Shown here one piece after another: positions 1-47,142 of a stretch of DNA of 47,142 nucleotides. The number at the start of each line of letters is the position of its first letter. Position 1 is the first letter of the stretch. A program made the position numbers and the translations under genes. The notes beneath the pieces are model-generated. The model was not told the DNA's origin, ran no database searches, and worked only from the letters and a program-made list of their open reading frames with translations. The stretch is from Fidelibacterota bacterium. Lineage in GTDB: Bacteria; Fidelibacterota; Marinisomatia; SCGC-AAA003-L08; GCA-002704045. The stretch is from positions 1-47,142 of the forward strand of contig NZTO01000062.1 of NCBI GenBank assembly GCA_002703375.1, read 5' to 3'.

Positions 1-1950
1 AGAAAAATTATATAAAGTACCTACATCTGATATATCAATCCAATCATAGGATAAACTAGGCTCATTATTAGAATCAGCCCAAAATGTACCATCATTATCC
101 GGTCCCCCAGATGGCGACTCAAAGGGTGATGTACCTAATGAATAATTTAAAAGTGAACCAGGTTGACCAACATTTACTATTACAATATCCTGTGATTCAG
201 TTGCATCAGGTGGTAACTCAAAAATTATTTCATCATTAGGTAGATATTCTAACTCTGATAAAGGACCACTTATTGGACATTCAATATTATGTTCTTCAAA
301 TGCATCACAAATACTGACATAATACGGAGTTCCATTATCAACAATGCCGTCATTGTCATCTGCTATTAATATTTCAACTAAAAAATCAGGTACATTATTT
401 GGTCTTGCAGTTTGTGCAAAATAAAATAAATCATCTGCTCGCTCAACTCCATCATTATAACCTAATAATTCAATTAAATTTTCTCTTGTTTTCCACATTG
501 AACCCATTGTCAATTCACCTAAACAATGAACACCTCCATCACACTCGTTAGCAGGATATTGCCTTGTATTATTTCCATCTCGTAAACAAGTTCCATTACC
601 AAAAAAACCTTGGCCCAAACAAGGTGAATTAGTTATAGTCATTGCCCAATAATCGGCACAACCCTCTCCCATGCCTGAATCAAATGGCGAGGTGTATGGA
701 GCATAAATAAATTGTTGTAAACCATGTCCATATTCATGATATACAACATCAGCCATTTCTCCTGTCGCAGGACAGCCTCCTCCCGCTTGATACATATTTA
801 TGCTATTCCCATCCCAAAATGCATTACAATTATCATTAATATTTACATTCGCTGGCATCTCATAATCAGCTCCACTGAATGATGGGTCCAAAGATTTTTG
901 CCAATCATGTATTAAATTTGCATGAAAATATGTGTCTCTTTCACTAGGGATGGAATTAGCATTTGAAAATATAAAATCTTCAGTAGTACCTGGAATTACA
1001 GTTCTAGAAATACTAGCATCACTGCCACTTGAATTATTAGTATTTATATATGAACCTTCTAATTTAACTGTGGCTGTTCTGTTTTGATTACCAATTTCAA
1101 TTGAATAAAAACCATTTTCATCTGTATAAGTTGAACCTACTCCGGATATTTGAACTTCTACGTGTTCTAAAGGCCTATTAAATTCAACACCATATGGATC
1201 ATTTTTAACACCGCCACTTACATAACCAGATACAGTTGCTGTTTGAACCATATCAATTTTATTAACGACTTTACCAGTAAAAGAATCTACAAAAACTTTC
1301 CATCTGTGAACAGGTAATTCATGTTTGTGAACGTTAATTTCGTGTACATATAATTCAACTAACCATGTTAAATAATATTTTGAAGATTCTTTCTCATCAA
1401 CCCAAATATATTGTTCAGATTCTTCAATAACATAGTCACCTTTTTTTTCACTATATCCTACGTGATTTTTTGCTATATTTAAAGCATCTAACATATCATA
1501 ATTATTATTCATATCAATATCGATATCTGAAAAAGTATCATTACCTACGAGAACTATATCTCCATTTAATCTGTATCTAAAATCAATTCTGCTATTCCAA
1601 ACAGGAATTCCATTATATAATTGATTGAAAATTAAATATCTAATGTCACCTTTTGTATCATTAACCCAAACTTCAATTTCATTATCATCGATATTAAATA
1701 AAAAATTATTTTCTTGGATAAATGCTCTAGCATCTAATTCTAATAATTTTTTATTCTGTACGTTTACATCTCTCGAAATTTTATTACCATAAATTCTATG
1801 TGCCGTCCCATTTTCATTCCATTTATAGTGCCATTGTTTATTTGTAAGATTATTAAATTTTGCTTTAAGGTTAATATTTATTATATCCTTAGTTGTGCTT
1901 GAAAATCCAAAAACAAAAAATAAAACAATAATATAAAGATTGTAATTCAT
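1..1950 (-). CDS. M36 (fungalysin)-like secreted zinc metallopeptidase, first 650 codons; C-terminus lies beyond the left window edge
   Basis: Absent from the ORF track because it has no stop in the window. Manual minus-strand translation from ATG 1950-1948 (GAGGAG 4 nt upstream) stays open for all 650 codons to nt 1. Signal peptide MNYNLYIIVLFFVFGFSS. Zinc motif VVYHEYGHGL (HEYGH = 724-738) is followed about 20 aa later by SGMGEGCADYW, the HExxH...GEGxxD arrangement I associate with family M36. The N-terminal half looks like a propeptide. Confidence 0.8.
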   Translation of the reverse strand, partial: MNYNLYIIVLFFVFGFSSTTKDIININLKAKFNNLTNKQWHYKWNENGTAHRIYGNKISRDVNVQNKKLLELDARAFIQENNFLFNIDDNEIEVWVNDTKGDIRYLIFNQLYNGIPVWNSRIDFRYRLNGDIVLVGNDTFSDIDIDMNNNYDMLDALNIAKNHVGYSEKKGDYVIEESEQYIWVDEKESSKYYLTWLVELYVHEINVHKHELPVHRWKVFVDSFTGKVVNKIDMVQTATVSGYVSGGVKNDPYGVEFNRPLEHVEVQISGVGSTYTDENGFYSIEIGNQNRTATVKLEGSYINTNNSSGSDASISRTVIPGTTEDFIFSNANSIPSERDTYFHANLIHDWQKSLDPSFSGADYEMPANVNINDNCNAFWDGNSINMYQAGGGCPATGEMADVVYHEYGHGLQQFIYAPYTSPFDSGMGEGCADYWAMTITNSPCLGQGFFGNGTCLRDGNNTRQYPANECDGGVHCLGELTMGSMWKTRENLIELLGYNDGVERADDLFYFAQTARPNNVPDFLVEILIADDNDGIVDNGTPYYVSICDAFEEHNIECPISGPLSELEYLPNDEIIFELPPDATESQDIVIVNVGQPGSLLNYSLGTSPFESPSGGPDNDGTFWADSNNEPSLSYDWIDISDVGTLYNFS

Positions 1951-1959
1951 TGTTCTCCT

Positions 1960-3504
1960 CTATGATCTATTAATTACTATACTCACTAAAACTATAATAT
2001 CAAAAATATCTATTTGAAAATCATCATTTAAATCCATACAAATAATTTCATCATCATTACACCCTGATAAAATACAATTCATTACCAAAATAATATCTTG
2101 GATATTAGCATATGAATCAGCGTTAAAATCTCCTACAACTATGCATGATCCATCGTATTGATTGGCAGCACTGACAGCATTAAATAAATTTAACCTTCCC
2201 GATGAAACTGTTATACCATTTAATGATGAAATTAAATCAACTGTGTTTAAAATTAGATTTTTAATAATCAATGGCGTTGAACTAGGGTTTTGAAGATACT
2301 CTTGATATAAAAAGTCTGAAGCAGAATCATACATCAAACCAATTGCTCCTGAAACAATAGGAGCTGAATATGATGTACCAGTCAATGAACAAGAAGTAAG
2401 ATTGCCTGGCCTAATTGAACAAACACTTGTGCCAGGAGCACCCAAATCAATTGATTCTGCCCCATATGCAGCACTTGAAAATTTGGAATCATTTCTATCT
2501 GTATTAGTTACTGTAATCAAATAGTCACTTGCACAACTTGTAGGAACATCACCTTGTTCATCAACGTTAGCATTAATATTCATTGTAGCAGCAACGCTTA
2601 GAATTCCGACCTCACCCAATGTATCAAACATATCATTCCAAACAGGAAATTCACCTGAGTTACAATCTCCATAATTAATTCCCCAGCTGGAATTAATTAC
2701 TACTACATTCGCTCCTAAAACTCCATCTGTATCAATCCATAAAATTTTATTATCATATGCATAACTATATGATGCAATAACTGTTGATGTCAAAGAAGAT
2801 GATCCGGAAATTGGCATTATCTTTGTATTCCAATTAACACCCACAACATCCAAATTATTATTTCCTTTTGCACCTATCATTCCAGCAACTTTAGTTCCAT
2901 GTGATGTAACAGGATGAGTGAAATCCTGTTCATAAGCATCCCAACCATTTATATCGTCTACATATCCATTTTCATCATCATCTATTTCGTTTTCAATTTC
3001 ATTTATATTAGTCCAAATATTTTCATTTAAATCCTGATGCTCAATATCAAAACCACTATCTACCACTCCAATTACAATATTACGATTATTACCAGTCGAT
3101 ATATCCCAAGCTTCAGGAGCATCAATATCAGCATTTTCTGTGCCACCTCCTTGACCTGTATTATTTAAATGCCACATATTACTATATTGAGGATCATTAG
3201 GAATTAATCTTTCACTAATTAAATGATTTTTTTGTGCGTAAATGACATAAGAAAGTGATTGAATAATATTAATTGCACTATTGATATCAGAATGAACGAT
3301 AGAATCATACTTTATCAAAAAAATATTTAAATAATCAAATAACTTAGTTTCAATCTCAAAACCAAGCATAACTAAGTCTTTTTTCATTATATCATTTGTT
3401 ATGCTTTTGTCAACTTTAACAATAATCTGATTTTCTGAATAGTTACTTGTCAAAATTATATTAAAAAAGATTAAAAAGATGATTATAATTTGATTTTTTC
3501 TCAT
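1960..3504 (-). CDS. Secreted subtilisin-family (S8) serine peptidase with C-terminal dockerin-like repeats
   Basis: Catalytic triad motifs in D/H/S order: GVVDSGFD, HGTKVAGMIGA, GTSYSAPIVSGA. Hydrophobic N-terminus IIIIFLIFFNIILTS. The C-terminal 57 aa contain two D/N-rich repeats. Confidence 0.9.
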   Translation of the reverse strand: MRKNQIIIIFLIFFNIILTSNYSENQIIVKVDKSITNDIMKKDLVMLGFEIETKLFDYLNIFLIKYDSIVHSDINSAINIIQSLSYVIYAQKNHLISERLIPNDPQYSNMWHLNNTGQGGGTENADIDAPEAWDISTGNNRNIVIGVVDSGFDIEHQDLNENIWTNINEIENEIDDDENGYVDDINGWDAYEQDFTHPVTSHGTKVAGMIGAKGNNNLDVVGVNWNTKIMPISGSSSLTSTVIASYSYAYDNKILWIDTDGVLGANVVVINSSWGINYGDCNSGEFPVWNDMFDTLGEVGILSVAATMNINANVDEQGDVPTSCASDYLITVTNTDRNDSKFSSAAYGAESIDLGAPGTSVCSIRPGNLTSCSLTGTSYSAPIVSGAIGLMYDSASDFLYQEYLQNPSSTPLIIKNLILNTVDLISSLNGITVSSGRLNLFNAVSAANQYDGSCIVVGDFNADSYANIQDIILVMNCILSGCNDDEIICMDLNDDFQIDIFDIIVLVSIVINRS

Positions 3505-3584
3505 GATTTAAAATTTCTGATATAATATATTAAAAAAAAGTAAGTTTTTTTTATTCATTTTTAATACAAGATGTAACGAAAAAT

Positions 3585-5867
3585 TTAATTTATATTTTGA
3601 TCAATGTAAAATTGCAAAGAATCATAAAGAATTGGATCTAACATCTTAAGAATATTCAACTCTTTTTTCATTGATCTAGTTTTGTTTAAATGAAAGTAAC
3701 ATAATCCTAATCCAAGATGACTCTGAGCATCATCTGGGTTAATTTTAAGTGCTTTCCTAAAAGATTTTGCTGATTCTGAATAATTATTAAGATTATAATA
3801 TGCTTCACCTATTAAGAAAAGTGTTCTGTAATCTTGCGAATTAATTTTCAGGGACTCTTCAAATGAGGTAATCGCACTTTGATATTTTTTCATCTTCACA
3901 AAAGACTTTCCAATTAATACATATACAAGTGCATCATCATTTGTATTAGAGGAAAATTTGATAAAATTTTCAATAGCATATTCATATAATTCTAATTCGA
4001 AATAAATGATTCCTTTTTGGTAAAATATTTCATTATTTTCTAAGGAGAAATTTTGCAACTCTTCTAAAGCTATCAAAGCTTGTATATATTTACCTAAACT
4101 TGCATATGAAATACCAAGAGTATATAATGTTTCAAAATTATAACTTCCACAATTTATTGCTTCTTTTAAATAAAAAATTGCAGATTTATAATCTCTCAGT
4201 TCAAAAGCAATTTCACCAATAATTTTATAAATTTCTGCATCTTCATCATTGTACTCTAATACTGCCTTGTAATTATCGTACGCTTTTTCAATGTTCCCAA
4301 GCTTGTAATGTGAGTATGCAAGATTTGTCAAGTACTTATAATTAAATGGATATAATAAAGTAAGACGCTCATATACATTAATTGATTCTTGAAATCTTGT
4401 TTCGTTTATAAAAATATCGCCTAATACTTTTAAAACAGATATTGAATCAGGATTATGAATAATATATTCTCTTAAGGGTTCCATGGACTCATAAAACTCT
4501 TCATTTTTGTAAAGTAACATGCCTAATCTATAATTTATATCTGCTATATCAGGTGAATATTTTTTTGCCATTTTATAAGATTGAATAGCCTTATCTGTTT
4601 TTAATATGCCTTCATGTATAATGCCCAAATTATAGTGTGCTTTACCATTTTCAAAATTTAATTTAACTGATCTGTTAAATGCATCCATGGCTTGTACTAG
4701 ACGGTTTGTATTTAAGTAAGCAATACCTAAATTATAATAAATATCGTCATTTTCAGGATTTAACATCAAAGCTTGTGTTAAATTAGATATTGCTTTATCA
4801 TAATCTTCTAATATTATATTTATTTTACCTAAATGATAAAATGATTCATAATGATATGGGTCAAACGTTAAAATTTTTTCATAACCCAAAATAGCATTGG
4901 AATAATTTTTTAAATTATATAAACTATAAGCAACTCCGTTTATAGCATTTAAGTTATTTTTTTCAATCCAAACGACCTCTTGATATTTTTCCAAAGAATT
5001 ATACCAATCTTTATTTTTCGTATGAAAATTCCCTAAAATTATTAAAGCCAGTACATCTTTATCGTTTACCTCTAGGTGTTTTTCTAAATGATATAAAGAA
5101 GAATCAACAATATTTTTCTGGTTGTAACATAGAGACAATAAAAAATTATTAGCTAAATTCAATGTATCAATTTTATTATTTATGTGAATAGCATCTATTA
5201 GTTCGTCAATGTAATTTTCATCAATTGAAAAAAATTCTAAAAAATAATCAGAATCTAATATGCTTGAACGAAGTCCTATAGCTTTATTAAAGCTATTAAT
5301 TGCTTCTGTATACAAACCATTGTTTACATATGAATTCGTTAAATCAATTAAATCTAATGCTTGTTCACTAGGATTTTCATCAATGACCCATATGCTTGAA
5401 TCAGAATAAGAAGTGTCGCTTGACAATGGGATCCAAAGAGTTGAATCCCATTTGACTGATAAAGAATCAAAAAACAAATATTCATTTGTACTATTTAATA
5501 TATCAATTTGGTTTGAAACTTTTTTAAGTTTATTAAAATCTCCTGATAAAGAATAAACATCTGATAATTTTTTTAATGATCTTATAAGATTATCTCTAGA
5601 ATCTGTAAAATCTTTATTAAATAAATCTTCTGCCAGATTGAAATAGATTTGTGCTGAATCTAATTTTTCTTCCAATAAAAAGATTTCACCTATATTTTGA
5701 TATATTTTGGCAATTTCTAAAGTATTGTCATTAATTTCTTCAGACAATTCTTTATCTAGAATTTTTAAATAATAGCTTTTTGTTTTAGTTGAATCATTAG
5801 CTTCATTAGAAAGTTGATTTAGACATAATCCAAAAAGAATTATTATAGAAAATCTATGTAAAATCAT
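3585..5867 (-). CDS. Large tetratricopeptide-repeat (TPR) protein with N-terminal signal peptide
   Basis: 760 aa. The N-terminus MILHRFSIIILFGLCLNQ is hydrophobic. There are many 34-aa repeats with the A/Y/L pattern (e.g. AYYNLGIAYLNTNRLVQAMDAFNRSVKLNFEN, AHYNLGIIHEG). Confidence 0.8.
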   Translation of the reverse strand: MILHRFSIIILFGLCLNQLSNEANDSTKTKSYYLKILDKELSEEINDNTLEIAKIYQNIGEIFLLEEKLDSAQIYFNLAEDLFNKDFTDSRDNLIRSLKKLSDVYSLSGDFNKLKKVSNQIDILNSTNEYLFFDSLSVKWDSTLWIPLSSDTSYSDSSIWVIDENPSEQALDLIDLTNSYVNNGLYTEAINSFNKAIGLRSSILDSDYFLEFFSIDENYIDELIDAIHINNKIDTLNLANNFLLSLCYNQKNIVDSSLYHLEKHLEVNDKDVLALIILGNFHTKNKDWYNSLEKYQEVVWIEKNNLNAINGVAYSLYNLKNYSNAILGYEKILTFDPYHYESFYHLGKINIILEDYDKAISNLTQALMLNPENDDIYYNLGIAYLNTNRLVQAMDAFNRSVKLNFENGKAHYNLGIIHEGILKTDKAIQSYKMAKKYSPDIADINYRLGMLLYKNEEFYESMEPLREYIIHNPDSISVLKVLGDIFINETRFQESINVYERLTLLYPFNYKYLTNLAYSHYKLGNIEKAYDNYKAVLEYNDEDAEIYKIIGEIAFELRDYKSAIFYLKEAINCGSYNFETLYTLGISYASLGKYIQALIALEELQNFSLENNEIFYQKGIIYFELELYEYAIENFIKFSSNTNDDALVYVLIGKSFVKMKKYQSAITSFEESLKINSQDYRTLFLIGEAYYNLNNYSESAKSFRKALKINPDDAQSHLGLGLCYFHLNKTRSMKKELNILKMLDPILYDSLQFYIDQNIN

Positions 5868-5895
5868 TTTAATTAACTTTTTTGAAGATTGCTAA

Positions 5896-7224
5896 CTACA
5901 ACTCTTTTATTACATCTCTAATACATTCAGCTAAATCATCAATTTGCCAAGATTCTATGGTCAAAGCAGGAGCTATACGTACTGTTGAATGGTGTGTTTC
6001 TTTTGCATATACACCTTTATTCATTAATTCCATTGAAACTTTATGCCCATCTAATTTTTTTTCATCATGCATTTCAAAAGCTGTTAACAATCCTTTACCA
6101 CGTATTTCTTTTATTTTATCGGGAAATTCACTTTTCATTTCGTTAAAATGATCCAACAGTTGCGTTCCTCTTATTTTTGCATTTTTAGCTAATTGTTGAT
6201 CTACTAAGACTTTAATTGCATAAACACCTACAACAGATGCTAAAGGATAGCCCCCAAAAGTTGATCCTTCAGATCCTGGTGTCAATGTTCCAACGACATC
6301 ATCTCTTCCTGCGACAAAAGATACTGGCAAAATTCCTCCTCCAGCTGCTTTACCACAACCCATCAAATCTGGCTTAACACCAAATAACTGATGAGCGAAA
6401 TTTTCTCCAGTTCTTCCAAATCCTGTTTGAACCTCATCCATTGCTAATAATACATTATATTGGTCACATAATTTTCTTACTTCTTTCCAATAATTGTCAT
6501 TTGGCACAATGACACCTGCTTCACCTTGTATGGGTTCAACAGAATAAGCTGCTATTAGATCGCCCTTTTTTTCAAATTTTTCTTTTAATGCATCAATGTC
6601 ATTATAAGGGACTAATTCGATACCTGGTACAAAAGGTCCAAAATCTCTTTGAGCATCTGCATCATCAGACATCGAAATTGCCGATAAGGAACGTCCATGA
6701 AAATTACCAGTTGCCCCAAGTACTATGGCTTTATCTTTTGGAATTTTTTTCACCTGATAACCCCATCTTCTACAGAGTTTAAATGTTAACTCCCATGATT
6801 CTACACCTGCAACTTTAGGAACAACTCTATCCATACCTGTTAAAGACGTAACTGCCATTAAAAAAGCGCTCATATATTTATGTCTAATAGATCTAGGCAC
6901 CGTTGGAAGTTTTTCATCTTCTAAATGTCTTACAACAGCATCTACTATTGTTTGATTTAATTGACCTTGATTAACGGCAGAATAGCAACATAAACCATCT
7001 ATAATTTCTTCCTCAATGTACGAAGCAACATTATTTTTATCAGGTTTTCTACAAACTAAAGTTGAAGAATCTTTTACATGTGATACTACTACATTTTCTA
7101 AAGGTGAATAATTCTGGCCACCCTTTGTTTTTTCAATTTCTTCATGTTCTAATGGTGTTAAATCACCAATTCTTACTCCGTTAACTGTTAAATCATCTCC
7201 ATAACCGGATATATTTAAGTTCAT
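5896..7224 (-). CDS. rocD: Ornithine aminotransferase (class III PLP aminotransferase)
   Basis: Collinear with ornithine-oxo-acid aminotransferases: YSAVNQG, EPIQGEAGVIVP, DEVQTGFGRTG, and the PLP-lysine region GCGKAAGGGILPVS. Confidence 0.8.
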   Translation of the reverse strand: MNLNISGYGDDLTVNGVRIGDLTPLEHEEIEKTKGGQNYSPLENVVVSHVKDSSTLVCRKPDKNNVASYIEEEIIDGLCCYSAVNQGQLNQTIVDAVVRHLEDEKLPTVPRSIRHKYMSAFLMAVTSLTGMDRVVPKVAGVESWELTFKLCRRWGYQVKKIPKDKAIVLGATGNFHGRSLSAISMSDDADAQRDFGPFVPGIELVPYNDIDALKEKFEKKGDLIAAYSVEPIQGEAGVIVPNDNYWKEVRKLCDQYNVLLAMDEVQTGFGRTGENFAHQLFGVKPDLMGCGKAAGGGILPVSFVAGRDDVVGTLTPGSEGSTFGGYPLASVVGVYAIKVLVDQQLAKNAKIRGTQLLDHFNEMKSEFPDKIKEIRGKGLLTAFEMHDEKKLDGHKVSMELMNKGVYAKETHHSTVRIAPALTIESWQIDDLAECIRDVIKEL

Positions 7225-7286
7225 AAAGCTCCCTATATATTAAAAAATTAAAAAATAATGCAATATAATTTACACGAACAAATAAT

Positions 7287-7793
7287 TTATTTTTCTAATA
7301 ATAAACTTATTGCAGTAGATAGTTTTAAAACTGTTTTAGAATTTCTTTCAAACCTATCACACATCATATCAACTAAATTTTTCATTACTTTGTAACCCAA
7401 TGAATTATCTTTATCACACAATGCAAAGAAATCATTTGACTCTATCAATCCAATAATTGATTTAGATGTTGTTTTAATATTTGCTGTTCTTTGTTTAGAT
7501 TCCCCTAAAAAAACTTCTCCAAATACTGGAAAATCCTTTGATGATGCTTTAAACACCTCTTTAACGCTATCATCCTCTTTCAGTAATTTACTTTTTAAAG
7601 TTAATGGCATTGAAACACTACAATTGCCATCAAAAAGAAAAATTAATCTATCTTCTATACTGCCTTCTTGAATAATATTGACATCAGATTCTACTTGTTT
7701 AATACTAATAATTGATAAGAATTTTTTTAAATCTTCATTATTAATATTTTTAAAAATTTTATAATTTTTCAATAATTCTATAGAAATATTCAT
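7287..7793 (-). CDS. Stand-alone cyclic-nucleotide-binding (CAP effector-type) domain protein
   Basis: 168 aa. It shows a beta-roll signature, FGEVFLGESKQRTANIKT (FGE...R.A pattern). No DNA-binding or other output domain is visible. Confidence 0.55.
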   Translation of the reverse strand: MNISIELLKNYKIFKNINNEDLKKFLSIISIKQVESDVNIIQEGSIEDRLIFLFDGNCSVSMPLTLKSKLLKEDDSVKEVFKASSKDFPVFGEVFLGESKQRTANIKTTSKSIIGLIESNDFFALCDKDNSLGYKVMKNLVDMMCDRFERNSKTVLKLSTAISLLLEK

Positions 7794-7941
7794 TTTTTTA
7801 TAATTAAGTATATTTTATTTAACTTTAATTTAATAAGTTTTAAGCTGTTAATTGGAAATATAGTTTTAGCTTGTTTTTTAAATACTATAAATATCAAATT
7901 CTAGCAATTTAATTATAACTAATTTATAAAATACATCAATT

Positions 7942-8283
7942 ATGAAAAAAATACTTATATTAACATTCGTAATAATATTTATTGGCTGCAAAAGTGATGT
8001 TGAATTATCAATGGAACGAGGAATACAATTTTATGAATGGCAACTATTTGATAAAGCTATTTTAGAATTTAATCAAGTAGTTCTAATGCTGCCAGATGAT
8101 CCAAGAAAACTAACTTATGAAGAGACAGAAATGCTTTCTAGAGCTTACTACAATTTATCAATAGCTCATTTAAAATTAGGCAGAACAGATTTTGCAGATA
8201 ACTATATATTAAAAGCATATCAATTATCACCTACGGAAGAAAACTGGAATTTATTAAATGATTTGAAATCAAATCAAAAATAA
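7942..8283 (+). CDS. Small TPR-containing lipoprotein
   Basis: Lipobox FIGC follows a hydrophobic signal (MKKILILTFVIIFIGC). A TPR-like segment AYYNLSIAHLKLGRTDFADNYILKAY is present. Confidence 0.6.
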   Translation: MKKILILTFVIIFIGCKSDVELSMERGIQFYEWQLFDKAILEFNQVVLMLPDDPRKLTYEETEMLSRAYYNLSIAHLKLGRTDFADNYILKAYQLSPTEENWNLLNDLKSNQK

Positions 8284-8285
8284 TT

Positions 8286-9062
8286 TTAGCCAGTAATATC
8301 CTCACCACCATCAACTCTAATAGTATTGCCCGTCATCCAAGTTTCTTCAGATAGCCCAATAAGACTAATTATTGAAGCAAGATCAGCAGGCGTAGTCAGT
8401 CTTTTAGAAGGATTTATTTTTAATGAATTCTCAATCATTATATCATTACCTGGAATTTTTCTTAATGCGGGAGTATCAGTGACGCCTGCTTGCAACGCAT
8501 TACAAGCAATATTATATTGTCCAAGTTCTATAGCAATTTGTCTACAATATGATTCTAACGCAGCTTTTGCTGCTGATACTGCACCATAAGCTTTCCATTG
8601 TCTATGTCCTCCAGAACTAGTCATAGCAAAAATTTGACTTCCATTTTTTATAAGCTTTGTTTGAAACAGATCTTGAGACCAATAAATTAAACTACTAGCC
8701 ATAACATTTAATGTCATTTCAATCTGTTTTTGATTTAAACTTGAATTTAGTGTTTGATCAAAAACTGGTTTTAATGCTCCAAATGCTAAAGAATGCAAAA
8801 ATATTTTTACTCTAATTTTTCCAATGTTTTTTAACTCTTTTATAACTTCTAATCTCGTGTTTTCATCAGTTGCACTAGCATTTTTAAAAATAATATCAAC
8901 GTTATTTTCTTTCAACTCATCTTTTAACAAAGTAATATTTTTCATTGCTGATTTTCTATCAAGATGAACACCATAAATATTAATATTATTTTTTGCTAAT
9001 TCTTTTGCTGCTGCTGCTCCAAATCCACTTGATACTCCTAAAATTAATGCCCAATCTTTCAT
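8286..9062 (-). CDS. Short-chain dehydrogenase/reductase, FabL-like enoyl-ACP reductase candidate
   Basis: 258 aa. Gly-rich N-terminus ILGVSSGFGAAAA and catalytic YxxxK (YGAVSAAKAA). The C-terminal region ALQAGVTDTPALRKIPG resembles Bacillus FabL as I remember it. Confidence 0.55.
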   Translation of the reverse strand: MKDWALILGVSSGFGAAAAKELAKNNINIYGVHLDRKSAMKNITLLKDELKENNVDIIFKNASATDENTRLEVIKELKNIGKIRVKIFLHSLAFGALKPVFDQTLNSSLNQKQIEMTLNVMASSLIYWSQDLFQTKLIKNGSQIFAMTSSGGHRQWKAYGAVSAAKAALESYCRQIAIELGQYNIACNALQAGVTDTPALRKIPGNDIMIENSLKINPSKRLTTPADLASIISLIGLSEETWMTGNTIRVDGGEDITG

Positions 9063-9144
9063 AATATCCTCAAATAATGTAGTTTTATTAAAAAATTCTT
9101 ATTAATGCTATGTATAATATAAATATCTTTTTTTAATTTAAGAT

Positions 9145-9645
9145 ATGTGGTTTTTTATGATATTATCATACATTTTAATACTTTTATCTGGTATTGGGCT
9201 CAATATTATCGGTTTAAATCATTATTTTGATCTACAACTATTTAATATTGGAATAATTAAATTAGATTTGTTTATTAGTATGATTTTCATTGCTACACAA
9301 ACTTTAGTTATGTTCTTTTTTGTTGGAACAGGTGTCAGTATAAAAGAATATATACAAGAAAATCCTAAGACTGATCATATCTTCCATAAAGATTCAATAA
9401 AAATTAAAAGAAAATTATATCCACCAACAATGGCTCTTACTCTGCTTTTTGTTGCTATGATTATATTTCATGGGCTTTTTATAATAAAACAAGCCAAAGA
9501 AATTTGGTTTCATATAACTTATATTTCAACATACTATTATTTTGTTAAATCAACTATAATACAACATCAATGTTTTAAAGAAAATACTCTAATTATTTTA
9601 AATATGACGGGATTAAATAATACTAATTTGGAGTCTGATCTTTAG
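9145..9645 (+). CDS. Hypothetical integral membrane protein
   Basis: 166 aa with about four hydrophobic segments. No recognisable family. Its 3' end overlaps the convergent rhomboid gene by 23 nt. Confidence 0.45.
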   Translation: MWFFMILSYILILLSGIGLNIIGLNHYFDLQLFNIGIIKLDLFISMIFIATQTLVMFFFVGTGVSIKEYIQENPKTDHIFHKDSIKIKRKLYPPTMALTLLFVAMIIFHGLFIIKQAKEIWFHITYISTYYYFVKSTIIQHQCFKENTLIILNMTGLNNTNLESDL

Positions 9646-10435
9646 TATGATTTTTACTTGCATTAAATAATTTATTTCTTTCGAATTCAGTTAAACCTTC
9701 CCAACCTTTAAATTTTAGTTTTTCTAAAATAATATCTAGATCATCTTTTTTATTTGAAAGAGGATTTTCAAAACTATTTTTTTCTTCATAGACTTTAATC
9801 TTAGGAAAAATTCTTTTAATATTATTCCACTTTAAAAATATAAAACCAACTATTATACCTGCTAAATGTGTAATATGGCTTATAGATGAATTAGTTTGGG
9901 TTAACGAAGCAAATAAAGCTGTCAAGCCTAATAAAATCATCATAAATTTTATTTGCATAGGAAAAATTCCATATATATAAACTGTTCTGTTGGGGTATAT
10001 TAATGTATATGCAATTAAAATTCCATAAATTGCACCACTAGCTCCAACAATGGGGATAATAGAATATGGGTTATATAAAATTGTTAAAATACCTGACCCT
10101 ACTCCTGTAAACAAATAATACAATAGAAATTTATTTTTACCCCACCTGTATTCAAGTTCTCTTCCAAACATCCATAAAACTAACATATTAATTAAAATGT
10201 GAAAAAAACCACTATGCAAAAAAATGTACGTTAATGGTTGCCAAATTTTATATGATTCCCAACTAAGTCTAGGTATTAAACCAAAAAGCTCAAAAAATAT
10301 AAATTTAAATCCAAGTATTTCAGTTATTATAAAAATTATAATATTTAATATAATTAAAAATTTGACAGCTTCAGGTAAAGACGTATTAAAACCAATATTT
10401 AATCTATTGAATGGATTGTTATATTGAAATCTCAT
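9623..10435 (-). CDS. Rhomboid-family intramembrane serine protease
   Basis: Catalytic GASGAIYG serine motif, the HSGFFHILINM motif and a downstream catalytic His (HLAGIIVG), on a multi-TM scaffold. Confidence 0.85.
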   Translation of the reverse strand: MRFQYNNPFNRLNIGFNTSLPEAVKFLIILNIIIFIITEILGFKFIFFELFGLIPRLSWESYKIWQPLTYIFLHSGFFHILINMLVLWMFGRELEYRWGKNKFLLYYLFTGVGSGILTILYNPYSIIPIVGASGAIYGILIAYTLIYPNRTVYIYGIFPMQIKFMMILLGLTALFASLTQTNSSISHITHLAGIIVGFIFLKWNNIKRIFPKIKVYEEKNSFENPLSNKKDDLDIILEKLKFKGWEGLTEFERNKLFNASKNHTKDQTPN

Positions 10436-10438
10436 AAA

Positions 10439-11203
10439 TTAATTTGAATTAATAAATTTTAAAATATCTTCAAAAATTTTTTTTTGATCAATACCTGGCA
10501 TTAGCATTGCATGGCTTGGATAATCATATTCTTTAACTTTTTTTATACTAGATTTAACTCCGTCATTTATAATACTTACATTTATTTTTGGTGCAGTTAA
10601 ATCTTTCTTTGATGATAATATCATAATTGGAGCACTGATCTTTTTTAAATTACTTTTAATTAGTTTTGCCATTTTAAAGTATTCGTTTAATGCTACTAAA
10701 GGATATTGATTATAGCCATTAAATTTTAGATCATTACGAATGTTTTTATCAAATCTTTTTCTTTTTGAAACTTTTGAATAAAAAAATTTAGTTATTGGAT
10801 TAATCCATCGTAACGTAAAATGGTCTTTAAAATGAAGAACAGCTGCACAAGTTACAATACCATTTATTGGAAATAAACTGGCTAAATGTAATGCTAAAGC
10901 CCCACCCATACTCGCTCCTATAACATATATTTTTTTATTTTGTGATATCATATCTGCAAAATCTCTTTCAACATGTTCTAGCCATTCCGCATATATCGTA
11001 TTATTACAATCATCAATATCTGTAGCATGTCCAGGTAAATTATTTGCTCTGGTATGAAATCCACAACCTCCTAAATATTCAGCCAATTCTTTTACTTCGT
11101 GCGTTGTGCTTGAAAAACCATGAATTATATAAATTCCAATATCACTCTTGGAATTAAATTCATAATCATTTAAATCAAAATTTTCAGCAAAATCCTTCAT
11201 CAT
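10439..11203 (-). CDS. Alpha/beta-hydrolase fold esterase (carboxylesterase/lysophospholipase-like)
   Basis: Nucleophile elbow GASMGG. 254 aa. An oxyanion-type HGF motif lies near the N-terminus. Confidence 0.7.
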   Translation of the reverse strand: MMKDFAENFDLNDYEFNSKSDIGIYIIHGFSSTTHEVKELAEYLGGCGFHTRANNLPGHATDIDDCNNTIYAEWLEHVERDFADMISQNKKIYVIGASMGGALALHLASLFPINGIVTCAAVLHFKDHFTLRWINPITKFFYSKVSKRKRFDKNIRNDLKFNGYNQYPLVALNEYFKMAKLIKSNLKKISAPIMILSSKKDLTAPKINVSIINDGVKSSIKKVKEYDYPSHAMLMPGIDQKKIFEDILKFINSN

Positions 11204-11961
11204 TTACTTAATTTGTGAAGAAGAGATGTAGATTTAACATAATTCATACCTTCAATATGATACCTTATATAATCCTCTAAAAAAAAAGAAATTGAGTTTA
11301 AGTTTATATCATTTACATTCAAATCATTAATTTTATTAATATTTGTATACATTAATTTTTTAATAAACGATAAAGAATTCTCATGAATTAATTTGGAATT
11401 AAAATTATCACAACTCTGACAATAAAGCTGACCATTTATTAATACAATTTTATCTCTGAACAAAGTATTACATTTAGAACAATTTGTTATGTTTGGTTTA
11501 AATCCATTTTGAATTGCAAGATGTAACAAGTAAAAATTATATAAAATTTTACTATTTAACTTTTTTACTGCTAATGTTTTAATTGTACTGTTGATAAGCC
11601 TGAATAGTATAGGCGCTTCATTTAGTGGGTGTGTAGTTTTATCCAAGATTTCAATAATACTAAACAAGGTTAATAATTTTTCTAAATCTTTTCTAATTAG
11701 AATTATATTATAATCCAGTGAAGCTTCTTTTAATAGTTGGATGTCTCTATTTTCTTTAAACATGTATTGTAATCGAATGATATTACCGCATTCTAATACA
11801 CTTGATAATAAATTTTTTTTTCTTTTTGCTCCCTTTGCCATTATAGAAATTTTCCCTTTTTCTTTAGTGAAAATTCTACATATAAGGCTTGTATCACTAA
11901 AAGGTATAGTTTTTAAAACAACAGCTCTTGAATCAATAAACAAATTAATAAGCCTTTGCAA
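11200..11961 (-). CDS. recO: DNA repair protein RecO
   Basis: N-terminal OB-fold region (VLKTIPFSDTSLICRIFTKEKGKISIMAKGAKR) and a C-terminal Cys4 zinc motif CSKC...CQSC. Confidence 0.8.
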   Translation of the reverse strand: MQRLINLFIDSRAVVLKTIPFSDTSLICRIFTKEKGKISIMAKGAKRKKNLLSSVLECGNIIRLQYMFKENRDIQLLKEASLDYNIILIRKDLEKLLTLFSIIEILDKTTHPLNEAPILFRLINSTIKTLAVKKLNSKILYNFYLLHLAIQNGFKPNITNCSKCNTLFRDKIVLINGQLYCQSCDNFNSKLIHENSLSFIKKLMYTNINKINDLNVNDINLNSISFFLEDYIRYHIEGMNYVKSTSLLHKLSK

Positions 11962-13417
11962 AAATAACTCTGTATTTAGCTAATTCTTGCGTGTAAATAC
12001 ATTTTAGATTTTCTGCATTGTTATTAAACGGTATACATCGTATAGTAGCTTTCGTTTCTTTTTTAATTTTATCTTCAGTTTCAATTTTGCCATCCCAACC
12101 ACATTCAACAAACCCACCACTATTAACAATATTTTTAAATTCACTATAATTATTTGTTACAAATGTATTATCATCTCTAAATTTTTTTGCTGTATTAAAC
12201 AAATTATCCTGAATATCATTAATCAGTTCCTGGATTTTCTTAAATCCATCATTTATATTTATAGATTTTTTTTCATTTGTATCTCTTCTAGCAACAAATA
12301 TAGAATTACTATTAATATCCCTTTGTCCAACTTCAATTCTTATTGGAACACCCTTCATTTCCCATTCATTAAATTTATATCCTGGAGATATTTTTTTTCT
12401 AGAATCCAAATGAAAACGTATATTATTAATTTTAAATTCTTCAAAAATATTACTTAAAAAAACCTTTATTTTTTCTAAATCATCATCACTTTTAAATATT
12501 GGAATGATAACTACTTGTATAGGCGCTAATTTAGGAGGCAATCTCAACCCTTTATCATCACCATGAACCATAATTAAGGCTCCAATTAATCTTGTGCTAA
12601 CTCCCCAACTAGTTGCATAAACAAATTCTTCTTTATTATCTTCACTTTGAAACTTCACATCAAATGCCTTAGCAAAATTTTGTCCTAAATAATGAGAAGT
12701 TCCAGCTTGTAATGCTTTTTTATCTCCCATCATTGCTTCAATACAATAAGTATCAATTGCTCCTGCAAATTTTTCAGATTCTGATTTAGTACCAGTCAAT
12801 ACAGGTACAGCCATCACATTTTCAACTACTTCTTTATAGACATCCAACATTTTTCTAGCTTCTGCTATGGCTTCACTTTCTGTTGAATGTGCAGTATGGC
12901 CCTCCTGCCATAAAAATTCACTTGTCCTCAAGAATAATCTAGTTCTCATTTCCCAACGTACTACATTTGCCCACTGATTTATCAAGATTGGTAAATCTCT
13001 ATATGAGTTTATCCACTTTTTATACATTGACCATATTACAGTTTCAGAGGTAGGTCTAACTATAATTTCTTCATCAAGTTTAGAATCTGGATCAACAACA
13101 ATACCACTACCGGATTCAGAATTTTTTAATCTTGAATGAGTTACAACAGCGCATTCTTTGGCAAAACCTTCTACATGCTTTGCCTCTTTTGATAAAAAAG
13201 ATTTTGGTATGAATAAAGGAAAATAAGCATTTACGTGACCTGTTTCCTTAAACCTCTTATCAAATGCTTCTTTTAAACTTTCCCAAATACTATAACCATA
13301 TGGTTTTATAACCATCGTCCCTTTAACTGGGCCATAATCTGCTAATTCTGCTTTTGTAATTATATCAGTATACCATCTTGAATAATCCTGACTTTTTGGG
13401 GTAACGCCTTTTGACAT
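11945..13417 (-). CDS. proS: Prolyl-tRNA synthetase, archaeal/eukaryote-like type
   Basis: 490 aa. N-terminus SRWYTDIITKAELADYGPVKGTMVIKPYGYSIWE. Class II core motifs are present, and it ends in the C-terminal Tyr typical of this ProRS type. Confidence 0.9.
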   Translation of the reverse strand: MSKGVTPKSQDYSRWYTDIITKAELADYGPVKGTMVIKPYGYSIWESLKEAFDKRFKETGHVNAYFPLFIPKSFLSKEAKHVEGFAKECAVVTHSRLKNSESGSGIVVDPDSKLDEEIIVRPTSETVIWSMYKKWINSYRDLPILINQWANVVRWEMRTRLFLRTSEFLWQEGHTAHSTESEAIAEARKMLDVYKEVVENVMAVPVLTGTKSESEKFAGAIDTYCIEAMMGDKKALQAGTSHYLGQNFAKAFDVKFQSEDNKEEFVYATSWGVSTRLIGALIMVHGDDKGLRLPPKLAPIQVVIIPIFKSDDDLEKIKVFLSNIFEEFKINNIRFHLDSRKKISPGYKFNEWEMKGVPIRIEVGQRDINSNSIFVARRDTNEKKSININDGFKKIQELINDIQDNLFNTAKKFRDDNTFVTNNYSEFKNIVNSGGFVECGWDGKIETEDKIKKETKATIRCIPFNNNAENLKCIYTQELAKYRVIFAKAY

Positions 13418-13433
13418 TTCTTTTCCTTTTATT

Positions 13434-14471
13434 TTAATTTAAACATTTATCAAATTCTATTAATGTCTTATAAATATCTTTTTTTGTTATTCCGTAATGT
13501 GTAACTAATCTGAATCTATTTGGACTCGTTTCGAAAAATTTAATTCCTTTTGAATTCATTGATTCGACAAGAGCCTGAGCAGTAATTTCATCCGATTCTA
13601 ATTTAAAAAATATTATATTAGTTTGAACAAGATTTAATTGCACACTTAAGCCTTTAATCTTATTTAAACCTTCGGCTAAAACTTTTGCATTATTATGATC
13701 TTTTTTTATTTGCATTATACAATCATCTAAAGAAATTAAACCAGCCGCTGCTATGATTCCAGCTTGCCTCATACCTCCACCTAATCCTTTGCGGTGTCTT
13801 CTTGCTTTGTCAATGAATTTTTTTGAACCACAAACTACCGATCCAATAGGTGCTGCCAATCCTTTTGATAGACAAAACGTAACCGAATCAACATTTTTAA
13901 CAAAATCTTTAACATCAATATTTAAGGATACAGCTGCATTAAATATTCTAGCTCCATCAATATGTAATTTTAAATTATTTTCTTTGGCTATAACACTTAC
14001 TGATTTTATATAATTTGGTTCAATTGGACTGCCAAAACACATATTATGTGTATTTTCCAAACTAATAGCTGATGTTTTTGGATAGTGAACATTATCATCT
14101 CTAACAGCCTGTTTAATATCATCTAAATTAATTATACCAAAATCGTCATTTAATAATTGTCTTGAATGTATTCCACCAACACTAGATATACCACCACCTT
14201 CATAAATGAAAGTATGTGATTTATGTCCTAAAATAATTTCTGTTCCTCTTTCACAATGTGATAAAATAGAAACTAAATTACCCATAGTCCCACTAGGTAC
14301 TAGTAATGCTGATTCCTTTCCCATTATTTGAGCAGCCTTTTGTTCAATTTCATTTACAGTTGGATCTTCTCCAAAAACATCATCTCCTAATAAAGAATTT
14401 GAAATTGCATCACGCATTTTATTTGATGGCTGAGTAACTGTATCACTTCTTAAATCGATAATTTTTGTCAT
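13434..14471 (-). CDS. ltaE: Low-specificity L-threonine aldolase
   Basis: IDLRSDTVTQPS, GDDVFGEDPTVNEIE, and the PLP-lysine region FCLSKGLAAPIGS. Confidence 0.85.
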   Translation of the reverse strand: MTKIIDLRSDTVTQPSNKMRDAISNSLLGDDVFGEDPTVNEIEQKAAQIMGKESALLVPSGTMGNLVSILSHCERGTEIILGHKSHTFIYEGGGISSVGGIHSRQLLNDDFGIINLDDIKQAVRDDNVHYPKTSAISLENTHNMCFGSPIEPNYIKSVSVIAKENNLKLHIDGARIFNAAVSLNIDVKDFVKNVDSVTFCLSKGLAAPIGSVVCGSKKFIDKARRHRKGLGGGMRQAGIIAAAGLISLDDCIMQIKKDHNNAKVLAEGLNKIKGLSVQLNLVQTNIIFFKLESDEITAQALVESMNSKGIKFFETSPNRFRLVTHYGITKKDIYKTLIEFDKCLN

Positions 14472-14545
14472 TTTTTATCCCAAAACTATTTTTTAAATTT
14501 AACACTCTTTTATAAAGGCAAAGAATCCAAAAATATAATAATAAA

Positions 14546-16087
14546 ATGAATTTTAATTTAATTAACGGAAATATAATCACACTGGACCAATCAAACCCAA
14601 TAGCAAATTCTGTTACTATTGAAAATGATAAGATTTTAAATATTGACAACATCAATTCAAAATATCAAAATATTGACTTATGTGGAGCAACCGTCATTCC
14701 TGGTTTTGTTGATTCTCATTTTCATTTAACAAATCTTGGGAAAAGACTTGATATGCTAAATTTAAAAAAATGTAATTCAAGTCAGGAAATAGCAAAATTG
14801 GTTATTGAAAAAAGTAAAACGGTAAATGATAATGATTGGATTCTAGGATTTGGCTGGGATCAAACTAGATGGGATGAAAATGAATTTCCCAAAAAAACGT
14901 TATTAAATGACTTGAATATAATGCAACCAGTGATGCTTACACGTATTGATGGACATTCTTGCTGGGTAAATGATAATGCAATAAAGTTATCTGGTTTAGA
15001 TTCTTCAATTCAAATTGATGGTGGTGATATAGTTAATGGATGTATCTTAATAGATAATGCAATGAATCCAATACAAGAAAGCATACCAAAATCTGATGAT
15101 AAAATGATTCAAAAATGGATAAAAATGGCTACTAAAATCATTATATCAAGAGGAATAACTAATATTCATGATGCTTGGCAAACATCTGATATGATTAAAA
15201 ATATCAATTTTCTAATTGAAAAAAATGAATTTCCTATTAGATGTTATGGAATGCTTGCTAGCCATGATCAACAATTAATAAATCATTATTTTAATAGTGG
15301 CCATTATAATTCAACATACTACACAATACGATCGGTTAAGGCATTTATTGATGGTGCTCTAGGTAGTAGAGGTGCAGCATTATTTGAACCCTATAATGAT
15401 GATAACCACAATTGTGGTTTAATACTAATATCTCATGATGAGTTTAACGAATTAGCTAGGAATTGTAAAAAAGCAGGATTTCAATTGTGTACACATGCAA
15501 TTGGAGATAAAGGTAATTCAATGGTCATAGATACTTATTCAAAAACAATGGAAAATATTTCTGATCATAGATGGAGAATTGAGCACGCACAAATGGTACG
15601 CGATGAAGATATTTCTAAATTTTATAAAAATGGAATAATACCTTCAATGCAACCTTCACATTGCACTAGTGATATGAGATGGATGAAAGATAGATTAGGC
15701 GAACATAGGATACATAGAATTTCACGATGGAAGTCATTTATCGATAGTGGTTGTAAAATTCCTGGAGGATCTGACTGTCCTATTGAAGAAGGAAATCCTT
15801 TATTTGAATATTATGCTGCAATTTCTAGAAAAGATCATAAAGGATATCCACATAATGGTTGGCAACCTCAAGAATGTATAACTAGATTAGATGCATTAAA
15901 AATGTTAACAAGTTGGGGTGCCTACGGAGAATTTGCCGAAAATAAAAGAGGTAAAATAAAAATAGGTTTTGATGCAGATTTTACCGTTATGTCTGAAAAT
16001 ATATTAACTTGTGATTTTGATAAAATTCTTAAGACAAAAATATTGATGACAATTATAAATGGCAAAATTTTAAAAAACATTCTATAA
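14546..16087 (+). CDS. Amidohydrolase-family metal-dependent hydrolase (YtcJ-like)
   Basis: 513 aa. HxH metal motif PGFVDSHFHL, downstream H (CTHAIGD) and D (GSDCPIE) ligand regions. Confidence 0.75.
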   Translation: MNFNLINGNIITLDQSNPIANSVTIENDKILNIDNINSKYQNIDLCGATVIPGFVDSHFHLTNLGKRLDMLNLKKCNSSQEIAKLVIEKSKTVNDNDWILGFGWDQTRWDENEFPKKTLLNDLNIMQPVMLTRIDGHSCWVNDNAIKLSGLDSSIQIDGGDIVNGCILIDNAMNPIQESIPKSDDKMIQKWIKMATKIIISRGITNIHDAWQTSDMIKNINFLIEKNEFPIRCYGMLASHDQQLINHYFNSGHYNSTYYTIRSVKAFIDGALGSRGAALFEPYNDDNHNCGLILISHDEFNELARNCKKAGFQLCTHAIGDKGNSMVIDTYSKTMENISDHRWRIEHAQMVRDEDISKFYKNGIIPSMQPSHCTSDMRWMKDRLGEHRIHRISRWKSFIDSGCKIPGGSDCPIEEGNPLFEYYAAISRKDHKGYPHNGWQPQECITRLDALKMLTSWGAYGEFAENKRGKIKIGFDADFTVMSENILTCDFDKILKTKILMTIINGKILKNIL

Positions 16088-16097
16088 AATATGAGAT

Positions 16098-16901
16098 TTA
16101 AGTTTTAATTTTGATGGATACTTTATAACCTTGATGCTTTCTAATATTAAAAACTTTTTCATTATCAATAAATAAATACTGACCTTTTATTCCTGTCAAT
16201 ACCCCAGAAATTTCTGGAAATTTATCTAAACTTACACTTTTTACTTTAGTCGGATAAATTTTCACAGGATAATTTATTTTATAAATGACATTCTCTTGAA
16301 TGTAGTATTGTTTTAATTCTTTAGGTAAATGAGTGCTTAATTCAATTTTTTTATTTTTTAAATCAGTAGAAATATCAATATCATTTTTTAACATTCTTTG
16401 CCATGCAGTTCGATCTGAAATAAACTGTTTTAAAAATACTTCAATTAAACCAGCAGTATATCTATTAGGTGTTTTAGAAAATTTTATGGCTTTAACTGCT
16501 CCCTGATCAATCCATCTTGTGGGTATCTGGGTTGCTCTGGTAACACCTACTTTTATTCCACTTGTTAAAGATAAATAAACATAATGATTTTTTAAACAAT
16601 GTTGCTTAGCCCATTCTAAATCTCTAGCAATTCCATTTTGAGCTTGACATAATTCTGGTTTTAGTATGCATTCTGATGTTTCAGGTGAATTTTGAAAACA
16701 AGGAAAACAAAAACCTTGTGCAAAAGTTTTTTTTATTTTAATGCCACATTTTATACAATTAATTTCAGAATTAAAATTAATTGTAATTTGTTTATTTATA
16801 TAATCAGATATATTAAAAAGTTCTTTGTTGATTGGTAATTGATAATGAACAATAGAATCATCATTTGATACCATTTTCATAATTGTTCCGTTTAATTCCA
16901 T
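16098..16901 (-). CDS. DUF2797-like zinc-ribbon protein of unknown function
   Basis: 267 aa. Cys cluster INCIKCG...FCFPCF...SECI...CQAQ near the N-terminus. The overall pattern matches my recollection of DUF2797. Confidence 0.5.
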   Translation of the reverse strand: MELNGTIMKMVSNDDSIVHYQLPINKELFNISDYINKQITINFNSEINCIKCGIKIKKTFAQGFCFPCFQNSPETSECILKPELCQAQNGIARDLEWAKQHCLKNHYVYLSLTSGIKVGVTRATQIPTRWIDQGAVKAIKFSKTPNRYTAGLIEVFLKQFISDRTAWQRMLKNDIDISTDLKNKKIELSTHLPKELKQYYIQENVIYKINYPVKIYPTKVKSVSLDKFPEISGVLTGIKGQYLFIDNEKVFNIRKHQGYKVSIKIKT

Positions 16902-16987
16902 ATGATAAAGTTATATAAATAAATAACATATACAAAAAAAAAGATTATATTTGCATTATACGTTTTATAATAAGGTAAATTTTTACT

Positions 16988-19486
16988 ATGAAACAATTAA
17001 ACAAAGGACTGGTTATAGTAGAGTCACCATCTAAAATAAAGACTCTAAAGAAATTCTTAGGCAAAGAATACGCAATTGGTGCTTCAGTTGGACATATTAG
17101 AGATCTACCTAAAAATGATTTAGGTGTTGATATAGATAATAATTTTAAAGCCAATTATATTCCGTCTCCAGATAAAGCGAAAGTCATCAAAGAATTAAAA
17201 ACACAATTAAAAAATGCTGAAACAATTTACATAGCTACTGATCCCGATAGGGAAGGTGAAGCAATTGGTTGGCATCTTATTGAAACACTAAAACCAAAAG
17301 TTCCTGTTAAAAGAATTATTTTTTATGAAATTACTAAATCGGCAATTCTAGAATCTTTTAATAATACTAGAGAGATTAATAGCTCATTAGTAGGTGCTCA
17401 AGAAGCTAGAAGAATTTTAGATAGACTATGGGGATTTCTTGTATCAAAAAAATTGTGGTTAAATATTAAAGGCGGTTTATCAGCAGGTAGAGTTCAAAGT
17501 CCTGCTGTAAAAATCATAGTTGACCGTGAAAAAGAACGTTCAAAATTTGTGGAAAATGAATACTGGAGTATTTTAGGAAAATTTGAAAGCAATGGTATAA
17601 ATTTCGAAGCTTCATTAAAACAATTTGATAATAAAACAATAGCTATTGGTAAAGATTTTAATAAAAACGATGGAACTATAAAAAATAATGAATATCTAGT
17701 TTTAGATAAAAAAATATCACAAGACCTATGTACTAATTTTAAAAATTCAAATTGGTTAATAAAGGATATAAAAGAAAAACCTTCTACTCAAAATCCATAT
17801 CCACCTTTTATTACATCCACTCTTCAACAAGAAGGAATAAGAAAATTAAAAATGTCCTCTCAGGCCGTTATGGTTACAGCGCAAAAATTATACGAAGCAG
17901 GACTTATTACATACATGAGGACAGATTCAATAAACCTTTCGAATGAGGCAATCAGTGCTTCAAGAAAAGCTATCAATGAATCATTTAATTCAAACTATCT
18001 TCCAGAAAAACCTAGAGTTTTTAAAAGTAAAGTTAAAAATGCTCAAGAAGCTCACGAAGCAATTCGACCTGCTGGCTCAACATTCCAACATCCTGATAAA
18101 TTAAAAAATTCATTAGAATCGTCTGAGTGGAAATTATATAATTTAATTTGGAAAAGAACTCTTGCATCCCAGATGAAATCAGCTAAGATATTAAATACAA
18201 GTATTGATATTATCAATGATAATGCTTTGTTAAGAGCAACGGGAAAGGTAATCGAATTTCCTGGTTTTTTAAAAATTTATGTTGAAGATATTGATGATCC
18301 AAATAAAGATAAAGATGACAAAGAAAATACTTTGCCAAAATTAAAAATAAATCAAAAAATTAATTGCGTAAATTTTGAATCTAATCAGCATTTCACTAAA
18401 CCTATTGCTAGATTTACTGAAGCATCATTAGTGAAAGAGCTAGAAAAACTTGGTATAGGTAGACCGTCAACTTACTCTACAATTATGAGTAATATTCAGA
18501 AGCGAGGGTATGTAAATAAAGTCAAAGGAGCAATGATACCGACTTTGACAGCATATGCAGTTATACAATTTTTAGAACGGTACTTTACTGATCTAGTTAA
18601 TTTACAATTCACAGCTGATATGGAAAATATCCTTGATTCAATTTCTAGATCTGAAATAAAATCAACAGATTTTCTTTTAAATTTTTATAATGGATCAAAG
18701 AAAAATAAAGGATTAAAAGAATTATTAGATAACGAATTTGATAAAAATAAATCTAAAACAATTATGAGTTTGAAAAATGGTTCAAAAGATGAAGTTTTAG
18801 TTAAAATTGGTAGATATGGTACTTACTTACAATATAATGATAAAAATACAAATTTATATGATGATTTTATACCAAGTGATTTAACTTACAAAAAAGCTGT
18901 AAACCTTTTTGACAAGAAAAAACAAGAATCAACACATAGTTTTGTCCATCCTGAAACTCAACAGCCAATATTTTTAAAGGAAGGGAGATTTGGACCATAT
19001 GTACAATGTGATAAAAAAATGAAATCATTACCTCCAGGCATTACATTAGATCAAATAAATGAAAAAGATGCTATAAATCTTATTGATATGCCTATTAAAC
19101 TAGGTAAACACCCAAATCTTAAGGATGATATACTTAAAGATATAGGAAGGTATGGTCCCTACCTTCGTTGCGGTAAAAAATCTGCATCACTTCCAAAAGA
19201 TGATGATATTTTAAATCTTTCAATTGAAAGAGCAATCGAAATTATTGATCAATCAAAAAATAAAAATAGCTCATCTGTTATAAAAATTATTGGACAGATG
19301 CCTGAAACCAAAAATAATATTGAATTGAAAGATGGAAGATATGGTGCATATGTGACTGATGGAAAAATAAACGCTACAATACCAAAGAACGAAAAGATTG
19401 ATGACTTGTCTTTAGAAAAGGCAATCAAATTAATACTAGATAAAAAAGCTAAAGGTCCAACTAAACGATTTAAAAGGAAAAAATAA
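16988..19486 (+). CDS. topA: DNA topoisomerase I
   Basis: Toprim start VIVESPSKIKTLKKFLG and active-site Tyr region GLITYMRTDS. The C-terminus holds four Cys-poor GR(Y/F)G.Y repeats rather than Cys4 zinc ribbons. Confidence 0.95.
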   Translation: MKQLNKGLVIVESPSKIKTLKKFLGKEYAIGASVGHIRDLPKNDLGVDIDNNFKANYIPSPDKAKVIKELKTQLKNAETIYIATDPDREGEAIGWHLIETLKPKVPVKRIIFYEITKSAILESFNNTREINSSLVGAQEARRILDRLWGFLVSKKLWLNIKGGLSAGRVQSPAVKIIVDREKERSKFVENEYWSILGKFESNGINFEASLKQFDNKTIAIGKDFNKNDGTIKNNEYLVLDKKISQDLCTNFKNSNWLIKDIKEKPSTQNPYPPFITSTLQQEGIRKLKMSSQAVMVTAQKLYEAGLITYMRTDSINLSNEAISASRKAINESFNSNYLPEKPRVFKSKVKNAQEAHEAIRPAGSTFQHPDKLKNSLESSEWKLYNLIWKRTLASQMKSAKILNTSIDIINDNALLRATGKVIEFPGFLKIYVEDIDDPNKDKDDKENTLPKLKINQKINCVNFESNQHFTKPIARFTEASLVKELEKLGIGRPSTYSTIMSNIQKRGYVNKVKGAMIPTLTAYAVIQFLERYFTDLVNLQFTADMENILDSISRSEIKSTDFLLNFYNGSKKNKGLKELLDNEFDKNKSKTIMSLKNGSKDEVLVKIGRYGTYLQYNDKNTNLYDDFIPSDLTYKKAVNLFDKKKQESTHSFVHPETQQPIFLKEGRFGPYVQCDKKMKSLPPGITLDQINEKDAINLIDMPIKLGKHPNLKDDILKDIGRYGPYLRCGKKSASLPKDDDILNLSIERAIEIIDQSKNKNSSSVIKIIGQMPETKNNIELKDGRYGAYVTDGKINATIPKNEKIDDLSLEKAIKLILDKKAKGPTKRFKRKK

Positions 19487-21129
19487 TGTCAAACATTCCC
19501 AAAAATTTTAAAGAAAAAATAATTTCATTGTGTAAAAGAAGAGGCTTTATTTTTCAAAGCAGTGAAATTTATGGAGGATTAAAAAGTGCATATGACTATG
19601 GACCACTTGGTGTAGAGTTAAAACGTAATCTAATGAATGAATGGTGGAAATCAATGGTGCATAAGCGTGAAGATATAATTGGACTTGACGCATCAATAAT
19701 TATGCATCCAAAAGTATGGGAAGCTTCAGGTCATTTAGCTGGTTTTTCTGATCCTTTGGTTGATTGTTTAGTTAGTAAAGAACGTTTTAGAGCTGATAAA
19801 GCACCAAAGCTAAATGTTAAAGATGATATTACAATAACTTGTAACGATAAGGGACAAGCTAAAAACTTCCAAAAAATAATTGAAAATAGATTTGATATAC
19901 TTTTAAAAAGGGAAGGTAAACAACTTAAAGGTTTAAAATTAATTGACGAGAAAAATTTTGGTTTTTTTGAAAACAATAATACCAGACCAATAAAAACATT
20001 TGAATATAAAGGATATGTAAGTCCGACATTTGGCTGTCCATTTTTAAGTGAAGAAAGACAATTTAATCTGATGTTTAGAAGTCAAATAGGTCCAGTGGAT
20101 GTACTGGGAGAAATTACAAAATACATTCGAAAAAATAAAAACACAAGCTCAGATGAACTTAGAACTGGTATTGATAAACTTGTAAAAAAATCTGCAGTTT
20201 ATTTAAGACCAGAAACTGCACAAGCTATGTTTGTTCAATTTTTAAATTGTCAACAAACCATGAGCATGAAAATACCATTTGGAATTGCTCAAATGGGAAA
20301 AAGCTTCAGAAATGAAATTACTACAGAGCATTTTATTTTTAGATCTTGCGAATTTGAACAAATGGAAATGGAATTTTTTGTCGAACCTGGGACACAAGAA
20401 AAATGGCTGGATTATTGGGTTGAAAAAAGAATGTCTTGGTGGCAAAAGTTTGCCAATCACCCAGAAAATTTTAGATATAGAGCGCACGATGAAAGCGAAT
20501 TGGCACATTATGCAGATGCCTGTTATGATATTGAATATAAATATCCTTGGGGATATGATGAATTGGAAGGCGTAGCAAGTAGAACTGATTACGATTTAAA
20601 AAAACACGCAGAACAATCCGGAACAAAGTTAAGTTACTTTGATCAACAAAAGACTGATCCTGATACTGGGAAAAATGGTTGGAGATATACTCCTTATGTT
20701 ATTGAACCAGCTGCAGGAGCCACTAGAGGTTTATTAGTGTATTTGATGGATGCATATACAGAAGAAACCATAAAAGATGCTAAGGGAAATGAAGCAACTC
20801 GCATAGTGATGAAACTACATCCTAAACTAGCTCCTATTAAAGTTGCTATTTTACCGCTAGTAAAAAAAGAGGGCTTACCAGAAATAGCAAGAAAATTAGT
20901 TAATGAACTTTTTGAATTAGGTATTAATGCCCGTTATGATGAACAACATTCTATTGGAAAGCGATATAGAAGACACGATGAGGCAGGAACACCATTCTGT
21001 ATTACAATTGATGGGCAAACAAAAGAAGACAAGTCAGTAACAATTCGTGATAGAGATACTATGAAGCAAGAACGGATTCCATTAGCTAATTTAAAAGAAA
21101 TAATTCAAAAAAGGCTGTCTGAGGCTTAA
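19486..21129 (+). CDS. glyQS: Glycyl-tRNA synthetase, alpha2 (GlyQS) type
   Basis: YGGLKSAYDYGPLG, YLRPETAQAMFVQF, EPAAGATRG. The ATG overlaps the topA stop by 1 nt (TAATG). Confidence 0.95.
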   Translation: MSNIPKNFKEKIISLCKRRGFIFQSSEIYGGLKSAYDYGPLGVELKRNLMNEWWKSMVHKREDIIGLDASIIMHPKVWEASGHLAGFSDPLVDCLVSKERFRADKAPKLNVKDDITITCNDKGQAKNFQKIIENRFDILLKREGKQLKGLKLIDEKNFGFFENNNTRPIKTFEYKGYVSPTFGCPFLSEERQFNLMFRSQIGPVDVLGEITKYIRKNKNTSSDELRTGIDKLVKKSAVYLRPETAQAMFVQFLNCQQTMSMKIPFGIAQMGKSFRNEITTEHFIFRSCEFEQMEMEFFVEPGTQEKWLDYWVEKRMSWWQKFANHPENFRYRAHDESELAHYADACYDIEYKYPWGYDELEGVASRTDYDLKKHAEQSGTKLSYFDQQKTDPDTGKNGWRYTPYVIEPAAGATRGLLVYLMDAYTEETIKDAKGNEATRIVMKLHPKLAPIKVAILPLVKKEGLPEIARKLVNELFELGINARYDEQHSIGKRYRRHDEAGTPFCITIDGQTKEDKSVTIRDRDTMKQERIPLANLKEIIQKRLSEA

Positions 21130-21139
21130 TCCTGAAGTC

Positions 21140-22198
21140 ATGTTTAACATTGATAATGATATAAAAAAATCATCTATAATAGATAAAAAATTTTATATCA
21201 ATAATAAAGCTTATCAACAAGTTATCAACAAAATATTTGCTTTTTCCTGGCAATTAATAACAGATCAGGTCACTATAAATAAAACCAATGTAATACCATT
21301 TATATTTTTAGAAAAATCAATTAATGAACCTATGATACTTGTGAAAGATGATAGAATAAAATGTTTGTCTAATGTATGTACTCATAGAGCACATATTGTA
21401 ATGAAAAAAAGTTGTAACAAAAATAAATTAAAATGTAAGTACCACGGAAGAACTTTCAAATTAAATGGGCAATTAAATCATGCTCCCGGATTCAATGATG
21501 CATCTAATTTTCCAACAAAAAATGATAATTTAATTCAATATCATATACAAAACTGGCACCAATTTATTTTCGTTTCTATGAATCCAAAAATTAATATATC
21601 TAATGCTCTAGATGATATTAGTAATAGATTGCCAAATTATAAATTTTCTAATCTAATTTTCGATAAACATAATTCAAACAGTTATTACATTAATGCGAAT
21701 TGGGCATTATATTGTGAAAATTACCTTGAGGGATTTCATGTGCCTTTTGTTCATAAAGGATTGACCAAAGATATAAATTATGATTCTTATGAAACTATTA
21801 TAATTGATAACAGTGTTTTACAAATTGCTCAAGCATCGATTGGTGAAAAAGCAATCAATGGTACAAATAATATCTATGCTTACTATTATTGGATTTTTCC
21901 AAATTTAATGATAAATATTTATGAATGGGGTGTTTCTATTAATATAATAGAACCATTAAGTATTAACAGTACAAAAATTAATTTTTTATCCTATCCATTT
22001 AAAGGAAAAGCCCAGCCTGTTAATTCTAGTTCTAGTTTAGATAATGTAGAAATGGAAGATCAAGATGTAGTTTTAAACGTTCAAAAGGGAATAGAATCTA
22101 ATGCCTATAAAGGTGGGAGGTATTCTCCTGAGCACGAAAAGGGTCTACACTATTTTCATTTATTAATTAATAAATATTTAAATGATAATTCCATTTAG
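21140..22198 (+). CDS. Rieske [2Fe-2S] non-haem-iron oxygenase, alpha-subunit-like
   Basis: Rieske motif CTHRAH...CKYHGRTF. Mononuclear-iron motif NYLEGFHVPFVH. No reductase or ferredoxin partner is in the window. Confidence 0.75.
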   Translation: MFNIDNDIKKSSIIDKKFYINNKAYQQVINKIFAFSWQLITDQVTINKTNVIPFIFLEKSINEPMILVKDDRIKCLSNVCTHRAHIVMKKSCNKNKLKCKYHGRTFKLNGQLNHAPGFNDASNFPTKNDNLIQYHIQNWHQFIFVSMNPKINISNALDDISNRLPNYKFSNLIFDKHNSNSYYINANWALYCENYLEGFHVPFVHKGLTKDINYDSYETIIIDNSVLQIAQASIGEKAINGTNNIYAYYYWIFPNLMINIYEWGVSINIIEPLSINSTKINFLSYPFKGKAQPVNSSSSLDNVEMEDQDVVLNVQKGIESNAYKGGRYSPEHEKGLHYFHLLINKYLNDNSI

Positions 22199-22264
22199 TC
22201 AATATCACAAAGTTATATGACACTTACCCGAATTTTTAGTTTATATTTATCGCGCAACAAATCT

Positions 22265-22717
22265 TTAAATAGTATCTAGAACATCACAAGCATGAGATTT
22301 TGTTTTAACTTTATCATATACTTGTATTATAGTACCCTTTTCATCTATTAAATAAGAAATTCTTGCTATACCCATATATTCTTTTCCATACATTTTCTTT
22401 TTTACCCAAGCACCGTACTTTTGAATCATATTTTTATTTTCATCACTTAATAATTCATATTGAAATTCTTGTTTAATCTTAAAATTTTTATTTTTTTGAA
22501 CTGAATCAGCTGAAACGCCAACTATGATAATTCCTTGATCTTGGAATTTTTGGTATTCATCACGGAATCCCTGACCTTGTACTGTTCAACCTGGTGTTGA
22601 GGCTTTAGGATAAAACCATAAAATTACTTTTTTACCATAAAAATCAGCTAACTTTACATCCTTATCATCAGTATTTTTTAATATAAAATCTGGCGCTTTA
22701 TCTCCTAATTTTAACAA
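22265..22717 (-). CDS. bcp: Bcp-type peroxiredoxin with in-frame TGA at the peroxidatic Cys position (predicted selenocysteine, codon 44)
   Basis: Not in the ORF track. TTG start at 22717 is preceded in frame by TAA, with AAGGAG 7 nt upstream. The 150 codons are collinear with Bcp: WFYPKASTPG[TGA 22586-22588]TVQGQGFRD, GVSADS, LLSDEN, GIARISYLIDEKG. TAA stop at 22265-22267. Confidence 0.7.
22552..22571 (-). promoter_or_regulatory. Candidate SECIS-like hairpin downstream of the bcp UGA
   Basis: mRNA sequence GGGAUUC-CGUGAU-GAAUACC, i.e. 2 bp, a G.A mismatch, then 4 bp, with a hexaloop containing GU. The loop lies +22 to +27 nt after the UGA. The stem is weak and was folded by eye only. Confidence 0.3.
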
Positions 22718-22763
22718 TTAATTTCTCCTTATATTTTAATATATGAATAGTGCGTATATTTGT

Positions 22764-22775
22764 TAACTTAAGTTA
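22764..22775. promoter_or_regulatory. 12-bp perfect palindrome TAACTTAAGTTA in the divergent bcp/grx intergenic region (possible operator)
   Basis: It is self-complementary over 12 bp and sits in the 80-nt spacer between two divergent redox genes. It is not statistically compelling in AT-rich DNA. Confidence 0.2.
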
Positions 22776-22797
22776 TTAAAATTTTTTAAGGATTCAA

Positions 22798-23046
22798 ATG
22801 ATAAAAATATATTCAACAAATTGGTGTCCTTCTTGTAATTGGGCAAAAAAATTTCTTGATGATAAAAACATTAAATATAAAGAGATCAATATTGAAGAAA
22901 TTAATATGTCAAGAAAAGATCTACAATCTTTAACAGGAGGAAGTACAGTTCCTCAAATTGTCATCAATGGTAAATCTATAGGCGGATATGATAATCTACT
23001 AAAATTAAATAATAATGGTAAACTTATGAAATTGATAAAAGAATGA
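22798..23046 (+). CDS. grxC: Glutaredoxin (Grx3-like, CPSC active site)
   Basis: 82 aa. IYSTNWCPSCNWAKKFL and TVPQIVINGKSIGGYD. It ends in a TGA stop (23044-23046) that overlaps the next ATG. Confidence 0.9.
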   Translation: MIKIYSTNWCPSCNWAKKFLDDKNIKYKEINIEEINMSRKDLQSLTGGSTVPQIVINGKSIGGYDNLLKLNNNGKLMKLIKE

Positions 23047-23678
23047 AATTTATACCCAATCACATAGAAAAATACTGCATTGAACAATCCAAAAAAGATT
23101 CAAAATTATTAGATGATCTAACAGATTATACAAAAAAAAATATTGAAGGGTCAGAGATGCTTTGTGGACCTTTAGTAGGAAGTGTTCTACAAGGAATTAT
23201 TTGCATGATACAAGCAAAAAAGATTCTAGAAATTGGTACATATACTGGTTACAGTGCTCTTAAAATGGCAGAGGTGCTTCCTTCAGATGGAACAATAGAT
23301 ACTTGCGAATTAGGTGACAATCATTGTCAAATAGCAAGAAAATTTTTTAAAAAATCTCCCTTTAACGAATCCATAAAAATTCATAGGGGAAAAGCGTTAG
23401 AATCTATTAATAAATTCTCTGATAATTATTTTGATATGGTTTTCATAGATGCAGACAAAATTAATTATAAGAATTATTATAAAAAATCATTGAATTTAGT
23501 AAAAAAGGGAGGAGTCATTGTTTTAGACAATATGTTATGGAGTGGCAATGTTATTCAACCTAATGATGAACAATCGAAATCGTTAAGAAATACAGCTGAT
23601 TTTATTAATAACGATATTAAATGTTTCAATTTTTTAATGCCCGTTAGAGATGGTTTAATGGTTTGTATAAAAAAATGA
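23043..23678 (+). CDS. Class I SAM-dependent O-methyltransferase (caffeoyl-CoA OMT family)
   Basis: SAM motif LEIGTYTGYSAL, metal/catechol-type motifs FIDADK and DNMLWSG. TGA stop at 23676-23678. Confidence 0.8.
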   Translation: MKFIPNHIEKYCIEQSKKDSKLLDDLTDYTKKNIEGSEMLCGPLVGSVLQGIICMIQAKKILEIGTYTGYSALKMAEVLPSDGTIDTCELGDNHCQIARKFFKKSPFNESIKIHRGKALESINKFSDNYFDMVFIDADKINYKNYYKKSLNLVKKGGVIVLDNMLWSGNVIQPNDEQSKSLRNTADFINNDIKCFNFLMPVRDGLMVCIKK

Positions 23679-24868
23679 ATTCATTTAAAGATAAAAAAAT
23701 TCTGTTATGTGTAACCGGCTCTATTGCTGCTTTTAAAGCATGTGAACTTATAAGAATTCTTAAAAAAGAAGGCGCTTATATTCAAGTTATGATGTCATCC
23801 TCAGCTGAAAAATTTATTGGTTCATCAACATTTGCAGCTTTATCTGGTGAAAAAGTTTTAACTAATCTCTTTCCTAATTCACCAAAAGGTGGTCTTGAAC
23901 ATATTGAAATGGCTTTTGAAATTGATTTAATCGTAGTAGTGCCTGCAACAGCAAATATTATTTGCAAGGTTGCTTCTGGTATAGCTGATGATATTATATC
24001 CACAACATTATCAGTTTGTGAACAGCCTTTATTATTTGCACCAGCAATGAACAATAGAATGTGGTCTAATCAAGCTACACAAAACGCAATAGATAAATTA
24101 AAAAAAATGGGTAAAATTGTTATGGAGCCAGAAAATGGCCAACTTGCTAGCTTACATACAGGAAAAGGAAGATTACCTGCAATCAAATCGATCGTTTGTG
24201 AAATTAGAAAATTATTTAATTACCCTCTCCCCTTAAAAAATAAAAATATTTTAGTTACAGCTGGGCCAACAAGAGAGAGTATTGATCCTGTCCGTTTTAT
24301 ATCAAATAGATCAAGTGGTAAAATGGGTTATTCTATTGCTCAAGAATCATATAAAATGGGGGGTAATGTAATATTGATTTCTGGTCCTACATCATTAAGC
24401 GTACCTCCTGGGATTAATTGCATTGATGTAGAAAGTGCTAATGAAATGTATAATCAAGTTTTAAAATATTGCGATAATGCAGATTATATTTTTATGACTG
24501 CTGCAGTTTCTGATTATAAAATTAATAAGTATAGTGAATTTAAAATAAAAAAAAATAAAAATAATATTTCTATTACTTTGAAAAAAAATCGTGACATTTT
24601 AAAGTCACTCAATGGTAGAACCAAAGCTCAAATTATAGCATTTGCACTTGAAACTAATAATGGGAAAAACAACGCTCTTATTAAATTAAAAAATAAAAAT
24701 GCTGATTTTGTTGTATTAAATTATGCGAATGAGGAAGGTGCAGGTTTTGAATCTGATACCAATAGAGTAACAATTTTTTCTAAAAATAAGACGTTTATCA
24801 ATTTGAACAAAGATAGAAAAGATAGAATTTCAAATAAATTAATTAAATTTGTATTAAAAAATAAATAA
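23663..24868 (+). CDS. coaBC: Bifunctional phosphopantothenoylcysteine decarboxylase / phosphopantothenate-cysteine ligase
   Basis: N-terminal flavoprotein domain KILLCVTGSIAAFKA and PAMN. C-terminal domain VTAGPTRESIDPVRFISNRSSGKMG. Confidence 0.92.
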   Translation: MYKKMNSFKDKKILLCVTGSIAAFKACELIRILKKEGAYIQVMMSSSAEKFIGSSTFAALSGEKVLTNLFPNSPKGGLEHIEMAFEIDLIVVVPATANIICKVASGIADDIISTTLSVCEQPLLFAPAMNNRMWSNQATQNAIDKLKKMGKIVMEPENGQLASLHTGKGRLPAIKSIVCEIRKLFNYPLPLKNKNILVTAGPTRESIDPVRFISNRSSGKMGYSIAQESYKMGGNVILISGPTSLSVPPGINCIDVESANEMYNQVLKYCDNADYIFMTAAVSDYKINKYSEFKIKKNKNNISITLKKNRDILKSLNGRTKAQIIAFALETNNGKNNALIKLKNKNADFVVLNYANEEGAGFESDTNRVTIFSKNKTFINLNKDRKDRISNKLIKFVLKNK

Positions 24869-24870
24869 AA

Positions 24871-25488
24871 CTAATCTATTTTATTTTTACTTCCTACATA
24901 AGGTAAATAATCTAAAAAGCTCAAACTGTAATAGCTATTCAATCCTGATATTCCAACTATATCAGATTCATCTAAGTCAATTTTTCCAGCTGAATCAAGA
25001 TATGAATCTATGATTGAAATTAATTCTATCGAACCAATAATAAGTTTACAGCCATTCGGTAAATTCACCAAATTTTCAATTCTCATACCTATTTTTAAAG
25101 GACTTTTTTTTACGAAAGGTGCGTGAAAATCTTCAATATATTCTTTATCTATATTGAAAACATCAAATTCTGATTCTAAAATTTTTGATGATGTTAGATG
25201 TGCTTTTTTATAAAATGACTCTGTAATACTGTTAATAGTAAAATATTGAGTTTCTTGTATATTTAAAAAAGTATGGCTCTTTTTCTTGTGTTGGGGTCTA
25301 ATTACAAAACCTAATAAAGCTGGATTTGATCCCAGGTGCACAACAGAAGAGAATATTGCAAGATTTTCTTTGCCATTTTTTGATTTTGAACCTATTAAGT
25401 TTGCAGGTTTTATACCAGTTACAGAGTTAATAAAATTTAATCTCCATATTCTATCTGCATTTTTAATATAATCTTTTTTAAAAATCAT
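24871..25488 (-). CDS. Flavin reductase-like (FMN-binding split-barrel) domain protein
   Basis: 205 aa. The overall pattern (SVTGIKPANLIGS...NLAIFSSVVHLGSNP) resembles the flavin-reductase-like family. The assignment is tentative. Confidence 0.45.
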   Translation of the reverse strand: MIFKKDYIKNADRIWRLNFINSVTGIKPANLIGSKSKNGKENLAIFSSVVHLGSNPALLGFVIRPQHKKKSHTFLNIQETQYFTINSITESFYKKAHLTSSKILESEFDVFNIDKEYIEDFHAPFVKKSPLKIGMRIENLVNLPNGCKLIIGSIELISIIDSYLDSAGKIDLDESDIVGISGLNSYYSLSFLDYLPYVGSKNKID

Positions 25489-26438
25489 AAGTTTAAATAT
25501 TCAGATATTCTGATTATGACAGGTCTATGATCAGATATATATGTTTCATAGAAGTTCCAACCAATGTAATTATCAATTTTAAATGTAAAAATCATATCAT
25601 TATTATAGGAATTAAATAATTCATTTGTAATTAATATATGATCTAAGTGACTTGGCCAGGTTGGGAAAGACCAATTTGAAGTACTACCATTTGCAATATC
25701 TGTATCTGCAAAATAATAATTATTATAATCATTTATAAATTCTATGAAAACATTATTATCTATATCATCATTTATGTTATCATTAAAATCGCCTAATATG
25801 ATTACAGATTGATCATTAAATTCGCCATCAATAAATTTCTTAAGATATTTTGATGATTGAAATCTTCTATATTCTTCATCGTAACTTATTTCGTTTTCTA
25901 ATTGACCATCTCCACAACATTTATAATGTACGTTTATAATAATATAATCTTTATTTTGAAAATTAATTTTTAAAATAAATGGAGCTCTGTAAGAAAATAT
26001 ATATTCAAAATCAGATGAACTCAAATCAGGAAAATATGAACTAGTTAAATTATAGGGATTTTGGATTAATGTTAAGTTATCTTGATTAATTAAATAAGCT
26101 AATTCTCCATAAGATGTATTTTCAGATCTAAAACCTAGCCAATTTCCGTTTAAATTAGATACAAGGTTATTAAATTCATTTTGATCTGTAATTTCTTGCA
26201 ATGCTATAAGATCGATATTTAAAGTATTTATTATACTTTCTAAATAAAAACTAGTTTTATTTGTTTTAGGAAAATTTTCTATATTCCAAGTCATAATATC
26301 TAAAGTTTGATCAGATCCTAAATTAGGCAAATCAAAATTTATGTTCTCTTCATTAGTAAAACTATTAGATTCATATGGCTGTTCAATTGCACAGCCCAAA
26401 AAAATTATTTTAAAAAGTATTAATAATCTTATAATCAT
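25485..26438 (-). CDS. Endonuclease/exonuclease/phosphatase (EEP) family lipoprotein
   Basis: Lipobox IIFLGC. EEP motifs IMTWNIENF, LQE, GDFND and C-terminal SDHRPV. Confidence 0.75.
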   Translation of the reverse strand: MIIRLLILFKIIFLGCAIEQPYESNSFTNEENINFDLPNLGSDQTLDIMTWNIENFPKTNKTSFYLESIINTLNIDLIALQEITDQNEFNNLVSNLNGNWLGFRSENTSYGELAYLINQDNLTLIQNPYNLTSSYFPDLSSSDFEYIFSYRAPFILKINFQNKDYIIINVHYKCCGDGQLENEISYDEEYRRFQSSKYLKKFIDGEFNDQSVIILGDFNDNINDDIDNNVFIEFINDYNNYYFADTDIANGSTSNWSFPTWPSHLDHILITNELFNSYNNDMIFTFKIDNYIGWNFYETYISDHRPVIIRISEYLNL

Positions 26439-26499
26439 TGATTATAATTTAAAAATGAATTAAATAAATGTTACTATTATGTTTCATCAAATTTAAATT

Positions 26500-27513
26500 A
26501 TGAGTATGTTAGAATCTATATTAATTACTGGTGCAAATGGAGAGATTGGCCAAGGTTTAATTAAAAAAATATCCAAATTTAAAAATATCATCAGTTTGGA
26601 TATAAATGACATTGATAGTCAAATTAAACCTTTTGTAAAAGATTGTATAAAAGGAAGTATTTTAGATAAAAATATTATTTCCCTTATAAATGATAAATAT
26701 AAAATAACTCAAATTTATCATTTAGCTGCTTTATTAAGTAGTAAAGCAGAACATTCACCGCAATTAGCACAAGATGTTAATGTTAATGGTACATTAAAAT
26801 TATTAAACTTAGCAATAGATCAAGCAAAAAAAAATAATCATACAGTAAAATTTTTTTTTCCAAGTTCAATCGCAGTATATGGATTAAATGGATTAAAAAA
26901 TAAAATTTTAGCAGGAAAAATCGATGAAAATCAATTTTGTTTTCCTGAAACTATGTATGGATGTAACAAGTTATACTGTGAACATCTAGGTAGATACTAT
27001 TCAATTTATTATAATAGATTATCAAAAAATTATAAACCAGGATTGATAGATTTTAGGGCGATCCGATTCCCAGGATTAATAAGTGCCTACACATTACCGA
27101 CTGGAGGGACAACTGATTACGCTCCAGAAATGTTACATGCAGCTGCTTCTAATAAATTATATACTTGTTTTGTGGAACAGAATACAACCCTTCCATTTAT
27201 GATAATGGATGATGCTATTGAATCAATAATAAAATTAATGTCAACAAAAAAAGATAAACTATCCCAAATGATTTATAATGTTGGATCATATAGTGTATCA
27301 GCAATTGATTTTAGAAATATAATAATGAAATATTATAAAAATGCTAAAATTGAATTTAGTGTAGATTTAAAAAGACAATCTATGGTTGATAGTTGGCCTG
27401 AAGACGTAAATTTTAATGCGGCAATGTCTGACTGGAACTTTTCTCCAAAATACAATTTTGAAAATTCCTTTAAGGACCATTTAATACCAAAAATTAGGAG
27501 TCAATATGAGTGA
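26500..27513 (+). CDS. tdh: L-threonine 3-dehydrogenase, NAD-dependent epimerase/SDR type
   Basis: Rossmann [12 protein letters not shown] and catalytic YGCNKLYCE (YxxxK). It overlaps and precedes kbl, the classic tdh-kbl pairing. Confidence 0.7.
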
Positions 27514-28687
27514 TTTAATATACCATTTAAATAATGAATTAAACGGCATTAAGAAAGATGGTTTGTATAAAGACGAAAGGGTAATTAATTCTCCTCAAAA
27601 TACAGAGATTGTCGTAAGAAATAAAAATGTTCTTAATTTCTGTGCTAATAACTATTTAGGACTTTCTAACAATAAAGATTTAATCAAAGCTGCTCAAAAT
27701 GGTTTAGATAGATGGGGTCTTGGTTTAAGTTCTGTTAGATTCATTTGTGGTACACAAACAATACATAAAGAACTTGAAGAAAAAATATCTAAATTTCTTC
27801 AAAAAGAAGATACAATTTTATATACGTCTTGTTTCGATGCGAATGGTGGTTTATTTGAAACAATTCTAGGACCTGAAGATGCAATAATATCAGATCAACT
27901 TAATCATGCATCTATTATTGATGGAATTAGGCTTTCAAAAGCTGAAAGATATCGTTATAAAAATAATGACATGAATGAATTAGAAGATTGCTTAAAAAAA
28001 ACTCAATCAAATAAAATCAGATTAATAGCAACAGATGGAATTTTTTCAATGGATGGATATGTTGCTAAACTTGATGAAATATGTTACCTAGCTAAAAAAT
28101 ACAATGCTCTCACAATGGTTGATGATTGTCATGCAACAGGTTTTTTTGGAAAAACTGGTAGAGGATCTATAGAACATTGTAATGTTATTGAGAAAGTAGA
28201 TATAGTAACATCAACTTTGGGGAAAGCCATGGGAGGAGGATCAGGTGGTTTTACCTCAAGTAAAAAAGAAATTATTGATATTTTAAGACAACGCTCAAGG
28301 CCTTATTTGTTTAGTAATACACTTATACCAGCTATTGTAACAGCATCCATTAAATGTATTGATTTAATTTCTAACAATACATCTCTAAGAGATAAATTAG
28401 AAAAAAACACACTCTATTTCAGAAATAAAATGGAAGAAGCAAATTTTAATATAAAATCTGGGGTTCATCCAATTGTTCCTGTTATGTTTGGTGATGCTAA
28501 AATAGCAAAAAAAATAGCTGATGATTTATTAGACGAGGGTATATATGTTATTGCATTCTCATATCCAGTTGTACCAAAAGGAGAAGCTAGAATTCGTGTT
28601 CAAATTAGTGCGGCTCATTCCCAACAGCAATTAAATAAAGCAATAAACGCTTTTATTAAAATTGGAGAGAAATATAATGTTATATAA
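27506..28687 (+). CDS. kbl: 2-amino-3-ketobutyrate CoA ligase (glycine C-acetyltransferase)
   Basis: 393 aa alpha-oxoamine synthase. [15 protein letters not shown], and the PLP-lysine region [10 protein letters not shown]. Confidence 0.9.
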
Positions 28688-29486
28688 AATGTTTTAGATT
28701 GACAACAGATTCAAATAGCAATACTGTTTCTCCAGATATCCATACATTTTTCCAGTCTTTATCATATGAAATTTTTAAATTTCCACCTTTTGATGTACAA
28801 TCTACTTCATAATTGAAATTAAAATCTTTGCTTGCATAGAACAATGCAGCAAGCGAACCAGAACCGCAAGATAGCATCAATCTTTCAACTCCTTTTTCAT
28901 ATGTAATAACTTCTAATGTACTATTATTTATTTTTTTAAAAAAATTTACATTTACACCCTTTGGTTGGAATATTTTTGAATTTCTTATTTTTTTTCCAAT
29001 TTCCTCTAAATTTTTCATTTTATAAATTTTATTAATTCGAGTACAAAAATGCATAGCACCAGAATCAACGACATAACCTTCATGACCTTTTATAATTATC
29101 TTATCTGATATAAACTTTGGAGTCTTCATTTTAATAGATACCTGTTTATCTTTAATTATTGCTTCATGAATTCCATCTCCAGAAACGAATGATGATTTTT
29201 CATTAATATATTTTTTTTCATAGAGCAGTTTAACTGCACATCTAGCTCCATTAGCACAAAACGTTTCCCAAGTTCCATCTGAATTATAATAATCCATTTT
29301 AAAGTCAAAATCATCGCAGTCTGATATTATAATTATACAATCTGCTCCAACACCAGTTCTACGATTACATATGTTTTTAATGAAAGTACTATTTTTTATG
29401 TCATCAGCACATTTATTTTCTAAAAATAATATTACATCATTACCATTTCCATGTGCTTTTATAAAAGGAATGTTTAAATTTTTAAT
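28680..29486 (-). CDS. dapF: Diaminopimelate epimerase; upstream boundary set at a putative ATT start (no canonical start is available)
   Basis: The track ORF starts at ATG 29297. The same frame is open upstream to 29486 and encodes the conserved N-terminus [16 protein letters not shown]...[13 protein letters not shown], which matches E. coli MQFSKMHGLGNDFMVV...RHLGVGFDQLLVV. First catalytic Cys FCANGARC; second catalytic Cys region SCGSGS. Confidence 0.75.
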
Positions 29487-30192
29487 TTATTTCTCCTGAC
29501 AATTTTTTTAATTGTGTAGTTGTAATATCAATTAAATCATCAATTGATTTACTTTGATAAAGCTTATTGGAAATTTTTTCACCAATTCTTATTATTACTG
29601 TTGTTGGTTTTATTAAAAATCTATTTTTTGGTTTAAAGTTGAATGCTCCATCAAAACCAACAGGCAATATTGGTGTATTCGTATTTTTAGCCATATAGAA
29701 TCCCCCTTTTTTCAGTACGTTCATTTTACCTGTTAATGTTCTTGTACCTTCAGGATGAATTCCTATATGTATACCTTTTTTTAATACTTTTTCTGCATTT
29801 TGCATTCTTTTAATAGAATCCATTCTATTTTTTCTGTTTATCACTACTGCATTTAATCTTTTTAAAATCCAGCCATAGACAGGATATTTGAGATTAGTAT
29901 CTGCAACAATACCCGTGAATTTACCTTGCATAAAGGTTCCCCAAAGAAAAGGATCAATCATACTAGAATGGTTTGCCATGACTATAAATGGTCCATCTTT
30001 TGGAAATTCACCTTCAATTTTAACTTTTATACCTAAACAAAAAACAAATATTTTTGCAAAAAATTTTAATATTGGATAAGTAAATTTTGGGAAAATTAAT
30101 GTCAACACAAATACTCCAAAACCACCCACAAACATTAAAAAGGATCCTAGTATAGTTATCAGAACTGTGTATAAAAAATATATGTAATTCAT
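29482..30192 (-). CDS. plsC: 1-acyl-sn-glycerol-3-phosphate acyltransferase
   Basis: HxxxxD motif ANHSSMIDP, the PEGTRT motif and an N-terminal TM segment. Confidence 0.85.
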   Translation of the reverse strand: MNYIYFLYTVLITILGSFLMFVGGFGVFVLTLIFPKFTYPILKFFAKIFVFCLGIKVKIEGEFPKDGPFIVMANHSSMIDPFLWGTFMQGKFTGIVADTNLKYPVYGWILKRLNAVVINRKNRMDSIKRMQNAEKVLKKGIHIGIHPEGTRTLTGKMNVLKKGGFYMAKNTNTPILPVGFDGAFNFKPKNRFLIKPTTVIIRIGEKISNKLYQSKSIDDLIDITTTQLKKLSGEIN

Positions 30193-31266
30193 TTAGTTTG
30201 TTTTTAAAAACTTAAAAATTTTATGATTTGCTTTAGGAAAAGGATACTTTGATAAATCATTTAATTTAATTTTTCTAACTTCAGAACATTCTATTGCTTT
30301 TATTTTGCCGCTAATATATGTACATTCAAAAGCATTTAATGTAATAGAAAAGTGACTGTATTCATGTTTAATTTTTCCTAAAAATTTATTTATTTTTATA
30401 TTAATATTTATTTCTTCTTTAACCTCACGTTTTAAACATTGTTCTGGTGTTTCTTTTTTTTCGATCTTACCTCCTGGAAATTCCCACAATCCTCCAAGCA
30501 TACCAGATGATTTTCTTTTTGATATAATTATATAATTATCGTCCCATATGACTCCTGCTGATACATTATAATGTGGTTTATTCTTTTTCTCTTTTTTTAT
30601 TGGATAAATCATAAAATCATTTAATTTATATCCATTACAGTCTTTGTTTATTGGACATTCAAGACAATTGGGAATTTGTGGTTTACATATAGTTGCGCCC
30701 AATTCCATTATTGCTTCATTAAACTTGCCAGGTTCCTTTTGACATATTTTTGTATTTAGATACTCACGTATTTGTACCATGCAACTATCTGGATTTTTTT
30801 TCAATCTTAAGATCCTACTTGTTACTCTTTTGACATTACCGTCAATAACTGGATAAACTTGATTATGGATTATAGAAAAAACAGCCGAAGCTGTATAATT
30901 TCCAACCCCCGGAAATTTTAAGAACTCTAAAAAAGTGATTTTATTTATGTTGATTTTATTTTTTTCTAATAGTTCACAAGATTTTTTAAAATTCCTCGCT
31001 CTAGAATAATATCCCAAACCTTCCCAAGCCTTTAAAATATCATCTTCTGTTGCATATGCAACACTTTTGTAATCAGGAAATTTTTTTATCCAATTATTAA
31101 AATATGGTATTACTGTTTTAACTTGTGTTTGTTGCAACATTACCTCTGAAAGCCAAGTTTTATAAAAATTTCTATTTTCTCTCCATGGTAATTTTCTTTT
31201 ATTAATTGTAAACCAATCTAATAGTTTTATTGATAATAAATTATTCGTCATTATAAAAACGATCAA
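30193..31266 (-). CDS. mutY: A/G-specific adenine DNA glycosylase
   Basis: LPWR, HhH-GPD region FPGVGNYTASAV, Fe-S cluster CKPQIPNCLECPINKDC, and a NUDIX-like C-terminus GGLWEFPGGKIE. The true start may be the Met at 31251, which would shorten the overlap with marR. Confidence 0.9.
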   Translation of the reverse strand: MIVFIMTNNLLSIKLLDWFTINKRKLPWRENRNFYKTWLSEVMLQQTQVKTVIPYFNNWIKKFPDYKSVAYATEDDILKAWEGLGYYSRARNFKKSCELLEKNKININKITFLEFLKFPGVGNYTASAVFSIIHNQVYPVIDGNVKRVTSRILRLKKNPDSCMVQIREYLNTKICQKEPGKFNEAIMELGATICKPQIPNCLECPINKDCNGYKLNDFMIYPIKKEKKNKPHYNVSAGVIWDDNYIIISKRKSSGMLGGLWEFPGGKIEKKETPEQCLKREVKEEININIKINKFLGKIKHEYSHFSITLNAFECTYISGKIKAIECSEVRKIKLNDLSKYPFPKANHKIFKFLKTN

Positions 31267-31663
31267 ATGCCCAATTAAGTTTTTCTAATGAATTTTTTAT
31301 TTTTAAAATATCATCTGAACTTAAATAATTTTTGATTTTAATTAATTCTTTTGAAAAGGACTTTTCTAATTCTTTAACAGTTTGAATACCTAAGGTTGAT
31401 AATTTTAGTATTTTTTTTCTTTGATCTAATTCTGATTTTTTGATTTTAACAAAATCAAGTACAATTAATTTATCAATATTTCTTGTCAAAGTGCTATTAT
31501 CAATTCCAAGTTTTTTTGCAAAACCAGTTAATATTACACCGTCATAAGGTATGTTAGTTAGAAACTTGGCTTGTTCAAAAGTTATATTGTTTTTGAAAGC
31601 CAATTTTCTCAAAGTAATAGTGTAATAAAGATTTAAATCATTTAGATTTTCTAACATCAACAT
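31241..31663 (-). CDS. MarR-family transcriptional regulator
   Basis: 140 aa winged-helix pattern (LTGFAKKLGIDNSTLTRNIDKLIVLDFVKIKKSELDQRK). Confidence 0.7.
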   Translation of the reverse strand: MLMLENLNDLNLYYTITLRKLAFKNNITFEQAKFLTNIPYDGVILTGFAKKLGIDNSTLTRNIDKLIVLDFVKIKKSELDQRKKILKLSTLGIQTVKELEKSFSKELIKIKNYLSSDDILKIKNSLEKLNWAFDRFYNDE

Positions 31664-31690
31664 AGTTGTATTTTACAATAAAAAAGCATT

Positions 31691-32326
31691 TCATACAATA
31701 TCCTTCAACTCATTAAAATCTTCTATCACTCTAAAGACACTAGGCATATCTTCTTTATCTATGGAGCCAGTTATTGATATCACATTTGCTCCTGAGGCTT
31801 TTGCTGAATTTATACCATTAATAGAGTCTTCAATTATCAAAGTTTCTTTTGGATCTAAATTTAACCGATACATCATTTTTAAATATGGTTCAGGATGAGG
31901 CTTACTATTTTTGCAATCATCATTTGTGATAACATTCTCAAATAATTTTCTAATTCCTAATATATTATCTACATAATCAAAGCTATGTTTAGGGCTGGCT
32001 GTAACTAGACCTAATTTATATTTATTTTTTACATAATCATAAAAATCCTCAAAAGTATTTTTAAACCTTAATGATGATTTGAATTCTTTTTTTATATACT
32101 TCCTTCCTTTTTCTATAAATTTTTCTCTTTTTTCTTTAATATTATATCTTTTCATTGAAATTGTATAAAAATTTTGTTCACTGCATCCTCTAAAAATTTT
32201 CCAATCTTCATCTGGTATATTAATACCATATTCTTTAAATAATTTAATTTCAGCTTTTTGATATAGACTTTCAGAATCTATAACAGTGCCATCCAAATCA
32301 AATAATATACCTTTTACATTTAACAT
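31691..32326 (-). CDS. HAD-superfamily hydrolase (beta-phosphoglucomutase/phosphatase-like)
   Basis: Motif I FDLDGTVIDSE, motif II VTAS, motif IV IEDSINGINSAKASG. Confidence 0.8.
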   Translation of the reverse strand: MLNVKGILFDLDGTVIDSESLYQKAEIKLFKEYGINIPDEDWKIFRGCSEQNFYTISMKRYNIKEKREKFIEKGRKYIKKEFKSSLRFKNTFEDFYDYVKNKYKLGLVTASPKHSFDYVDNILGIRKLFENVITNDDCKNSKPHPEPYLKMMYRLNLDPKETLIIEDSINGINSAKASGANVISITGSIDKEDMPSVFRVIEDFNELKDIV

Positions 32327-32330
32327 ATCA

Positions 32331-33458
32331 TTAATCTAAAGTATAAAGAAGTTCACAATGATTCAAAAATAAAAATTTAACTACTTCCTGTTTTTCTTGA
32401 TTTATATTATGTCCAGTTATTTCATTATGGTCTAAATATACTTTTCCAATAAATTGCCAAATTCCTTTTTCAGGTTCTCCGTTGAAATTTTTGTTTTTTG
32501 CATTTTCTGGTCCAATCATCGATATTGTATTTACTAATCCATCGTTTTCTTTCCATTCTTTTGAAAAGTTTTCATTATTATAAATTAAATTGGATTGAAT
32601 GGAATATCTTAACTTTGGCTGGTTATTATTTGTTGTAGCAAATGAAAAATAGAAAGTTTTAGAATTAGTTTGATATAAATTATTAAATTGCTTTGAACCT
32701 TGGACTGACAAATCCCAATATGAAAAATTTTTTGTATCTTTAATAGGTGATTCTTTTATTCTACGAATGTAATTAATTAAACTTTCATTTTCAAATCGGC
32801 TTAATGACCATTGATCGAGATCAAAATCAAAATACATTTTTGGAGAAATAATATCTAGCCATATTATTGTTGATTGGATATTGGGAAAAAAATTATTTAT
32901 AATTGGGGCAATTGTCGTTCCATTATGAGGAGTAGAGATTGTAGTAACACTTTTAATCCAATTACTTTGTTTTTCTTTTAACAAATAAGATTCTTCAAGA
33001 GAAAATTTATTACACAATATATATTCAAGCATTCTAGAAGTTTGACCCCCTTGGCTATGTCCAATTATATGAATAGGATTTTGTTCATCCCATTCAGGAT
33101 ATAAACCCTTGAAGTTTTTTTTATCAGGTTTTTGTATTAAATTGTATTTTTCAGAATGATTTTTACCATAATCAACTTGACCCCCTTTAATTTGATAAAA
33201 AGCTTCTATAGCTCTATCCCAGTTTGATGAAACGGGGCCTACTGATAAGGTATAGACTTCATATCCATTTTCTATTAAATATTTTTCTAAATCAAATTTT
33301 CCTCCCCAATAAAAATAGTCATTCAATTCATTTCTTCCCCAACCCATAAACCCATGTAACAAAAAAATCGGATGCTTATTATCAGAAAATATTAGACCAA
33401 AAAATAATACAAAAATATAATTTGGTTTTAGATTATTTAAGATTTTGTATAGCTTCAA
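32331..33458 (-). CDS. Secreted lipase/esterase (alpha/beta hydrolase)
   Basis: Hydrophobic N-terminus, oxyanion LLHGFMGW and nucleophile elbow GHSQGG. The layout resembles Gram-positive-type triacylglycerol lipases. Confidence 0.65.
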   Translation of the reverse strand: MKLYKILNNLKPNYIFVLFFGLIFSDNKHPIFLLHGFMGWGRNELNDYFYWGGKFDLEKYLIENGYEVYTLSVGPVSSNWDRAIEAFYQIKGGQVDYGKNHSEKYNLIQKPDKKNFKGLYPEWDEQNPIHIIGHSQGGQTSRMLEYILCNKFSLEESYLLKEKQSNWIKSVTTISTPHNGTTIAPIINNFFPNIQSTIIWLDIISPKMYFDFDLDQWSLSRFENESLINYIRRIKESPIKDTKNFSYWDLSVQGSKQFNNLYQTNSKTFYFSFATTNNNQPKLRYSIQSNLIYNNENFSKEWKENDGLVNTISMIGPENAKNKNFNGEPEKGIWQFIGKVYLDHNEITGHNINQEKQEVVKFLFLNHCELLYTLD

Positions 33459-34671
33459 TACGTTTCAATATAGGAGGATGGCTGTAATTTAAAAAGACGT
33501 AAAATGGATGAGGATTCAAATTACTCAAATTGGATACAGATAGGTTTTTAAGTGCTAAAATAAGATTTTTTTTATCATCTATAGTTTCAACGGAATATTT
33601 GTCTGCATCAAATTCATTTTTTCTTGAATAAGCATTTAATACTATACTTAAAAACACATTTATGGGAGAATATAAAATAGAAAAAAATACAATTCCTGCA
33701 TAATTTGAAATATAATCCATTTTAAAGGCATCAAAAAGCAATTGGTTTTTTATAAAAAATTCAAGTAAGTAAAACATAATTCCAATTGAAAAAATAGAAA
33801 TCACAGTATTGGTTACAATATGTTTTTTTTTATAATGACCTACCTCGTGCGCAATGATAGCAATTATTTCATCATCTGTGTGATTTTTTAGTAAAGTATC
33901 AAACAAAACAATCCTTTTATTAGAACCAAATCCAGTAAAATATGCATTTGAATGTGAAGATCGCTTAGAACCGTCAACAATATAAATTTCAGATAAAGGA
34001 AATTTAACTTTTTGTGAATAATATTGTATTTTTTCTTTTAATGTTCCATCTTCTAGTTTTTGAAATTTATTGAAAATTGGAGCAATTATATTTATATAAA
34101 TGATCGGCATAAGAACAATTATTATTGATAAAAAAAACCAACAAAAAAGCCAAGCATATTGTCCTATATATTCATATGTTGATAATAATAAAAAGATTAT
34201 TATTGATCCAATGATCATTGATAGAAATATTTGCTTTACAGTGTCTGAAACAAACAGAGTTTTAGTAGATTTATTAAAACCATATTTTTGTTCAATATAA
34301 AATGTAGAATAATATGATTTGGGCAAAGACAAAATTGTATTAAATAAAATGATGATAACAAAATATAGTACGCCAAGGAAAACATCATTATTTATATTAA
34401 AATTTCTTAAAAATAAATCTAAATAATTAAAACCTCCAAATGAAATTACTGATATCATTATCAATAAATTTAAAGTTGATGTATAAATCGTAAATTTTAT
34501 GTTTTCTCTAGTATATTCTTGCGATAAAGTATATTTTTTTTGACTGTAGAAATTATTAAATTCCAAAGGTAAGTTAGTTTTTAGAGACCTTAAATTGTAA
34601 TATTTTGAAATAATTTCTAAAATATATTCAAAAATCAAAAAAATTAAAATTATTGATAAAAAATAATTCAT
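33433..34671 (-). CDS. M48-family zinc metallopeptidase, Ste24/CAAX-protease-like
   Basis: 412 aa, multi-TM. HExxH motif IAHEVGHYKKKH with a downstream E (NEFDAD). Confidence 0.8.
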   Translation of the reverse strand: MNYFLSIILIFLIFEYILEIISKYYNLRSLKTNLPLEFNNFYSQKKYTLSQEYTRENIKFTIYTSTLNLLIMISVISFGGFNYLDLFLRNFNINNDVFLGVLYFVIIILFNTILSLPKSYYSTFYIEQKYGFNKSTKTLFVSDTVKQIFLSMIIGSIIIFLLLSTYEYIGQYAWLFCWFFLSIIIVLMPIIYINIIAPIFNKFQKLEDGTLKEKIQYYSQKVKFPLSEIYIVDGSKRSSHSNAYFTGFGSNKRIVLFDTLLKNHTDDEIIAIIAHEVGHYKKKHIVTNTVISIFSIGIMFYLLEFFIKNQLLFDAFKMDYISNYAGIVFFSILYSPINVFLSIVLNAYSRKNEFDADKYSVETIDDKKNLILALKNLSVSNLSNLNPHPFYVFLNYSHPPILKRIEAIQNLK

Positions 34672-34690
34672 AAAAGATTGTATAGTACAA

Positions 34691-35770
34691 TTAATTTAGA
34701 ATTAACATTTCTTTGGTCGATTTATTTAAAGGTAAGCAATCTTTTTCTCTTATTAAACAGTCATCTTCAATCCTTACACCACCCCAAGAAGGTATATAAA
34801 TTCCTGGTTCTATCGTTACAACATAATTTTTTAATAAGGGCTTTTTATTATGAATGCTTAATCTTGGATACGTATGAACTTCTAAACCTATCCCGTGTCC
34901 TGTAGAATGACAAAATTCTTTTCCATAACCTGCATTAGTAATAATATCACGACAAGCCATATCAACTTGTTCACCAGTCACTCCTTCTTTTGCAACTCTT
35001 ATACCATTTAGTTGTGATTTTAAGACTATATCATAAATTTCATGATGTTTTGATGTCGCTTCACCTATAACAACTGTTCTAGTCATGTCCGCATGATATC
35101 CTTGATACAAGGCACCAAAATCCATGACAACAAAATCCCCTTTTTCAAATTTTTTGTCTGAAGGCCTAGCGTGAGGGAGAGCTCCTAAAAAACCACTAGC
35201 AATAATTGGATCGTAGCTATCTCCTTCTGCTCCATTCATTTTAAAAAGATAAGATATTTTAGCTGCTATTTCTTTTTCAACGGCACCTTCTTTTAAGTCT
35301 GGGATTATTTGATTAAAAACTTCATCAGTAATTTCTATAGCAGATTTTAATGATTCAATTTCACTACTATCTTTAATAGCAGCGATATGCTCTACAATTT
35401 GAGATGTCTCTTTCAAGTTAACATTATTCAAAATACTCTTTAATCTTTGATATGAATGATATGAAGTATGTTCAGCTTCAAAACCAATATTAATACCATT
35501 AGATAAAATATTATTTTTTTTTATAGTCTGCTCATATCCATTTTCAATCATATGAATTTGGCAATTTTTAATTTGATCTTTTGATTGTTGATCATATCTA
35601 GTATCTGAAAAAAAATGTTGACTTTTTTCTAGTATTAATACGGAGGCTGCAGACCCCGTAAAACCCGTTAAATATCTTACATTTGTTAAATTTGTAATAT
35701 ATAAGCCATCTAAATTTTGTTCAGCTATTTTATTTTTTACTAAATTTACTCTTTTTTCATATATGTTCAT
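34691..35770 (-). CDS. pepP: Xaa-Pro aminopeptidase (M24B)
   Basis: Creatinase-like N-domain plus M24 metal ligands: VMDFGALYQGYHADMTRT, HSTGHGIGLEVHT, TIEPGIY, IEDD. Confidence 0.85.
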   Translation of the reverse strand: MNIYEKRVNLVKNKIAEQNLDGLYITNLTNVRYLTGFTGSAASVLILEKSQHFFSDTRYDQQSKDQIKNCQIHMIENGYEQTIKKNNILSNGINIGFEAEHTSYHSYQRLKSILNNVNLKETSQIVEHIAAIKDSSEIESLKSAIEITDEVFNQIIPDLKEGAVEKEIAAKISYLFKMNGAEGDSYDPIIASGFLGALPHARPSDKKFEKGDFVVMDFGALYQGYHADMTRTVVIGEATSKHHEIYDIVLKSQLNGIRVAKEGVTGEQVDMACRDIITNAGYGKEFCHSTGHGIGLEVHTYPRLSIHNKKPLLKNYVVTIEPGIYIPSWGGVRIEDDCLIREKDCLPLNKSTKEMLILN

Positions 35771-36484
35771 TTATTGCATCTTTCCAATTTGCTCTATCAA
35801 AATATCAATTTCTTGTTGTATTTTTTTATTTTTTGTGTCTTTAAGTTTTAAAATATTTAAGACTTTTAAAGCTTCTTCGTAATATCCTTGAGATTTATAA
35901 ATATTAAATAAAGTCATAGAGGCTAGAGCATCATCCACTTTAATATTTTCTTTTTTTATAACTTTTTTTTCTATTTTTTCTTGAATTTGATTTATTGACT
36001 TTTCTGTTTTTTTCTTTTTTTCTTTGTTTTTTTTATGTACAATTTTCTTGTGAGTTTTACTTTTAAATTCTTTTTTATAATTTTCTTCTAGCCATTTTTT
36101 AGATTCTGTGTTATTTAGATCTAATTTAACGATTTTATCCACATTTTTTTTGATAATGCTTTTATCTCTATTTAACTCAATTTGTACAGATAGTAATAAA
36201 TTCATAGAATTTAAATTAAGATTATCAAAAGAAATTGATTTTAAAAGTAATTCTTCAGCTTTTTTTAATTCTTCTTTAATTAATGATATTTTAGCTAATA
36301 TGTAATATCCAACAGAGGACTCCGGATTAGATTTTATACCAATTTGACAAACTTTTTGTGCTCTTACATAATCTCCTTTTTCATAATAAAGATCTGCAAG
36401 AATAGGAAACAAAGGACTTTTTAAATTATTAGAAAAAAAGTTTTCCATATCTTTTATGTCATTTATTTTTATATCATTGGTCAT
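35771..36484 (-). CDS. TPR-repeat protein with a lysine-rich central linker
   Basis: 237 aa. TPR-like segments flank KSKTHKKIVHKKNKEKKKKTEK. Confidence 0.55.
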   Translation of the reverse strand: MTNDIKINDIKDMENFFSNNLKSPLFPILADLYYEKGDYVRAQKVCQIGIKSNPESSVGYYILAKISLIKEELKKAEELLLKSISFDNLNLNSMNLLLSVQIELNRDKSIIKKNVDKIVKLDLNNTESKKWLEENYKKEFKSKTHKKIVHKKNKEKKKKTEKSINQIQEKIEKKVIKKENIKVDDALASMTLFNIYKSQGYYEEALKVLNILKLKDTKNKKIQQEIDILIEQIGKMQ

Positions 36485-36875
36485 AATTATTTTTAACCCA
36501 ATTTGTTATATAATCTATTGTTTCTTGAATCGGAGTACCTGGACCGAATAATTTACCAATACCTATGCTATTTAGTTTTTCCATATCTGTTTTTGAAATT
36601 ATTCCTCCACCAGTTAATAGGATATTTTGCATCTTATTTTTCTTGATTAAATCTAAAACTTTGGGAAACACGGTCATATGCGTATTATTTAAAGTAGACA
36701 ACGCAATCACATTAGCGTCTTCTTGTAATGCTGCAGTAACAATCATTTCAGGTGTTTGTCTTAAGCCTAAATATATGACTTCCATCCCTGCATCTCTAAA
36801 TGCGCGTGCTAGTACCTTGATACCTCTGTCATGGCCATCAAGGCCTGGCTTTGCCATAATTACTCTAATTTTCAT
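36474..36875 (-). CDS. Methylmalonyl-CoA-mutase-type cobalamin (B12)-binding domain protein (small subunit)
   Basis: 133 aa. DxHxxG motif GLDGHDRGIKV, the SxL region IALSTL, and GGG (LLTGGGII). Confidence 0.85.
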   Translation of the reverse strand: MKIRVIMAKPGLDGHDRGIKVLARAFRDAGMEVIYLGLRQTPEMIVTAALQEDANVIALSTLNNTHMTVFPKVLDLIKKNKMQNILLTGGGIISKTDMEKLNSIGIGKLFGPGTPIQETIDYITNWVKNNYDQ

Positions 36876-37321
36876 AATTTTTCTTTACTATTAATTATTA
36901 TTGTTACTGGTCCATTATTATTAATTTTTACTTCCATGCTTTCTCCAAATTTACCTGTTTTTACATCTAATTGTAAATCTTCAATTTTTTTTATAAAATC
37001 TAAATATAACTTTTCTGCTTTTTGGGGAGACGCAGCATTAAAATAACTAGGTCTTTTCCCTTTACTAATATCAGCACATAATGTAAATTGACTAACTACT
37101 AAGATCTGTCCTTTGATATCTTGAACAGATAAATTCATTTTATTTTTTTGATCAGAAAAAATACGTAAACCTAAAGTCTTTTTTAAAATGTAGTCTAGGT
37201 CCTCATTTCCATCACTTTTTTCTATTCCTAAAAAAACAAGAAGTCCTTTTTTAATCTTTGAGTAGCTTATATCTTTTATTTTAACTTCAGCATGATTTAC
37301 TCTTTGAATTAAACATATCAT
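36872..37321 (-). CDS. dtd: D-aminoacyl-tRNA deacylase
   Basis: 149 aa. MICLIQRV, GLLVFLGI, SQFTLCAD, GKRPSY. Confidence 0.9.
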   Translation of the reverse strand: MICLIQRVNHAEVKIKDISYSKIKKGLLVFLGIEKSDGNEDLDYILKKTLGLRIFSDQKNKMNLSVQDIKGQILVVSQFTLCADISKGKRPSYFNAASPQKAEKLYLDFIKKIEDLQLDVKTGKFGESMEVKINNNGPVTIIINSKEKL

Positions 37322-37324
37322 ATA

Positions 37325-40300
37325 TTAATTAATCCAAACATTTTTGTTTCCAAGAATATTTCTTAAATCTTTAATAAAATTCTTTTTGTTTGAAACAAAG
37401 TAATTTCTAGAAACTATTTTCTGTGATTGATTGTCACCATATTTAAAATGAAGAATTAACTTATATTTGCCTTTATTCTTCTTAACAATATCTAAAATAT
37501 CATTTAATGATTGTTTAGCATGGCTATCTTGAAAAACAATATTAATATTTTTAGTTAAAATATTTCTTGCAGTTTCTAGTGGGTAGATTGAGTTGGTTAT
37601 TAATTTAATAACATCATCGCTCGTATTTTTTTTTGATGGAGTACCAGAAACAAAAATTAAACTATCTTTTTCAATTAAATTTGAAAACTTATCATATTCC
37701 TTTGCAAAAACAAAGACCTCGATTTTTAAAAATTTATTAACTAATTCTATGATAGCCCATGGCTTATTTCTTTTGTCATACAAAACTTTTTTTGAAACAA
37801 CAATACCTCCAGTTCTTATTGTTTCTTTATTTTGATTCTTATTATTTATAATTGATAATTCTTTAATATCATCATTGTAATCTGCAACAGGATCTCCAGA
37901 TAAATAAAAACCTAAAATTTCTTTTTCTTTAGCTAATAAATCATTTTTTTTCCATTCTTCAATTTTTGGAATATCTGGTTCAATTATTACGCCATCTTCA
38001 TTATCCGAAAATAAACTTGCCTGGTTTTGATTTTGATTATTTTTAAAGTTTTGAGAAAATTTTAATGCATCCTCAATGACTCCGAACATTTGAGCCCTAT
38101 TTTCATGCAATGAATCACATGCTCCAGATATAATTAAACTTTCTAATATTTTTTTATTAATTATACCGTTAGATAATGATTTACACATTGAAAAAAATGA
38201 TTGAAATCCGTTATCAATTTTTCTTTGTTTATAAATTAAGTCGGATGCTTTATATCCAATATTTTTGATAGCTGCTAATCCGTAAATGATTTGAGATTTT
38301 TTATTTACACTAAAATCTGGTTTGGATTGATTAACATTTGGAGGAATAATATCAATTTTTAAATTTTTTGCTTCCTCAATCAATGAAACTATTCTTTTTG
38401 TATCATTCATTTCAGTTGTCATTGTAGCAGCTAAAAATTCTGCGGGATAGTGAGCTTTTAGCCATGCAGTTCTATAGGCTACAAGCGCATATGCTGTAGA
38501 ATGACTTTTGTTAAATCCATATTGTGCAAATTTTTCTACAAGATCAAAAATCTCAATGGAATGTTTTTTATCAAATCCTTTTTTTATTGCACCATCAACA
38601 AAATCAACCTTAATAGCTGCCATTTCATCAATTTTTTTCTTTCCCATTGCTTTTCTCATAATATCTGCTTTTGCTAGTGTAAATCCTGCAACTTCTGAAG
38701 CAATTTGCATTACTTGCTCTTGATATACTATGATTCCATATGTTTCTTTTAAAATCGGTTTTAAAGAATCACTCAAATATGAAATTTTTTTAATTCCTTT
38801 TTTTCTATTTATGAATTCAGGAATATTTTCCATAGGGCCAGGCCTATACAATGCATTCATGGCAATTAAATCCTCTAAGCATGATGGTTGTAAATTTTTA
38901 AGATGTTCTCGCATTCCACCAGATTCAAATTGAAAAATTCCAACTGTTTGTCCTTTAGAAAATAATTGATAAGTTTTTTCGTCATTTAATTGAAGATTTT
39001 CTATGTCTATTTTTATATTATGATTTTTTAAAATCATTTTTATTGCTTTATCAATGACTGTTAAAGTTCTCAAACCTAAAAAATCCATTTTTAACAAACC
39101 AAGATCTTCCAAACCATTCATATCTACCTGACTAGTTACATCTCCTGTAGATGCTGATTTATATAACGGTATATAATTTGTCAAATCTCCTGGTGCTATT
39201 ACAACCCCAGCAGCATGTACAGATGCATGTCGATTTAAACCTTCTAAAATTCTTGAGTACTCTATCAAATTTTCGTGTGTTTGATCTATGTTTTTTATTT
39301 CTGAAAATTCTTTATTTTTTTTAAATGCTTTATCTAAAGTTATTTTTAAATCATCTGGGATTAACTTTGCAATTCTATCAACTTGATCATAAGGCATATC
39401 AAGCACTCTACCAACATCTCTTAAAACTGATTTAGCTTTCATTCTACCAAAGGTTATAATTTGTGAAACAGATTCATCTCCATATCTTGTTTTAATATAA
39501 TCAATCACACTTTGTCTACCTTCAATACAAAAATCTATATCTATATCAGGCATTGATATTCGATCAGGATTTAAAAATCTTTCAAATAGTAAATTATACC
39601 TTAACGGATCTATATCAGTTATTCCTGTAACATATGACACAATAGATCCAACAGCTGAACCCCTTCCAGGACCTACTGGAATATCATTATCTTTTGCATA
39701 ATCTATAAAATCCATAACAATCAAAAAATAACCCGCAAATCCCATCTTCTTTATAACATTTAATTCAAAATTCAATCTATTCATTGCTTTGGAATCAAGA
39801 TTATCATATTTTAGCTTAATATTTTTTTCGCATATGATTCTTAGATACTTATCTGGATCATCTGTATTGTATTCTTTTGGAATTGGGAATCTTGGCAAAT
39901 GTAATTTTCCCATAGGAATTTTGAAATCACACATATCTGCTATTTTACGTGTGTTTTCTATTGCACCAGGAAATGAACTAAATTTTTGATGCATTTCATC
40001 TTGAGATTTTATATAAAATTGTTCAGGCTCATAACTTAATCTATTAGTATCATCACGTTTTTTTTGAGTACCCAAACAAAATAATATATCATGAGCTTCC
40101 CAATGCTCGCATCTTGCATAATGACAATCATTAGTTGCTACCATTGGCAAATTCAATTCAGATGATAACTTTTTTATAATTGGATGAGTAGCTTTTTCTT
40201 CACTTATATTATGATCTTGAACTTCTAAAAAAAACCTATCGGGAAAAATTTCTGAATATTCTATTGCTGCTTTTCTAGCATTTTCATATTCACCCAAATA

Positions 40301-40750
40301 AGCATACTCGTTAATTTCACCTTTTAAACAGCCTGAGGTTGCAATCAAGCCTTGATTATATTTTTTTAATAATTCTTTATCAACTCTTGGTTTATAATAA
40401 AATCCATTTAAATAACCAATTGAAACCAACTTCATTAAATTTCTGTAACCTAATTCATTTTGAACCAATAAAACTAAGTGGTGATATCCTAAACCTTTAC
40501 CTGGAATTCTCTCCTTTTTTTTATGAGACTCCATAGCAACATATAATTCACATCCAATAATGGGCTTAATACCTTTTTTGATTGCGTGTTTATAGAAAGG
40601 AATCATTGAAAACAAATTCCCATGTTCAGTGATTGCTATTGTATCCATTTTTAACTCTTCAACTCTGTCGCAAAGCATTTCTACAGATTGAGCTGCATCA
40701 AGGAGAGAGTAATCAGTATGATTGTGTAAATGTACAAACTCAGATGACAT
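37325..40750 (-). CDS. dnaE: DNA polymerase III alpha subunit
   Basis: 1141 aa. PHP domain FVHLHNHTDYSLLDA, palm/fingers region PDIDIDF, FAQYGFNKSHSTAYA. Confidence 0.97.
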   Translation of the reverse strand: MSSEFVHLHNHTDYSLLDAAQSVEMLCDRVEELKMDTIAITEHGNLFSMIPFYKHAIKKGIKPIIGCELYVAMESHKKKERIPGKGLGYHHLVLLVQNELGYRNLMKLVSIGYLNGFYYKPRVDKELLKKYNQGLIATSGCLKGEINEYAYLGEYENARKAAIEYSEIFPDRFFLEVQDHNISEEKATHPIIKKLSSELNLPMVATNDCHYARCEHWEAHDILFCLGTQKKRDDTNRLSYEPEQFYIKSQDEMHQKFSSFPGAIENTRKIADMCDFKIPMGKLHLPRFPIPKEYNTDDPDKYLRIICEKNIKLKYDNLDSKAMNRLNFELNVIKKMGFAGYFLIVMDFIDYAKDNDIPVGPGRGSAVGSIVSYVTGITDIDPLRYNLLFERFLNPDRISMPDIDIDFCIEGRQSVIDYIKTRYGDESVSQIITFGRMKAKSVLRDVGRVLDMPYDQVDRIAKLIPDDLKITLDKAFKKNKEFSEIKNIDQTHENLIEYSRILEGLNRHASVHAAGVVIAPGDLTNYIPLYKSASTGDVTSQVDMNGLEDLGLLKMDFLGLRTLTVIDKAIKMILKNHNIKIDIENLQLNDEKTYQLFSKGQTVGIFQFESGGMREHLKNLQPSCLEDLIAMNALYRPGPMENIPEFINRKKGIKKISYLSDSLKPILKETYGIIVYQEQVMQIASEVAGFTLAKADIMRKAMGKKKIDEMAAIKVDFVDGAIKKGFDKKHSIEIFDLVEKFAQYGFNKSHSTAYALVAYRTAWLKAHYPAEFLAATMTTEMNDTKRIVSLIEEAKNLKIDIIPPNVNQSKPDFSVNKKSQIIYGLAAIKNIGYKASDLIYKQRKIDNGFQSFFSMCKSLSNGIINKKILESLIISGACDSLHENRAQMFGVIEDALKFSQNFKNNQNQNQASLFSDNEDGVIIEPDIPKIEEWKKNDLLAKEKEILGFYLSGDPVADYNDDIKELSIINNKNQNKETIRTGGIVVSKKVLYDKRNKPWAIIELVNKFLKIEVFVFAKEYDKFSNLIEKDSLIFVSGTPSKKNTSDDVIKLITNSIYPLETARNILTKNINIVFQDSHAKQSLNDILDIVKKNKGKYKLILHFKYGDNQSQKIVSRNYFVSNKKNFIKDLRNILGNKNVWIN

Positions 40751-41574
40751 TATAAATTATTCCTTATTATAATTAATGTTATCAAACCCATAATTATAGT
40801 TATTTTTTGTATTTTTTGCACGTATCTAAAATTAGATTTAATCTGATTCGTAAATAAGTAATATATGCAATAACTATTAGGTAAAATTACACCTAAATTT
40901 ATTGCTAATAAATATTTGTAATTACTAAAATGACTAAAGTATAAAGCAATTAACAATATATTAAAACTTAGCATTAAAAAAATTGACACTTTAATACTAA
41001 ACTTTCTTCCCATTAAAACTGGCATAGTTCTAATTTGAGAAATCGTATCTCCTTTTATATCTTCAATATCTTTAATAATTTCTCTTATTAACATTAAAAA
41101 TAATGATAAAAAAAAAGGCAAGATTGATATTTTTATATTTTCAAAAATAGAGACTTCTGCATAAACAAAAACCAACGCCACTAATAGACTTACAATGAAG
41201 TTTCCCAAAAAGGGTATACCCTTTAAAATCGGAGTATATAAAAAAATCAATGGAAGTACTATTAGCAATGATATAATTTGAGAATTTATATTCAACTGTA
41301 AAGAAGCTAAAACTCCAATAATAAGTAAAAGTATTAAACTTATATATATATATATAATTTGATCAGAATAGATTTTTTGTCTGTTATTCATTTTATCGGT
41401 TTTTTGATCAAAGAGATCATTGATAATATTACTTGAGGCTATAAAACATCCAACAACTATCAAAGTTAAAAATAGCGTTTTATTGAAAGAGAACGAGTTA
41501 AAAATTATTAAAACTGAACATATGCCAATAAATACATTCAAAGGTCGTATGAGATTAAATATAATATGTATCAT
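40750..41574 (-). CDS. UbiA-superfamily prenyltransferase, short form resembling the archaeal ether-lipid enzyme DGGGPS
   Basis: 274 aa, 7-8 TM. N-terminal LIRPLN; Asp-rich motif 1 NIINDLFDQKTD; motif 2 IIKDIEDIKGD followed by IRTMPVLMG. Confidence 0.7.
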   Translation of the reverse strand: MIHIIFNLIRPLNVFIGICSVLIIFNSFSFNKTLFLTLIVVGCFIASSNIINDLFDQKTDKMNNRQKIYSDQIIYIYISLILLLIIGVLASLQLNINSQIISLLIVLPLIFLYTPILKGIPFLGNFIVSLLVALVFVYAEVSIFENIKISILPFFLSLFLMLIREIIKDIEDIKGDTISQIRTMPVLMGRKFSIKVSIFLMLSFNILLIALYFSHFSNYKYLLAINLGVILPNSYCIYYLFTNQIKSNFRYVQKIQKITIIMGLITLIIIRNNL

Positions 41575-42446
41575 ATTAAATCTTTCATTATTTCAACGAC
41601 TCTATAAGATCCATTTAAATCTTTATGAAAAACTAAATTATATTTTTCGTCATTAAAAATTTTTCTTATACCTTGCAATTGATTTTCACCTCCAAATTCA
41701 ACAATAAATTTTCCTTTAGGTAAAACTATACTCTCAAAAATTTTATCAAATCTTTTATAAAATATTAATCCATTACTATTATCAGTTAAAGAATTATGTG
41801 GTTCATAATTTAAAATCTCACTATCTAAACCTTTTAATTCTTCTTTACTTATATAAGGTGGATTTGAAATAACAATATTAAATTTCTTATCAGGTATTTC
41901 ATTTATAATATCTATCTTTTTAAAAGATATGTTTTGACAATTATTTTTTGTTGCATTAGCTTTTGCTATATCTAAAATATTTTGGTATTTATCAATAGCA
42001 CAAATTTGCCTTGCTACTTTCTCTAATGATAGGGTTATGGCTAAGCAGCCTGATCCAGTACCTATATCTAATATAGAATCAACTTTATTGTTTTTAACTA
42101 TATCAATTATTGTTTCTGTTTCTGGTCTTGGAATAAGCACGTTTTCATTAACATAAAAATCTCTTCCATAAAAAGGTGCTCTATTTATTATATATTGAAA
42201 TGGTTCATTATTTAATCTTCGAATAATAAATGATTTAAATAATTTTAATTTTTGTTCATCTACTATTTGGTCAAACTTTAAATATAATTCTAACCTATCA
42301 CAGTTATAAATATGTGATAAAAACCATTCAGATTCTTTCCTACTATTTGGTATTAACTTTGATTTTAAATATTGATGTGACCATTTAATTAAATCAACTA
42401 TTCTCCAATCTCTATTTTGATTTAATTTATGAGATACTTTTTTCAA
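41571..42446 (-). CDS. prmC: Release-factor glutamine N5-methyltransferase
   Basis: SAM motif ILDIGTGSGCLA and catalytic ISNPPYI. It lies directly downstream of prfA. Confidence 0.9.
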   Translation of the reverse strand: MKKVSHKLNQNRDWRIVDLIKWSHQYLKSKLIPNSRKESEWFLSHIYNCDRLELYLKFDQIVDEQKLKLFKSFIIRRLNNEPFQYIINRAPFYGRDFYVNENVLIPRPETETIIDIVKNNKVDSILDIGTGSGCLAITLSLEKVARQICAIDKYQNILDIAKANATKNNCQNISFKKIDIINEIPDKKFNIVISNPPYISKEELKGLDSEILNYEPHNSLTDNSNGLIFYKRFDKIFESIVLPKGKFIVEFGGENQLQGIRKIFNDEKYNLVFHKDLNGSYRVVEIMKDLI

Positions 42447-42449
42447 TTT

Positions 42450-43511
42450 TTAAACACTTAATAATTGTTGTTTTCTTTCCTCGAGCTTTAAAGATTCATG
42501 TAATTCATTAAGATTACCATTAAGAACTTCCTCTAGTTTATATAAGGTTAAATTTATTCTGTGATCAGTTACCCTACCTTGTGGAAAATTATATGTTCTT
42601 ATTTTTGCACTTCTATCACCAGTTGAAACCATTGTTTTTCTCTGATCAGCGATTTTGCTTTGTTGTTCTTTTTGCTTAACTTCAAAAATCCTTGACCTTA
42701 AAACCTTCATGGCTTTTTCTTTATTTTTATATTGTGATTTTTCATCTTGACAGGTTACTACAATTTTTGATGGTAAATGTGTAATCCTAATTGCAGATTC
42801 AGTTTTATTTACATGTTGCCCTCCAGCACCTGATGCTCTATAAGTATCTATTTTAATATCTTCATCATTTATTATGACATCTACATCTTCAGCTTCAGGT
42901 AAAACTGCAACTGTTGCCGCACTTGTATGAACTCTGCCTCCAGATTCTGTTACAGGTATTCTCTGCACTCTATGTACACCACTCTCAAATTTCATTTCTC
43001 CATACACACCCTTACCTTGAATACTAATAATGGCTTCTTTTATTCCACCTGTTTCGGATCCATTTATATTCATAATTTCCGATTTCCAATTATTATTTTC
43101 TGAAAATCTTATATACATTCTGTATAAATCAGATGCAAATAAAGCTGCTTCCTCTCCTCCAGTTCCACCTCTAATTTCTATTATTATGTTTTTATCGTCG
43201 TTCTCATCTTTTGGCAGTAACAAAATTTTTATTTGGTTTTCAAGTTCATTTATATCTTTTTTTAATATAGAAATTTCTTCTTTTACTATATCAACTAATT
43301 CTTCATCATCTGATTTTAATAGTTCTTTATTTTCTTGAAGCTCTTTATCTTTTTTAAAATATTCTTGTGCAAGTTGATGTATTTCAATTAATGAATTGTG
43401 TTCTTTAGAAATGTTTTTAAATTGATCTTTATTTGTTATAACTTCTTGTTGGGTAAGCATTTCAGTTAATTGATTATATCTATCAATTATACCTTGCAAT
43501 TTATTCTTCAT
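42450..43511 (-). CDS. prfA: Peptide chain release factor 1
   Basis: RF1-type PVT tripeptide (RIPVTES) and GGQ motif [14 protein letters not shown]. Confidence 0.97.
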
Positions 43512-44491
43512 TAAGATATTGCTTCAGCTTTATATTTTTTGCCAATATAATCATTTAAATTATCACCAAATGCTTTTTTCAAGGCATAAATTGCAACTTC
43601 AACTTGATTATCAGTTGGTTTTTTTGTTGTTATATATTGTAACCAAATACCAGGCTTAGTCAAATACTTAAAAAATATTTTATCACTATTTCTTGCGCTT
43701 ATTTTTAGAAACTCATAACCCAACCCAGATACAATAGGTATAAATAGCAAATGTAATATAATTCTACTAAAAATATTTAAATCTCCAAAATTTTGAACAT
43801 AAATTGAATCAATAGTTGCATAAGTTAATATTGCTACCATCATTACAATGAACATGAAACTAGTACCGCATCTTGGGTGTTGAGTTGGAAAACTATATGT
43901 TTCTTTTACTTCTAAATTCTTACCAGATTCGAATGTATATACTGTTTTGTGTTCTGCTCCATGATACTTGAATAAATTTTGTACATCACTTAACCTGCTA
44001 ATTAATAATAAATATATTATAAAAAAGAGAATTCTAATTAAACCTGCAAATAAATTAAAAATAAACTCAGATTTATAAAAATCTGAATAATAATTTGTAA
44101 TAATGTAAGGAATGCCGAAAAAGATTGAAATAGCAAAAACTATTGCTAGTAAATTCATCAAAAAATCTAAATACTTATTCGTTTTTTCTTCTTCTGGCAT
44201 AGCTATCTCTGCTGACCATTGAAGAGTTTGAGTTCCAATTTTTAATGATTCGAATAAATGTATAGCACCTCTAACTACTGGTATATTTAAGTAATTATAT
44301 TTTTCTGTTAAAGGAATATACGTTTCCCTTTTGCATTCAATCTCACCTTTTGGATTTCTTACTGCTGTTGCATAATACCCAGGAACTCTCATCATTACAC
44401 CCTCAATAACAGCTTGACCGCCAACCAAAATTGATGATTTAGATACTAATATCAATAAAGAATTTCTTATTTGAATTAATAATTTTCTCAT
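43511..44491 (-). CDS. DUF1385-family membrane protein (YqhQ-like)
   Basis: 326 aa. [27 protein letters not shown]. It is commonly found next to prfA/prmC. Confidence 0.75.
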
Positions 44492-44500
44492 TTATATGAA

Positions 44501-44527
44501 AATAGGGATTAACTTGTAATCCCTATT
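44501..44527 (-). terminator. Stem-loop between rpmE2 and the DUF1385-prfA genes (partial terminator or processing site)
   Basis: Perfect 11-bp inverted repeat AATAGGGATTA / TAATCCCTATT with a 5-nt loop. On the minus strand it is followed by TTTCATATAA and then the ATG at 44491. The U-tract is short. Confidence 0.5.
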
Positions 44528-44545
44528 CTTTTAATTTGTTTTAGA

Positions 44546-44803
44546 TTAATTTTCTTTTTTAAAATTATATTTTTGATTGAATTTTTCTATTCGCCCGGCA
44601 GTATCAATTAAATTTTGTTTACCAGTAAAATATGGATGAGATTTATCTGAAATCTCCATTTTGAAAAGAGGGTATTCTTTTCCATCTTCCCATTTTATTG
44701 TTTCGCTTGTTTTTACAGCTGATTTTGTTAAAAAAGAGTAATCACAAGAAATATCTTGAAATACTACAAATCTATATTCTTTAGGGTGGACGTCTTTTTT
44801 CAT
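44546..44803 (-). CDS. rpmE2: 50S ribosomal protein L31, type B (no CxxC zinc motif)
   Basis: MKKDVHPKEYRFVVFQD...HPYFTGKQ. Only one Cys, so it is the non-zinc paralogue type. ATGA overlap with rpmB. Confidence 0.9.
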   Translation of the reverse strand: MKKDVHPKEYRFVVFQDISCDYSFLTKSAVKTSETIKWEDGKEYPLFKMEISDKSHPYFTGKQNLIDTAGRIEKFNQKYNFKKEN

Positions 44804-45039
44804 AATATATCCTTTAACGTTAAACCTTTTTTTCTGAGATAAGGCATTAATCCGAGTTTATCAATAGTTTTAATTGCACTCGTTGAAATTTTTATTTTTA
44901 TATTTTTATTTAATTCAGGAACAAAAATACTTTTATTTTGAAGATTAGGAAGTTGTCTTCTTCTAGTTTTATTATTAGCATGAGAAACATTGTTTCCTGC
45001 TAATGGTTTTTTTCCTGTTATTTTACATTTTTTTGACAT
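44800..45039 (-). CDS. rpmB: 50S ribosomal protein L28
   Basis: MSKKCKITGKKPLAGNNVSHANNKTRRRQLPNLQ. Confidence 0.93.
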   Translation of the reverse strand: MSKKCKITGKKPLAGNNVSHANNKTRRRQLPNLQNKSIFVPELNKNIKIKISTSAIKTIDKLGLMPYLRKKGLTLKDIL

Positions 45040-45115
45040 AGTAATTTATTTTTTTTTTTTTAATCTAATATAGCCTAGTATTTTAATGATTTTTTATATT
45101 AATTCCAAAATAATA

Positions 45116-46300
45116 TTAATTTATTTGTGATAATATTTTTTCCATTTTCTCTAGCGATTTTTTAATATTTTGTTCAGATGCAGCATATGATAATCTTATA
45201 TTATTTCTTGCACCAAAACTATCTCCTGCAACAGTAACTATTGCTTCTTCATTTAATAAAAGCATTGATAAATCTGCTGCTGATTTAATTACCTTACTAT
45301 TATTTTCTTTTCCTATAAAATATTCAACATTAGGAAATACGTAAAATGCTCCTCCTGGACTATCACAGGTAACATTATCAATTGCATTTAAACCATTAAC
45401 AATTAAACTTCTTCTACTTTTGAAAATAGCTCTCATTTTTGACACAAATTTTTGATCTCCAATCAAAGCCTCTTTTGCTGCATATTGTGCAATAGAATTT
45501 GGACACGATGTGCTTTGTCCCTGTAATTTAGACATTGCTTTTATTACATCTTTATTGCCTACAGTATAACCTATTCTCCAACCTGTCATAGAATATGTTT
45601 TTGAACAACTTTGAAAAGTTAATATTTTGTCCGATTCTTTTGTTAAAGTTGCAATACTTGTAAATTTTTCATCATATGTTAGCTGTTCATAACACTCGTC
45701 AGAAAAAACCCATAAATCATATTTTTTTGCTATATCCAGTGTCTGAATCACTGCATCATTTGACCATACTCCTCCTGTGGGATTTGATGGAGAATTTATT
45801 ATAATTCCTTTTGTGTTTTTATTAATTTTGCTTTCTAGGTCTTTAAAATTAGGTTCATATTGTTTATCAGGATTAGTTTCTGCAAAAATTGGTTTTGCTC
45901 CAGTGACACTAACAAAGTCTGGAAAAGAAACCCAGTAAGGTGAGAAGATAATTACCTCATCACCTGATTGAAATAGAACTTGACAAGCATTGTAAAGAGA
46001 ATGTTTCCCCCCACAAGAAACTATTACTTCAGAAGGATCATAAAATAAATTATTATCTCTTGACAATTTTTCTGTTATTGCTTTTCTTAAATCTAAAATT
46101 CCTGCTCCTGGGGTATATTTTGTAAATCCCAAATCCATAGCTTTTTTTGCAGCGTTTAAAATATTTTCCGGAGTATTAAAATCAGGTTCTCCCACACTAA
46201 GATTAATAACATCTATATTTTTTGCTCTTAATTCTGCTGCCTTTGCAGTCATTGCTAATGTAGCAGACGGGTTTATTCTATTTATTCGATCAGCAAACAT
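45116..46300 (-). CDS. Class I PLP aminotransferase (aspartate/prephenate aminotransferase-like)
   Basis: 394 aa. INLSVGEPDF, NSPSNPTG, PLP-lysine region SCSKTYSMTGWRIGY, and the C-terminal R (IRLSYA). Confidence 0.85.
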   Translation of the reverse strand: MFADRINRINPSATLAMTAKAAELRAKNIDVINLSVGEPDFNTPENILNAAKKAMDLGFTKYTPGAGILDLRKAITEKLSRDNNLFYDPSEVIVSCGGKHSLYNACQVLFQSGDEVIIFSPYWVSFPDFVSVTGAKPIFAETNPDKQYEPNFKDLESKINKNTKGIIINSPSNPTGGVWSNDAVIQTLDIAKKYDLWVFSDECYEQLTYDEKFTSIATLTKESDKILTFQSCSKTYSMTGWRIGYTVGNKDVIKAMSKLQGQSTSCPNSIAQYAAKEALIGDQKFVSKMRAIFKSRRSLIVNGLNAIDNVTCDSPGGAFYVFPNVEYFIGKENNSKVIKSAADLSMLLLNEEAIVTVAGDSFGARNNIRLSYAASEQNIKKSLEKMEKILSQIN

Positions 46301-46302
46301 AT

Positions 46303-47142
46303 TTAATTATTCATCGAATCAAAAAACTCTCTATTGTTTTTTGTTCTTTTAAGTTTGTCCAATAAAAAATCCATTGCTTCCGCAGAACTCATATCAGACA
46401 ATAGTTTTCTAAGTACCCAAACTCTCGACAAGTCTTTTGGTCTCATTAATTTATCTTCTCTTCTAGTTCCAGACTTTCTAATGTCTATAGATGGGTAAAT
46501 TCTTTTTTCACTTAAATCTCTATCAAGTACAAGCTCCATATTACCTGTACCTTTAAATTCTTCAAAAATAACTTCATCCATCCTACTACCTGTGTTTACA
46601 AGTCCCGTTGCAATTATTGTTAAACTTCCTGATCCTTCTATATTTCTAGCAGCTCCGAAAAATCTTTTGGGTTTGTGCAAAGCATTAGAATCTACTCCTC
46701 CAGACAATATTTTTCCACTATGAGGAATAACCGTATTATGTGCCCTTGCTAATCTTGTTAATGAATCTAATAAAATTATAACATCATCTCCAGACTCTAC
46801 CATTCTTCTTGCTTTTTCAATAACCATTTCAGAAACTTGTACATGCCTTTCAGCAGGTTCATCAAATGTTGACGCTATCACTTCTGCATCTACACCTCTT
46901 TGCATTTCAGTAACCTCTTCGGGCCTTTCATCAATTAACAAAATTATTGCTTTTACTTCAGGGTGATTCTTAGTTATAGAATTAGCAATTTTTTGTAATA
47001 AAACTGTTTTCCCAGTTTTAGGTGATGCAACAATCAAACCCCTTTGTCCTTTTCCTATAGGTGATAATAAATCTATTATACGAGTAGAGTATTCTTTCGG
47101 ATGAATTTCTAAATTTAATTGCTCTTCAGGAAATAATGGAGT
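46303..47142 (-). CDS. rho: Transcription termination factor Rho, C-terminal about 279 codons; N-terminus lies beyond the right window edge
   Basis: The frame is open to nt 47142 ([46 protein letters not shown]), so the TTG start in the track is internal. Walker A ASPKTGKT and Walker B ILLDSLTR. Confidence 0.95.

Follow-up and report, generated by a model that had tools for sequence, protein, structure and literature searches.

A Bcp/PrxQ-type peroxiredoxin gene of marine Marinimicrobia (SAR406) with an in-frame UGA at the peroxidatic position: a predicted selenoprotein

The first selenocysteine (Sec)-containing peroxiredoxin to be characterised was reportedly PrxU of Eubacterium acidaminophilum. 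Peroxiredoxins with the TxxU motif, first shown in this organism, are an established prokaryotic selenoprotein family (PMC2398784, PMC13188914). In the marine metagenome surveys of Zhang and Gladyshev (Sargasso Sea 2005, GOS 2008), they form one of the commonest selenoprotein families of the sea, with 253 Sec sequences that combine PF00578 and the TxxU motif in 34 GOS samples (PMC2398784). An earlier, first-pass annotation of the locus described here, which predicted a Sec-containing peroxiredoxin from the nucleotide sequence, had already remarked that such a family was known, and the GOS data show this to be so.

The window, that is, the whole stretch of 47,142 nucleotides that was analysed, very probably encodes a Bcp/PrxQ peroxiredoxin of marine Marinimicrobia (SAR406) whose peroxidatic residue, U44, is inserted co-translationally at the UGA codon at 22588-22586. 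The gene shares with the marine metagenome family the Pfam domain and the PxxxTxxU motif with its peroxidatic Sec, a surface or pelagic ocean habitat with abundant Cys homologues, and a candidate SECIS within the coding sequence just past the UGA. The two are likened by family and motif: the GOS and Sargasso Sea surveys were read-based and gave no lineage, whereas the window gene stands in a Marinimicrobia (SAR406) context beside a divergent glutaredoxin gene.

PrxU also has a peroxidatic Sec, but it belongs to another peroxiredoxin subfamily, whose model (NF040737, peroxi_PrxU) has 233 positions where the window protein has ~150 aa, and it comes from a strict anaerobe, whereas the window gene comes from an oxic-ocean heterotroph. 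With that profile the window protein scored 45.1 bits, below the cut-off of 270, and by this measure it is not a PrxU orthologue but a Bcp/PrxQ-type member.

The ocean is rich in TxxU peroxiredoxins, a family known for many years; the window gene adds a member to this family and places that member in SAR406. The current understanding of selenoproteins is unchanged by this gene. The additions are modest, and consist of a one-Sec form paired with glutaredoxin, a minimal, persistent hairpin, and a systematic mistranslation in databases. With their common hairpin, the Sec forms, over 40 in number, and their close Cys relatives provide a clean natural experiment on Sec/Cys exchange and on the minimal SECIS.

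Gene structure, family and active site

For the region of the peroxiredoxin gene, the mechanical ORF list holds just two fragments, of 43 and 54 aa, and public code-11 gene calls on long contigs likewise divide the Sec peroxiredoxin into pieces of 54 and 43 aa. As read from the DNA, the apparent gap in the ORF track is a real peroxiredoxin gene, in which a UGA-encoded Sec is predicted to replace the catalytic Cys. The first-pass annotation had expected automated callers to miss the gene, and had placed its TTG start, the AAGGAG site 7 nt upstream, the in-frame TAA before the start and the length of 150 codons; the fragments and the coordinates (Table 1) agree with it on every point. The TGA is the sole in-frame interruption of the 150 codons, and AGGAG-like sites occur at the equivalent place in orthologous peroxiredoxin loci.

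Table 1. Positions of the peroxiredoxin gene, its signals and its neighbour in the window
Feature	Position	Strand	Remarks
Predicted Sec-containing Bcp/PrxQ-type peroxiredoxin CDS, complete	22265..22717	minus	150 codons, TTG start, TAA stop; family matches, orthologues collinear over full length
Start codon TTG	22717-22715	minus	
Stop codon TAA	22267-22265	minus	
In-frame TAA	22720-22718	minus	abuts the TTG start on its 5' side
Shine-Dalgarno AAGGAG	22725..22730 (read 22730-22725)	minus	7-nt spacer to TTG
Promoter-like site TTAACA, 17 nt, TATATT	22738..22766	minus	consensus only, 10/12 matches; such sites no commoner than in shuffled sequence
UGA codon 44, predicted Sec	22586..22588 (read 22588-22586)	minus	peroxidatic position of PxxxTxxU; aligns to Cys in homologues
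Candidate bacterial SECIS mini-hairpin	22553..22570	minus	5' arm GGAUUC 22570-22565, loop CGUGAU 22564-22559, 3' arm GAAUAC 22558-22553
Arg119 codon, conserved catalytic Arg of peroxiredoxins (ARISYLID)	22361..22363	minus	invariant in alignments A1 and A2; aligns to R of GIERSTFLID in 5enu
Glutaredoxin gene, 82 aa, proposed reductant partner	22798..23046	plus	Pfam Glutaredoxin E=2e-19; divergent, conserved synteny

With Cys substituted for UGA codon 44, the protein matched the Pfam AhpC-TSA profile (PF00578) with E=4e-36 (124.1 bits against a cut-off of 26) over profile positions 2-123 of 124, and the NCBIfam Bcp equivalog model NF006960 with 173.7 bits against a curated cut-off of 140. The best PDB matches were BCPs, namely 5enu and the Xanthomonas campestris BCP series (3gkk/5iiz). 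In these alignments codon 44 stands opposite the C of FYPKxxTPGC, and GIERSTFLID of 5enu is matched by GIARISYLID of the window protein. The earlier proposal of a Bcp-type protein, collinear from end to end and with its single TGA in the column of the peroxidatic Cys, is borne out by these matches and by the homologue alignments.

The active-site motif of the window protein reads P37-K-A-S-T41-P-G-U44, in which the predicted Sec replaces the Cys of PxxxTxxC, and the active-site residues are P37, T41, U44 and R119. With E. coli Bcp and the BCP/PrxQ subfamily the protein shares full-length collinearity, the FYPKxxTPG[C/U]T loop, the catalytic Arg and a length of ~150 aa. It differs from these BCPs in having Sec for Cys and in the absence of a resolving Cys both at the +5 position (E. 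coli type), where it has Q49, and in alpha3 (X. campestris type), where it has K80. The Gln at +5, and with it the one-Sec character of the enzyme, had been pointed out in the first-pass annotation; the missing alpha3 Cys extends that observation. The alpha3 Cys is present in X. campestris BCP and in 26 of 40 aligned Sec forms. The only other Cys of the window protein, C143, is not conserved among orthologues. On these sequence features the protein groups with the 1-Cys-type members of the BCPs, while still belonging to the BCP/PrxQ family.

Conservation of the UGA codon and the genetic code

Among the best 120 database matches, which are 55-99% identical to the window protein, all ~150 aa long and collinear with it, the codon-44 column contains Cys in 63 and 'W' in 57, and this 'W' is TGA wherever the DNA was read. 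At the DNA level, TGA occupies the column in more than 40 distinct orthologues from independent assemblies, with about 45-99% identity, and TGT or TGC in ~119 relatives; TGG was found in none of these loci. The TGA-bearing loci include L001-L012. GTDB, scanned with one genome for each species, yielded 10 loci with TGA, mostly from Marinimicrobia/Neomarinimicrobiota MAGs and SAGs, and 70 others with TGT or TGC, mainly from Flavobacteriia with the classical CxxxxC, while a metagenome scan added 30 further TGA forms. A neighbour-joining tree of the 120 proteins needs at least three Sec/Cys switches, and in this set Sec/Cys pairs reach 80% identity. Thus, the in-frame UGA falls on a conserved redox-active Cys column, the pairing by which bacterial selenoprotein genes are recognised, and UGA-bearing orthologues conserved on both sides of the UGA are found in other organisms. 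The Cys/Sec pairs whose presence in related genomes was in question in the first-pass annotation are therefore there, as 63 Cys forms and 57 TGA-derived 'W' forms among the best 120 homologues.

That the TGA arose by a sequencing or assembly error has a vanishingly small probability. Tara, Logan, JGI and NCBI assemblies all show the identical codon, and TGA also stands at this column in a 1.24-Mb polished long-read contig (myrmidon_3__contig_4647_pilon, ERZ28548090); its recurrence in independent short- and long-read assemblies refutes this reading.

A single in-frame stop and gene calls that return only fragments under code 11 are also what would be seen if a Cys-type bcp had lately been inactivated by a TGY-to-TGA nonsense mutation. 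However, more than 40 distinct orthologues from several lineages and assemblies keep the TGA, the most distant of them being about 45% identical, and the gene shows no other disabling changes, its ribosome-binding site, start codon and catalytic residues being intact. Furthermore, comparison of the window gene with that of L001 (73% identical) gave dN=0.135 and dS=1.11 for the 99 codons that follow the UGA, and dN=0.24 and dS=1.29 for the 39 codons that precede it. Since dN lies well below dS downstream of the UGA, the part of the gene that follows it is translated and under purifying selection. A recent pseudogene is therefore very unlikely. These results also speak for Sec on two of the outcomes that the first-pass annotation had named as refuting it, a recent pseudogene and an erroneous TGA: in the relatives a TGA is conserved, where decay would have left TGY, it is found again with short-read and with long-read sequencing, and the frame and the region of the catalytic Arg, with R119 invariant, are intact past the TGA as had been claimed.

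The 57 'W' entries among the best 120 homologues could be taken to mean that UGA is read genome-wide as Trp (table 4), or else as Gly (table 25), and that codon 44 specifies W or G. Yet these entries are TGA codons, translated in code-4 calls on short AT-rich contigs with over-extended neighbours, and an enzyme with Trp or Gly as its peroxidatic residue would be inactive. In the window itself, 42 genes end in TAA (27), TGA (9) or TAG (6), read-through beyond the nine TGA stops would extend for at most 15 codons, and TGG serves as the Trp codon 136 times. Both neighbours of the peroxiredoxin gene, at 22798-23046 and 23043-23678, end in TGA; the window, with 25-31% GC, is dense in long ORFs when read with table 11, and no other gene has an in-frame TGA. 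The code is the standard one, as the first-pass annotation had concluded from the adjacent genes, and a reassigned UGA is exceedingly improbable. A scan of the window and of related loci for further UGA-interrupted redox ORFs gave just the peroxiredoxin gene. A second selenoprotein was considered in the DapF region (28680-29489) and rejected, as the frame there is open and has a normal Cys.

The Sec codon of this family is widely mistranslated as Trp in large protein databases. The proteins concerned derive from short AT-rich contigs called with genetic code 4, and the same calls over-extend neighbouring genes, giving a glutaredoxin of 89 aa instead of 82 and a methyltransferase of 223 aa instead of 211. 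The gene of an antioxidant enzyme is in this way lost or fragmented under code-11 calls and given an active-site Trp under code 4, and anyone mining the catalogues for peroxiredoxins, or for variants with a Trp active site, would be misled.

A candidate SECIS hairpin downstream of the UGA

The signal that recodes the UGA is most likely an intragenic stem-loop with a stem of 6 bp, whose 6-nt loop (CGKGAU) starts 21 nt past the UGA. One position of this hairpin in the window is a G-A mismatch, which becomes a bulged A when C22552 is taken as the pairing partner. Published bacterial SECIS elements have a loop of 3-9 nt, a stem of 4-16 bp, a G at loop position 1 or 2 and a UGA-to-loop distance of 16-37 nt (PMC13188914), and the hairpin lies within these limits on all four points. 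With the E. coli fdhF SECIS and the bSECISearch consensus it shares its position within the ORF, 3' of the UGA, a small loop, and a G followed by U/G at loop positions 2-3, and its distance from the UGA is inside the range of bSECISearch-type elements. However, the helix is far shorter and weaker than that of fdhF (6 bp, about -2 to -4.5 kcal/mol), has no conserved lower stem, and bears no sequence resemblance to it. A lower stem can be drawn in some orthologues, but was discarded because it is not conserved in the window.

When 40 distinct Sec forms were analysed with RNAalifold, the same helix was recovered, joining columns 19-24 to 31-36 in a numbering that starts at the U of the UGA. Standard pairs fill 97.5% of the cells, compared with a mean of 88.2% in shuffled alignments, and covariation scores 0.453 where the shuffled alignments score 0.263; neither value was reached in any of 500 shuffles. 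Sliding the 3' partner by 1-3 columns as a control lowers pairing to 10-60% of the cells, and the G at loop position 2 is present in 39 of the 40 sequences. Compensatory changes affect four of the six pairs, and synonymous sites covary: UUC(Phe) is found with GAA(Glu) in 26 sequences and CUC(Leu) with GAG(Glu) in 12, while UUC with GAG occurs once and CUC with GAA never, and GGA..U and GGG..C occur in 18 and 13 sequences, respectively, all of these counts being inflated by the shared ancestry of the Sec forms.

Thermodynamically, the hairpin is weak. Folded alone, it reaches -2.2 kcal/mol in the window, the median over the Sec forms being -3.4 kcal/mol, whereas the published bacterial SECIS criterion asks for an MFE no higher than -7.5 kcal/mol. 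The 60-nt region has a folding energy of -11.0 kcal/mol, but in a different structure, and with z=-0.10 the local fold gains no stability over shuffles. A search of the region against Rfam gave nothing at gathering thresholds and, at E up to 10, only chance snoRNA-like matches on the loop UGAUGA. In addition, the peptide G-F-R-D-E-F alone nearly forces the pairing once G-U pairs are allowed. Cys forms would be the natural control, but the close ones share the peptide and keep the hairpin, and they cannot therefore separate a constraint on the RNA from one on the protein; in the distant ones 1-3 of the six hairpin positions pair, but there the peptide differs.

Codon choice was used as evidence of RNA constraint in place of this control. 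In 38 of the 40 Sec forms the Arg of the loop is encoded by CGU or CGG, whereas AGA makes up 74% of the Arg codons in the window and is also the top choice in distant Cys forms. The hairpin uses codons that are rare in the window, namely TTC (11.7% of Phe), CGT (7.4% of Arg) and TAC (17.5% of Tyr), while distant Cys forms with the L-R-D peptide mostly have UUA and AGA. The closest Cys forms by DNA (L184, L185 and L194) retain both the helix and the rare codons, and so the hairpin is not exclusive to UGA-bearing genes. These three may be recent Sec-to-Cys converts with a fossil SECIS, or the helix may be older than Sec.

Selenocysteine machinery, host lineage and proposed catalytic cycle

The weakness of the hairpin, and its persistence in close Cys-coding relatives, which makes a SelB-independent role possible, would suit a different decoding of the UGA. 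Here the codon would not, or not only, specify Sec: Cys might be inserted through the Sec pathway under selenium limitation, or near-cognate read-through might follow the loss of the Sec machinery, and the hairpin would be a read-through or pausing element. The failure to find the Sec machinery points the same way. Neither tRNA-Sec, sought with ARAGORN in the window and all loci, nor selA, selB or selD turned up in the window, its flanks of ~10 kb on both sides or the 1.9 Mb of loci examined, where tblastn with E. coli SelA, SelB and SelD gave one weak GTPase match only, in L071. However, the search spanned ~70 kb (the window with ~10 kb on each side) of an own genome of at least 1.2 Mb, to judge from the contig of a close relative, the other loci coming from other organisms, and the UGA is kept precisely at the redox-active Cys column. 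Sec members of the family, moreover, are established by experiment and widely predicted (PMC13188914, PMC2398784), and an orphan SelD is on record for three single-cell genomes of SAR406 (PMC5029168), the most specific report found in the literature on Marinimicrobia/SAR406 and selenocysteine. Taken together, decoding other than as Sec appears unlikely. Insertion of Sec, the preferred reading, would imply that selA, selB, selC and selD are present in the genome.

With regard to the host, proteins at least 90% identical to the DnaE and ProRS of the window are named Candidatus Marinimicrobia/Neomarinimicrobiota bacterium. A GC content of 27% and a streamlined gene layout had pointed to SAR11, a reading that was rejected on account of these names; complete Pelagibacter genomes are also reported to be without selC (bioRxiv 10.64898/2026.04.03.716425). 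Whether Sec-Bcp is a conserved trait of pelagic Marinimicrobia, with the clade of the window as a one-Sec subtype that has a minimal SECIS, is an evenly balanced question. If it is, an abundant phylum would be a selenocysteine user, and the subtype would be distinct in its want of a resolving Cys, its hard-wiring to a divergent glutaredoxin and an unusually minimal 6-bp SECIS, which would persist as a 'fossil' in sister lineages that have switched to Cys. In this SAR406 lineage, the gene would imply that peroxide defence depends on selenium, a point of relevance to the trace-element ecology of the ocean.

In the proposed mechanism, SelB carrying Sec-tRNA(Sec) would bind the stem-loop, leading to the insertion of U44. 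The selenol of U44, activated by T41 and R119, would then reduce ROOH and be converted to the selenenic acid, U44-SeOH. Because a resolving Cys is lacking at both +5 and alpha3, recycling most likely proceeds via glutathione and the neighbouring glutaredoxin, which would reduce U44-SeOH and complete a one-Sec cycle. Dependence on GSH/Grx has been reported for 1-Cys BCPs, and it is this precedent, together with synteny, that suggests a glutaredoxin-coupled cycle. Forms with the alpha3 Cys would instead pass through a selenenylsulfide that is reduced by thioredoxin.

The neighbouring gene lies 80 bp from the peroxiredoxin gene and is divergently transcribed, and its presence suggests GSH/Grx as the reductant rather than thioredoxin. 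This divergent arrangement is kept in the clade of the window and in several distant Sec-form loci. Among the Sec forms with enough flanking sequence, an adjacent grx gene accompanies 9 of the 12 that lack the alpha3 Cys, as against 3 of the 23 that have it (Fisher p=5e-4, not corrected for phylogeny).

The hairpin downstream of the active-site codon

Orthologues of the predicted selenoprotein Bcp that carry TGA at the codon-44 column are also found in lineages of higher GC content, at the homologous loci L132 and L147 (GC 0.59-0.62) and L035 (GC 0.50). The hairpins that follow the UGA in L147 (CCCGUA-GUA-UACGGG, for example) and in L035 differ from the 6-bp stem-loop of the window, so the SECIS varies within the Sec-Bcp family.

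The three closest Cys forms, which have TGT or TGC at this position (L184, L185 and L194), retain the same 6-bp hairpin as the window despite having no UGA to decode (GAAUUC-CGUGAU-GAAUUU; GAACUC-CGUGAU-GAGUUU), together with the rare codons of the Sec-form hairpin. This helix may be a fossil SECIS left by a recent switch from Sec to Cys; alternatively, it may serve another role. Among the best 120 homologues, at least three switches between Sec and Cys are required.

Sec-Bcp in assemblies and protein catalogues

In the 1.24-Mb long-read contig (L206), the O-methyltransferase gene adjoining the glutaredoxin gene grx is broken into products of 110 and 80 aa (1746-2380), while in the window and in the short-read contigs it is unbroken (211 aa). 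An indel error left over from long-read sequencing probably accounts for the split. L206 nevertheless carries the identical bcp TGA.

Public protein catalogues record Sec-Bcp with tryptophan at the active site (STPGWT; gene calls of L007-L011, proteins P0001-P0115). Genes of the short AT-rich contigs bearing Sec-Bcp were called in these records with genetic code 4, which also over-extends the neighbouring genes that end in TGA, giving a glutaredoxin of 89 aa rather than 82 aa and a methyltransferase of 223 aa rather than 211 aa. Under code 11, as applied to long contigs, Sec-Bcp is recorded only as fragments of 54 and 43 aa.

The bcp-grx intergenic region

In the spacer that separates bcp from the divergently transcribed grx, a palindrome (TTTGTTAACTT/AAGTTATTAAA) overlaps the -35-like hexamer. 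Palindromic TGTGTAA(A)TTTACACA-like sequences occur at a comparable position in the bcp-grx intergenic regions of the related loci L014, L021 and L135. The palindrome could be an operator for a redox regulator common to both genes.

Other genes of the window

Features and their coordinates
Feature	Coordinates	Strand	Remarks
Subtilase	1960-3504	-	left end of window (1-3504)
Secreted proteins past left end	L093/L094 11555-18246		940-aa protein; trypsin-like protease; esterase
ProRS, archaeal/eukaryote-type	11945-13417	-	ProRS-C_1 domain
Glycine--tRNA ligase	19486-21129	+	NF003211, E=1.5e-177
bcp-grx palindrome	22759-22780
DapF (diaminopimelate epimerase)	28680-29486	-	frame open, 269 codons

The open DapF frame contains no ATG, GTG or TTG upstream of the conserved N-terminal HGNGND motif. 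Its start codon is likely the ATT at 29486-29484, which has an AGGAG 6 nt before it; ORF lists hold a truncated product of 205 aa. By Pfam alone, the glycine--tRNA ligase yields generic class-II domains and nothing more specific.

Bases 1-1950 of the window hold the 3' portion of the gene for the 940-aa protein, and the gene continues off the left end. Beyond this end, the subtilase is followed in L093/L094 by a number of secreted proteins, large in size and bearing dockerin-like modules.
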